A DNA stretch of 64,000 nt, taken from positions 558,001-622,000 of the forward strand of contig JANJGN010000140.1 of NCBI GenBank assembly GCA_026770705.1. The letters run 5' to 3'. Shown here one piece after another: positions 1-64,000 of this stretch; position 1 is the first letter of the stretch, and the number at the start of each line of letters is the position of its first letter. The DNA is from Isurus oxyrinchus. Lineage: Eukaryota. Below the pieces are notes generated by a model, which ran no database searches, was not told the origin of the DNA, and saw nothing but the letters and a program-made list of their open reading frames with translations. The position numbers were made by a program, and so were the translations under genes.

Positions 1-244
1 CTAATTATAAGAATTTTTTTCCAGGGAACGGGCACAGATTTGATGGGGTGGGTGGGCTCCATCTTTCCTTTCGGCTTGATGAGCCCATAAATTGAAATTG
101 GATGAATTAAGGTTAGCAATTGTATTCTTCAGGCTGCTTTATGTGATATTAGCATAGGGACGCTTAACAGAAACCGTGTCAGCGAATGAAATGGTATATT
201 TGTAAATATAAGATATGACCTTTAGTAGCGAAAATGACTTACAT

Positions 245-2530
245 TGAAACATAGAAACTAGGAGCAGGAGTAGGCCATTCGGCCCTTCGAGCCTGCTCCA
301 TCATTCAATATGATCATGGCTGATCATCGAACTCAATAGCCTGCTCCAGCTTTCTCCCCATATCATTTGAGCCCTTTCGCCCCAAAAGCTATATCTAACT
401 CCTTATTGAGAACATACAATGTTTTGGCCTCAACTACTGTCTTTGGTAGCAAATTTCACAGGCTCACTACTCTCTGGGTGAAGAAATTTCTCCTCATATC
501 AGTCCTAAATGGTCTACTCCGTATCCACAGACTGTGACCCCTGGTTCTAGACTCCTCCACCATCGGGAACATCCTTCCTGCATCTACCCTGTCTAGTCTT
601 GTTAGAATTCTATATGTTTCTATGAGATCCCCCCCCCCCCAAATTCTTCTGAACTTCAGCGAATGTAATCCTAACCGACTCAATCTCTCCTCATATGTCA
701 GTCCCGACATCCCAGGAATCAGTCTGAATAAACATCGCTGTACTCCATCTATAGCAAGAATACCCTTCGTCAGAATGGAGACCAAAACTGCAGACAATAT
801 TCCAAAGGTGGTCTCACCAAGGCCCTGTATAATTGCAGCAAGACACCCTGCTCCTGTACTCGAATCCTGTCGCTATGAAGGCCAACTTACCATTTGCCTT
901 CTTTACCGCCTGGTGTACCTGCATGCTTACCTTCAACGACTGATGCACGAGGACATCCAGGTCTCGTTACACATTCCCCTTCCAATGTATAGCCATTCAG
1001 ATAATAACCTGCCTTATTGTTTTTGCTACCAAAGTGGATAACATCACATTTTTGCACATTATATTGCATCTGCCACGCATTTGCCTATTCACTCAACTTT
1101 TCCAAATCTTACTGAAGCATCTCTGCATCCTCCGCAAAGCTCACCCTCCCACCCAACTTTGTTTCATCGACAAATTTGGAGAAATTACATTTAGCTCCTT
1201 CATCTAAATCATTAATATATACCGATCGCTGCAGTACCCCCACGAATCACTGCTGCCATTTGGAAGAAGGTCCATTTATTCCAATTCTTTGTTTCCTGTC
1301 TGCCAAACAGTTTTCTATCCATCTCAAAACACTACTCCTAGTCCCATGTGCTTTAATTTTACACGTTAATCCCTTAGGTGGGACTTTGTCAAAGCCTTCT
1401 GAAAATCCAAATCCACTGGGCCCCCCTCATCAACTCTACTCGTTACATTCTCGAAAACTTCCAGTAGATTTGTCAAGCATGATTTCCCATTTGTAAATCC
1501 ATGCTGACTCTGTCCGAATCTGTCACTGTTTTCCAAGTGCTCAGCTATTAAATTTTTCTAATAGACTTTTGAATTTTCCCCATTACGGACGTCAGGCTGA
1601 CTGGTTTATAATTCCTGCTTTTCTCTCAACTTCCCTTTTGGAATGGCGGGGTTACATTAACTAACCTCCAATCTGCAGGAACTGGTCCAGAGTATATAGA
1701 ATCTCGGAAGATGACCACCAATGCATCCATAATATTTGGGCCACTTTCTTAAGCACTCTGGGATATAGATTATCAGGCCCTGGGGGTTTATCGGCCTTCA
1801 ATCCCATCAATTTCCACAACACCAACTCCCTACTAATACTGATTTCTTTCAGTTCCTCGCTTTCACTAAACCATGTGTTCCACAACATTCCTTGTTATTT
1901 TTGTCCTCCATTTTGAAGGCAAAGTATGTACTTAGTTGGTCGGCCATTTGTTTGTTCCCCATTATAAATTTCCCTGTTTCTTACTATAAGGGGCCTACAT
2001 TTGTCTTCACCAATCTTTTTCTCTTCACATACCTACAGCAACTTTTACAGTCAGTTTTTATGTTCCCCGCAAGCTTACTTTCTGGCTCTATTTTCCCCTT
2101 CTTAATCAATTGCTTGGTCCTCCTTTGCTGAATTCTAGAGTGCTTCCAAACCTCAAGCCTGTTGTTTTTTTCTGGCCAATATGTATGACTCTTCCTTGGA
2201 TCTAACCTAAACTCTAAGTTCCCCTGTAAACCATGGTTTGGCCACCTTTCATATTTTACTTATGCGCCAGACAGGAATAAACAATTGTTTCAGTTCACCC
2301 ATGCGCTGTTTGAACGTTTGCCAATGCCTATCCACCTTTGTCCCTTTAAGTATTGTTTCTCAATCCATCATAGCCAACTCGCACCTCAAACCATCATAGT
2401 TTCCTTTATTAAGATTCAGGGCCCTAGTCTCAGAATCAACTACGTCACTCTCCATCTTGATGAAGAATTCTATCATATTATGGTCGCTCATCCCCAAGGA
2501 GCCTCGCACAAGTAGATTGCCAATTATTCC
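245..2530 (-). mobile_element. Degraded CR1-clade LINE (ORF2 RT region and 3' end)
   Basis: Minus-strand ORF fragments GLTYEERLSRLGLHSLKFRR..GDLIETYRIL, MQYNVQKCDVIHFG and LKADKPPGPDNLYPRVLK are typical CR1 ORF2 motifs; many frameshifts. Confidence 0.85.
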
Positions 2531-3529
2531 TTTCTGATTGTGCTGATTTGAGAGTCATCTCATTGTGGATTCCACCTCAAATTCAGAACCTGAGCATAAC
2601 TACCAGAATTCTAATCGGGTTATTGAAAAGGTGCTATCTTTTTGGAGAGATCATGAATCTTGTGTTCTGGTAGGACTTAAAGCTCGCATGGTCCTACACA
2701 ATATATTTGTCAATATCCCCCTCTTGACCTTAAATAACCAAAGATACATTGCTGGGTTCCTCTGTCGTTGATGTTTCTGTGCATGAAGCTCATCTTCAGG
2801 TAATGCACTTAAAACCCATTTTACCTCCTGTGGAACGTGATGGGGTGGTCGGTTAGTGTCTGTTGACCTGCTAATACGATAATCAATGACTTGCACAGCA
2901 TTTGTACATTAATTACAATGTCAAATTTTCAACTAGTGCTGAAAATAAAAATGTGCTGTAGAAATAATGAGGCAGTGCTGTAGTGGCGCATTTGAAATCT
3001 GTAGACACGTACTGGCAGCCGAACGGAGCTACTGCTCATAGTGCACAAGGACCTATCTCTGTCATTACTGTACAAGAGCATGTCATTGTCCTTAGTCCGC
3101 TCAAACGTATCTCAGTTGCACTGTACCAAATCATATTTTTGTTTATATTACACCAGACACTGGAACACGAATGATTGCACTCAGCCACGTTTCTCTATTA
3201 ATGTAAAAATAATGAGACAGTTCTACATAAAAATATACGATATAGGAATATATTAGGCAATCAACCATTCGAGTCCTCACCACCAAGCAGTAAATTTATG
3301 GTTCATGTTCTGCCTCAGTTCCACGTTACAGGAATATCCCCATATTCCTTAATTCTTTTTATCACCAGAAACCTCACAGTTCAATGGGGACAGAAACTTC
3401 AGTCCCAAATTGTCAACCCTGTATGCTGAGATTGTGAGCCTTGGTACTAGATTCCCCGGTGAAGCCGAAATCCTCGCAGCTCCTTAAAAATTATATGTGA
3501 GATCCCCTCTCATTATTATCAGAGGACAG

Positions 3530-4660
3530 TTGAAAGCGACTGCCCTTGACATGAAGGCAGCATTTGACTGAGTGTGGCGTCAAGGGGCCCTGGCAAAACT
3601 GGAGTCAACAGGTATTTGGGAGAAAGCTCTCCGCTGGTTGGAGTCATGCACAGCACAAAAGAAGATCGTTGTGGCTGTTAAAAGCCAATCATCTCATTTC
3701 TGGTACATCACTGCAGGAGTTCCTCAGGGTCGTGCCCTCAGCCCCACCATCTTCAGCTGCTTCATCAATGACCTTACTTAGATGAGAGGGTTAGAAGTGA
3801 TGAGGTCCACTGATGATTGCACAATATTCAGCACCATTCACGACTCCTCAGGTACTGAGGCAGTCCATGTCCAAATGCAGCAAGACCTAGCCAATGTCCA
3901 GACTTGGGCTGATAAGTGGTAAGTAACATTCACGCCACACAGGTACCAGGCAATGAACATCTCCAACAAGAAAGAATCTGACCATTGCCTCTTGACGTGC
4001 AAAGGCATTGCCATCTCAGAATCCCCACATATCAACATCCTGGGTGTTATCATTGACCAGAAACTGAACTGGACTAGCCACATGAATACTATGCCCGCAA
4101 GAGCAGGCCAGAAGCTAGGAGTCTTACGTCAAGTAATTCACCCCCTGACTCACTAAAGCCTGTCCACTATCCACAAGGCACAAGTCACGGGTGTTTTGGA
4201 ATAATCTCCATTTGTTTGGATGAGCACCGCAATCAAGAAGCTTGATGCAGCCCCTGATCAAACAACCCACTTGTTTGACACCCCATCAACAAACATTCAC
4301 TCCCTCCACCACCGACGCACATCAAAAAGCTGCCCTGCAGGAATTCACCAAGGCTCCTTAGACAGCAACTTCCAAACTCAGGACCACGACTAGCAAGAAG
4401 GGCAACACAGCAGACACATAGGATTGCCACCATTAGGAATCATCCCATCCAAGACACCCAGCATTCTAACTTGGGAAAATATCACCAGTCTTTCACTGTC
4501 GCTGGGTCAAAATCCTGGAACCCCATCTGTAATTGTACTCTGGGTGTACCTGCACCACAGGGACTTCAGCGATTCCGCAAGGCAGCTCATGAACCCCTTC
4601 TCAAGGGCAATTAGGGATGGGCAAAAAATGCTGGCCCAGTCAACGAAGCCCACATCCTTT
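3530..4660 (+). mobile_element. Degraded CR1/L2-type LINE RT fragment
   Basis: ITAGVPQGRALSPTIFSCFINDL and INILGVIIDQKLNWTSHM are non-LTR reverse transcriptase motifs. Confidence 0.75.
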
Positions 4661-5199
4661 AAAAAAAAAATTAAAAGTTCAGTGAAATGTGTGCAAAGCC
4701 GACTTAACCTCTCATCATGAAACAAGCACCTCATCCCAGGAATTAATGTGGTCAACCTTTGTCACATCCTCTCTAAGGCAAATACATCCTTCCTTAGGTT
4801 TGAAGACCAAAACTGTACACTGTACCCGAGGTAATCTCACCAAGGCCTTATACAATTGCTGTAAGACTTCTAAACTCTTATACTCTAATCCATTTCAAAA
4901 ATGGCTAACATACCATTTGATTTCCTAACCGCATACTGTGCCACAATTTTAACTTTCCATGATCTATAGCTAATGCCCTGTCCCCCCGTCCCCTCAGCAC
5001 CACTACCAAGTGCAGAATTTCACGCTTCGTCCGTCTTCTGTGCTGCTTCCACACTTTTAACCGGTTTGTATTCCTTTACAGAATCTTAGAGTCCTCCTGA
5101 GAGCTATCATTTCCATTAACATTGTGGCATCGGCGAACTAGGGTCATTGCATTCAGCGTCCACCCGATGGCAGTAGGACCATTCCTTCATTTGTATTTC

Positions 5200-7000
5200 A
5201 GCAGGCTATGTTAAAAATGTATTAGACGATGCCACTGTTTTTAAAGGGTGTCCTCTCTCAGTTTTTAATTCACTAGACCATGCCTCTGATCATTTTAAAC
5301 CAGATCATATTTCTGTTTATATTAGACTAAGTGGTATTTTACTACAGCATGAGAATCGCCCCCTGCTCGTATCACACTAGGTCCTGCTTTATTTAATACT
5401 GCACTAGGCTATAGTTCTGTTAACTTGCATCCTGTCTTTGTTGTAAACTGTGAAGTGTCCATTTGCAAATTATTCCAGGCCTTATCTCAGTTTTCATTAT
5501 ACTAGATTCTCTCTCTGTCCATATTACCGCAGACATTTATCTGATTTCATATCACACTATATCATGTTTTGACATAATATCCCAGAACACCATGCCATTG
5601 TTCTATCTCCTACAGACTCGGTCTCAGTGCAGTTCCGTTGTTGCTGCACGAGATCACATGTTATTCTAAGTTGGACTTGTCTCTTGCGTCTTTGCACCCG
5701 TGTCTATCTCAGCTCCTTCTACTCTTTAACATATGTCAGGCCATCTCTTAATTGTTACTCCACTCGACCATGTGTCTGTTTGCTTTCGGGCGGAACCAGC
5801 GTCAGTTTATTGTTGCCGTCCAACACATCCCTTCTGACATTACAGTCGGCCAGGTCTTAGACATTAATGAATTAAATTATGCTTCAGCTATATTACACTG
5901 GGGGATGATTCAGTTAATCGTGCAGTCGGCTATGTCTCGGTTAAAATGCCAGTAGACCCTGTTCCTGTTTATATTAAGCAATAGCATGACACTTCGTATG
6001 TTTCTCTGGGTATTCGTCATTATTGGATTGGATAAAGTCACTGTTTACAATAATTGAGGACCTGCCTCTAGACTCTGTCCTTGTTCATATTACACAAGCT
6101 TCCAGCCACGTTTATATTGCAGTAGACGCTGTTCTACATATTACATTACATTGTTGAACTGTTTAAGTTACACTAATCCTATCTCAGTTATTGGTGTAAG
6201 AATATGATCTCTGTTCGTATTACACAAAATTGGGCCATAGATATTAATGCACTAGAATGTGTGTTTCAACTTATAAAAGATTCAGCCTTGCCTGTTTTTA
6301 GGACAGTAGAGCATCTCGCTATTTGTATTATGCTGGACTGTGCTTAAGCAATTATTGCATTAGATGACCTTTCTTTGTTAGCACTGAACTATGTGAGTCG
6401 TTCTCTTATGCGTAGCGCTTTTTCTATGCTCTGCTTCAAACGATGTGGTTGCTTATACTGCGCAAGACCCTATCTCAGTTTTCACAGCACAAGCCAATGC
6501 CATTGTTTACATTAAAATAGACGTGTATCCTTTAACATTGTTTTCGGCGGTAGACCATTTCTATCTTTATTTTACACTAGACCTTGTATCAGTGAGTACT
6601 GCACTGAAGACAGTGTTTCTTTATGTTAGACCAGGGTCGGTCAGTGTTTGAACTTCACCACTGGTTGTGCAGTTATATCAGCACTAAATCGTGTCTTCGT
6701 TTAATTTACACTAGATGCTTTTTCAGTTTTCACTCCGGTATACCATGCTTATCTCACAAAGCACTGAGTTAGCACTTACTTAGAATATGTCTCTGTTTAA
6801 AATATTTGAAACATTGCTTTCACTTATATTACACAATGTCTGCCTCAGTTATTGCAGTACGACACTAAACATTTATTTATAATACTCCTGATTATGTGTC
6901 TATTTATATTACAGTGGGTTTTGTGGCACCTAGTGTTCCACTAGTATGACGTAAGCATGCACACTAGTGATCTTTGCTGTCCCAACCGGACTGGCGCTAA
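5200..7000 (+). repeat. Highly degenerate ~27-bp satellite
   Basis: Recurrent variants of CTAGACCCTGTCTCAGTTTATATTACA; same family as 51.1-52.8 kb. Confidence 0.55.
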
Positions 7001-7173
7001 CTGCGTTTGTTTCTTGCTTACGTCTATCACCTGGTAATTTCTGCTGTTTGTAACTGAGCAACTTTCCGGATGTCATTGAGGTGATCGTGTGCCAAGGAAG
7101 CAAACCTTGATTAAGCACGTGCTCGGCAAGACTTTAACATTAGAGTCAGGAATATTTTGCCAGGACTTTAGAG

Positions 7174-7713
7174 ATGACACCTGTTGAGCTGTTCCAGATC
7201 TCCTTTGTAATAGGTATACAGGGACATGTGAACCCTGTGTTGATGTGACTTATCATTCTTCCCCTTTTAATCTGTAAGTATTAAAATGATTTCCTTTCTC
7301 TGGTGTAAATTATCCAAACGCCCCTTATAATAGTTATACCGCAATTGTGGACTGGAATGCTCGTAATCACTAAGTGTGTTAACCATTGTTTTCTATATTA
7401 TTTTACAGGTAGAACCCGAGGGAGTTCGGTAGTGCAGAGATAACATGAGTTGAAGGTACATGAGGAAGATAATCCGCAATTGAACTGTGAGTGCAACTCC
7501 AGTTCTGATGGATCCAGGTTGCTACTGGTACCGGCTGCACCCGAACCAGGCATCCCTTTTTCTGTTGTACCATGATAAAACCAGGCGCAGGGATGCCGAG
7601 TTTGCGAACGGAAAATTCGATGCTCGTCATTTCCGTCATTATCAAGTTTTTCGTTTGCCAATTTCTATAGCGGAGCCTAAAGACAGCGCCATCTATTTCT
7701 GCAGATTGAGGAT
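7174..7713 (+). pseudogene. TCR alpha/delta V pseudogene (putative leader 7174-7213, V exon 7409-7713)
   Basis: Leader MTPVELFQISFVIG with GT donor; TTTTACAG acceptor; exon GRTRGSSVVQR*HELKVHEEDNPQLNC, frameshift, then GCYWYRLHPNQ...EPKDSAIYFCRLR; followed by an RSS. Confidence 0.85.
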
Positions 7714-7751
7714 CACAGTGTGACAAAGCCGCTCTACTCCGTACAAAAACA
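7714..7751 (+). promoter_or_regulatory. RSS (22-bp spacer)
   Basis: CACAGTG + 22 bp + ACAAAAACA. Confidence 0.85.
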
Positions 7752-9077
7752 TCGTTATACCATAGAAAAGCTGGAGAGATAAGCAATCGCATCTGCCACG
7801 GAGCGACTCTTCAAAAATAAAATTTCTCATTGAGAAAATGATGAAAAACACATTTTTTCACGTTCTAACACAATGGTGTCAAGGAGTACGGATATCATTT
7901 AGCTGTAGTGAATCGAGAAACCTTTTTTCCCCTTGGAACAGAGAAACTAAGGGGAATTTTATTTGAGGTGACCAAAGCTATGAAAATTTTCTTATAAAGT
8001 ACATGAGAGGAAATCATTTCTTCTGGCAGGAGGGACGATAATCAGATGATATCGATTAAAGTTAATCATTCCGGGGAGGGCGGGGATAAAGGGTGTGTGT
8101 GAGGATTTATGAGTTGTTTCAAGGCGAGTTATTGTGATCTTGAAAGCCTTCCTGAAAGAATGATGGTAGCAGGTACAATATTAAGCAATTGGATAAATGT
8201 TTCAAAATGAAACATGCAGGTCTACGGAAAAGGAAAATAGCTTGGGGTTTATTGGATAACTCCTGCAGGCTTCAAGCTTAACAAAATGACCTCTTTATGT
8301 ACTGTGTTATCAATTAATCCTACAAACCACTGTCAATTCTCATTCCGGTAAAAACTGTACTGTGGAGCACTTTCACCATACACACTCTGGCGGTTGGAGG
8401 AGAAGGCTCATCATAACATTCTTATGTGAAGCGAGGGATGGGCAATAAATGCCGATCTTGCCACCATCGCCCATAACTGGGCAATGGCTAGAACAACACT
8501 GGGAAAAGCAGCTGTTCCCTTATGACAATCATCGTGTGATTTCTTCCTCAGTGTCTCTTATTCACCCTTGCCTTCATTATTTGTGTCTCTTCCGTCTTCT
8601 TCAGTCCTGTTATTCCCTCTCCTAGTTTCTCTGGTTCGCTATTTCCCTCCTGCAACATGACGAATGTACAATTGTTCTTTAAATGACCTCATTATTTTCT
8701 CTTCTGACCAAGAAGTCTGAGGAGGGGAGGGAGGGGCGAATTGCCAAACACAAACCCCATCCAGCATAGTTCCCCCAGCAGCCAAACGTTGTCCCCTCCT
8801 CCTTCCACCTACTGAGTGATATTCTGAGTGATGCCATTAGACGGTGTAGGAGGAAGTAGAGAAATTATATTTGGCCAGTCAGCACTCGTGTCAAAATGCG
8901 GTTACCGAGTCACCTCATTCATTACTTCTTATTGGAAAAGAATTACAAAAGGTACTTCCACCAGCCTCCGCCCCCTACTCCCCTTCCGTTAAAGCTCTCT
9001 GCAGAACTGTTTCGTAATGTAACAGATTGCAATAGTAAATATATCTGCTATTTGAAGAGATTGTTGCTGAGGATATA

Positions 9078-9530
9078 ATGAGGCTTATGCCGCATCCTCA
9101 TCTGATTTTATTGTGGCTGATGTTCGGTGGGTGCAGCCAGATCATTTTATCTGTTTGCAGTTATATGATGTTAATAGACTTTTAAACTCAGTATTGCATT
9201 CAGCTTTTGCTTACGTTTTATTTCAGGTGTGATTCAGACAGATTCTGTGTCCCAACCTCAGACCACACTGCGTGTTACTGAAGGAGACAGCAAGAAAATA
9301 GACTGTAGCTACACAACAAATCACGGTAATCCCGGCCTGTACTTGGGCAGACAGCACACGAACCAGGCTCCGCATTTTATTTTGTATCGAGATAGAAGCA
9401 GTAAAAAAGATGCAGATTTTACCAAAGAGAAATTCGAGGCAGGTCAGACTAACGAAGGAAAGTCATTTCCTCTAACGATCACTCGAGCAGAAATCCAGGA
9501 GACCGCCGTATGTTTCTGCGCGCTGAGGAA
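9078..9530 (+). CDS. TCR alpha/delta V segment, open frame but non-canonical (leader 9078-9126, V exon 9227-9530)
   Basis: Leader MRLMPHPHLILLWLMFG with GT donor and TTTCAG acceptor in phase 1; exon VIQTDSVSQPQTTLRVTEGDSKKIDCSY...LYLGRQ...KSFPLTITRAEIQETAVCFCALR has no stops; conserved Trp replaced by Leu. Confidence 0.85.
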
Positions 9531-9569
9531 CACACTGGTTTAAAACTCATCTGTGGCTATACAAAAACC
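9531..9569 (+). promoter_or_regulatory. 23-RSS
   Basis: CACACTG + 23 bp + ACAAAAACC. Confidence 0.9.
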
Positions 9570-9619
9570 CCAGTGATGTAGAACTGCCAATTCAAAGAAA
9601 CCCGGCCTTTGTGGGTAAG

Positions 9620-10100
9620 TGCTATCCGTGACTCAGTTTAACTGTTCCATCTCACAACCCTACTTGTCTATCAGAAATGTAAGTGTTCAGGCCCCACTCT
9701 AGAAGCGTGAGCACTTAACTCAGGCTGACACTTCTACAGTCAGTATAAAGGGAGAGCTGCAATGTCCGTGGTGCCATTTTTCGGATGAGCTATTAAATGG
9801 AAACTCCGCCTCTCACGCACCCACAACCAACTGCCCCCCGCCCCCCCCCCCCCCCCCCCCCCCCCCCCACCAACTCCCTCCCCGAGGAGGACCTTAAAAA
9901 CTCTGCCGCTTGTTGCACAAAAGAGCTGGTCAGCTCTCCCGTGCATTTAAACCTCAAACAATATCAATGAAACAAGTGATCACATTGCTCTTTGTAGGAG
10001 CTTGCTGTGCATAATTTGACTACTTCCTACATTACCATAGTGACTGCAATTCTAATTTACTTAATTTCTACTGTGGGGCAGTCTGGATGGACTGGGTCGT
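9620..10100 (+). mobile_element. Probable SINE remnant (related copies near 27250-27670 and 48148-48470)
   Basis: Shared blocks such as ATCACATTGC..TTGT(G/A)GGAGCTTGCTGTG and CCTACATTAC recur at these dispersed sites; tRNA-like head; family not identified. Confidence 0.45.
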
Positions 10101-10665
10101 CCTTTGCTTTCTGTAATTGTTGATGGAAATAGTAAATTAATTATAGCAACTTGTGGGCCTGTCCACAACTTTTTCTGTTTTTCACCCAACACTAATAAAA
10201 ATGGTGTCAGTAACACGACCTGGCCTCAGGATCGGCCCTTGCGGCGTTGCGTAAGCAGATGGGATATTCTGTGCACCAATCCACGAACAGTTATTGAGCG
10301 CAACCCCTCAAAAGGCTCGCTACTCCCACACTAAGAACATTGGACTGTATCGAAAGCAGATCGCCTTCCCCTTTCCGATAATTTGTCTCATTAATCTGCT
10401 CTACTCCACCTTCCCTTTACCTATATCTGAGACAACAGGGTTTTGATGACCTAGTTTAATTTTTGAGCGGGAAAACAAAAACCGCAGGATGACAGTTATA
10501 CCAATCAGAAAAAAATCCACGGTGAAATATACACGTTCAAGCAAATTCCTCCGGCGGTTTGTAAACTTGAGCAAATATTTCTACCTGTTAGGATATGGAG
10601 AACATGGCAGCATTAATCTCAATATTTTCAGTTATGATCATTTTTAAACCATATTTGTGCTAACT

Positions 10666-11201
10666 CCGTGTGAGATTTGGAGAGATTTTGCAAAGCAGGG
10701 AGAACAGAATAAAATAGAGAGGTCAATATTCCTAGAAATATTGCTTCACGTCATAAAGTAATCACAATGTAATACAAGGCAGTCAAAATCTTTAAGTGAC
10801 CGACACCGGCAAGTCAACGCCTTCCTAACTGACCTGAGTAACAAAGAGTTCTTAGGCTTCCCTAATTGATCTGCTGCTTTATTCAATAGTTTTCATTATT
10901 TTTCATCACCATTGTTGGACCCTGGCACTGTAGTCAATTTCACGGCGATGCGAGTACATAATTTCCGCTTTATTTTAGCAGTTACGTGAGACGGTGGGGT
11001 AGCAGCAATGTCACTGGTCCCTGTAAGGCCTTAGATCACTTAGGAACGCGTTGACTCGTCTGTGTCGGTCACTTACAGATGTTGACTGCCTTGTATTACA
11101 TTGTAATTACTTCATGATGTGATACAATATTTCCTGGATTTTATCCTCCCTATTTTATTCTGTTCTCCCCGCTTTACAAAACTTCTCCAACTCTCACACG
11201 G
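10666..11201. repeat. Long imperfect inverted repeat (arms ~10666-10838 and ~11031-11201), MITE/foldback-like
   Basis: For example ACAATGTAATACAAGGCAGTCAA versus TTGACTGCCTTGTATTACATTGT, and GGGAGAACAGAATAAAATAG versus CTATTTTATTCTGTTCTCCC. Confidence 0.8.
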
Positions 11202-12499
11202 TGCTGATGTGGAGACTGGGTTCAATCTTCCCCCCACCCCCACAACCCGCCCCCCACCCCCCCCGCAACCCCCGCCCCCCGCCCCTCCCCTCCGGCCCCC
11301 CACAGAAAGTGGTGGAATTGAATCTGTTCAATTAATTAATAAAAACAATCTCGAATTGAAAACAGATTAGTCTCAATGGCGATCATCTGTTGCCATGACA
11401 GAAACAAAACCTCTGGTTCTCTAATGTCCTTTAGAGAAGGGAACCTGCAGTCCTTACTTGGTCTGGCCTCCTTGTGACTCCACAGCCCCAGCCATGTAGT
11501 TGAGCCTTAGCTGCCCTCCAGAATGGCCTAGCAAGGTAATTTGTGTTGGGAAGCAGCTTCTGGCTGTATTCATATATTTCCTGATATATTTGGTGTCTTT
11601 GCTGCCCTCTTAACGCAGCATTTAAAAGTGTTGTGTGATTAAATCAAATCTCGCTGGCACTTCTACTAAATTATTGGTCACTGTAATCTCTCATATTGAT
11701 TACAAATTCCCCATTGCACAGGATTTTGCTGCCAGTTAATGGACATTTTCTCTTCATTGACAACTCAGAATTAGTGCCAAATATGAATCACAAAAATTAC
11801 AGTTGCTGAGAAACGGTGTTAATATCTACTTGGACAAAACATATTCATGGAATCGAATGAAGTTAGACAGAGAGAAACAGACAAAGTAAACCGATTGATA
11901 AATTTCACAAGATGCATATAATTTGTTATAACACTCCTGAGCAAAATAAGGAGCCAAAATTGCATTATAACAGAACACGGCAGGCAACAAGGTGAAAAAA
12001 AAATCAAGTTATTTTCGAATTCATTTTATTTTCAATTTCCAAGCTATCTGAGGCAATGCTTTTAAACTTAACTGAAAGCGAAACATATTAGAGGAAACGA
12101 AGTGATGCACGGTAACATTGAAACTGATACAGTCGGTGCAAACACGAGCAGAAAACTTTCCGTTACGATTCAGTTAGCAGTTTGTTTTCAAATGCCAGGG
12201 TGCATAAAAGAGCAAAAACTAAAGATTTCGACAGAAAAATAACTCCGATGAACTTCTTTGGCTGGACTGAAAAGGATTATTTCAGACAAAACAGAAAACA
12301 AAACAATTTTTTTGCAAAAAATATCTTGTGTTTCTGAAGATCCAACCAAAGAGTTCTGGAAAAAAAACAGTCGGTTTAACGACAAAACCAACTCATTTTA
12401 GAACAATAATATAATTTTTAAAGTTGTATATGAACATTTAATGATTCCGATCTCTCTCTTTCTCTCTCTGCACGTCCTTTCTCTATTTCATTCTCTCTC

Positions 12500-12880
12500 G
12501 AAGTAAAGCTCCCTCTGCGCTGTCAAAAAAATCCCAGGACAGGTACAGCACAGGGTTAGATACAGAGTGAAGCTCCATCTATACTGTCCCCATCAAACGC
12601 TCTCAGAATAGGTACAGCACGGGGTTAGATCCACAGTAAAGCTCCCTCTATAATGTGCCTGTCAATCACTCCCAGATTTGACGCAACTGTTAGATACAGC
12701 GCAATGTTCTCTCCATCCTGCCCCTGTAAAACACTCCAATTTTGATGCAACTTTGTTAGATACAGGGTAAATCTCCCTCTATACTTTCCCTGTAAAACAC
12801 TCCCAGATTTGATGTAACTCTGTCAGATATAGAGTAAAGCCTTCTTTATAATTTCCCATAAACACTTCTAGGGCAGAAAT
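12500..12880 (+). repeat. ~60-65-bp tandem repeat, about 6 copies
   Basis: Repeated GTTAGATACAGAGTAAAGCTCCCTCTATACTGTCCC...AAACACTCCCAG units. Confidence 0.75.
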
Positions 12881-13828
12881 ATAGGTTATAATAAAGGACA
12901 TTCTCAAAGTTATAATGGGCTTTAAACTTTTGACTATTTAATTTCCAATTTAAATTATGTTTATTTAGAATGAAAGAACTTGCATTTTTCTAGCACGTTA
13001 CTCGCTCTTATGATGTACCAAAATGCTTTGCACCATTCTATCTACTAGAATGCTTTTGAAGTTAAAATGTTGCAATACAGGGGAACGAACCAGAAAATAA
13101 TACTTACAACAGGATCCAACAAAGAGAAATGTGAAATTAAACATTTAACCTGATATTAGATATGATTAAGGCTAAATATTGGAACAATACGCCAGGGACA
13201 ATCCCCATGTTCTTCCAAAAGTAATGCAATTAGAAATGTTATGCCATGAGATAGTTCAGGAAAGGACTCGGTTTCAATTCACATCCAAAAAGTGATATGT
13301 CCGAAATTGCAGCTCTTCCTCAAATGTTAGGCAGGATTTTGTGCTGAAATTTGTGAACTGGGGCGTTTTCATTCGGTTTGATGAAGGTGACAACTCTACT
13401 AATGCAAAGCATAGCGAGCACACCCTTTCCCCAGTCTATAGCTCAACAGATTAGAGGACTGTCATTGTTCATTAGGCTAAATATAATTCATAAAATGTAA
13501 CAGGTTGATACCGACATTCAGTTGGAGTTGGGGAGACGGGACAAAAAGGAGATTGTTATTTCAGGTGCCATTTTTCGTTATTTGCTAGTGTCACAATGTT
13601 TTCTCTTCCTGTCCCATATCTCAGAATGTTACATAAACACTGCGGTGCAGGACGAGACCAAACGCTGCATATTTACCGCTATTACCCCTTTGTTAAAATT
13701 AAATCGGCATCTTCAGGTGCTCGTAAGAGTAACTGCAAACGGATGTTGTTGGCGGGATTGCAGCTGGCAGTGTTTCCGCCAGTTCTGCCTCTCTAATTTC
13801 AGTTTGATAACAGGGAGGAACATCTAAC

Positions 13829-13846
13829 CACTGCGCCCTCTGGTGG
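13829..13846 (-). promoter_or_regulatory. CTCF-like motif
   Basis: Reverse complement CCACCAGAGGGCGCAGTG matches the CTCF core consensus. Confidence 0.6.
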
Positions 13847-14370
13847 GAAATCTAAGAATATTACACCGTTAGAACAATGAGCCGAATGCAAGTTTATCCA
13901 TGGGACAATTTCCAGCAACCACTTTTTCAGGGACGTACTTCAAAAAATTCAACTGTGTAACTATCAAGTAAACATGAGTGAAGTTAAAGGAAAGGGCATT
14001 TTACTTTATATAAGCTTTTTTCAATAATTATTTTATCTGATCTTTACCTCTATGCATCACACTCGTTAATTTTTACTTGCTTCCTCTTATCGTTCGATTG
14101 TTTCCTAATTTTCTGTCCTCTTCACCAATGGTTAAACACGTTTTTGCTTTCTGTTTTTCTCCCACTCATTCTGGATTGTGCGATAAGTTTTTTCTTTTTC
14201 TCTCCAACTCTGTGTCCAATTCTCTTCATTTCTGACTATCTTTAAGTATTTCAATTCTAGATTTTATTTTTTGTTTTGTTTTCATAGCCCCTACCCTGGG
14301 ATCTTTGTAAAAGCACCACTCGAAAGGCCGATGATCGAATAACAGTGGTGTGGTTCGCCCACTTGGTCCA

Positions 14371-14409
14371 GGTTTCTGTACCAGCTCTTCATTGAACTGT
14401 GAGACTGTG
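14371..14409 (-). promoter_or_regulatory. 23-RSS of minus-strand V pseudogene
   Basis: CACAGTC + 23 bp + ACAGAAACC on the minus strand. Confidence 0.75.
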
Positions 14410-14706
14410 GCGCAGAGATAGGCAGCAGTGTCTGTAACCCGAGCGCCTCCCAGTCACGGCACGGAGTTTGTTGCCTCCCTCGGTTGAAGCAGTGATCATC
14501 TCATGTTGGTCAGTTCCTCTTGTGGCCATCAATAGATGCTGGGCGCGTGGAGAGAGGGGTTGGTCGGTGGTAGGGGGGCGTGGGTTGGGCTGGGGGAGGG
14601 GGCTGATTCGGAATCCGTCTGCACCAACGCACGATGTCAAACGCAATGGTGATGGAGAACTTCATGGATATGATTCCCGCTTCTGCTGGAAAACAGCAGA
14701 AGCACT
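14410..14706 (-). pseudogene. TCR V pseudogene (inverted relative to neighbours)
   Basis: TTTACAG acceptor; fragments IVRWCRRIPNQP (WYRQ-like) and ARVTDTAAYLCA directly before the RSS; frameshifts and a C-rich insertion. Confidence 0.7.
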
Positions 14707-14859
14707 CTGTAAATCCGAAGTATTATCAGACCACATGAAATGCCGGTTGAGAAAATTGTCCGGAGGGTCAGGTTAAAGCCAGGGGATGGATATTATCGTC
14801 TGAAGAACTCACAACGAGCAACTCAGAGGCGCATTCCTGTCGAACTAACGACAGAAACT

Positions 14860-15175
14860 GAGTCAAAAACAAAAATACCTGGAAAAACTCAGCAGGTCTT
14901 GCAGCATCTGCGGAGAGGAGCACAGTTAATGTTTCGAGTCCGATTGACTCCGCAACTGAACTAAGTAAAAATAGAAGAGAGGTGAAATATAAGCTGGTTT
15001 AAGGGGGTGGGGGGGGGTGGCAGGCAAGTAGAGCTGGATAAACGGCCAGTGAGAAGTGGAGTTAACCAAAAGATGTCACAGACAGAAGGACAAAGAGGTG
15101 TTGAAAGTGATGATATTATCTAAGGAATGTGCTAATTAAGGGTTGAAAGCAGGTCAAGCAAGGTAAAGATAAGGT
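14860..15175 (-). mobile_element. Penelope-like element terminal fragment
   Basis: Closely similar to 44760-45075 (AAAATACCTGGAAAAACTCAGCAGGTC...GTTTCGAGTCCG). Confidence 0.75.
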
Positions 15176-15984
15176 TTCACACTGACACAGCTCACGCTGT
15201 CTCCGAGCTCACACCGGACGGTCCACATTCAAAATTTCTCAGTGATTCACGCTGCTCTCTGCTGGTGCACACTGACAATTGCGTGGGTGCAATAATTCAC
15301 GTAAATTCCCGCCAAGCTGCCGTTCTCAAGGTAGTTACAAATTCGAACTGCTGTTGCCTTCTTCCTCGTATCGCTCTCCTATCCATAAAGGCCCTAATCT
15401 CGCCTTCAACTAAGCATCCAAGGATTCCAGGGTATTTTCCTCCCGCATTCTGGCTGAAAGTTTGTTCCACACTGTGATCCATCTCATTGTGACAACAAAT
15501 ATATCCTGATATTAGTCTAAATATTTTACTGTTTGAACCCGTGTGCGTGGATGCATTTTCTTTTTCTTTCAAACAGATACAACCTACCAAGAGTTATATA
15601 AACATTGAAAAAAATAATGTTTCTGTTTCTGAATTTGTTCTTTTCGTCAATTTTCTTCAGTAAAATTTCTGAACACTGTTGTGAGACCAGAATGCACCCC
15701 GACCCCGAAACCAACACTGTCTCACACTGCCCTCTAATGGCGTTGACATGGAACTGCAAGGTGCAACTTTACAGAATTATTCGCCTTCCGGGCTCAAAAT
15801 AATATTCAACAATTTCCGATTCTAAACTCTCCTTCGATTCTTTTTCTTTCATAAGTTTTATTCATTTATTTATTTATTGACCGTATCTGGTGGCTGCGTA
15901 TCTGCTTTTCATAAGTTACCCTCCTCCAGGCCAAGACTCCCGTGTTTTTGATCTTTCCTTGTTTACTACAAATTTCTGATATCT

Positions 15985-16230
15985 GAGCCATGGAGATATT
16001 GTCGCTCAGGCACTATTCGTAAGGTTTAAGACAGAAACAGACGCGGCAGCTGGTACCAACAACAAGCTGAAACACAGCCAATGCTTAGTTTATGTAATGC
16101 TTCAAAGGTTTTGAAAAATAAAGCAGATTTTGCTAAAATGCATTGGTCTGCAAATGTCGGCAGCTTGACAAAATTCATTTGCCATCACTGGGCTGTATCT
16201 AACTGCAATTTATTCCTGCGCCCTGAGGGT
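15985..16230 (+). pseudogene. Degenerate TCR V pseudogene
   Basis: Fragments SHGDIVAQ, WYQQQAETQP, KADFAK and AIYSCALR; RSS CACGGTG (16231-16237) + 23 bp + decayed nonamer. Confidence 0.7.
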
Positions 16231-16478
16231 CACGGTGTTGGAAACAAGTTAAACCCTCATACAGGTACACCCGTCAGTTTGTGGATGTGAAACTCCACTT
16301 CAAGAATTCAGTTACAAGGCGACTGGATGCGAAGACCATCACAACATAATCATTTAGAAAAATTATCATGTTCCGATGTTCAATGGTGATATCAATTATG
16401 TCTACCTTTCAGCAAAGCACATGACCCTGAGCCAACTGCTATCTCTGAAACTGCTTTGTAAAAGTTTATACGCTCTTG

Positions 16479-16495
16479 TCACCAGAGGGCGGCTG
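16479..16495 (+). promoter_or_regulatory. CTCF-like motif
   Basis: TCACCAGAGGGCGGC, about 210 bp downstream of the V RSS. Confidence 0.5.
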
Positions 16496-17249
16496 AGAGA
16501 ATGATTTGCAAAAAAGTAAGTCAGTCAGCATCTGTGGATACATAAACAATACGCGTCTTGCAGAACTTTATCAGTTCTCGTACTGGGATGATTGACACGG
16601 ACTAATTGACAGAAACACGAGCGCAGTAGGGTGCATCATGAGTCGTTGGTTTGGTTATCCGAGCGGGTGACAGGTGGAGGACATTTTTCCATGCTTTACT
16701 GGTATTGAAAGTCGCTAGCCGGACCAGCATTTCCTCCCCACCCCTCTTGAGAAGGTGATGGTGAGCTTTCTTCTTGAACCGCTGCAGTCCATGTGGTGTA
16801 GGTACATCCACAGTGCTGTTAGGGAGGGAGTTCCAGCATTTCGATCCAGCGACAGTGAAGGGGCGGCCGTTATAGTTTTCAGTTATACTTGTGAGGGGCT
16901 TGGACGGGGACTTGCAGCCGGCGGTGCCTGCCGCCCTTGTCCTTCTCGGAGGAAGGGTTGCCTGTTTGGGATTTTTTGTTTTTGATGGTCGCTTGACGAG
17001 TTTATTTAATCACCTAAGTCTAAACGCAGACATGAATTTCCAACTGAAGCCTGTTAACTAGGGCTAACGGTGTTTTCATAGTCATAGAGCAGCTCTTTCC
17101 TTCTCTCTCCGTCTTACCGATTGAACTTGTTAAGGGGTGAACATTGAGTTTAATCCCTGTCCAATTCCCTGTTGTGAGATGAATACATTCACTTCCTTCC
17201 TTTCTCCCGACGCTGGTGATACGAATTAGCGATCAAAGGAGCTGCGACC

Positions 17250-17320
17250 TGATTGGTTGAATTAAACACAAAGAAGCTTTCAGCTGATTGGTGACCCAGT
17301 CAGCAATGAACCAATCAGCA
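17250..17320 (+). promoter_or_regulatory. V promoter with three CCAAT boxes
   Basis: ATTGG at 17252 and 17287 and CCAAT at 17311, 100-165 bp upstream of the leader ATG at 17417. Confidence 0.5.
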
Positions 17321-17416
17321 GAGGCCGGGGTGTAACGCCACTTCTTACCAACCCTTGACTAAAACAATTTCACTTCACCATATTCTGGTTAGATCCGCCG
17401 CGAGCTCTCTGCAAAC

Positions 17417-18289
17417 ATGTCTCCTGTTGCTTTCTATTTATTCCTCACAGCAGCAGCTCTTTTCACTGGTAGATTCATAAATTGTACAACTCTGCGAGTC
17501 ACATCTTTACCATTCCCTACATTCAATCGGACAGTTCGATTAACAGGTGGTAAAAATATGTTGATCCCAAATGAGAAAATCATCTGGATCCACTTTGTCG
17601 CTGCACGGTAGTAGGAAAGCTACCCGAATGAATGAGGCTGGAAGAGTTAAAGTGAGGCTACGGGCCCCGCCGGTGTCGGAGACGGACTTTGACAAATACC
17701 AAAGCTTTAAACTCACCGAGAGTTTTCACTTTCCCTTCAAATTACAGGAAACGAAGCTGAGGACGTGATTTCGATAGAAGGAACCGAATGTTCATTGAAG
17801 GAAGTTTTATTTATTCGGTCCAAGCACCTTCCGATTACAGCCACTGAGTGGTGGGGTATATATTTGTGTTTAGCTCCTCCGATTCATTTCTCAGGTTATT
17901 GTCCAGGGCGATGATCCTATTAAAGCGCATGAACAAAGTGAAATGATATCGTTTAATTTAATGTTACTCTTGGCTCTTACAGGACATTGTCGAGGAGATT
18001 CCGTTTCACAGGCACCGCCTGCAGTCACAGTGAGTGAAGGAGACAATGTTCGGTTGTTCTGTAATTATACAGCTACATACAGCAACGATCTCAACTTATT
18101 CTGATATCGTCAGCATCCCAGCGGATCCATGGAGTAGCTGTTGCTGAGGACTAGATACACCGAGAACAAAGAGAGATTTCCTGGGGACCGTTTTTCAGCG
18201 GAGCTCAACGATTCGATCGGCACCGTCCCGCTTAAAGTGTCTGAAACAGAACTGGCAGACTCCGCGGTGTATTACTGCGCACTGAGACT
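17417..18289 (+). pseudogene. TCR alpha/delta V pseudogene (leader 17417-17468, V exon 17983-18289)
   Basis: Leader MSPVAFYLFLTAAALFTG; exon HCRGDSVSQAPPAVTVSEGDNVRLFCNY...LF*YRQHPSGSME*LL...ELADSAVYYCALR; two in-frame stops (TGA 18102 at the conserved Trp, TAG 18135) and no frameshift. Confidence 0.92.
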
Positions 18290-18328
18290 CACAGAGACTC
18301 GGGGCTGGGCTGAAACTGTACAAAAACT
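18290..18328 (+). promoter_or_regulatory. 23-RSS
   Basis: CACAGAG + 23 bp + ACAAAAACT. Confidence 0.85.
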
Positions 18329-20479
18329 GTCAGAGAGTCTCTCAATATCACAGAGCATGACGCAACCATTGTGATCAGGAGTGAGTCTGAACAGGTTCCC
18401 GCATATGCGATACCTTTTACTAATAATTCTAATCCACTGAATATATCATAAATATACAAATGTGGGAATTTGAGAAAATGAAAAATAGAGTGTTCATGTA
18501 GCGCGTATCGTGACACCCCAAATTGTTTTTCCGTCATTGTTATAAAGTAATGTAGAAAACTCAGCAGCTAATTTGCACCCGGAATGATCCTTTAAATAGT
18601 AATCGTTTAATTACCCGTCTGTTCCAGAGATCTTTATGGGTGTACAGATGTTAACCAAGCCTGTTCTTCTTTGAAAAAGTGGCGTTGCGATTTATCAACC
18701 CACATGTGAGGGCAAATGACGATCACGAGTTGACACCTCATCAGAAAGGTCCACTCTTCCCATAGGATTGCACTCGGGTGCCCGCATTGATCCTGGGGAA
18801 ACAAGTGGACTGGAATCCAGAAACCTCTGGCTCTGCGGCGAGAGGGATAACAAATCAGGCTGGTCTGACAAATAATGTCTGCATATTGGCAGTTGAAGTA
18901 TAAAGTCTAGGACATCCGTACCTTTTTGATAATGAATAAATAATGTATATATATATAAGCAGGTAGATGAGCGCAAAGCTTTTATGCAGCTCATCAGACT
19001 GATGGCTGACAGGTAAATGGGAAGCCGCGTCGCCGCTCCCCGTGAGGGGAGGGTCAGTTTCTTTCAGAGTTACTCACCGCGGCACCGCCCCCCCCCCACC
19101 CCCCCCCCCCCCCCCCCCCCCCCACCAATCCCTCCTCCTCCGTAGCATCTAAAAAGAGCAAAGAATCACTGATAACCGGGAAACATAGGAGGAAAACACG
19201 ATGAGAGTCTGGAGCTTTGTAGAATTTTGAACGATGACAGGTAGCCGGCACTAATTACACAGGAAGGAGATGAACTTCAGTTGTTGGATGCGGGTTGCAA
19301 GCTGAGGTTGTTTATTCTGCATCGAAGAATGAGTAAAACTCTTAAGATCCAGAGGGAAGTGTGCAACAAACTGAACTGTGAATGACACAACAATATTAAT
19401 AAAAATAGAAAAACATTTGAAAGTATTGCCTCTATGTTTGAATCTTTCTTTAATGCCTTTCTTCAACAAAGTTACTGATCGCTGTTCTCGGCGGGAAACT
19501 GAACCCTATACACTGAAACCATCCTCCACTGCCATCTGGTGCCGGTTATTTGTAACAACCAATTAGAACTCCTGCGTTCCTTTATTTGGCAAGATAATTC
19601 AGACTTGTGCCCTCGGCCGTCCGAAGCGATCCTGCCTCGCAGCCCTATTAAGACTCAACTTTGGCCTTAAAAATTCAGTGGTTTATCCTTCCGCCACTCT
19701 AACCAGAAACTTATTCCACACTTTCACCATATCGTGTGTGAGAATAACGTTCTCGATACCAACAGATAATTTCATTTTCTCCTTTGAAATTCTGCCCCCC
19801 AGTTCTAATTCACGGTTCAATTTAAAGTGATATTGCAGGATGTGTTTCTTTATTGCAGGAACTGCCTCATACTCCTCCATCTGCAATTGTAGTGAGGCAC
19901 AGATTACATTCCGAATTGTCACTCACATATTCGCCATCTGCAGGTCACAGAGGCAGGATTTGTTCTTCTTGGAATGGATTCTTTCAAAGAAAGGAGGAAG
20001 GGATCATTGTGACAGAAAGTGAGGACAAACCGAAAATCCCTCACACATGGATGTTACATATGGCAGCACTACTATTTGAAGCCCAGCCCGCAAATTTCAC
20101 TTGCTGCTCTCGCCCTGACCTGGCTTGCTTGCTTTACTGGAGGGATTGCTGCCTCTGCTCTGTGTTTGACATCGGTTGTTACAGCTGTGCAGAGGGACGT
20201 GAGCTTGCTTTTCCCCCGCAAGAGAGGTTTTCCCAGCTGCAGAGTTCCAGACCCATCTCCTATGGATTGTGTAATCAGTAATCAGTTTCCTCCTGGCAAC
20301 AATACATTCTTTCCCTGATTTCTATAATCCTGTTGGTTTTTACTGTCAAACTCAGGCTGCTGGCGATGGCTGTGGGTCAAAAACACTCCATATCTTCGTT
20401 CGTTTTAAATATGAATTGAGTTTGCATTTTAAACTCCCGCATGATTGATCTTTCCTGTTTGAACATTTTTTTTAACAGA

Positions 20480-20778
20480 TCAGCTACTGTCGTCAGGGGT
20501 TAAGACAGAAAGAGAAGTGATGGCATGAAAATGTGATGTTAGGTGGAGCGGCGGCCTTCATTTATTTGGGTACCGGCATCACACTGACAGACATGCCGAA
20601 TTTATTCTGATAAAATGCCGAGATGTTCTGAAGTAAAGTCGATCTTGTAAAAAAAAACACTTTTTATCTAAGTTGAACAGCTTCACTAAATTCATAACTT
20701 TAACGATCTCGGAGCTGCAGCTGGCCGACAATGCAGCTTGGTACTAATGGAAACGAGTTCAATCCTCGTACAGAAACC
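20480..20778 (+). pseudogene. Degenerate TCR V pseudogene, paralog of 15985-16230
   Basis: YRHHTDRHAEFIL and FITLTISELQLADNAA; YYC and heptamer deleted; spacer similar to 16238-16260, followed by nonamer ACAGAAACC at 20770. Confidence 0.65.
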
Positions 20779-20985
20779 CCCAGCCCTCTGTCGTACAGAG
20801 ACACAGCTGGCAAAAATCGGAAGTTGCGGCGGGAAAATCGAAGACTGGTGTAAAATAAACACTTCATAAGACTAAGGTTTCCTTATTTCAATTACTTTAT
20901 TATCCGAGCTGCTGTTCAAACTGAGCACATTACCCTGAGCCGCCATTTCCTCTAAATTTTCATCAAAAATATTTAAATGTACATT

Positions 20986-21000
20986 CCACCAGAGGGCAGT
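20986..21000 (+). promoter_or_regulatory. CTCF-like motif
   Basis: CCACCAGAGGGCAGT, about 208 bp downstream of the nonamer. Confidence 0.6.
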
Positions 21001-21959
21001 AGGCGACTAGGTTTGATCTTTTGCGTGTCAGAGATAGTGGCAGATTGACAACATTGTTCTTTATTAATGTTTATTAAATGACTAAGAAACATGCAATAAA
21101 ATTCAGCCATTAACTTCAAATGGAAGTCTGAAAACTCTGTCCTCATGGTTAAGCAATTTATTGTGAAAATGGTTGTTGTTAACGTCAATATGTTCTAAAT
21201 AACTGGAATGACCAGTTCACCCCTGCACCATTGAACTCATCGACCGTTGAACCTCTACCATTCTGGATCAACCTGACAGTGACTCCCATTTTAATGCATA
21301 TGGAAATGGTCTTTGTTGGAAATATTCTCTTTGTGTCGAATCCCTCCGGACACCGTGGCATTTACATTCCCCTTTATACCGGCTGTGGGAAGCTCCAATT
21401 GCCATTGAGCAATTCTTTTATTGAAAGACATCTGCACTGATGACGGTGCAAGGTTAAATATTTCCCTTAATAGACCCACCTAACAGGTTCACCCTATGAA
21501 ACTGCAGACATTACCAGCCGCAGCTTCCGTTTGTTGCTCTCAGCCTGAGCTGGCTTGCTTTCCCTGTACTATTGGACAGACTGATGCCACTGTCCAAGCT
21601 TGACATTGGTTAGTTCAACTGCAGATGGAGGGGGGTGGGTGTGTGTGTGGGGGGGGGGGGGGGGGGGGGGGGGGGGCGGGGTGGTGGGGGTGGAGAGAAG
21701 GAGAGGTAGGGGTGTTGATGGGGTGGGAGGATCTGTATTTCCGCTCTGAAATAAAGTTTCCAAGACTGCAGTGTTAAAAGCCTTAGGGATCATCAAACTG
21801 AACAGTGTTGCTCCACTGTGCATTGTATAGCTGCTCAGGAAACCTCATCAGCACCTTGGCAGTTAGGGATGGACAACAGATGCTGGCCTTGCCAGTGACG
21901 CCCATGTCCAACGAAATAGTAAAATACTTTATTTTTGCAGTAAAAATCCATTCCCCATG

Positions 21960-22275
21960 TGTCAGCTATAACCAAGATGGCCTTTTCCAAACGTAACGTC
22001 TGAGGACAAACGTTTCTTGCCCTACGTGAATTGGTGTAGCCAACAACAAGGCCACCCTCCACAATACATCATTCATCTTATCTGGGGGGCTGTTGGCAGG
22101 AACCTACACGTCACTCACTGATCTATTCCGTTCTATGTTAACGAAATTACCAACAATACTGAACTGAAGATCAGCCACACCCTGACCTGTCACACTGTCC
22201 TGGATTTCTATTCCATGGAGGACAAACTGATGCAGTGATATCACGTATCCTGGAGAGAGACCCAGACAGAAAGAC
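21960..22275 (+). pseudogene. Possible V relic
   Basis: PYVNWCSQQQGHPPQYIIH and NNTELKISH fragments; decayed TGCAGTG...ACAGAAAG RSS-like end. Confidence 0.4.
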
Positions 22276-24072
22276 CCAATTAGTGTTCACCAGAAGGCAC
22301 TCTCACACCAATAAACGGAAACAGTAACACTGCCTCCACTGAGGTTCACAGGGATTTCCTTCAAGTTGCAACGCAACAGAGCACTCATTAACGAGATATG
22401 AGGCCCACTCCTGAAATTATATCAAATTGTAATTATAAACTGCGTTTATAATCGATCAAAGCTAGTCAGAAAAAGTTTAAATGATAGCAGTTATATTAAA
22501 ATCTCAGAGAGCATTGCAAAAACAAGAGTACATCTCCATCCTCTGTACCTGGCACAGGAGTTAACAATGAAAATCGATTATGACTCTCTGTAATTTCCTG
22601 TCCTATTAAATTAAAATCTGATGGCATTCCAAATCTCGATTGCTCTCTCCGTAAACAATATCCTGATATCAGCCCTAAAATCACCTTTCAGCAACTTGAA
22701 ACTGTGTCCACTTGATTTTTTTCCTGCTGCTTAATAAGCTAGTGTATGAATTATTTTCACTTCATTTAATTTGTAATAGGTTTCTGAAATATCATCACTT
22801 ACACCACCTGTTCCAGATCAAAACCACTGAAAACATATGTTTTAGTTTTCTCCTTAACTCCCATCCCTGAAACTGAAGAGTCGGACTCAATTTCCTTCTC
22901 AACAATGTCTCCTAAGAATCTCCGTTGAAGATGGTGGAGGAGCGATAATGTCACTGGGCTGATAAGCTGAAAGCCTAGGTTTATGCGCTAGTGGCACGGC
23001 TTCAAATAACAGCCAGTAGAATTTATTTGCCAATGACATTAAAGCTGGAATTAAAAGCTAGGCTCAGTAATGATGACGATTAATTTATCGTTTTCTCATA
23101 AATAAAATCGTCCGGTTCACCCGTTCTTACGCGGTTTGGCTTACTTGTGCCTCCAGAGGCACAACAATGCTGTTGACAGTTAACTGTTCCCTGAAATGAC
23201 CTAGCAAGCCATTCAGTTCAACGACAAATAGAAATGTGCAAAAAGTGCTGGCCTTGTCAGTGACGCCCACATCCCGTGAACGAATATGTATTAAAAAAAT
23301 TCTAACTGGCGAATCATTACAATCTGTACAACGCGAGGTTTCTGCCAACTGCTTGAGTTATTCAGCAACATGTTGAACCCATTCCATTGCTTCTGGCATA
23401 TCGGTTCAAAAACCAAACTGAGCCACCCTCTGGGAATTCCAGTCTTAACTCGTCTGCTTCGTCACCTGCCTCCTTCTCTTCAAACAATCTGCTTAATATG
23501 ACCTTGCTCCCGTTGATTTTTCCTTTCAGATTCACTTCTGTCTCCCAATCGATGTCCAATCGTCATCTATCGTGGATAAATTTCACAGGATTGATACCTA
23601 AGCTTCCTGAAAATATTCAGCCTCAGAGCAGGGATCTGTAAACATTCAACTTATAAACCGAACAAAAGTGAAGACAATTCAAATACTAAATCAAATGGTC
23701 ATAAACTACACCTGGAAATATATGTTCTCTTGGTCAAGAGGCTACAACTAACTGAGAAGGTGCAGAAGAGAGTAAATTTCTCCATCCAGTTTTCATACAC
23801 ATGTAAAAAAATCCCTCATTACTTTTTGGGAAGTAATATCATTTCTGTTCCATAATCTTTCTATGACGGAATGTATCTTGTTGATATATACCGAATATTA
23901 ATCGCCAAGCTTATCTTATTCTGATCCTGTAGAGAGTGCAATGCAACTGGTAAGAGACGGAGTCTTGAGATCTGCTTTTATGCTTGCACGTGCTGAGGCC
24001 TCCAAAAAAACATCACCAGTTAACAAAAGAACCATAACCTGTCATCGCCAGCCAGCAATAAGAGAAACAGCC

Positions 24073-24452
24073 ATGGGTGTAACTCACGCATTCTTGCTGT
24101 TACCATTCTGTGAGTATTATATATCTCATTCCAATCACGGGGTTTATACAACTGCCTGAATATAAAGATTCAGAAATTATAACCAAGGATGCTTCGTGTT
24201 TGGTACAGGATTCTTTACCTGCCTGAATATTACCAGTGGAAGCGAATTCAGTCACTATTCATCCCGGGTTCAGCGCATGCTCCAACAGCTGCTCATACAA
24301 TCCACTGGTTGTCTGAGCTCCTGGTATATAATCATAGTGGCTTCAAGGGAGAGCACTGCCAAAGCCGTTTTAAAATCCACAGCATCCAAATTTCAGCGTA
24401 CGTGACGTCGACCAGGATGAGTGAATAGTGGTATTTATCACTCTGCCATGGC
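24073..24452 (+). pseudogene. V relic with leader
   Basis: MGVTHAFLLLPF with GTGAGT donor, TACAG acceptor at 24208, HTIHW and SGIYHSAM (DSGxYYCA-like), then CACAATG + 23 bp + decayed nonamer. Confidence 0.5.
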
Positions 24453-25330
24453 CACAATGTGTGAGAACAGCCCCGAGTTCATACTGTATCCCCACCTTGG
24501 GAAGAGCCTCGGAAAGTTGGGTGACAATCAAACAGCCGTTCCAAAAACAAAACGTGGAAGAAAGCAGCGAAGAAAGAGGTTCACACAACGATTTTGCAAC
24601 CAGCGAACGACTTTCGAATTGCAGTCAGTATTGCAATGAAGCCAGAAAAGTGTCACCAGAGAATTAAATACTTCATTAATATTTGATGGATTTTCAACAT
24701 TCGAAACCTTCTTTGAAACCCTGTTCAGTAAACGACAGGAGGAATGTCTCCACTGTCCGATATATTGCAATGGAGCATATATGATACATTATTTCCTTCT
24801 AAATCACGACTTCCTTTATACTGGTTGCTCAGAGTGTATTTCCCCGCCTTGGTCAATTGAAGAAATCTTGGAGACAAAAGTTCCTCTTTGACTTTGTAAC
24901 AGCAACAACGGAAGCAGAGCAGCCTAAATTGCTACTTTGATTATTACTGTTATCTGAAGGATGATTTGAAATACAAAAAAAAAATCAGACACCTTTGGAC
25001 ATAGTAACCAGAATGAATCGTCCTGCTCTGTTTATCATCTCCTTACTTAATTGTATTGACCAGAGGAAATCGCTCTTGATTTCAAAGGAAGTTGAAGAAG
25101 GGCGTTTAAAGTAATCGAGTTACACTGATTTGATAACTATTTCAAAACATACATTCACCATCAGTTCAAACCAGCTCTTCTTTGCTTTTATGCATTGTTT
25201 TCTTTCTCTCGTTTAGTTTGCTCATTTTCTCTTTTCCTTTCATCCTGTTTTGTTCCCTTCTGTTCCTGCCTTTCTGATTCCATTTCTTGCTGTCTTTAGC
25301 TTTCAGTGGTTTATAAAATTGCAGTGTGCG

Positions 25331-25363
<33 letters not shown>

Positions 25364-25759
25364 ATTTCATATGATATATATACATAACTGTAATGTTTTC
25401 AGACTGTGGGCCTGTGCAACTCAGCTCATGCTTTTTTTTCGGAGGGTCCATGTGGTCTCTGGTCTAGAGGCAGAGAAAAGGAACCAGTGCGTGTCTTTCA
25501 GAAAGACGGCGTTGCAACGATGCGCTGCAAAATGTTGTACTGATGTCTGGCACATTACGTGATGAACTTGGTCCCTGAGCAATGTATTCTGCGTCTTCAT
25601 ATGAGCTATTGTTGATTTGCAATTTTCCCGATCGACTGGAGTCCAACCCCTTGCTTTTCCGGTCCAAAGAAAATGGTAAAAGCTTTAGCAAGGATGTTAT
25701 TCATGTTTCTCCAGGGCGGGGAGAAGGAGGGTGGCGGGGGGGTGCGCGTGGTGGATCTT

Positions 25760-26037
25760 GCAGATGAAGTGCTGCAGTCGCCGGTTTCCAAAACAGTCGA
25801 GCCGGGAGATCCGGCGCAGTTTTATTGTAGCTACACCAGCTCGGAGATATCCGCCTTCCACTGGTCCGGGGTGAGTCGAATGGACAGCTGGAGTGGATCA
25901 TGAGCAGCACAGGAAACGGAAAAGATGTGGTCGGGCAATTGAAAATTGAACTTGAAATCGCCGAGAAGACGGGCTATTTCGCTTTCAGAAGGACGAAGAT
26001 GTCGGACTCCGCCGCCTATTTCTGTGTAATCCAGGCA
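25760..26037 (+). pseudogene. TCR alpha-like V pseudogene
   Basis: DEVLQSPVSKTVEPGDPAQFYCSYTSSEISAFHW, frameshift, then GQLEWIM...TKMSDSAAYFCVIQ; nonamer ACAAAACCC at 26069 but heptamer disrupted. Confidence 0.8.
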
Positions 26038-28479
26038 ACCATTGTAACAGCAATAGCAACCCCGCTGTACAAAACCCTGCCCTCGGGAGAGACAAACTCT
26101 GCTTCACAAAGATCAGCCATGACATTATTCTTAATAATACAAGTGCCCTTTGTGTTAGACAATGAGGATTTACACATATCATTGCCCCCTAAAGCATATT
26201 GGTAAAATTGTATTGAAGAAACATTTCATTCCGCCCATGAGTTTCTGCTGATGTTTATGCTCCACACGAACCTTCTCCCACACGACCTGATCTAATACCA
26301 TCAGCGCATTATTTTTCACTTCACCCTAGGTTTTTACTTAGCTTCTATTTAAATACATTCACAGTTATTGCTTCAGCCAACCCGGGTGTATCGAGGTCCC
26401 ATTCCAACCAGGCACTGGTTTAATAAATGTATGCTTAATCCTTTGGTGGAATTTATCGGTGAAAATTTGACAGTTATGGTTTCTGGTTTTGGACTCCCAC
26501 GGGCAGAAACCTTGCTCCAACATTATCGAAATCTTTCATGACTTTAAAGAACTCTCTTGTGTCACCGTTCAGCACAGCTTTTTACAGAAAAGAGCCCAGC
26601 CTGTTCAACCTTTCCTGATAGTTAAAACCCGTCAGTTATGTTGTCATCCTTGTATTTTCTTTACATGTGAACCTGTGAACGCGCCATATCGATGTTGAGC
26701 CAAACAAAAGCAACACCTGTGAGACATTTGAAGGCCAGTTAGAAAGTTGTCCCGTTGTTATTGAGCGGGCCTCTCTCTGGACAATATGTAAGTGATGTTA
26801 CAACCTGTACTACAGCTGACCACTGCTTCTGGCCGCGAATGTGTTTTGTTCAATTAATTCACAAGCTGTAGGCGTCGTTGGTAAGACCAATATTTATTTT
26901 TGATCTCTAATTTCTTTTCCAACAACTGAATGGATTGATAGGGCATTTCAGAGGGCAGTCAGTAGTGAACTATGTCCCTGTACACACATAAATACAGGAC
27001 TGGATATGGCTCGTAAATTTATTTAACTGAAGGGTGGTTGGTTTTAACGACTAACCAGTGGTTTCGTGGGATTCACTAACAATCATGATGGTCTTTTTTT
27101 CACGTTCAGATGCATATGCTTAACTTAACTTGTGTTTCCAGCCTGGTGACATTTCATCCGATGCTTCTGGAACATTCGCCCAGACACGTAAATGCGTAGT
27201 TCAGTAACATAAGCACTATGTGTCAATGGCGATGCTGTTATTGTTCAACCACGTGGTTCAGTGTTAATATTCACGTCCCTGAGTCAGGTGATCTTGGGTT
27301 CAAGGCCCATTCCCCAATACTGAGCTCAAAATCTCGAGCCCAATACCGAGGGAGTGTTGAACTGTCGGAAGTGCCTTACTCAAACAACGTCAAATTCGAA
27401 TGTCTGCCCACTCAGGTGGACTTAAAATATCCGTTGCACTATTTCTAAGAAGAACAGGTCTGTTCTTGCTGGTATCCTGTCTAATGTTTATCTCTCGTGA
27501 AACATTACTAAAGAAAAAAACATCTGGTCATTATCACATTGATCCTTGTAGGATGTTGTTGTGGGTAATTGGTTCTCTGTTTCCTACATCGGTGTCTACA
27601 CTTCAGTGGCTGTACGGATATTTGGCACGTGATGAGGTTGTATAAATTGCTGTACAAATGTAAATCTGCAGTTTCTAATTGTTATTATTTCACATGTTAT
27701 CATCCTCGTCAAAGGCTCCTTGGTGCATTAGCACACTTGCTCCTTTCCATTCCTCCCTCCTCACTGTAGTTGGGCGGTAGTTCGAAATTCTCTCCTGGTT
27801 CTGTTCAAAGTCCGTTTTTATCGGGAACTCCAAACTCTTCCAGGTGCAGTAAAGCATCGAGCCCAGATAGGGAATCTCAGATCGCCATGAGTATAGCAAC
27901 AGCACCCCTGTACTGTCAGGTGGATAACCACAAGGGCATTAGAATAATTACATTTACAGTCTTGGTAACGATGTTTAAAACTGGTCCCCATATTTCTTTC
28001 TCCACACTGAGGCGATTAATCCACTTCCTATAAATAGGTTGGTCCTGATTTTACAATAGAGGAAGAAACATCCCAACGCTAATGCATCGAGTCACTCAGA
28101 AGGCAGAATCCCACCGTGCAATCTCTGCACCCTGATTTAACCACCTCCTTCCTCTCCATGTGCAAAGTAATGTCACTAAAGCCACTTTTGGGCCGTTTTT
28201 TTCCTGTTAGATTCAGAACAGCATATTCTGTCTGCGCTCTTATTAGATGAAAGAGAAATGGTATTGACAGAATTATCTAGGCAATCCACCACTCAGCTAT
28301 TAGTTTTCAAACAGCGGAAACATTAGGGCTGTATGCAGATCACATTATAGAAATTTTCAAAGTCTGTGGGGCATTAGAACTTGAGGGAAGAAAGGGTCAA
28401 AGGATTTCGGAGCATCCGTTTCTTTTTCTTCTGAACACAAAGAGGGTTATGGTGTGACGAAGGGATTAATAAATTATGT

Positions 28480-28950
28480 GGGATGGATGGGCGGATGGAT
28501 GGGTGGTCGGATGCACACATGGGCCGAAGATTGGACAGAAGAATGGATAGATGGAAGGATGGATGGATAAATGGATGGATAGGTGGATGGATAGGTGGAT
28601 GGATGGATAGAAGGAAAGACGGACGGNNNNNNNNNNNNNNNNNNNNNNNNNNNNNNNNNNNNNNNNNNNNNNNNNNNNNNNNNNNNNNNNNNNNNNNNNN
28701 NNNNNNNNNNNNNNNNNNNNNNNNNNNNNNNNNNNNNNNNNNNNNNNNNNNNNNNNNNNNTGGATGTATAGATGGACGGACTGATGTTTGGATGGACGGA
28801 TGTTTGGATGGTTGAACGCATGGATGGATGGATGGATGTATGGATGAATGAATGGATGTACCAAGGGATGGGGGGGACGGGCAGATGAATGGACGGACGG
28901 ATGAATGGACGAATGGACGGAGGGATGGCCTGATGCATGAATGGATGTCT
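28480..28950 (+). repeat. (GGAT)n-type microsatellite spanning assembly gap 28627-28760
   Basis: GGAT/GGAC repeats flank the N run. Confidence 0.9.
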
Positions 28951-30409
28951 GCACCCCTAGATGTAACCAGAATCATGTCCGTCGTTCTTCTCCCACTCTT
29001 CACCCCCATTGGCCAAAAGGCAATTCAATACCCCAAGGGAGTCAAACCAAATATTGGCGCTGGATTTCTTCCTTGGGACAGTGCACTATGATTAAACCAA
29101 AAATCTGGCATGGTTTGAATTTTGCTTGGTATTGCTCTCACTCTGAGCTACAGGAAAAAAAACAATTTTATCCCTGACATTTGTCTTCACTCCCAGGTGA
29201 ATTCTGACGTTTGACCGACAGAAGTATGGAGCGTGCTGATTTGTGGCCTGTAACGGCAATGAGTAGAAGATTACCATAGTGGCTATTCTACTAACTATTA
29301 ATTCATTGGCCTTGGGCAGATGTTTCAGGGACATACAAACAAAATTGCAGCTTATCGGTACATATCTAAACATTGTCTATCACTAAAACCTTATCATGCT
29401 CATTTAGAGCTGCACATAATGACAGAAACTTGGAATTTGCCCATTGTTCATTTACAGGCAGGTAGATGCTCGTGTGTTCAGCTGTATGCTTGTACCATTG
29501 GTATATGGCTCGGCACAATGCCTAACTCTCAAGTTAACAGCAGTTTCAATTTACCTTCCAGATTTCCGGATGTAGGGTTGGCACTCCAGTCCCTCCTACG
29601 CCCAGGTCCTTTTTGTTTATTCCTTCAAAGGATTTAGGCGACATTGGAGCACCAGCATTTATTGACCATCACTAATTGCCCTTCAGAGGGGAGTAGCGAG
29701 CTGCCACTTACCAGTTGAGTGGTTTTCTGGGTTATTTACGAAGGCGGTTAATGTTCAATCACATTGTTGTGGATCTGGAATTTCCTTCCCTGAAGGACGT
29801 TAGTGAACTGAGTAGAGTTTATTGTGATAAGTTGGTAGTTACCTGATCGCTATTTCTGGTACTACAACTTTATTCCAGAGTTAGTTATTATCTCCATTGA
29901 AATTAATTAGTAGAATTCATGTCATTCACTCAGGCCTCTGGATCATTAATCCAGTGACGTAAGCATGAGCTTCCATTCGCGGAAAATAACCTGGTTCCCA
30001 TGAAAGATTTATGTTAAATTGTAAATTCGTTTGCTCAGCCTCAAAGATTTTTCTGCAAACAAGTCTGATCTCGGTTATCTGCCGGGGATTTTGTCATGTA
30101 TGAAACAACACAACAGCATTTCCTTCCTCACTCAACCAGCTCTGGCCAGAGAAAAATGTTTCAGAACACTGAGTAATCAAACCATTAGAACAAAGCAGCG
30201 GCACCTCAGCAGGAGACGCTCCAAGAAGTAAATATTCACCTCGATTTCTCATGAAAGTGACTAAGAACTGAAACATAACGACTTATGTTAACTTACTCGG
30301 TAAGTACAATGATTGACTTTGTAATTTAAAAAATTGACTCCAGTGATTCTTTTGATCAGATCTTCACGTTGATTTTTAGACTGCATTTAGTTCATAACTT
30401 CACAAAACC

Positions 30410-32000
30410 ATAGAACCATCGGGAAGTTACAGCACACAAGGAGGCCATTCGGCTCATCTTATCCATGCCAACCCGAGGACACCTAGGTACCCTTTCTAAT
30501 CCCACCTTCCTGCACCGGGCTAATAGCCCTGCAGTTTACAGCACTTAAACTGCAGTTCCAGGTACTTGTTAAAAGAGTTTAATGTTTCTGCCTCTACCAC
30601 TAACTTGGGCAGCTAATTCCAGACAGCCACAATCGTCTGCATAAAAACATTCTTCCTCATGTACCCCCTAAACCTTCTGCCACTTATCTTGAATCTATGT
30701 CCCCTGGTTCTAGAATTCTCCATCAAGGGAAGTAATTTTATCCTGTCCACTCTATCCATTCCCCTCATAATTTTGTGCACCTCAATCAAGTCACCTCTCA
30801 GCCTTCTTTATTCTAAGTAAAATAACCCCAACATATCCAATCTCTCCTCGTAGCTACTCTTTCCTAACCCTGGCAACATTCTTGTAAACCTCCTGTGCAA
30901 TCTTTACAGACCTATTACGCCCTTCCTGTAATGTAGTAACCAGAACTGCACACAACACTCCAGTTGTGGCCTCGCCAGTGTTTTATACAATTCCAACATT
31001 ATATCCTTACTTTTATATTCTATACCTCTGCCAATGACGGAGAGCGTGCCATATGCCTTCTTTACAACCTTGTCTACTTGAACTGTTGCCTTCAGGGACC
31101 TGTGTTCTTGTACGCCAAGATCTCTCCTTTCATCTACCCCTCTTATTATATTCCCATTCATGTTATAATCCCTTTAACTGTTTGACCTCCCTTAATGTAT
31201 GTCCTCACACTTCTCTATGTTAAAATCCATCTGTTATTTTACCGCCCACTCCACCAACCCATTTATATCATTTTGGAGATTATGGCTATCCTCCACACTA
31301 TCCACCACTCGGCCAATCTTTTTGTAATCTGCAAATTTCCCAATCGTGCCCCCCATGTTCACGTCCAAATCGTTCATATATAACACAAACAGCAAGGGTC
31401 CCAACACCAAACCCTGTGGAACACCACTTAAGACAACTTTCCATTTGCAAAGGCATCCATCGACTATTACCCTTTGCTTCCTGTTACAAAGCCAACCTTT
31501 TATCCAGTTTGCCACATTACCCTGAATCCTATGGGCTTTTACCTTCCTAACCAATCTGCCATGTGGGACCTTGTCAAATGCCTTGCTAAAATCCATGTAC
31601 ACAACAGCTACTGCACTACCTTCATCAACCCTTTTGTCACTTCCTCAAATAATACATTCAAATGTGTGAGGCAAGACCTTCTGTTAACAAATTCATGCTG
31701 ACCATCCCTGATTAGTCCATGCCTTTCCACATGGCAGTTAATCTTATCTCTCAGAATTAATTCTACTAATATGCTTATCACTAAGACTAATTGGCCTATA
31801 ATTGTCTGGCATTTCCTTTGATCCCATTTTAAACAATGGAACTACATTTGTATTTCTCCAGTCCTCCGGTACCTCCCCTGTATCTACTGAAGATTGGAAA
31901 ATCATCCTCGGAACATCTGCTATCTCCTCTCAGACTTCCTTCAGCAGCCTCAGAAACAATCCATCTGGCCCTGGTGACTTATCAACTTTCAAGGATTTCA
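30410..32000 (-). mobile_element. CR1 LINE, 5'-truncated
   Basis: YMDFSKAFDKVPHGRL, SGVPQGLVLGPLLF, KFAD and ERRDLGVQ..ELYKTLARPQLECCVQFW. Confidence 0.9.
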
Positions 32001-35000
32001 ACCATGGCTTTCGTTAAAACAGCAAACACATAATGAGACAAATTAAATGAAAATTTTAGTGCAGAATGGGGAATAGTGATTGATTGGCGTAATGTAAAGG
32101 AGCCCAAACTCAAAGGGGAGATTACTATAGTGGCGATGCCACTAAACTATTAATTCAGTAACCTTGGGCGAATGTTTCAAGGGCATACAAACATACGAAT
32201 CAGGAGCAGAGACAGGCCATTAGACCCCTCTAGCCTGCTTCGTCATTCAATAAGATCATGGCTAACCTGATCATGGTCACAAGTCCACATTCCCACCTGC
32301 ACCTGATATCCTTTTACTTCCATGGGGCAGGAACCGTATTTAGGCTGGATCGAATGATCTAACAGTTTTCCACTTGGTCCGATTTCTACTTCTCTGATGT
32401 CAATGGGACAGAGGACTGCATTGAGTGTAAAACTGGTAGCCAGCTTGCTTAACAACTCAAGGCCAATTTCACCCCTCAACCATTTCAGGCAGGTGAATCC
32501 TAACTTCAAGCGGAAATGTGAAATGACTGATAATGAACCTGCAGCTCATTCCACATCCCTCCAGAATTGTAATTCACCTGAAAACAATGGAACCATAATT
32601 CAAGGCAGATATAACACCGGCTATTGCAATTTTTAGACTAACACAAAATGAAAATCTACCCAAAGTTGGTATCGTTGGAAATGTATTCTCAAGATCTTCA
32701 CTTGTTGAAGAATAGCCTTGAACTATTGGTTTTGAAAAGGTTACCAGAATATTACTTTTTTAGAAATCAATCTACCGACCTGAGCAGCCTCGGCATTGTG
32801 TAAAGGAATAGACGCAGTGTTTTGGGTGTTTCAGAGACTTAATTCTTGAGTTTAAAACAAAGAAATATTAAAACGATGGAAAGTTTGTATACCTCTGATC
32901 AAATGAGTTTCAAGAAATGCCTGAAGATGACTATATCACAATTTTTAATTGTCATTGACAAAACCAGCTTCATAAAACAATGATTTGTCCAATTGATGGT
33001 TCAGCCCAAAGACGTACCCAGAACTCCAATAGCAGCAAGAATTGGATAGTAAGTGGCATAAACTACATCAGATATTCGGCCGTGCATTTTCTATGAGAAG
33101 AGATGTTCTCTGCCCGTGACAGTTGATGACAGAGATTCTCTGTGATAAGCTCAAACAGACCCTTATTTATACTGTTGGAATTCTACAGAGAGACAATTGG
33201 CTTCCATAATTATTTACAGTTACTTGAACAAATAGATTCAGCAATTATTGTCCATGTTATTTTTGGGAGGTGGTAGAATGTTGGGAGACACTTGGAAGAC
33301 GATTATCGAGTCTTGGTACCTCATGCAGCCCAGTGCAGTTTTGAATGTAACTTGTTAGTGCTTGCGCAGATCTAAAGTACGTTTAGTCATGTGGAACATT
33401 CATTTATGGGAGACACTGAAAGAAACATTGATAGCCATTAGGCCGAAGCCAACATAGCTCAGTGACATGAGACCAGGTAAGAATCAGAATGACAGTGAGA
33501 GTCAAATGCTGCCAAATGTACTGACATGATAGAAGTTAGACTCACACACAACACATAAGGTCCCCAGAAATTGCAATTTATACCCACACAAGGCAAGTTA
33601 TATCCACACAATGCAAGTAATGCCAGCAGTAGCCAATGAGTATCCACACAACACAAAGCGTAATTTCACAACAACAACGTGCATTTACACACGTTTAACA
33701 TGTATTATAAAATTTTAAAACATTTCAAATGTTACAAAGCGCCTCACACGGGAACAATAAAACAAAATCGGGATTAAGTCACATAAGGAAATATTAGGAT
33801 ATTTTTGTACCAGTCCTAGGCTCCTTGATCATGATGCTAGGCTTTTTCTCTGTGAATGTTTTAATTGACCTCCATTATTTTCCACTTCCTCTTTTGTATT
33901 ACACTAGGATCTGTCTCTGTTAGCATTCACCAGGACATAATAATTGTTGTATTCCCAAGTCCATATGCTGTGCTTTAAGAGGATACAGCAATAAACAAGA
34001 TCCAGATTGTGTTTATTACAGCAAGATTGCATTGAACTGATGGCATGTACTCCTCGAAAACTACTGTTTTTACATTACGTGTTGACTGTACGAAATCGTT
34101 TTTAGTTATTAAAAATAAACAATTGATATTCAACCACCTGACTGAATCAATGCATTAAAAAATGTCACTTTCCTCTGATCCATATTTCAACCTCCTAAAT
34201 ACTAAAACTTAGCCAAACAGCTCGAGCGGTGCAGAACCCCGTTAAGAACTGCGGTTTTACCCCTTTTCCAAGTTCCGGGTAAAAAGTTACACGATTTACA
34301 AGCTGGGTGTTTTAATGCTGGGCGGAGCCTGAAAGTGACCTCCTGACCCCGCATCAATGGGAGAAAGAGCCAATCACTGTGCTGTTATCCTGCTGACAAT
34401 ATTTTGCCCTGAGCCATTGAAAACAGGAGGCCAGGTTTCTGTGACACACAGTCGGCCCTGAATGCATGTGTGCGCGTGCGATACAGCAAGCTATGCATAT
34501 CTGACGTGTATGCCGGTAAAAAGGCTCGATTTATACGAAAAGTGACTTCAATATTAACATTCAGTATTAATTGACAAAAGTGATGGTTTGTACAGCCGCG
34601 AATGTACGGACAATTCTCGCAGAGTGCCGCCTGCATTCCCTGTGCCACAGAGAGGGAGCTTTCCCAGCCGCACAGAATTGTTGGAGCCGCTGTCTTCCAC
34701 GGCCCATTCAGCAAGGAAGAGAATCGAAAACCAACCTCCTGTTCTTCTTCTCTACCCTTCCACCCATAGAAACTGTTTATTTTGATCTACTCTACCCAGG
34801 CCCACATGATTTTAAGCACCTCTATCAGATGTATCATGAACTTTCCATTCTCCATGGACATCAAGCCCAGTTTCTCCAATCTTTTCAATGAACTGAAGTC
34901 CTGCATCCCTGGGATGATTCTGGTAAACTTATCTGCGCCCTTTTCTAATCCATTCACATCCCTCCAAAAGTGCGATGCCCGGAAGTGGACACAATGTTCC

Positions 35001-35480
35001 AGTTAAGGGGGAACCAGTGCTTTTCAGGGGAACAGTAGTATTCCCTTGCTTTTAGGCTCTATGTCGCTGTTATGATGTCGATAATCCCGGATGTTTTAGC
35101 ACCACTTTCTCAGGCTGTCAGGCCACCTTCAACCATTTATGCCCAAAAAGTGCATACGCTTGTTGAAGAATGGATAATTGAATGAATTATTTTGGCGGGA
35201 GTACTGTAGGCGGCTCGAAGTATAAAAATATTAAAGGCTTTGCAGAGCCAGAAAGAACGTGCGAACTTGATGTGTTTAACGATTTTATTCTGTGACACAA
35301 AATTGTAAGGTCATTTGAAAATACATTCGTAGAGTGATTGCCTCCCCCCACACCCCTTCTCTGTGTGTGTGCATATGCGTGTGCGTGTCTGTGTGTGTGT
35401 ATATACGTGTGTGTGTGTATGCTCCTTTCAACTTAAACCCGAAAATGGACAATTATTTGAACTCTTTCTGTGTCTTGTAT

Positions 35481-35845
35481 CACTGTGTCTGTAATCCCAC
35501 CATGTTCAAGTTTTTGTACAGCTCTCTCCGTGCTCTATATCACTGTGTGTCTATAATCCCAACATGTTCATGGTTTTTGTATAGCTCTCTCCGTGCTCTG
35601 TATCACTGTGTGTCTGTAATCCCAACATGTTCATGGTTTTTGTACAGCTCTCTCCGTGCTCTGTATCACTGTTTGTCTGTAATCCCAGCATGTTAAGTTT
35701 TTGTACAGCTCTCTCCGCGCTCTGTATCACTGTTTGTCTGTAATCCCAGCATGTTAAGTTTTTGTACAGCGTCCTCCGGTTTCTGTATCACTGTGCACCA
35801 TGTTGAGGTTTTTGTACAGCTCCCTCTGTGTTCTGTATCACTGTG
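35481..35845 (-). repeat. Tandem array of 23-RSSs (50-63-bp units): six complete RSSs plus one extra heptamer
   Basis: Heptamers start (plus coordinates) at 35839, 35789, 35728, 35667, 35604, 35541 and 35481; nonamers ACAAAAAC(C/T) at 35807, 35757, 35696, 35635, 35572 and 35509, each exactly 23 bp from its heptamer. Confidence 0.95.
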
Positions 35846-36145
35846 CTGTGCGCCGACTCAGTTCACAGTAATAAACAGCGGAGTCGCTTAGTTGTAGTTC
35901 GGAGATCGTTAACCGGCTGATTTTCTCGGTAGAATCGATAGAAGCAGAAATTCTCCCCCCGGCAGCGTTTTCTTTATTCTCCTCTCCTGAAGTGCGTCTC
36001 TGAAGAAGGTATTCCGGAGCCTGTCCTGGGGACTGACGGTACCAGTGTACTGTGCAGAACCCTGAATATTCACAGTTTAAAGTAACGGTGTCACCGACAG
36101 CAGACGTTGGTAGAGGCGAAATCCTGGAAATTATGGAACTGGAAT
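35846..36145 (-). CDS. TRDV: Leaderless supporting TCR-delta V segment of NAR-TCR
   Basis: CCTACAG acceptor; open frame (D)SSSIISRISPLPTSAVGDTVTLNCEYSGFCTVHWYRQSPGQAPEYLL...RLTISELQLSDSAVYYCELSRRT; extra CDR1 Cys (36054-36056); no leader recognised; in phase with the upstream J donor; perfect 23-RSS at 35807-35845. Missed by the ORF track because it has no ATG. Confidence 0.92.
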
Positions 36146-37770
36146 CTGTAGGATAAGAAAATGAACTATATCTTTTTTATTCAGCCACTGTTTGTCCAGG
36201 AGAATCTGTCAATCGCGTGAATAGCTCTGCTTTTTGCAGTAATTTTATTTGCTGGAAGCCTATTTGAACCGTGTTCACTGTTATGAAAATATGACCACAT
36301 GGGGAATGAGGTGATATTTTATTTTACATCGCGAGTCCTTCTGATCAGCACCGGAATGTCTGAATTGGTGTTGGGGATAGAATCATTAGTGACTTTCAAA
36401 CGTGTAATGGGTCTGTGCTGGAAATGTAAATACAAATATAGAGCTCTAGATTAAAATCATGGGTCGTGGGAACATTTGTATTGCACTTTTAAAGGATCAG
36501 CGCCAACACGAATGGCCGAATGTCATCCTTCCATGCTGGATAATTCTATGAATTATATTACATTCCGGTTTCTATTTTCCTTGGCGAGAAACAAACACGA
36601 GGGAGCATTTTATGTTCAGTGAGGCAACCAGTTTCCAAAAAAAAACATGTTTGTCGGAGAGAAACACAGCTGCGTGGCATCACTGCGCACAGCAAGAGCC
36701 AACACCGATTGGGCCAAACCAAGAATGAGCATCTCTCGTGGTGAAAGGTCAATCATTTACTGCGGAATTTCTATCTGCCTTTTGCTCTATTTCTTTATGT
36801 TCTATCAATAGGGTCCTATTTTCTCCAGTTCAGCTTAATATCAAATAGGTGCAATTAATTTTATTTTATTTCTTTAATTTCACATTCCCTTTATTTCACA
36901 TTTATTTTGTGCTGTTTGCGTTTTTTGCAACCGTGGGAACTTGTCCCAATCTCTCTGAGTTGTCGGCTGGGTTTAGTTATTCAGTTTCCGCAGTGGTTTT
37001 CCTGTTACTCACTGGGAACTGCCTCTTCCGGCTCTCTGACAATTTCAATTCTTTCCGCAAGTTAACTGATTCTCTCTCCCGGGTTCACTGGGCGGAGTTT
37101 TCTCACAATTTTACATTATTGAGGAAGAAGAATGCGGAAGAGGAATGGGCCATTCAGCCTGTGTATATAATCAGTTCCAAACCTTCACATTTCGTTCTGA
37201 GGACGGAAAAGGAGGAAAGTGATTGGTTCTATAAAGGCAATTGAAAGACATGGTGGGGACAATGTCACTAATTTTAGTCACTGATTGTCAAATCTAGAAT
37301 TCAACCTGGACCCACATCAGAATCTCATATATCTGAGGCCCCTTGTGTCACTCTCCCGTTTTACTTCCGGGTCAGGTCTGGAATGAGCCGCTGCAGGTAT
37401 CCGAACTGGCCGCAGTTGTGCTGAGTTTATTCACCCGGTACCTCATTCACATTGCGCGGCTCGGACTGCAATCTGCTGCCCAGGAGAGAGCTCTGTGACC
37501 CCGCTCCCGGGCTCTAAGGGACAGACAGAGCTCTCACAGTTAACACCGGGTGTGGAGTCCCGAGTGTTGACAACCTGTGCTCATTAAAAGCGATTCAGAG
37601 TGTGAGAGTCCGTGATGTTGATCGTGTCCCCAATGTTCCCGTTAAACCGATAATGCCCCAGATTCCGTCAACTCCCACATCCCACCCAAACTCTACTGAT
37701 ATCAGTAATAAACTGACGGTGAACATTACCCGGGACAGGCTGTAATCCGGCGGGGTTTGGAGTCACTTAC

Positions 37771-37820
37771 CGGCTGTGACAGTCACCACCGTCCCGGATC
37801 CATCCGCATAATAATATTTC
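37771..37820 (-). CDS. NARTCR: NAR-TCR J segment
   Basis: KYYYADGSGTVVTVTA followed by phase-1 GTAAGT donor (37765-37770); IgNAR-like GxGTVVTV. Confidence 0.92.
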
Positions 37821-37859
37821 CACAGTGACTCCGCTCTCAGCGTCCCCGGTACAACAACC
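37821..37859 (+). promoter_or_regulatory. 23-RSS of NAR-TCR J
   Basis: CACAGTG + 23 bp + ACAACAACC, facing the D. Confidence 0.9.
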
Positions 37860-38173
37860 ACCGACACCTCAACCTGCCGAGAAATCATCATCAGACAGTA
37901 GAAACTGCCCACTTATTCAACGCATTGAAATAAATAAACAATATTCCATGTTTTAAAGTCTCTGTCGGTTCAAAAGGTTCTTTGTGAGGCCCTGAGCTCT
38001 GAGTAAATGGTCCCGGGGACGAGATGTTCGCTTCATATAAAGCGAGAAAAATATTTAAAAAGATAACTGAATGATGGAAATTACAATGAAATGTAACCAG
38101 ATTCCAGCGATACTAACATCAACCCGACAATTTACTATCCGGACCAGGAGAATTTATATTGTGACCGTACAGA

Positions 38174-38246
38174 TGTATTTGCTCAGGTCTCTCCCACTGT
38201 GACTTCCCCATCCACCCACACAGTGTTACAAGTCAGTATAAAATCC
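38174..38246 (-). other. NARTCR: NAR-TCR D segment (17 nt, 38202-38218) flanked by two 12-RSSs
   Basis: Plus strand TGTATTTGC-12-CACTGTG [ACTTCCCCATCCACCCA] CACAGTG-12-ATAAAATCC; minus-strand D TGGGTGGATGGGGAAGT is open in all three frames (WVDGE, GWMGK, GGWGS). Confidence 0.9.
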
Positions 38247-38574
38247 CCCGGGTACTTGGTGCGATGTGGGGACATTAGGTTAAACACCGTGGACTGCGGT
38301 TCCCTGTTGCAGCTGTTAGACCAGGATCACATCTGGTGTTAGGTGTTTGTAACTGGGCTCAATCATTCCCAATCCCCATTCACTGACACCAATCCCGGGA
38401 AAGACATCACCATCCGCACACACTCGGCAGTTATGAAGCTCAAGATGTTAACGGCAATAATCCAATCTTATTATAAACGAGACTGTGGGGCAATCGGTGT
38501 GAGGCGGATCTGTGGGCGTTTAACGACATATTACCTCCGCTTTTTCATTTGTTTCTGTGATAATCTGCAATGAG

Positions 38575-38612
38575 AGTTTTTGCATTGCGGGAAGCCGAGA
38601 CCCATCACTGTG
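38575..38612 (-). promoter_or_regulatory. RSS of NAR-TCR V (22-bp spacer)
   Basis: CACAGTG + 22 bp + GCAAAAACT. Confidence 0.9.
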
Positions 38613-38895
38613 TATCTGTAGTACTGAGCTTTACAGTAATAGGTGGCGGTGTCCTCAACTCTCAATTCCCGAATTTCCAGCGAAAATGTATTTTGTGCTT
38701 TATTCACCGACACAACAAATCTCCCCCCGCTGGAGATCCGCTCCCGCTCTGTCCTGGTCTGGGTTTGCTTGAAGAAATGTCCCGTTTGGAAATAATGCCC
38801 CGAAGCACCGGAGAAAACACAGGTGATGGTGAGAGACTGACACTCCTTCCTGGTCACCGCTGCCGGGGTCTGTGTCACTGACTGACTGAAAGAGT
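38613..38895 (-). CDS. NARTCR: NAR-TCR V exon (IgNAR/VNAR-like domain)
   Basis: SFSQSVTQTPAAVTRKECQSLTITCVF...ERERISSGGRFVVSVNKAQNTFSLEIRELRVEDTATYYCKAQYYR; VNAR-type CDR2 deletion, ISxGGR motif, YYCKA, and extra FR1 Cys. Confidence 0.93.
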
Positions 38896-39043
38896 CTGGA
38901 AATTAAAGAGAGAGAGTTCAATGGACCATCAGAACCGAACCACGGAACAGGGTTAAAACCCGAGACAGTGTCTGTAATTGGGATGGACTCAGACAGCTTT
39001 CTATTGAATCCACACAATGTCGGTTTGTTTGACCTGTACTCAC

Positions 39044-39086
39044 GGGGTAAACAGACACACAGCGTGAAAACAAGGAGGATTCCCAT
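39044..39086 (-). CDS. NARTCR: NAR-TCR V leader exon
   Basis: MGILLVFTLCVCLP + phase-1 GTGAGT donor, joining in frame to the exon at 38895. Confidence 0.9.
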
Positions 39087-39110
39087 CGCTCTGCTGCCTG
39101 GAGCTGAGGG

Positions 39111-39212
39111 TTTATATGACGGGGAGCTGGAGACTGCAGCCCTGGACTGCACTGGGAGACCGGACCTCAGAGCTGAACTGAAATACTTTCGCGGGGCCGA
39201 GTTGATTTGCAC
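39111..39212 (-). promoter_or_regulatory. NAR-TCR V promoter: TATAAA (39111-39116) and octamer-like GTGCAAAT (39205-39212)
   Basis: TATA box 25 bp upstream of the ATG; octamer has one mismatch to ATGCAAAT. Confidence 0.5.
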
Positions 39213-39999
39213 GGGGCAGTTTAGCTGAGATCATTGATGGGCCGCACGGTTCCCGAGTCGCTGGCTAAGTGTTGTGTGAGTAAGAGACAGGTTTATAAAA
39301 TGAGGCTGCAATTTTCTGACTCTACATTTGGATTGTGATCCGGATGTGAAAGCCCCTCCCACAATACTCTGGTGTACGGGGGTGGGGGAGGGGAGCTTTT
39401 CTTTCTGCCAGTTGTGCTGCCACCTTCCTTTCCCCGCAGTAAAGAACGGGGAGGTTGGTTCATGTGTTTGTATTGGGTGGTGTTTGTTAAAGGTGGAATG
39501 TGGGCCCAGGACACCAGGAGAATCTCCCCGCCCCGCTCTTACTCCAATATTCCGGAGATTGTTTCACATCGCCCTGAACGGACTGGCGGGACCTCAGTTA
39601 GACTCCTGATCTGAAGGCCAGCGCCTCAGACTCGTCATCTTCCCTGGCACAGCAACTGGGGCCAGGTGACAATATGAGGGAGTCCAGTGACATTGCCAAT
39701 ATCCTGGCAGATGTACACAACATACACAAAGACTAAGTAGCAGCTCGTTACCTTACTTGGCTGGGTGGCTAGTGTCTGCTTCGGAATAATGCCAATAGTA
39801 CGGGATCTGGAAGCATAGTAACATTCGAACAGGAGAAAGCCATTCAGCCCGTCGAGCCTACTCCACCATTGAATACAATCATGGCTGATCGAACACTTCA
39901 AAGCCTTTTTAAGCAGTAGTAATTCAGGCATGGCCGAGTGTAATGCAAACAGACATGTGTAATGCCGCAATGAATGAGATTGGGCCTCATGTACCGTAA

Positions 40000-40450
40000 A
40001 CAGATACACAGGCTATTGTAATAAAAAGAGTGACATTATCTTGTGTGATACTGAGACAGGATGTTGCCTAACACTAATGGAGATGACCTCTTGCAATAGT
40101 AACTGTCATATTACCTTGGATCATATTGACAAAGATGCAATCTATTGCAAATAACTGAAAAAAGGGACGAATGCAATATAAAGTGAGATGTGGTCTAGTG
40201 TAGTTCGATTGGGGCAGTGTCAAGTGTAATATAAACATAAGCATTAAAATGTTGTAGTCAGTAATAACAAAAATAGGGCCTCGTCTAACATAAGCGGAGG
40301 CAGATCTAATGCAGTAATAGCTAAGACATTATCTAGTGTAACAGTGCAGTGCAGTAATAAATGAGACGAACTCTCGTTTAATATAAACAGAGGGATTGTA
40401 CAGTGCACTAATAAATGAGTAATGCTTAATCCTTGAGTAACTGTGTACGA
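40000..40450 (-). repeat. Degenerate 27-bp satellite block
   Basis: GTCTAGTGTAA / GTAATATAAAC / GCAGTAATAA variants. Confidence 0.45.
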
Positions 40451-42271
40451 TCAGGCACTGAGCTCATGCACTGAGGTGGACATCACTCAAGTCACAGTAA
40501 AGGTGCTCAGATTCCAAACCACGAGTTTGTTTCATTTTAACTTGCTGTTTTTCTTTCTGTTAGCTGTGTGCTAATGTTTGCCTTTGTTTCCCATTGTTTC
40601 CTTTAGCGTCATCCCCATTTTCCTGATTGAAATCCCCAGGATTCTCCAAATTTCATATTTCCTGGTGTCACTGAGGAGTCTACAGACTGTGTGTGCATCC
40701 CATAACTTCAGTCAGTGTTAGTCTCTCTTGTCCATTTGTATTACCCAGAGCACTGTTGATTCCTTTCCCGCAGTTCACTACACTATGTGCCATATGGGAG
40801 AATAACCATTACGAACTGTTTACTTTCTGTGCCTTTATATTTATAAATACATTTCTGCATCAATACCCTTCTGCTATTCTCGATTTGTACCACTAACTGT
40901 CCTCACCTCAGCATTATACACCTCTCTCTGTTAATATGTATCTCTGCCACTCAATGTAATCAATCTCACCTTCATTTGTGTCCCTCTATTAGTGTTTCTC
41001 TGCATTATTACCATACCGAGTGTCATTTTTATCAAACTCCCTCTGCATCGCCCATCGTTCTTAGTCTCAACTTTATATTCGGCATTGTGCAGGTGTCTGA
41101 ATGCATTCAGACAAAAACAGGTCTAATCTGTAGACGAGGTACACATTCGCCTGTCACAGCTCAATGTTTCAAATCTTTGGGTAGTGAGAGCAAACGGCAC
41201 GGAAATTATTCACCATGGGGACCTCATTCGCTGATCTTCATAGGTAAATCTCTCAGGTTTTTTACCATTGAGGCCAGGCAGGCACTGAGCCGATATACGA
41301 CGGTGATGGTGGAGGCGGCGGCGGATGGAGGGGGTTTCATTCACCGTCACCGGAACATTGTTCAGGTTTTAAACACTCGGTATAAAGTGTGGGGCTGATG
41401 CACCTTGGAGCAGGCGGCATCGCGTGCACAGGGACAATGTTCAGATCTTCCTTTCAATCGCTGCCATTGCACGATTCAATAATTTTAACCCGCTCTCCTC
41501 TTTTCTGCTTCCTGCCCGGATTTGTTAACTCGATTTATTTATATCATTTCTGCTTTTACTTATGCTTCTTTATCTCCGTCTCTCTCTTCTGTTTACAATC
41601 CACAGGATCCCGCGCTGCCAGACGGTGAGAAATTCTCCGTCTATTTACTGAATTCGCTGGACTTTCTTTATATGAGCAGCTGGGTTTGGACGGCTGAGAG
41701 GAGTCGTGAGGTGCGGGGAGTCCCCTGGGGGTTCGGGGGTGTCCCGTGGGGGTAGTTGGAGTCTGAGAGGCGGGGTGGGGGGGGGGGGGGGACTTCCTGG
41801 GAGTTCGGGGATGTGGAAGGAGACTCGTGGGCGTCGATGTGGCTCTGTACAAAGTTACCCAGAAGCTAGAAGTGGTTTTAATTCTAACTTTTCCTGGGCA
41901 ACTCTTGATGTCGGACAGTCGGAACCATTCGAGCTTTGCAATGTAAATTGTATTTTCTGTTTGTTCCCAGTACAGAGCAATTGCCCATGGGAAGCTTCCA
42001 CTTCCAGGAGAATTGCCGTGTAAACCTTGCCTGGGAACTCCAGGCGGGGTGTTCCCCGGCGCATCTTCGGTGTATCCTCCACTTACACGGCCTTGGAGCT
42101 CGGAGGTCATGGCCCAGCAGAATGTTACGGTTTTCTTGCTCCGCCTGAATCTGACACTATGGCTAATATTTGCCCTTGTTTCCTGGTATTTGAGCGCCCA
42201 CTGCTGAGTATTAACTGAGCTGCTCGTTCTAGCATTTTGAGCGGGATCCGCCGTATCTCTGCCGCAGCATG

Positions 42272-42671
42272 CGGCTTGTGCACAGAAATACTCGGCTGCG
42301 TCGCAGATCAGAGCCTCAGCTCCGTTATCTTGGTAGTTATGTTAGATGTAGAAGAGAATTGATCAACTGTCTTCTTGTTTTCATTCTCACCGATCAGATT
42401 ATTGGGGAGCTGTGGATGTTGCTCGGGCTGCTGACTATACCAGAACAAATGGTTATGGAGCAAAAATAAGAATAGCTGGAAAATTCTCCGCAGGTCTGAC
42501 AGCATCTGCGGAGAGGAATACAGTTAACGTTTCGAGTCCATACGACTCTTTGTATGGTTATGGAGATTTGTTTTCAAGATGCATATCACGTGGTGTTACA
42601 GGCATCATTTCAGTTTCGGCATCATTTCAGCAACCGATCCGATCACTGTGTGTGCATGGCTCCATCCTAAC
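42272..42671 (-). pseudogene. TCR V pseudogene interrupted by a short insertion
   Basis: SHAHTV...VICILKTNLHNHLFWYSQQPEQHPQL...KITELRL*, frameshift, then DAAEYFCAQ; decayed RSS. Confidence 0.75.
42461..42553 (-). mobile_element. 93-bp Penelope-terminus insertion with 12-bp target-site duplication
   Basis: ATGGTTATGGAG at 42449-42460 and 42554-42565 flank sequence homologous to 44770-44850. Confidence 0.85.
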
Positions 42672-43490
42672 CTAAAGTAGTTGGGTAGATGTCATCATTG
42701 TCAGGGTCATCATCACCATTATTTCAAATAGCTTCATCAGCGGCAGCATCACCTTACAGTTAATAACACGTGGGTTACAACAGTCAGGGGGAGAACGGAT
42801 TTTTTCTGGGAAGGAAATACTTACTAAGAAGTGATATAATGACGAGGACCGGGTGTGATGTAATTCCCCATGATGCTCCCTGAGTCTGTAACTCTACAGT
42901 CCTCCAAATCCTCTGTCAGGGCAGAAGTGCAGATCCCCGGCGCACTGTACTGTTGATCCAACCAACGTCAAACCAGGAACAGTGGAAAACAACTTTCCAA
43001 ATCACAGGAAAGGCAAGGAAGGTCAGAGCGAGAGAAGCGAACAGAACTATGGGGGAGGCGGCCGCGGGCACTGTTGTCACTCGTAAAATCTATCGAAATG
43101 AGCTGAATTCAAGACTAATGCGCTCAACAGAAATTATATAATTCTGCCGGTCTGTAAGGACTGCGTTACGTTCCTAGTTATTTCAAATCTGGGCAAAACA
43201 GTCTGGCGACAGGAATTAGAGGATTGTTATATTATTCTGTAATTACAGATACCTTCATAGTTGAAATCAGTTAAAACAAGGGGCTGAATCTGTCGTGGGG
43301 AACAGAACAACTGGGCATCCCACCCCAATGTACTGGAGCTGTGCTGTTCATTAACACTGAAATAAACTTCCCAATTATGGGTCTCTAAGGAAACGTCACA
43401 CTAATGGGCATACATACGTGATCAAACGCAATTTCTCCTCAAGTATTGTTAAGCAACTATCTGTCAGGTGGTGGAAATCCACGGCCTGAT

Positions 43491-43506
43491 GCGCCACCTG
43501 GTGGCC
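43491..43506 (-). promoter_or_regulatory. CTCF-like motif (near-perfect)
   Basis: Reverse complement GGCCACCAGGTGGCGC, about 40 bp beyond the decayed RSS of the adjacent V. Confidence 0.7.
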
Positions 43507-43585
43507 GAATTTAATGAATCTTATTTTCTCTGATCTCACAAAACACGGCAATGGTGCGAGTTGCCCCGAGGCCTTTCTCACAGAG

Positions 43586-43878
43586 GGTCTCAGCACGTAG
43601 TAATACACGGGGTTGTCAGCGACCTGAAGCCCAGTCAAGGTAGAAGCAGCTATATTATTGGGTATTTTTTCGAATGACTGAAAAGCGACCTTTAATGTTC
43701 TTTCCACAAGAATGTGCCCGTATTTCGAAAGCTGGAGACGGGTTCTGGTTCTGACGATGAAGCTGCAAAAATTAATTCACGTCGGAAATTGAATAGATGC
43801 AATTTATGCTCATCGAGATTCTTTCCAGTTGTTGGGCTTCTGTTGACCACTGTCCGACTGAACCTCCGGAACTCACTC
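43586..43878 (-). pseudogene. TCR alpha-like V pseudogene
   Basis: CTGCAG acceptor; VSSGGSVGQWSTEAQQLERISMSINCIYSISDVN*FLQLHRQ...KGRFSV, frameshift, then LTGLQVADNPVYYYVLR; heptamer decayed to CTCTGTG. Confidence 0.8.
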
Positions 43879-44724
43879 CTGCAGAAATTATTTCATGGTT
43901 GCCATGGAAATATAATGAACAGCAGATAACGAACAGATAGATAGATAGATTAGATAGACGGATGGGTGGGTGGATAAATAGACAGATGGAGTGATGGACG
44001 GATGGACAGATCGGGGGTTGGAGAAATGGATGGATGGACGGATGTAAAAACAGACAATGCTGGAAAAACTCAGCAGGTCTGACAGCATCTGTGGAGAGAC
44101 AACCAGTGTTAACGGTTTAGAGTCCGTATGACTCTTCTACAGATGGATGAATGGATCGGTGGAGTGTGGGTGGATGTGCCTGAAAAATGCTGTTCCACGT
44201 TTTCACCTTTACGATTCACTGCTCCATAATTTGCCCCAGGCCCTTTATTCCATTTGTGGCTGTCTGGTGATTTCAGTCCTTCCCGATTTTCTGGATCATT
44301 CCAATTCCTTGGCTGTTCACAACTGACGAGCTGAACGTCACCAAGTACAACCTGGAGATATCCATGCGGTGTTGATCCTTTTCTGGTGATGTTGAATCTT
44401 CATCTCAAAGTTAGAAAGCGGTTTCATGACTGTGATGCGAAACGGGGATTATAACATCTGCAACATGCAGCCTTTTCAAGTACAACAAAGCACTCAGCAT
44501 ATCCTCAACCAAATTACTTCAATCGCAGCAGAAACATAGCAGATGGTTGAATACATACATTTTTTTCACATTTCCCTGGTAATTTCTTGCTGCTCTCTGA
44601 TTCTGGTGCAGTCCACCCCTCTGAACACTGCGGGAAAACCGTGCATGAACTGTGACTTTCTTAACAGCAAAATATTGATTGAAAACAGATTGTCACAATG
44701 AAATATATTCAATGGGTATTACAG

Positions 44725-46165
44725 ATTAAAAGCAGAAAACTGTGGATGCTGGAAATCCAAAACAGAAACAAAAATACCTGGAAAAACTCAGCAGGTCTGG
44801 CAGCATCTGTGGAGAGGAGCACAGTTAACGTTTCGAGTCCGAATGACCCTTCAACAGAACTAAGTAAAAATAGAAAAGAGGTGATATATAAGCTGGTTTA
44901 GGGGATGGGGGGCGGTGGCGTGAGGGGATTGGACAAGAAGAGCTGGATAGAGGGCCAGTGATCGGTGGAGATAACCAAAAGATGTCACAGACAGAAGGAC
45001 AAAGAGGTTTTGAAGGGAGTGTTATTATCTTAAGGAATGTGCTATTTAAGGGTAGAAAGCAGGACAAGCAAGGTACATATATCCTTAGTCGGGGTGGGGT
45101 AGGGGAACGGATCGAAATAGGCTAAAAGGTAGAGATAAAATAATGGATGGAAATACACTTAAAATAATGGAAATAGGTGGGAAAAGAAAAATCTATATAA
45201 ATTATTGGAAAAAAACAAAAAGGAGGGGGAAAATCGGAAAGGGGGTGGGGATGGAGAAAGAGTTCATGGTATAAAATTGTTGAACTCAATATTCAGTCCA
45301 GAAAGCTGTAAAGTGCCTAGTCGGAAGATTAGGTGCTGTTCCTCCACTTTGCGTTGAGCTTCACTGGAACAATGCAGCAAGCCAAGGGCGGACATATGGG
45401 CATGAGAGCAGGGTGGAGTGTTGAAATGGTTAATGAGAGGGAGGTCTGGGTAATACTTGCGGACAGACCAAAGGTGTTCTGCAAAGTGGTCACCCAGTCT
45501 GCGTTTGGTTTCTCCAATGTAGAGGAAACCGCATTGGGAGCAGCGAATGCAGTAGACAAAATTGAGGGAATTGCAAGTGAAATGCTGCTTCACTTGAAAG
45601 GAGTGTTAGGGCCCTTGGACACTGAGGAGAGGGGAAGTAAAGGGGCAGGTGTTGTACCTTCTGCTATTGCATGGGAAGGTGCCGTGGGAGGGGGTTGAGG
45701 TCTAGGGAGTGATGAAGGAGTGGACGAGGGTGTCCCGGAGGGAACAATCCCTAAGGAATTCCGCCAGTGGGGGAGAAGGGAAGATGTGGCATCATGCTGG
45801 AGTTGGCGGACATGGTGGAGGATGCTCCTTTGAATGCGGATGCTGGTGGGATGATAAGTGAGGACAAGGGGGACCCTATCATGTTTCTGGGAGGGAGAAG
45901 AAGATGTGAGGGCGGATGGGCGGGAGATGGGCCGGACACGGTTGAGGGCCCTGTCAATTACCGTGGGTGGAAAACCTCCATTAAGGAAGAAGGAGGACAT
46001 GTCAGAGGAACTGTTTTTGAAAGTGGCATCATCAGAACAGATGCGACAGAGGAGAAGGAATTGAGAGAATGGGATGGAGTCCTTACAGGAAGTGGGGTGT
46101 GAGGAGCTGTAGTCGAGGTAGCTGTGGGAGTTGGTAGGCTTGTAATGGATATTGGTGGATAGTCA
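44725..46165 (-). mobile_element. Penelope-like retroelement (RT C-terminus and GIY-YIG endonuclease), truncated
   Basis: FTCNSLNFVYCIRCSQCGFLYIGETKRRLGDHFAEHL (GIY-YIG) and DRVPLVLTYHP. Confidence 0.9.
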
Positions 46166-49100
46166 ACGAGAAATCAATGTAGGAATATACAGTAATCACC
46201 TTGCCATACAAATTTCTGCTCTGAATTTATAACTTGAAACCCTTAACGAATGTTCAAAACTACAGCAAAATTATTAATATTGTTATTAATATAGTCATTA
46301 TTATATTGGGGAAATGTTTTTAGGTAAACAACACAGAGTTCGTTAATACACAATTGATCCTCCCTCATTGCAGAAGAGGATCGCTACCTTTAACGAGGAT
46401 AACTACCTGCTCTGTGCCCATTGTCAATCATGTTCAATGTCCCACTATCAAGAGTAACTTTCGTTGTGCTAACTAACAGAAACAGTGACAGACAAATGGA
46501 GAGACAGTTCCAGATCCATGTGTTATGGCGTAGCTGATGATATGTGGCCAGGCAGACCAAATCCACAAGGGAAACGTGGTCACGCCATCACAAAGGTTTT
46601 CAATTTGTAATTATTATGAGAAGATGAGTGAACTGCCTTTACAGGTGACAAGTCCACTAAGGCTTTTAGAGATTTAAAAAATTAAATTAATATTTATTGA
46701 CAAAATAAAAGATTTCAAAAACATGCAACTGCTATTAAACAATACTGTAGCAAATCCTAAAATTCTAAATTAACCTGACACTCAGTTACATATCCCCTTT
46801 AAGGCAGCAGTCCAAAATCATAGAATCACAGAATCTCAAAATCACACAGTGCAGAAGAGGCCCTTTGGCCCATCGAGTCTACACGGACACATGAGAAACA
46901 CCTGACCTACCTAATCCCATTTACCAGCACTTGGCCCATAGCCTTGAATGTTGTGACGTGCCAAATGCTCATCCAGGTACTTTTTAAAGGATGTGAGGCA
47001 AACCAGCTCTACCACCCTCCCAGGTGGGGTGGTTTTAAATTTCAAAGAAAACCAGCAAGATAACCCAGTAATCACTTGGCAGTGGAATTGTAAATGGTTT
47101 GCTCCAACTTCAGTTACTGGACAGAGCCGGCTTATGCACAAAAGGATGGAGGCTTCTTGAAGGCTGTTTCACACACTCCTGTTAGATCTTACATGGCTCT
47201 CGCCTCACGTAGCCTTTCATTCTCCATTATATATTTTTATCTCTCTTTAATATGTACATTCTATTGCTCCAAATGACTTTGGAGCGGTACCTTTCCCATA
47301 ATAAAGAAGAATTCATGTTCCAATATTATCAGTAACCTTTGGGAAAAATAAACACACTCCTTAGCCTTGCTTAGCTGGCTACTTGTGAACTTAAAATCCA
47401 TACAATCCTTTCATTTTTCTAAAAAGGCAAGCTCCCTTCCCACCCTGCATGCTAAGCCAGCACCATGTTTATTCATTAGCATTTCAAACACATTTCTACA
47501 CCTAGCTTCTTTTGATAATTCCAAATGTATTTAAATCACATAGACAGAACCAGATATACTCACTCCCATAAACCTACTTTACTATAATCCAGAAAAATAT
47601 TATGAAATTATTATACTTTCATAACAATAGCAGGTTGTCATATTGCAAAACAATTTATATTTCTTGGTATTTTTGCCATTGACTGTGTTTAATAAACATC
47701 AGCTGTGCCTCAATCTATTAATCATTTGATCCATTGATAGTTCCAAACCTTCAACTTTCCCATACAATCGATGGCTTGCAACTGAATGATGTTTCTCACT
47801 GCATCAATAATCCTCAACCCTTTCAGCGCTCCTAATCGATTGGTGTTTCACAATCTATGAATGGTCTCCAATTCTCTTGTTTAAGGAAATGCGCTAGTTG
47901 GTCCACAAATCATTTGAATTACTGTGAAGTTCTGGTTAACCTGGTTGGATCTTAGAGTACAACTCACACAGTGAAGGAGCTGTACTGTTCAAGATCACAC
48001 CCACAGTCAGTGCCTGTCCTACCAGCGGAACTCTACATTAGGGTTTTTGTTACCATTGGGGCCAGGTTCAGTCTTATTTAACTATGTACCTATGTATAAA
48101 ATTGAACCATTGGATGCCTGGATTTATATTTATTTATTTCATATTCATTGGCTCAGTTGGTAGCACTTTCCCCTCTGACATTAAACTGGGGGCTATCTGC
48201 CCTCTCAGGTCGATGTGAAAGATCCCATGGTACTATTCCATCTGGAAGGGCAGGGAGTTATCCCCGGTGCCTTAGCATTTATCAGTCAATAAACATTTTA
48301 AAATACGCAGAGGCCCAGATTACCTGGTCATTATCACATTGCGGTTTGTGGGAGCTTGCTGTGCTCAAACAGGCTGCAGTGTGTCCTACATTACAACTGT
48401 CAATACACATCCTAAGTGCATTTTTGGTTGTAAAACACTCGGAGACTTCCGGTGATCGTGAAAAGTGCAATAATATATATATATATTCATTTTTTCCATT
48501 TTATGAAGTATAGATGCAAAATGAAAAGTGTTGGATTGAGCCAATAAGTCATAGACTTTTAGAATGAACCCGTGCTCCCAGCTGGGAAGGAGGTCATTCA
48601 GTTCCTCGGGATTGTACCAGCATTTAAAAAAATATATCGAATTTATTTCATGCACTCTCACCACCCCCACCGCCCATTCCGCAGCCCCCTCCACCCCATC
48701 CCCCACACCCCACCCACCCCACGAACATGCTGTTTCCCCATAGCCCAGCAATTTATGCCCATTGGAGATCATGTCTTCGTTGATAATGTATCAGACTCTG
48801 TCCAGTTGTCCCACTAAAATTGCTCTGGAGCATGGGGCCTTTTATATTATCTAAAGCTGTTTTTTTACCTATTATTTCACTACATCATACCCGAGGATTT
48901 GGAAGACATTGGGGCGAATGATGAATGTAATGGGGTAAGAAGGAATAATGTGACAACAGAAATAGTGTGGAACTTACTGGAAAGCAGAAAGTTCTTCATT
49001 CCTTTCCAAGCAAGGGAAATAATAAATCGGGATTTTAAAACTGAGTAAATTTATGTCAGATATAGGTAGTATCTCTTCCAAACTTATCACACCCTCAACG

Positions 49101-49739
49101 TTTATGTCAGGAGCTTCTATTTAATGCTGAGCGAAGCACTTAACACTGAAACGCAGAGACTGGTGGGTATATGCTCACCATCCTTGGAATAATTTAGTCC
49201 ATTTTCCAACAGAATTCTCGGAACAGAGGGATTCCTTTGTAAGGGAATGCTCAGTGTATTCTCAATCAATGTTAACGACATTAAACGAACAGCAAATACA
49301 TTTTCAATAAAATAAAATCTGGAACATAATAGGTAACAACGGTTATTTATCTTTGTGGACTTCACTTGTCAGTAAATATGATGCGTTCGCTCACACACAC
49401 ACATTTCAGTTTAAGATCCCATCTTTCCTACCTCGGAGGCTCTGTAGCACCTGCAGAATCGAAGAAAATCACCGCCACCACATTTCAGGTGGTTCCATGA
49501 AGAAAAAATCTCTCCCCACTTCACACTGGTTCAGTTGGTCACTAAAGCTCCCATCATTCCCACAATGTGCGCCTTGGTCCACATTCTTCGGTTGAAACAA
49601 GATCGTCAAGAATTAATCAATATGAATTGAAACACTTTGCTCTTCTCGTGACCTTAAAGTGCGCAAATCAGCCACGTTAATCTGCCACAGTTGCAACCAT
49701 AAGTATTAGAAGTTCGCTCAGGAGGTGATGAGCCGATAC

Positions 49740-50990
49740 ATCAGTAGAAGTGGTTTCTTGATAAATTAAGCCAGCATGGATCTGTTAAGGGAAAATCATG
49801 TTTAACTAACTTGACTTTTTTGGTGACGTAGCAGCGATGGTTGATGAGGATAATGCTTCTGACGTGGTTTACATGGTCTCCAAAAGACATTTGATAAAAT
49901 GCCGCACAACAGACCTGTGAGCAATGTTGGAGCTCACTGGAATAAAATGGACGGTAACATCATGGATTGGGAACTGGCTGCGTGCCAGGAAACAAAGAGC
50001 GTTTGTTTTTCGGACTTGGGGAAAGATTATAATGAAGTTCCCCAACGTTCAGTGCTACAACGCCTACTTTTCATAATATTTATTCATAAACTGGCCTTGG
50101 TGTACAGGGCACAATGTCAAAATATATGGACGATGCGAAATGTGGAAGCATTGCGGGCCATGAGGAGTATAGTGTACAACTTCAAAAAGACATCGAGAGG
50201 TTGGGGGAAAGGGCGGACAAGTGACAGATGAAATTTTGGTGGGAAGAACGCAGACAGACAGTATAAAGGAAAGGGTGTGATTCCAAAGGGGCTGCAGGAG
50301 CCGAGTGACCTGGGTGTTAATGTGTATAAATCATTGAAGGTGGCAGGACAAGTTGAAAGAGCGCGATTAATAAATCATGCAACATCCTGAGCTTTATTAA
50401 CAGAGGGAAAGCGTATACAAGCAAAGAGGTTATGTTAAACGTGTGTGGCACACTGGTTAGGCCTCAACTGGAGAATTGCATCAAATTGTGGGCACTACAT
50501 TTTTGCAAGAATTTTAAAGCATGAGCGAGGGCACAGGAAAGATTAATGGAATTTGTTCCAGGGATGACGAACTCCAGTTATGTATAAAGAGTGGAGCAGT
50601 TGACTTTAATCTCGTTTGAGGAGAGAAATTTTAGAGGAGATTTGATAGATGTATTAAAATCATGAAGGGTCTGTGCAGAGTAGATCGGGAGAAATTGTTC
50701 CCATCGGTGGAAGGATTGAGAACCAGACAGTTCAGGTTTAAAATAATCTGGAGAAGAAGCAATAGAAACAAAAGGAAAAACATTTCACGCAGTGAGTGGT
50801 TAGGATCTGGAATGCACTGCCTGACAGTGTGGTGGATTGAGGGACAATTGATGCTTTCAAATCGAAACAGGATCCTTATCTGAAAAGAAAATAGATGCTG
50901 GACTACGGAGAGAGCTGTGGCGCAAGGTCAATTACTCCTTCAAAGGGTTAGCACAGACAGGAGTGGCCGAATGGCATCCTCCTGCGCTGT
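49740..50990 (+). mobile_element. Degraded CR1 LINE
   Basis: EVPQRSVLQRLLF and RGDLIDVLKIMKGLCRVDREKLFP. Confidence 0.8.
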
Positions 50991-51139
50991 AAGAATTCTA
51001 TGATACTATCATTAATGTCAGAAGAAGCAACTAAAATTGACATTTTCATACCATCTGCAATAGTAGGGTCCGTCCAGTAGATGGCTGTGAAACAGTGAAT
51101 ACTGACATTATATGAAACAAACACGATCTCAATCATTTC

Positions 51140-52770
51140 TACACTGAACCCTTTCCCTGTTCATATTCAACGTGACCTTTGTTTTTTTACACTCAGTGAT
51201 GTGTCTGATCATATTACAACAGGTTGTGTCTCAGTTGTTTCTATAATAGCTCAACCTCAGTCAATATACAGGACAAAGTCCATGTTACATTATACATTCT
51301 CTCAGTTATCTTGGCTGACATGACAATAGTCCATATCTCAGTTGTTACTGCACTGGTACTTGTCTCTACTTAGACGAAACCAGAACATGTTCCTGTTTAC
51401 ATGACACGAGGCTCTGTCTTAGTTATTGCACTACTAGACTCTGCCATGTTTATACTAAACTAGGGGATGCCTTGGCTAACGCTGCGCCAGTCTATGTCTC
51501 TGTTTATATCACACGATGCCCTGTCACTGTTATTATTGTATAATACCGTGCCTCTCTCTTATTGCTGCAATTGCCCACATCTCTGCTTATATTAATTCAG
51601 GTCCTATGTTGGTAGTTATTGCACTACGCTCTGTCTCAGCTTATATTAGACAAGGCCCTGTATCAGATGAAACTACAGCAGACCACGTGTCAGTTTCCTT
51701 TCACTAGATCCTGCCTCAGTTATTACTGAACTCGACCCTGTCGGTGTTCATATTACACAAGACACTGTCTGAATTATTATTGTACTCGGCACTGCCTCAC
51801 TTTTTACTCCACTACATCATGCCTCTGTTTATATTACACTAGATCACCTTTTTGCTTATATTTTGTTAGACCCTATTTCAGTTAATATAGCACTCGACCC
51901 TGTGTCAGTTTATGTTACATTAGACTCCTTCTCAGATAATATTACACTGGAGCCCGTCTCGGTTTATATTACACTAGACCACGTCTTTGCTTCCATTACA
52001 ATAGACCCTGTCTCAGTTTATATTACAATAGACCCTGTCTCAGTTTATATTACATGAGACCCTTATTCCGTTTATATTACACTAGGCATTGACTCTGTTT
52101 ATATTAAAATAGGCTCTGTCAATATTATTTCTGTGTAGACCATGTCTCTGTTTATACTACACAAGACCAAGTCTGTTATTACTGCACTAGACCCTGGCTC
52201 AATAATTGCTGATACTAGGCCCAGCCTTCGTTTTATTACTGCAGATGCTGTATCAATAATTGGTGCACTCGGCCCTGTCTCAGTATTACTGTACCAGAGC
52301 CTGATTTTGTTTATATTGAAATGGATTATGTCTATGATAATATTACACCAGTTCCTGCCTCAGTTATTTCAGTGCTCGGCCTCGTCTCAGCTGGCCCTGA
52401 ATTCGGCCATGGCTCTGGTTGTATTACATGTGGAAAAGTCTCAGTTATTACTGCTCTCGGCCCTGTGTCTGTAAAAGCAACGCGAAACCCTGTCTTAGTT
52501 GCTGATGCACTAGTCCATACATCTGCTTTTATTACACTCGCCCTGTCCCTATTTTTATTCCATAAGATCATGTTTTTTGTTTATCTTACATCAGAGACAG
52601 TCTGAGTTAATATTGCACCAGACCCTGTCTAGGATGTTATTAATCCATGAGCCGGATCAATCATTACTGTTCTCGCCCCGAGAGAGGATTAATATCAATT
52701 GACCCAGTGCTTAGTGCGCTAACCCTACCTCAGTTATTTCTATGCTGGGCCACGTCTCTGTGATTACTGC
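51140..52770 (+). repeat. 27-bp satellite
   Basis: Clear tandem ATAGACCCTGTCTCAGTTTATATTACA units near 52001-52055, with degenerate flanks. Confidence 0.85.
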
Positions 52771-53869
52771 AACTGTGAGTTAGAGAGATAATATTATACA
52801 CAAAGATGTTGAGGTGGGTATTGTTCCCTGGTGTTGGCCTAAAACGGGCGGGATTGGATGGGCCGTTCTTTGCAGCACCTGATAGTTATTTTCATTTAGT
52901 TTTCGTCAAAGAAATTATAGATCAGATATGGTCAGTTAAGATTAATGATGACCTTTACCTGGATGTTTCAATATTAAATTTTATTTCATTCAAACTGTCA
53001 CTGCGGATGATTTATTGCTGCAAATATTTATTGATATCATGTTTCGTTGTGTACTTTTGCTTAGAAAGTGATGTCACACTGACACTTTCGTCACTAAGTC
53101 GAGCATGTTTATTGAATGTTTCTTCTCTCTGTCTGAGGCAGCGTCTATCTCATTGAACCTCTTCTCTCTCTCTCTCTCAACCTTTCTTTCTCCCTCTCCA
53201 CCCACCATCTAACTCCAGCCCCCCACCGCCCCGCTCTCTCTCTCTCTCTCTCTCTCTCTGAGACAGTCCCTTATTCATTTTGAATCTCCTGATATCTTAT
53301 AACACTCTTTGGAGGATTTTTTTTCGCAATTTCTCTTCATTTCTCCCAGTGAAAACTTTCAGTCCACTCCTGCCTTCAGTGATTGTGTTCAAATTCAAAA
53401 TTATGCATTTATGTAAATTGTAGATTGTTTAATACTGTAAGTATTTATTGATAACCAGTCTGTTGTGTGCATTTGTTTATATAGTGATGCCAGACTGACG
53501 ATCTCGTTTCTAAGATGCTTTATCTGTCTCCGGTGATCAGTTTGAAAGCAGAGTAAATCACATCCAGAAGAACCAGCAGGTTATTAACAAATGATCACCT
53601 CAATATCTCACAGAAGCGCCTGATAATCTCGAATGTGTGATGATTTGTTCAAGTGATGGCAAAAATCAAACTTTACCTACACCTGACATGAGACTAATAC
53701 ACCTGTAATCCTCCGATTTATTATTCCTGTTGATGGGAAAGCTTGAAACTCCTGCTGCTCTCCAGAGATTTTCATTATTTCTATTTCACTTTTTTAACTG
53801 TTATCTTCACAAATTCTACCACAGCCATTCTAATCATGTTTGAACAGATTGGTTTAACTGCAGGTTATA

Positions 53870-54720
53870 TATTCAATGTAATAACGAAAATAAACCAGGG
53901 TCTAGTCGAGCATAAACAAAGACCGAACTTGATGTAATATAAGCAGAGATATGGGTTACTGCAGTAATAACAGAGACAGTATCTGGTTTAATATGAAAGT
54001 AGATATCGACTAATGAATTACTAACAGAGACAAGACCTGGTGTTATATAACCAAGGATATGGGCCGGTGCAGTAATATCAGACACTGGACCTGGTGTAAC
54101 ATAAGCAGAGATATGGACTACTGCATTAATAACAGAGACAGTATCTGGTTTAATATAAAAAGAGATATCGACTAATGAAGTAATTACAGAGACAAGACCT
54201 GGTGTTCTATAACCAGGGAAAAGGGCCCGTGCAGTAATATCAGAGACATGACCTGGTGTAATATCAACACAGGTAGCGGCTAGTGTATGTAATAACAGGC
54301 ACAATACCTAGTGTAGTACAGACAGAGGCATGTGCTAGAGCGATGATAACACAAATTGGCCCAAGGAGTCACATCAGCAGAGAATTTGGCTAGCTCAGGA
54401 ATAAGAGAGAGGGAGGATTTGGTATAACATTGAATGAACCGATATTTGTGTGAACATAATAACAAAAACACTTTCTATAAAATATCAACTGAAAGAGGTC
54501 ATGGCGAAACACTAGCAGAACAGGGTCAACGTTAACAATATCAGAACCAGGTTAGTATTGAAAGCTGATCTGCACAAGGTTTTCAGAAATAATGAGAGAG
54601 GTTTTCATTAGAATTGAATGACATGTAGGCTCCTCGTGCAACCATTACAGAGACAGGGTTTTATACAATGAGATTGGATATAGGGAACAGATTAAAAACG
54701 GTAAAGCTCTGTGTAATTAG
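53870..54720 (-). repeat. 27-bp satellite in opposite orientation with 162-bp higher-order duplication
   Basis: AAGCAGAGATATGG at 53941 and 54103 (period 162 = 6 x 27). Confidence 0.75.
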
Positions 54721-57700
54721 TGCAATGTTTGATGATAACAGAGGATAGCAGGTTGCAGTGCATCATTGAATACATCACTGGCTCCAGTGTGATAACGAAA
54801 CAGTCAGCACTTGATCCACCGAAATCGAGTTGGGCCTGATATAATAGTGTGTGTGAGACAGCGTCAATTGATACAATAGCAAATCTTATGCCTAATGCCC
54901 AATAACAGAGTCAACCACCACTGCAATATGAATGGGATGGAGTTGGTGCAATAACACTGACACAGTCTAGTGTAATAGCAAATAAAACCTAACATTCTGG
55001 AATTATTCTGCAGGTCAGGCAGAATCTGCGGCGATAAACAGAACGTTTCATGGCGATGACCCTTCAGCAAAACCGGAGTCATCGATTGGAAACTTTAACT
55101 CTACTTCTCTCCACAGCCACTGCACTCCTGATTGTTACAGTTGATCGTCCTCCTGCTTTTGAGCTGTAGGATTTGTGTTCAGATTCCACTCCAGGCTCCG
55201 TTGACCACGGGAAGAGTGTCTGTGTGACAGAACGCCGATTTTTACTTAGCCTCCAAAATCCTCCCGTCTCTCCACACTTTCCCCAAGGCTGCAAAGTATA
55301 TGACGATCCGGAAAACAAACAGGTTCGACACTTGCTGTCTGACCTGTTGAGGATTTCCAGCACATTCGGTTTTTATTTTAGATTTCTAGCATCTTTATGT
55401 TGCCGTTGTACTAATGCAATTGGAACTGGGGATACATCATGTTAGCATTGACGAATTAGCATCACTTTTACCTCTGGGTCAAACGGTTGTGGGTTGAAGA
55501 CTCGATCCAGAAAGCTGACCATTTAATAACGCCCAGTGCTCACGGTGAGAGTTAATGTCAGCCTTTCTGTTCTTTTATCCATTATTTCCTCACACTCAGG
55601 AGGAGGAATTAAAAGCAGAGAAACTTTGGACAGTTTCTTCATCCAGCAAAGGACGTGGTCCTGGGACATTGTTGCTGCTTTGACCTTCCCGCCCTCTCCA
55701 AAAATACAAACAATATTTCCCTCCTTGGATTTGCAAAGGGAATTCTGACTGCCGGGCCCGGGCCAGAGTGGGGCCTGGTCCAATAATAATCAGAGGCCGG
55801 CTCCAGTGTTTCTGTAACAGAGGCTGCTGGTGATCTTACATAAAGAGAGACAGGGGGTCTAATAATCTTCTGACTGTAATAGGATGTGAAAGTGTGAGTA
55901 AGCGATGATGTTTAGGGCCTTAGCGCAGGCTTCTGTGTTATGTTGAGTGACCCAGGGATTTGTGTGGTAAAAACGGAGTGGAAACATCATGCCAGAGGCC
56001 CGGGTGACTGACTCCACCTGACCGAGAGCTGTTACACCCAAGGGGAGGACAGTCATGGCGGACTGCAGAGATTTCTGATATCTGAGGGGTCAATGCTGCA
56101 TCTGTCAGAGGAACAGGAAATAATCTGCTCCTTCTCATTCTTACCGACAGTTCTCCATTTACACAGACATGCAAGGGCCGGACCCGGCAGCTTGTAGAAA
56201 CCAATGTTTAAATCTTCAGCGTGAGGCACATGATGACTGAAAGGATTAAACACCAAAACCTAACCAGAGGAAAAATCAGAGCCGAAAATGTTAAAGATAA
56301 TCGTGCTTTCTACTAAACGAGCTCTATTCAGTTTTATTATTTTGTACAAAGCAGTGGTTTGTAAATAGTAGTGAACTTCTGAATGATTCCTGGCAATTAT
56401 CGACACACACACACTCAAGCGCTGTCAAAAGACAAGATGAGCATAAGACGAAAGCTGTGTAATTATAGCATTTTTGGGGGCTCAATGAGGGACAGAGGTA
56501 GATACAGGAAAGGTTCTGGGACAATGATATAGATAAGCATTTCAATTGACCCCATTCCCTGTAATCCTTCAAATTTTAATCCTTTTAATTATTTATACAA
56601 TTTATTTTACTATTGGTCTGATTCCATCGCCCTTTCAAGCTGTGCATTCCAGTTCAGAACAACTCGCCCTGTTAAAAAAAAATAAGCAATTATCCTCTTG
56701 TCTTCCTGTTCAAAAAAGTAAATTTGCGTCCCCTGGTTACCGACCCTCCTACGAATTGAAATAGTCTCTCTTTATTCACATATCGAAACATTCATGATTT
56801 TGAACGCTTCTATTTAATAGACACACAGAGAGGTGGAGAGAGATACACATAGAGAGAGACAGAAATTAAACTAAGGGAAGGAGACTTAAAATGAAAAAGG
56901 GGGACGGAATTTTGCAGAGAAACAGAGGAAACAAGTTTCGAGGGAAAGTGTATGTGTAGGGAATGTCTGTGCGTGGCGGGTGGGGGAGAGGGGGCTTGGT
57001 CAGGTGTGGAGGGGGAGTTAGAGTGGGGGCGGGTGGTGGAGCATGACCACAAAAAATGAAACGGAGCAAGATCTCATTTCCCAGCTTCAGGGACTCGAGG
57101 GTGCTCAGTGATTGACCATCCAGTTATGTCCTGGAAATGGAAGCTCGAAACGGATCACACAGTCTCATTTGTAAATGTCACCGCAATGTTATCTGTGTGA
57201 CTCTGCCCTGACTCTGTGGCCAGATATATGCCGCCTTGACAGATGTTCTCACCAGACTGTGGCTCCTGGGTTTATTTTCTGCTCAGAAGTGAGATGTGTA
57301 GTTTGGAACCGGCAGCAGAGAAACAGGAAGTTGTGTTACCTGAGAATGAAACAGCAAGCGTCAATTTCATGTTATCACCGTGAACAGTCTTCCTGCCTGT
57401 GAGGGTGAACTCACTCTGACAGCATCAAGAACAACCACACAGATTGGTGCTGGTTTCAGCATAACATTCAATTCCATTCCCAATTTAAAGAATTAAATAA
57501 ACGAGGTTATTTTGGTTATAACATATTAACTGAAGGCGGGATTGACTGAAGGTTATCACTGGGAGAAAAGAGGGAAAATTAAAACAATAATACCACTCAC
57601 AGGGGGTTATTCTAAAATGGGAAGTTTTAAGGGGGTTTGGTGCTGCCTCAGAGAAAGAGAGGAGAGAAGTTAAGTGAGTGAGCTGGTGCCTTTATGGCAT

Positions 57701-58205
57701 TGAATTTTCCTCTGATAAGATTTTGGCGCTTAATCTTTTCAGTGATAATATGCCTTAAGCAAAAAATGTAAACATTGGTTTCTCGAAGCTGCCAGATCCG
57801 GCCCTTGTGAGTCTGTGTAAGTGAGTTAAATGAAGTCTGAGAGAGAGAAGAGAGGTTAACTGATTTAGGTATAGTCTGAGACAGAGGAAGAGAGGGAAGA
57901 AGTTCAGTGAGTCATTTCAAAGATGTATTTACCTTGACAACGGAATGGCCAGCATGACATTACTTCCCAGAGCACTCAAGACAATGCATTATCGATAAAT
58001 ATTAACGATAGCATAGACAGCAAATAGATATATTCTCAATAAACTATTGTAACGTGTTGAAAAATAATTATAATGTCTTTTGCAAGCAATGAAGCATGAT
58101 ATGTTCTAGACGTACCCGCATCCACCACCACACATATAGCGGCACACATTCACACACACAGCCAGACAGCCACACACATGCACAGACACACACTCAGCCA
58201 GGCAG

Positions 58206-58428
58206 NNNNNNNNNNNNNNNNNNNNNNNNNNNNNNNNNNNNNNNNNNNNNNNNNNNNNNNNNNNNNNNNNNNNNNNNNNNNNNNNNNNNNNNNNNNNNNN
58301 NNNNNNNNNNNNNNNNNNNNNNNNNNNNNNNNNNNNNNNNNNNNNNNNNNNNNNNNNNNNNNNNNNNNNNNNNNNNNNNNNNNNNNNNNNNNNNNNNNNN
58401 NNNNNNNNNNNNNNNNNNNNNNNNNNNN
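58206..58428. other. Assembly gap next to a (CA)-rich repeat
   Basis: Run of N. Confidence 0.99.
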
Positions 58429-59039
58429 GTTATTGGGAGCTTGCTGCCGCCCATTTGCCTGAGGATGCGGTTTCAGACCCTGTCTCTCACAATCAGTGGC
58501 CGCACCAAAAGCAAACAGAAATTCCTATTGGAAAAGTGAAAAATATCTGGAAATTAAAGAAAACTGTGAGATATTGCCACTGATCAACTCAAGTATGAGT
58601 TAGTCATCTCCAAAACAATGCAGTGTGTGACTAAGTTCTGCAATGTGCAGTGCAATGTGGTTCACTTTTATTTCTATTCCTCAATCTCATTGATGAAGGG
58701 AGTGTTACAAGATTCACCCCAACCTTTCAACATAAACATTACACACATTGCACCAGAGCAATTAGAAATTGCACACAACGTCTAATAGTTATTAACAAGA
58801 CTAAACGTATGACCAAAACCTTTTTATCTACAGGATATTATAACATTTTAAAAATTAATACCCACCTATCCACCTGGCTCTCTCTCCAACTCTATCCAGT
58901 TAGCAGAGACTTGTTATAATGCAGTAATAACTGAGACTTGGTCTAGTGTATTAATAAATGGGATAGGACATCTATAATGTAAAGTGAGACATAGAAGAGT
59001 ACAGTAATGAATGAAGCAGCCTAACACAGTAATATCACA

Positions 59040-60190
59040 GAATCATACAATCACAGAACTTTAACGGCACAGAAGGAGGCCATTCTTCCCATCTGCCCAA
59101 CTTGTCTGCATCGGCTCTCCAAATGAGCATTCTGACCTTGTGCCATTGCCCTGACTTTTCCCCGCACCCTTGCACTTTGTTTCTATTCAAATAATCATTT
59201 AATGCCCTCTTGAATGCTTCAATTTAATGCCTCCCACACACTTCCAGGCAGTGTATTCCAGGCCGAACCACTCGTTGTGTGAAAAAGTAATTTTTCACGT
59301 CACATTTGCTTCTTTTACAAATCACTTTAAACCTGTGCCCTCTCGTTCTTTATCCTTTTACGAATGGGAACAGTTTCTTCCTCTCTACTCTATCCAGCCC
59401 ACTCATGATTTTGAAAACTTCAATCAAATCTCCTCTCAGCCTTCTCCTCTCCATGGAACACAATCCCAACTTCTCCAGTCTTCCTCATAACTTAAGTTTC
59501 TCATCCCTGGGAACATTCTCCTAAACCTCTTCAGCACTCTCTCCAATATATTCACATCTTTTCTATAATATGGTACAAAGGACGGTACACAATATTCCAG
59601 CTGAGGTCTAACGAGGGCCTTATATAAATTCAGCATAACCTCCCTGCTCTTGTACTCTATGCCCCTATTAATAGAGCGCAGGATACTATATACATTATTA
59701 ACTGCTCTCTCCACCTGTCCTGCCACTTTCAATGATCTATGCATATCTACGCCCAAGTCTTTCTGCTTCTGCACTCCTTTCAAAAGTCCACCCCTTATTT
59801 ATTTTGTCTGTCCATGTTCCTCCTCCCATAATGCATCACCTCACACTTCTCCACATTGAACTTCATCTGCCACCTATCTGCCCACTCTACAACTTGTCTG
59901 TGTCCTCTTGAAGTTTCACACCGTTCTCCTGGCAGTTTGCAACACTTCCAAGCTTCATATCATCCGAAAACTTTCAAATTGTCCTCTGCACACCAAGGTC
60001 TAGATCGTTAATTTTATCTGAAAAAACAAGGGTCCCAATACCAACCCCAGGGGAACTGCACTACAAACCTTCCTCCAGCCCGAAAAACATCCATTGACCA
60101 TTACTCCCTGCTTCCTTTTTACAGCCAATTTTGTATACAACCAAGCTTCTGTCCCTTTTATTCCATGAACAATAACTTTTCTCACGAGTT
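59040..60190 (-). mobile_element. CR1 LINE 3' fragment
   Basis: QKDLGVDMHRSLK..NLYKALVRPQLEYCV and AVPLGLVLGPLFF. Confidence 0.85.
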
Positions 60191-60449
60191 GGTTGTTAGA
60201 TAAATCCTAATAAAATACAAATGGAGACTTTGTGCATTGCAACAGCAGCTCAGAAATTGTCACTTGCAGTATATATAGAGGCACGGCTATGTGCATTAAT
60301 AAATGAAGGATCATATAATGTAACATAAACAGAGACATAGTCTAGTGCAGTAATAACTGATAAAATGGTCAGTTCTAGTGTATATAGGGGCATGGTCCAG
60401 TGCATTAACAAGTTAAACTGCAGATAGCTTTACATACACAGATAAAGTG

Positions 60450-61100
60450 CAGAGAGAAAGATAAAAGGAGAAATGGTAAGTAATTGGGAAAAGTAATAGA
60501 ATGTTATCATTTATTGCGAGGGAAATTGAATACAAATATATGGAAGTTATGCTTCAGCTATACAGAGCACCAGTGAGATCATGTTTGGTGTACTGTGTAC
60601 TGTATTGGTCACCTTATTTAAGGAAGGATGTAAATGTGTTGTAAAAGGTTCAGAGAAGGCTTATTAGACTAATACTTGGAATGGGTGGGTTGTCTAATGA
60701 GGAATGGTTGGACAGGCTAGGCTTATATCTTCTGGAGTTTAGAAGAGTAAGAGGCGATTTTACTGAAATATATAAGATCCTGAGGTGTCTTGACAGGGTG
60801 GATGTGGAGAGGATGTATCCACTTGTGGGAGAATCTAGAACTAGGGGGTCACTGTTTAAAATAAGGGGTCGCCCATTTGAAATGGAGATGAGGCGATTTT
60901 TTTCATTCTCACGGTCGTGAGTCTTTGGGAATCTCTTCCTAAAAAGGCAGTGGAAGCAGAGCCTCTGAATATTTTTAAGACAGAGGTGGATACATTCTTG
61001 GTAAGCAGATTTCATGTTACTGTCAGATCAGCCATGACCTTATTAAATGGCGGGGCAGGCTCGAGGGCCTGAATGGCCTACTCCTGCTCTTTCTTTGCAT
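60450..61100 (+). mobile_element. CR1 LINE 3' fragment
   Basis: EEWLDRLGLYLLEFRRVRGDFTEIYKIL, followed by the GAATGGCCTACTCCTGCT 3' tail. Confidence 0.85.
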
Positions 61101-61119
61101 GCTTGTATGTTCATGTGGT

Positions 61120-61730
61120 CCAGTACAGTCATTACTGAGACAAGGTCAGCAAGTCAAGGACAGTGATAACTGAAGCATGGTTCAGTGTAAAATAATGAAA
61201 CACAAGGTGCAGTGAAATATAAATTAAAACATGGTTGTACTACAGTGCGAACTGGAAAATGGTTAATTGGAGTGTCCACAGAAGCATAGCCTAATATAGT
61301 AATAACTGGTGCAAGACCTAATGATAAAAACAGAAACAGGGTCAGGTACAGTGGTAACTGGGAAAGGACCAGTTGCAATACAAGTAGAGAAATTGATGGC
61401 TGCAGTAATAATCAAGATAGGGCTCATTGTACTATTAACAGTGACGTTCACCTGTACAGCAATAACTAAAGTGTAATCTAACGTTTACAGTTACAAATGA
61501 GGGCGTGAAATAAATTGAACAGGGGATCTATAGGAATTATTAAAACAGGGCCTTGATTAACATAAGCTGAGACAGGGCCTACTGCAGTGATTAGTGATAC
61601 AGAATTTAGATTGATATAAACTGAGACAGGGTCTAGTGAAGTGATTACACATACAGGGCCGAGATTAATATCAACGGAGGAAGGGTCCAATGCAGTAATT
61701 ACTGATATAGGGTCTATCTTGATATAAAAA
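61120..61730 (-). repeat. Degenerate 27-bp satellite block
   Basis: ATAAACTGAGACAGGGTCTAGTG variants. Confidence 0.65.
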
Positions 61731-61829
61731 CAGAAAATGCTGGAAAAACGCCATCCCATTCTCTCATTTTGTTCACCTCCTTCACATCTGTTCTGATGAT
61801 TCCACTTTCCAAAACGATACTTCTGACAT

Positions 61830-63420
61830 AAAAACAAAAACACTGCAGATGCTGGCAATCCAAAACAAAAACAGAATTACATGGAAAAACTCAGCAGATC
61901 TGGCAGCATCGGCAGAGAAGAAAAGAGTTGACATTTCGAGTCCTCATGACCCTTCGATGAACTTGAGTGAGTCCGAGAATGGGGCGAAATATAAGCTGGT
62001 TTAAGGTGTGTGGGGCGGCGGGGTTTGGGTGGGGGGAGAGAGAGAGAAGTGGAGGGGGTTGGTGTTGTTGTAGGGACAAACAAGCAATAATAGAAGCAGA
62101 TCATCAAAAGATGTCACAAACAACAGAACAAAAGAACACATAGGTGTTAAAGTTGGTGATATTATCTAAATGAATGTGCTAATTAAGAATAGATGGTAGG
62201 GCACTCAAGGTATAGCTCTAGTGGGGGTGGGTGGAGCATAAAAGATTTAAAAATATTTAAAAATAATGGAAATAGATTGGAAAAGAAAAATCTATATAAT
62301 TTATTGGATAAAACAAAAGGAAGGGGGAAACAGAAAGGGGTTGGGGATGGAAGAGGGAGCTCAAGACCTAAAGTTGTTGAATTCAATATTCAGTCCGGAA
62401 GGCTGTAAAGTGCCTAGTCAGAAGATGAGGTGTTGTTCCTCCAGTTTGTGTTGGGCTTCACTGGAACAATGCAACAAGCCAAGGACAGACATGTGGGCAA
62501 GAGAGCAGGGAGGCGTGTTAAAATGGCAAGCGACAGGGAGGTTTAGGTCATTCTTGCGGACAGACCGCAGGTGTTCTGCAAAGCGGTCGCCCAGTTTACG
62601 TTTGGTTTCTCCAATGTAGAGGAGACCACATTGGGAGCAACGAATGCAGTAGACTAAGTTGGGGGAAATGCAAGTGAAATGCTGCTTCATTTGAAAGGAG
62701 TGTTTGGGCCCTTGGACAGTGAGGAAAGAGGAATTGAAGGGGCAGGTGTTGCATCTTTTGCATGGGCATGAGGTGGTGCCATAAGAGGGGGTTGAGGAGT
62801 AGGGGGTGATGGAGGAGTGGACCAGGGTGTCCCGAAGGGAACGATCCCTACGGAATGCCGATAGGGGGGGTGAAGGGAAGATGTGTTTGGTGGTGGCATC
62901 ATGCTGGAGTTGGCGGAAATGGCGGAGGATGATCCTTTGAATGCGGAGGCTAGTGGGGTGATAAGTGAGGACAAGGGGGACCCTATCATGTTTCTGGGAG
63001 GGAGGAGAAGGCACGAGAGTGGATGCGCGGGAGATGGGCCGGACACGGTTGAGGGGCCTGTCAATGACCGTGGGTGGAAAACCTCGGTTAAGGAAGAAGG
63101 AGGACATGTCAGAGGAACTGTTTTTGAAGGTAGCATCATCAGAACAGATGTGACGGAGGTGAAGGAACTGAGAGAATGGGATGGAGTCCTTACAGGAAGC
63201 GGGGTGTGAGGAGCTGTAGTTGAGGTAGCTGTGGGAGTCGGTAGGTTTGTAATGGATATTGGTGGACAGTCTATCACCAGAGATTGAGACAGAGAGGTCA
63301 AGGAAGGGAAGGGAAGTGTCAGAGATGGACCACGAGAAAATGATGGAGGGGTGGAGATTGGAAGATAAATTAATAAATTTTTCCAAGTCCCGACGAGAGC
63401 ATGAAGCAGCACTGAAGTAA
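61830..63420 (-). mobile_element. Penelope-like retroelement, 322-aa open RT C-terminus/GIY-YIG fragment
   Basis: SLPFLDLSV, IHYKPTDSHSYL and VYCIRCSQCGLLYIGETKR. Confidence 0.92.
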
Positions 63421-63427
63421 TCTGTTC

Positions 63428-64000
63428 TGCATCTGTTCTGATGACGCTACCTTCAAAAACAGTTCCTCTGACATGTCCTCCTTCTTTCTTAACCGAGGTT
63501 TTCCACCCACGGTCGTTGACAGGACCCTCAACCATGTCCGGCCCATCTCCCGCGCATCCGCCCTCACGCCTTCTCCTCCCTCCCAGAAACATGATAGGGT
63601 CCCCCTTGTCCTCACTTATCACCCCACTAGCCTCCTCATTCAAAGGATCATCCTCCGCCATTTCCGACAACTCCAGCATGATGCCACCACCAAACACATC
63701 TTCCCTTCACCCCCCACCTATCGGCATTCCGTAGGGATCGTTCCCTTTGGGACACCCTGGTCCACTCCTCCATCACCCCCTACTCCTCAACCCCCTCCTA
63801 TGGCACCACCTCATGCCCATGCAAAAGATGCAACACCTGGCCCTTCAATTCCTCTCTCCTCACCGTCCAAGGGCCCAAACACTCCTTTCAAGTGAAGCAG
63901 CATTTCACTTGCATTTCCTCCAACTTAGTCTACTGCATTCGTTGCTCCCAATGTGGTCACCTCTACATTGGAGAAACCAAACGTAAACTGGGTGACCGCT
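63428..64000 (+). mobile_element. Inverted partial copy of the adjacent Penelope-like element (runs off the window)
   Basis: Reverse complement of about 62585-63150 (MSSFFLNRGFPPTV..DRVPLVLTYHP). Confidence 0.9.

Follow-up and report, generated by a model that had tools for sequence, protein, structure and literature searches.

Germline joints at a shark NAR-TCR locus suggest RAG cutting of extra recombination signals behind the supporting V segment

The supporting V segment of a shark NAR-TCR cassette is followed by a tandem array of recombination signal sequences (RSS), the first of which (RSS1) carries a stop codon in the V frame. A join made at one of the more distal signals would be dead and would leave RSS1 intact beside the V. 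A fossil of this intermediate is inherited in the germ line and, together with a precise 12/23 signal joint in the same family, suggests that RAG probably cuts the distal signals, with RSS1 surviving. The distal signals show no purifying selection on their CAC, and their neutral-looking decay resembles that of unselected DNA. On balance, we read the array as an old, RSS-seeded minisatellite and the distal joins as by-products of an unselected repeat and not as a selected retry mechanism, a view held with some reserve. Likewise, the stop codon and the dead-end joints that could be re-edited are probably by-products rather than parts of a programmed retry system. NAR-TCR and germline joining are already known; what is added here is the fossil evidence for the use of extra signals and the test for selection on them.

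The NAR-TCR cassette and the array behind its supporting V

NAR-TCR is described, in the available portions of three reports, as a doubly rearranging TCR-delta of cartilaginous fishes (PMC1845163, PMC12227049, PMC5931798). Its marks, as given in the accessible part of one of them, are a cysteine in the a-b loop, the absence of the WYRK tryptophan and a CDR1 cysteine in the supporting V (PMC1845163). The window, i.e. the whole stretch of 64,000 nucleotides of Isurus oxyrinchus DNA that was analysed (assembly GCA_026770705.1, contig JANJGN010000140.1, positions 558,001 to 622,000), contains, judged by its sequence, such a cassette on the minus strand. The leader exon (MGILLVFTLCVCLP; 39044..39086), with a GT donor directly after it, precedes an NAR-type V exon (38613..38895); both are open, and the V has the cysteine in the a-b loop, lacks the WYRK tryptophan and contains RKEC and GHFFKQ. 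Its top full-length PDB matches are shark VNAR domains (E 1e-19). Following the 3' RSS of the NAR V, which has a 22-bp spacer (38575..38612), the cassette has its own D and J ahead of the supporting V: a D region (38174..38246; D at 38218-38202) flanked on both sides by 12-RSS, and a J region (37771..37859; J at 37820-37771) with a 23-RSS at 37821 and a GT donor. The supporting TCR-delta V exon (35846..36145) has an open frame and the extra cysteine in CDR1 (YSGFCTVHW). This order of leader, NAR-type V, D and J, then a CDR1-Cys supporting V-delta that joins D-delta/J-delta, is the same as in the described portions of the NAR-TCR.

The supporting V is related to 51 predicted proteins, 50 of which are named as sharks, rays or a chimaera. 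In a contig from a relative's RNA-like run, the NAR V is joined to J, and this J is spliced straight onto the start of a supporting V. This J-to-V splice and the existence of fused predicted proteins indicate, indirectly, that the supporting V has no leader and is spliced to the NAR J. At window 36050-36060, the supporting V has two CDR1 residues fewer than most paralogues (GFCTVH vs GFCQYTVH), a trait common to its subfamily. The window also holds four remnants of conventional-type V segments with a single RSS (7714, 9531 and 18290 on the plus strand, 14409 on the minus strand); the exons of three have stops or frameshifts, and the one at 9531 is open and lacks the first tryptophan.

Read on the minus strand, the V frame ends in TGT GAA CTG AGT CGG CGC ACA GCA CAG TGA, with the coding boundary at 35846/35845 and the RSS1 heptamer beginning at 35845. 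The TGA (35838..35840) is composed of the TG of the heptamer and the first A of the spacer; it lies within RSS1 exactly where the original prediction had placed it and is the only stop before RSS2, so that distal joints of this V are indeed non-productive. The tandem array (35476-35846) comprises six heptamer-23-nonamer units, starting at 35845, 35795, 35734, 35673, 35610 and 35547 in steps of 50-63 bp. RSS1 (35807..35845), a consensus 23-RSS, is the sole signal yielding a productive V joint. RSS2 (35757..35795), 50 bp past RSS1, is a near-consensus 23-RSS, RSS3 and RSS4 (35635..35734) have the heptamer AACAGTG with a broken CAC, and RSS5 and RSS6 (35509..35610) are again consensus or near-consensus 23-RSS, leaving the CAC intact in four of the six RSS. 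A lone heptamer that has no nonamer (35481..35487) represents a decayed seventh unit. According to the accessible text of one study, CAC is needed for efficient recombination and its loss strongly lowers recombination (PMC2193808).

The TGA requires no special cause: it is made up of positions 6-7 of the heptamer and the first base of the spacer, in a phase set by the V end, and unrelated V segments in this genome likewise have stops inside or just past their RSS. The partial heptamer duplication pointed out earlier is present as CACAG at the coding end (35846..35850) and is found ahead of the heptamer in 66 of 77 paralogues, but it makes no signal, having no nonamer at usable spacing. The shifted heptamer CACAGCA was rejected as a second signal for the same reason, no nonamer being found at 11-13 or 22-24 bp (4-7 mismatches).

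Germline coding and signal joints

The contig of the window gave no match to C-delta; two matches were found, on contigs C26 and C242. The respective TCR-delta D-J-C units (C26:29,902-29,929 kb and C242:590-617 kb; L091, L092, L098-L100, L108-L111) are 84-93% alike and are either paralogues or divergent haplotypes. Each contains a single D, flanked 5' by a 12-RSS and 3' by a 23-RSS, as well as 11 J motifs, most of them with a recognisable 12-RSS; a third D with a decayed J1 lies downstream on C26 (C26:29,856 kb). Supporting-V cassettes are located up to about 10 Mb from D, in both orientations, and at least 77 copies were counted at C26:28.2-40.2 Mb and on C140, C151, C152, C210, C242 and C301.

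A search with D and its 3' flank returned 11 matches, i.e. three intact D regions and eight sites without the 5' side of D. In all eight truncated loci, the sequence runs from a supporting V through RSS1 and the array linker (20-21 of its 21 bases) to AGGAC and a D-type heptamer, after which come the D 3' spacer and the D-J1 interval. The D 5' 12-RSS and the distal 23-RSS are absent from these loci, and the D 3' RSS is kept. This is the V-RSS1-linker-D-delta allele that the original prediction had named as its support, here as eight germline copies of one event. RSS1 is retained beside the V in every copy, as was foreseen for a distal join, and at the level of the family these fossils place junctions away from the 35845/35846 boundary, to which all would be confined if RSS1 alone were used. 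Among themselves the copies are 95.4-99.5% alike, and their likeness to the three intact D regions is 82-84%, which makes them the descendants of one old, inherited event; two carry a later insertion. In one copy, followed over 20 kb, the D-J homology stops after about 1.9 kb, with no intact J motif beyond. The D 5' flank was matched solely at the three intact sites, among 40 of 2220 candidates scored.

At the fossil junction, 0-2 linker bases are lost, D is trimmed or joined through microhomology, and of P or N nucleotides, the mark of a hairpin intermediate, there is one untemplated base at most, in an old junction with two possible parsings. Both RSS are removed, the breakpoints lie at coding ends, the pairing is 12/23 and the trimming is small, as in a germline coding joint made by RAG. 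RAG-like joining in shark germ cells is described for Ig genes in the available portions of one study, where horned shark heavy chains with VD-only germline joints are also mentioned (PMC2193156). The present joints share with these the heritable, RAG-like character, the small deletions and, it seems, the little N addition. They differ in lying at a TCR locus, in having a non-coding linker as a coding end, in being dead with an intact RSS beside the V, and in being accompanied by a germline signal joint.

This signal joint lies at C26:29,964,813 (L114:4514-4527), where the 5' 12-RSS of an NAR D is fused heptamer to heptamer, losslessly, with an array 23-RSS, the precise 12/23 fusion that characterises a RAG signal joint. 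The cassette concerned has no D, J or supporting V. The joint is the single match of its kind on the locus contigs, and the nearest cassette is only 86-88% alike, from which the array unit used is not assignable. A search with the D 5' flank and a signal-joint pattern run on the locus contigs found no reciprocal D-delta signal joint.

Copies of the array and selection on the distal signals

The survey of this genome covers at least 77 supporting-V loci (60 pattern hits, three further loci, and 14 of 20 C26 regions picked via the linker), some of which are possibly haplotype copies, in 24 families at 95.5% identity. The V-end search pattern fixes the heptamer phase and thereby biases phase counts; among the 14 linker-found loci, the offset is 19 in 12 and 18 in two. 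Related copies are not independent, which makes all p values generous, and gapped segmentation shortened some arrays (177 distal units vs 197), affecting the rate, CAC-type, intact-exon and open-frame tests.

Two or more RSS units follow the supporting V in 63 of 77 loci and a single one in 14 (copy number 1-10), whereas 30 further 22/23-RSS hits from the window and from long stretches of the genome are all without a tandem RSS neighbour. The array at the supporting V is thus beyond chance. A near-consensus distal signal is retained in 44-51 of the 77 loci. At the position of the RSS1 stop, 72 paralogues have TGA and five have TGG. Just two of 143 distal CAC signals are in an open frame with the V, a number that rises to 53 if the TGA is ignored, and the TGA is the only stop ahead of 51; two TGG cassettes, L086 and L087, are open up to a CAC-bearing RSS2. 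The stop blocks long CDR3s, yet it is simply the canonical heptamer plus an A.

A simple intact-exon test is failed by 37 of the 77 loci. In L123, L127, L128 and L129, the supporting V is deleted from CDR1 into the first spacer and the arrays remain behind a V stump. At L113 (C26:29,872,902), one array-type 23-RSS and its linker stand without an upstream V. The array unit was rejected as a genome-wide repeat, the first 100 of 115 linker matches all lying on C26, C140, C151, C152 or C210. A 17-mer resembling the doubled heptamer has 81 of its 89 matches in a satellite-like region (C21:80.56-81.39 Mb; L139-L162) that is unrelated to the TCR locus.

The CAC is kept in first units at all 77 loci and in 163 of 197 distal units; counted by distinct type, it is broken in 0 of 46 first units vs 26 of 119 distal ones (Fisher p=0.0002). 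Substitution rates in distal units are 0.081 for CAC, 0.062 for the heptamer, 0.085 for the spacer, 0.076 for the nonamer and 0.097 for the linker, and 0.003 for the first-unit heptamer. Conservation of CAC above the spacer background, as expected of a selected RSS, is found for RSS1 and fails for the distal units. The distal CAC is no better conserved behind intact V exons, being broken in 23 of 100 vs 11 of 77 (p=0.18), and the spacer A that completes the TGA varies about like other spacer positions. If selection acted on the number of redundant signals, single ones would still decay. Array copy number does not vary systematically with the distance to D (rho -0.17, p=0.27), and the idea that array size tracks this distance was rejected. 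The deletion-oriented cassettes on C26 have more units (median 5 vs 2), with p=0.002 by locus and p=0.17 by V family. The 23-bp spacer is kept in 166 of 177 distal units, with five indel types in spacers vs 19 in linkers; such retention of spacer length would also be expected from re-seeding by RSS1 and from end effects.

In other species, 27 of the 51 related predicted proteins stop at the same place as the RSS1 TGA. Among 22 longer protein tails tested, five align into a second unit of the array (two from whale shark, one each from zebra shark and sawshark, and one from a further contig) and three cover little beyond RSS1. Array units are also seen as DNA in contigs of two other organisms. 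These read-through proteins and contigs show that the array is old and that the stop is common, though not universal. In five carpet-shark proteins (P0033, P0041, P0043, P0046, P0049), RSS1 seems to lie in another frame, about four bases further from the Cys, with the TGA out of frame, as judged from the proteins alone. One relative's contig has the V trimmed by three bases at RSS1 and joined in frame to a D-like segment and J1, i.e. a one-step joint (n=1). No distal or D-less somatic joint was seen, but repeat matches dominate when four RNA-like runs are compared with the D-J region, leaving no power for junction partners. No RNA data set containing this stretch was listed, and a metagenome scan contained no relative among 591 pattern matches. 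In run X2, the contig that matches window 35585-35623 is a 90-base array-unit contig of another organism, with a depth of 586 vs about 4 for its neighbours.

Origin and use of the array

The exact breakpoint of the fossil coding joint is ambiguous, since linker and D share GGGATTA(C), 7-8 bases of microhomology at the junction, which would make a non-RAG deletion possible. The fossils would then be ordinary microhomology deletions, and the distal signals would hardly ever be cut; non-RAG deletions that truncate a supporting V into the array do exist (L123, L127-L129). We nevertheless consider this origin very unlikely. On one side the break lies inside a D of 12-17 bases, on the other no more than two bases from a distal heptamer position. 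In 200 kb there are 33 occurrences of the shared 7-mer, by extrapolation about 2000 in 12 Mb with two of these being D segments, so that a microhomology deletion is unlikely to hit D by chance (about 1 in 1000 by this extrapolation). Moreover, the lossless heptamer-to-heptamer 12/23 joint is a hallmark of RAG. If the signals are cut, distal joins could lengthen CDR3 where the stop is missing, extending the supporting domain by about 20 residues encoded in the linker. The stop is missing in the five TGG paralogues, including L086 and L087 with their open frame to RSS2, and the read-through tails of other sharks agree with this. Such lengthening is, however, impossible for the V of the window, as it is at 141 of 143 distal CAC signals; no transcript of this kind was seen, and with 27 of 51 related proteins ending at the stop it is hardly credible as the role of the array.

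The extra signals might instead be adaptive by helping RAG to capture a far cassette, the dead join bringing it near D/J and the delta enhancer, and a D-less RSS1-J join following. Long and specific retention of an array can signal selection, and the predicted intermediate exists in the germ line, the 11 J motifs past D, most with a recognisable 12-RSS, remain available, cassettes can be as far as about 10 Mb from D in both orientations, the array is old and specific to the supporting V, more than half of the loci (44-51 of 77) retain a near-consensus distal signal, and distal spacer length is mostly preserved. Against this stand a distal CAC that mutates at the rate of the spacer, a copy number indifferent to distance with 14 of 77 loci having a single signal, the one-step RSS1-D-J joint in the sole relevant RNA-like contig, and a germline supporting-V-to-J joint that was not found with one exact pattern. 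We regard such capture as doubtful. A fuller version, in which a megabase-far cassette docks on D-delta by a distal signal, is silenced by the TGA and is then completed by a D-less RSS1-to-J join, with the 62-bp unit itself a relic of germline RAG activity, seems unlikely. Distal signals could also act as decoys that soak up the single D of each D-J-C unit, lowering or delaying NAR-TCR output or aiding allelic exclusion, with the product killed by the TGA; in deletion-oriented cassettes the distal signals are nearer to D, and by locus count there are more units there. Counted by family, the orientation effect loses its significance, the distal CAC shows no selection and RSS1 remains available, which renders a decoy function highly improbable.

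Under the preferred reading, in which the array is an old minisatellite and joins at its distal units are by-products, the 62-bp repeat behind the supporting V would have begun with an ancestral duplication of RSS1, and unequal exchange or tandem duplication would re-seed the array from its one selected unit, which may be why it stays RSS-like. RAG would occasionally cut intact extra signals, which would leave a dead V-RSS1-linker-D-delta joint with RSS1 still usable or, through the NAR D, destroy the cassette. RAG would have made the fossil junctions in germ cells, and the same distal joins may also form in thymocytes. Productive chains would arise from RSS1, and dead transcripts would presumably be removed, the TGA being a premature stop. 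Rescue after a distal join would consist of one D-less RSS1-to-J join. As the distal join spends the sole D 5' RSS, a second join at RSS1 must go to J, deleting D, and this is 12/23-legal since 11 J motifs follow D in each unit. The serial rearrangement originally proposed is to this extent upheld, with a legal second join and a germline intermediate, but no second-step product was found. The several attempts that it was thought to offer do not follow. RSS1 alone abuts the V coding end and is usable once, so that each cassette has one productive try, to which the array adds none. Nor can the distal signals rescue a failed RSS1 join: they lie 3' of RSS1 and are lost once it is used, so that the new productive joint after failure that defines receptor editing is not obtained.

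Signals that lack a coding segment and make non-productive, locus-reshaping joints are familiar from deltaRec/psi-J-alpha and the kappa-deleting element, which are single, conserved and programmed. The array differs from both in consisting of variable tandem copies that decay. As described in the accessible portions of work on V-alpha/J-alpha receptor editing (PMC5931798) and on VH replacement at a 3' cryptic RSS (PMC3526766), a first joint there also leaves a signal for a second 12/23-legal joint. Editing and VH replacement, however, swap a failed joint for a new V or J and thereby add productive attempts, whereas the distal signals of the array precede RSS1 and add none. The available portions of the NAR-TCR reports make no mention of multiple RSS behind the supporting V or of germline joints from them (PMC1845163, PMC12227049, PMC5931798). 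Among titles and abstract openings no description of a tandem RSS array behind a V was found in the literature; the primary NAR-TCR papers and supplements lie outside this coverage and may show it.

Antigen-receptor V segments usually have a single signal. A stack of signals behind the only V class for which two rearrangements are required offers a natural way to test RAG's choice between neighbours. Within the material checked, the fossil joints give the first sign that such extra signals get cut, and they extend germ-cell recombination in sharks from Ig genes to a TCR locus. Distal use would leave a clear signature in linker-D joints and in supporting-V junctions without D, as there is a single D with 11 J and the linker is known. 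Should the stack prove neutral, it would be a case of a minisatellite that grew from a selected RSS and, through germline RAG, erodes the locus in which it lies.

The linker itself hints, more speculatively, at an origin of the array unit in a germline join. Compared with the first 12 bases of D-delta, the linker's 3' half is identical at 10 of 12 positions, a likeness noticed post hoc that was reached by 114 of 200000 shuffles in register and by 169 of 20000 in any register, and this half is absent from the plain flank behind eight terminal signals. It is this match and its absence from plain flank that point to such an origin. The D-like half is seen, for example, at window 35488-35508, and it is exactly the part missing from the 50-bp unit.

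What the first reader, a model, noticed from the sequence alone, without database searches (positions are those of the whole stretch)
35846..39086. Complete, apparently functional NAR-TCR cassette (L-V-D-J spliced to leaderless V-delta)
Seen: all segments are open, RSSs obey the 12/23 rule (V22-12D12-23J), and splice phases match (leader C|AC, J G|AT). The predicted chain is MGILLVFTLCVCLPHSFS-QSVTQ...YYCKAQYYR-[D]-KYYYADGSGTVVTVTA-DSSSIIS...YYCELSRRT-[D-delta J-delta C-delta]. Established: NAR-TCR is the doubly rearranging, two-V-domain TCR-delta chain of cartilaginous fish. The system is known, but this 3.2-kb single-D germline unit is easily missed by annotation and is the only clearly canonical-looking unit in the window.
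Basis: partly seen in the sequence, partly recalled or inferred. Interest (0 to 1): 0.72.

Follow-up and report, generated by a model that had tools for sequence, protein, structure and literature searches.

The report
Shark double-V T-cell receptor cassette
This is an intact gene cassette of the known shark T-cell receptor that carries an antibody-like domain on top of an ordinary one (NAR-TCR), and some sister cassettes in the same genome hold extra pre-joined domains with dead leaders that would likely stack into receptors with three to five variable domains.

Summary
Observation confirmed. On the minus strand lie an open leader, a VNAR-like V (22-RSS), one D (12/12), a J (23-RSS) and a leaderless V with a 23-RSS, all in splice phase 1. 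The published NAR-TCR hallmarks are met: a-b-loop Cys, no WYRK Trp, and a leaderless supporting V with CDR1 Cys. It is one of about 140 such V copies in this shark genome, so the unit itself is an ordinary member of a known system. No transcript of it was seen, and no constant gene was found on its contig.

The family gave more. On contig C26, 14 of 75 NAR-V segments are fully V-D-J-joined in the germline and 19 are V-D-joined. The fully joined exons sit between a first NAR unit and the supporting V: 11 of 14 are open, 13 of 14 have dead leaders, 14 of 14 carry a CDR3 cysteine, and dN/dS is about 0.5. They likely act as invariant internal stalk domains, giving chains with 3-5 V domains (untested).

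This scan noted joined exons before on other DNA of this genome (e1-9337562, e1-9506562), read there as a ready-made receptor.

The parts
39111..39117 (-). TATA-like element about 25 nt upstream of the ATG (promoter role inferred)
   Evidence: kept in 7 of 7 rearranging units aligned
39044..39086 (-). Leader exon, 43 nt, phase 1, GTGAGT donor
38613..38895 (-). NAR-TCR V exon: open, VNAR-like, a-b-loop Cys (KEC), Phe in place of the WYRK Trp
38575..38612 (-). RSS of the NAR V, 22-bp spacer (23 class)
   Evidence: 22-bp spacer is the rule in paralogs
38219..38246 (+). 5' 12-RSS of the D segment
38202..38218 (-). Single D segment, 17 nt, open in three frames
38174..38201 (-). 3' 12-RSS of the D segment (nonamer with 3 mismatches)
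37821..37859 (+). 23-RSS of the J segment
37771..37820 (-). NAR-type J segment (DGSGT motif), phase-1 GTAAGT donor
36146..37770 (-). Predicted J-to-V intron, 1625 nt, no leader exon found; about 1.3 kb shorter than in the nearest paralogs
35846..36145 (-). Leaderless supporting V (V-delta type): open, WYRQ, extra Cys in CDR1, CDR1 two residues shorter than in most paralogs
35807..35845 (-). Perfect 23-RSS of the supporting V
35449..35845 (-). Array of 7 tandem RSS-like units, 50-63 bp apart; 4 keep CAC heptamer, 23 spacer and a good nonamer

Best explanation
The 3.2-kb unit is an intact germline NAR-TCR cassette that likely rearranges twice in a developing T cell and would yield a TCR-delta chain with a VNAR-like domain on top of a supporting V-delta. 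Shown in the DNA: all segments, signals and splice phases. Inferred from the 12/23 rule: RAG joins V(22)-D(12/12)-J(23) inside the cassette, and separately joins the supporting V (23) to a distant D(12/23)-J(12)-C module. Inferred from phases and from relatives' gene models: splicing runs leader to VDJ to supporting V-D-J to C. From the literature: the a-b-loop Cys of the NAR V bonds with the CDR1 Cys of the supporting V (putative), and the NAR V binds antigen unpaired while the supporting V pairs with TCR-gamma (working model).
For: Anatomy and RSS. VNAR as best single-domain match. Hallmarks of PMC1845163 all met. 144 of 150 listed genome matches to the V (54% identity or more) and 103 of 150 to the second V (69% or more) pair up as V-then-V cassettes. 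Relatives in sharks and rays, up to 91% identical (Cetorhinus P0003), are modelled with the same V-J/V junction, and P0012, P0014, P0026, P0027, P0029 and P0004 continue into a TCR-type constant region. A module of one D (12/23), at least 10 J (12-RSS) and one C lies among the cassettes on C26 and on C242. In one search one contig of a run guessed to be RNA starts aligning exactly at a paralogous NAR-V acceptor with 56 unaligned letters before it, and another one base into a paralogous supporting V: a weak hint that family members are spliced at these sites.
Against: No transcript of this unit was seen. The constant-region search scored 28 of 28 candidates and found matches only on C26 and C242, none on the window's contig C140, so cis linkage is not shown. 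Whether that C is delta or alpha rests only on the D in front of it; Pfam did not detect even that C exon, so a second C could not be excluded. Many paralogs are broken (19 of 40 unjoined V on C26), and the two nearest cassettes have lost the first canonical Cys of the supporting V, so intact appearance alone does not prove use. The gene models of relatives are predictions, several joining V to J through apparently false introns.
Confidence: 0.88

Rival explanations
1. The unit is a NAR-TCR cassette by descent but is not used: a recent duplicate that has not yet decayed, or one without access to D-J-C.
For: No C gene on C140; about half of the unjoined V copies on C26 are broken; the two nearest cassettes carry a Cys-to-Trp change in the supporting V; this unit has a shortened intron and a 2-residue shorter CDR1 in the supporting V.
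Against: Every signal and all Cys residues are intact. C140 repeats the cassette order and spacing of part of C26 (about 104 kb versus 105 kb between matching cassettes), so it likely belongs to the same locus.
Confidence: 0.1
2. The V-D-J is an IgNAR-type antibody cluster, or a conventional TCR V, and the second V is unrelated.
For: Best single-domain PDB matches are IgNAR V domains; cluster-type V-D-J arrangement.
Against: It lacks the WYRK Trp and has the a-b-loop Cys, which PMC1845163 gives as NAR-TcRV marks. No constant-like match in the window with five query proteins. The second V follows the J in nearly all paralogous clusters. Six more distant matches (43-47%) on C38, C42 and C100 are the likelier true IgNAR V (label inferred).
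Confidence: 0.02
3. About the joined exons in sister cassettes (not the window unit): they encode a ready-made, fixed receptor, with the leader of the first unit spliced straight onto the joined exon.
For: RefSeq models P0005, P0006 and P0013 place a leader directly on a joined exon. 3 of 25 joined exons keep ATG and GT in their own leader. Earlier scan notes read them this way.
Against: 22 of 25 own leaders carry a hard lesion. At the N-terminus the conserved CDR3 Cys would have no partner: these exons have no CDR1 Cys, and the a-b-loop Cys lies in a different loop at the other end of a V fold (geometry from general V-domain knowledge). Up to three joined exons stand in tandem.
Confidence: 0.25
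4. About the joined exons in sister cassettes: they are relics of a germline RAG event, skipped in splicing and kept open only by recent duplication and gene conversion.
For: 6 of 25 full-length joined exons are broken and 3 more have lost acceptor and most of V. dN/dS was computed on open copies only and on non-independent pairs. No transcript seen.
Against: dN/dS 0.46 (bootstrap 0.30-0.74) among 10 copies that share a stop in leader codon 4, with flanking introns diverged 0.15-0.19 against dN 0.069. Acceptor AG and donor GTAAG intact in 25 of 25. The same CDR3s stand in Carcharodon and Cetorhinus models.
Confidence: 0.2

Closest known systems
NAR-TCR, the doubly rearranging TCR-delta of cartilaginous fish (Criscitiello et al. 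2006; paper not held, features read in passages of PMC1845163, PMC6795676, PMC3149040, PMC12227049)
   Same: Leader plus VNAR-like V with a-b-loop Cys and no WYRK Trp; own D and J; leaderless supporting V with CDR1 Cys and its own RSS.
   Different: Nothing of substance for the window unit. In sister cassettes, 1-3 germline-joined NAR exons lie between the first unit and the supporting V, and many first units are V-D-joined; I found neither described in the papers I could read.
Marsupial TCR-mu (PMC7615758, PMC3457774; passages)
   Same: A rearranging N-terminal antibody-like V sits on an invariant, germline-joined supporting V exon; this is the closest analogue of the joined exons in the sister cassettes.
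   Different: TCR-mu has one joined V, its own C in each cluster, VH-like domains, and is thought to have arisen by retrotransposition. The shark exons are NAR-type, keep the leader intron, come in 1-3 copies and sit on top of a further rearranging V.
IgNAR V clusters and germline-joined shark Ig genes (PMC3149040 passages; details recalled)
   Same: VNAR-like domain, V-D-J minicluster, germline V-D and V-D-J joins.
   Different: No Ig constant exon follows; one D instead of 2-3; the J leads to a supporting V.

Membership tests
NAR-TCR | N-terminal V related to IgNAR V | tested here: met
   best single-domain matches are VNAR structures (7spp E 1e-19, 8hgi, 7spo)
NAR-TCR | NAR V has a leader, a Cys in the a-b loop and no Trp in the WYRK motif | tested here: met
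   (leader exon; KEC; HFFKQ); features from PMC1845163
NAR-TCR | Supporting V-delta lacks a leader and has a Cys in CDR1 | tested here: met
   no leader candidate in the 1625-nt intron; CEYSGFCTVHWY
NAR-TCR | Two separate rearranging units with compatible RSS | tested here: met
   (22 / 12-12 / 23; supporting V 23); D(12/23)-J(12)-C module
NAR-TCR | Lies in cis with D-J-C-delta | tested here: inconclusive
   C only on C26 and C242, not on C140; delta identity inferred from the D; Pfam test had no power
NAR-TCR | Spliced transcript NAR VDJ - V-delta DJ - C | tested here: inconclusive
   one search gave only short fragments of paralogs; no read of this unit was examined
NAR-TCR | Interdomain disulfide; pairing with TCR-gamma | not testable with these tools
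   models give no coordinates here
IgNAR | J followed by Ig constant exons; WYRK Trp kept | tested here: not met
   the next exon is a V; Trp replaced by Phe
TCR-mu | VH-like V, germline-joined second V, own C per cluster | tested here: not met
   window unit: second V has an RSS and no J. Sister cassettes work like TCR-mu in having a joined supporting exon but are NAR-type

The most novel reading that the evidence does not exclude
Lamniform sharks have stacked NAR-TCR cassettes. After a germline V-D-J join, the joined NAR exon lost its leader, gained a CDR3 cysteine and was duplicated in tandem. It now serves as an invariant stalk between the rearranging NAR V and the supporting V-delta, each domain's a-b-loop Cys bonding the Cys at the top of the next. 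This gives TCR-delta chains with three, four or five V domains, longer than any described TCR chain, and a second case, after marsupial TCR-mu, of a germline-joined V used as a structural domain.
Probability: 0.55. Interest if true: 0.8.

Novelty: new member of a known kind. Interest (0 to 1): 0.48.

Why it matters
The window unit is a clean germline example of NAR-TCR and matters little alone. The family matters more. [quoted passage not shown] If the leader-dead joined exons are spliced in, shark T cells carry single-domain binders on stalks of variable length. That bears directly on the open question of how NAR-TCR and TCR-mu reach native antigen, and one long-read thymus library would test it.

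Tried and rejected
Sequencing runs: no RNA holder listed for window 35800-39100. Laying 4 of the 10 listed runs (contigs guessed to be RNA, no listed share of the words) on a stacked paralog gave mostly repeat matches and no exon-to-exon joint among the rows shown; many rows were cut. The splice partner of the joined exon therefore stays unknown.

Structure: single-sequence fold of the tandem model P0001 failed (pLDDT 38). The alignment fold of P0013 (pLDDT 77) gave secondary structure only, and Foldseek returned generic scFv matches. PDB sequence search of the second V was dominated by scFvs and did not separate TCR from Ig V; that of the C exon gave only weak Ig C1 matches.

Second constant gene: Pfam scan of 61 of 85 candidate ORFs near the D-J-C module found none, but also missed the known C exon, so it has no power.

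Rejected idea: I first took the YTYKN-junction units (C26:29987221, 30013658, 30036268) for fully joined, leader-bearing first domains; one search showed them to be V-D-joined with a 12-RSS and separate J. The V-only tree did not recover the joined exons as one clade, so a single origin rests on the similar junction sequence alone.

Papers not held: Criscitiello 2006, Ott 2021 (14), Criscitiello 2010 (44), Deiss 2019 (68), PMC12010099. The PMC3964593 supplement gave 0 hits for NAR-TCR in machine-read text, which may miss what the PDF holds. These unseen texts may already describe cassette organisation or joined NAR exons.

Full report
1. Observation. Of 16 RSS hits with at most 3 mismatches on both strands of the window, 5 mark exactly these segment ends. 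The last RSS is the first of 7 tandem RSS-like units. The five other V-like segments found in the window are broken or degenerate.

2. What it is. The first V matches shark VNAR structures best among single domains, and both V exons pass Pfam V-set. PMC1845163 (passages) defines NAR-TcRV by a leader, an a-b-loop Cys and loss of the WYRK Trp, and its supporting V-delta by loss of the leader and a CDR1 Cys; all four hold here. A protein search gave 55 hits among 187 candidates, all named from sharks and rays, the closest 91% identical (Cetorhinus); their models join V-J to a second V at the same point, and six continue into a TCR-type constant region. These are gene predictions. The host is therefore likely a lamniform shark (inference). 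In the own genome, 150 of 699 candidates were scored for the first V; I took 144 of the 150 listed matches as family members and left out 6 at 43-47% identity on other contigs. For the second V I took 103 of 150 (69% or more). They pair up as cassettes over C26:23-40 Mb and several shorter contigs, including the window's C140. A D(12/23), at least 10 J(12) and one C lie among the cassettes on C26 and on C242; no C was found on C140.

3. How it most likely works. Shown: intact segments, signals and phases. Inferred: RAG joins V-D-J within the cassette and joins the supporting V to the distant D-J-C module; splicing then gives leader, NAR VDJ, supporting VDJ, C. The interdomain disulfide is called putative in PMC1845163, and unpaired antigen binding is the working model in PMC3457774 and PMC6795676 (passages). 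Against: no transcript of this unit was seen; linkage to C is not shown; 19 of 40 unjoined V copies on C26 are broken; and the two nearest cassettes have lost a canonical Cys in the supporting V. Confidence that the unit is a usable NAR-TCR cassette: 0.88.

4. What the family showed. A search with a joined junction scored 40 of 223 candidates; 28 spanned the V-J junction. They fall in 18 clusters: 17 end in a supporting V, and 14 begin with another NAR unit in the hit lists. Of 25 full-length joined exons, 19 are open and 6 broken; all 25 keep AG and GTAAG and the open ones are phase 1 at both ends. 22 of 25 have a hard lesion in their own leader (stop at codon 4, lost ATG, lost GT or replaced leader); 3 related copies keep ATG and GT but have an altered TATA and leader. 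Three more copies have lost acceptor and most of V. A census of C26 alone (75 NAR-V in the fetched stretches): 40 unjoined (21 open, 19 of these with intact leader), 19 V-D-joined (6 open, all 6 with leader), 14 fully joined (11 open, 10 of these with dead leader; 14 of 14 with a CDR3 Cys), 2 unclassified. Fisher p is 1e-5 for leader state in open unjoined versus open joined exons, but the copies are not independent. Of 12 joined-exon cassettes checked end to end, 5 have an intact unjoined first unit, open joined exon(s) and an open supporting V with its CDR1 Cys; 2 more have a V-D-joined first unit; 5 are damaged somewhere.

5. Selection and structure. Nei-Gojobori dN/dS over 17 unique open joined exons is 0.55 (bootstrap 0.39-0.81; framework 0.41) against 0.76 for 21 unique rearranging V. 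Among 10 copies sharing the leader stop it is 0.46 (0.30-0.74), with flanking introns diverged 0.15-0.19. Caveats: open copies only, non-independent pairs, possible gene conversion; the V-only tree does not give the joined exons as one clade. All 17 keep the a-b-loop Cys and have no CDR1 Cys. In an AlphaFold model of the Carcharodon homolog P0013 (36 sequences, pLDDT 77) the CDR3 Cys ends the F strand at the tip of the F-G hairpin and the a-b Cys lies in the loop before strand B; by general V-domain geometry these are opposite ends. So the CDR3 Cys has no partner inside the domain but would meet the a-b Cys of a domain stacked above, as the CDR1 Cys of the supporting V is thought to (inference). 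The C-G-S junction occurs in 4 of 74 retrieved proteins, all from Carcharodon or Cetorhinus; P0001 has two such domains in tandem before the supporting V, while P0005, P0006 and P0013 put a leader directly on one, and P0005's supporting V lacks the CDR1 Cys. The models thus cut both ways. My odds: stalk domains 0.55, ready-made receptor 0.25, skipped relics 0.20.

6. RNA. laid four coded runs on a stacked paralog. One contig starts aligning exactly at the NAR-V acceptor with 56 unaligned letters before it and another one base into the supporting V, but others cover intron or intergenic DNA, identities are about 90%, and RNA status is a guess. The upstream splice partner could not be read, so the key question is open.

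7. Comparison with what is known. The window unit is a member of NAR-TCR on every feature I could test. The joined exons work like the marsupial V-mu-j, an invariant germline-joined supporting exon, but are not TCR-mu. [quoted passage not shown] Seven searches and passages of PMC12227049, PMC5931798, PMC3149040 and PMC3964593 showed no description of joined or stacked NAR-TCR exons. The primary NAR-TCR papers (Criscitiello 2006 and 2010, Deiss 2019, Ott 2021) were not held and the PMC3964593 supplement gave no hit in machine-read text, so absence from print is not established. Two earlier notes of this scan saw joined exons on other pieces of this genome; I found them independently, before the look-up, and differ from e1-9337562 in reading them as internal domains. 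That germline-joined Ig genes occur in sharks is stated in PMC3149040 and PMC7615758; the label IgNAR for the six distant matches is my inference.

8. Verdict. The finding is real and correctly read: an intact cassette of a known system, of modest interest alone (about 0.25). The stacked, leader-dead joined exons in sister cassettes are a candidate new variant with a one-experiment test. Overall interest 0.48.

Noticed in passing
G000 C140:196035 (+); C26:29979862, 30006299, 30056133, 31159071, 35941916, 37899180, 37903919, 37909654, 38754809, 38760669, 38764002; also C151, C152, C210, C242: Fully germline-joined NAR V-D-J exons, 1-3 in tandem between a first NAR unit and the supporting V; mostly open, own leader mostly dead, CDR3 with a conserved Cys.
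   Followed up: yes
G000 C26 (19 of 75 NAR-V, e.g. 29842352, 29987221, 31103560, 31323219, 36381662); C242:510259, 516670, 533752, 540168: Germline V-D-joined NAR units with the D's 3' 12-RSS and a separate J; at least five different junctions on C26, so likely several independent joining events; 16 of 19 keep the leader, 6 of 19 are open.
   Followed up: partly
window 35845-35449 (-): Seven tandem RSS-like units behind the supporting V; 16 of 18 supporting V examined have two or more. Cutting at a downstream copy would leave an in-frame stop while the first RSS stays usable (inferred): a possible second-chance or RAG-recruiting device, unexplained.
   Followed up: partly
window about 7410-7713 (+), 9230-9530 (+), 14409-14700 (-), 17985-18289 (+), 25760-26040 (+): Five further TCR-like V segments, four with a recognisable 22/23-RSS; four have stops, frameshifts or are remnants, and the one near 9230-9530 is open but lacks the conserved Trp and Tyr motifs.
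   Followed up: partly
G000 C26:29899676-29928789 (-) and C242:590149-619365 (+): One D (12/23), at least 10 J (12-RSS) and one TCR-type C in the middle of a 17-Mb field of NAR-TCR cassettes in both orientations; delta or alpha identity not settled.
   Followed up: partly
G000 C242:499829-548988 (-): Several NAR V-D-J units, some V-D-joined or leaderless, share one supporting V (up to four per V).
   Followed up: no
protein P0002 (Heterodontus francisci model): Repeats the same V-J junction peptide twice in tandem before the supporting V; may be an independent case of tandem joined exons or a gene-model artefact.
   Followed up: no
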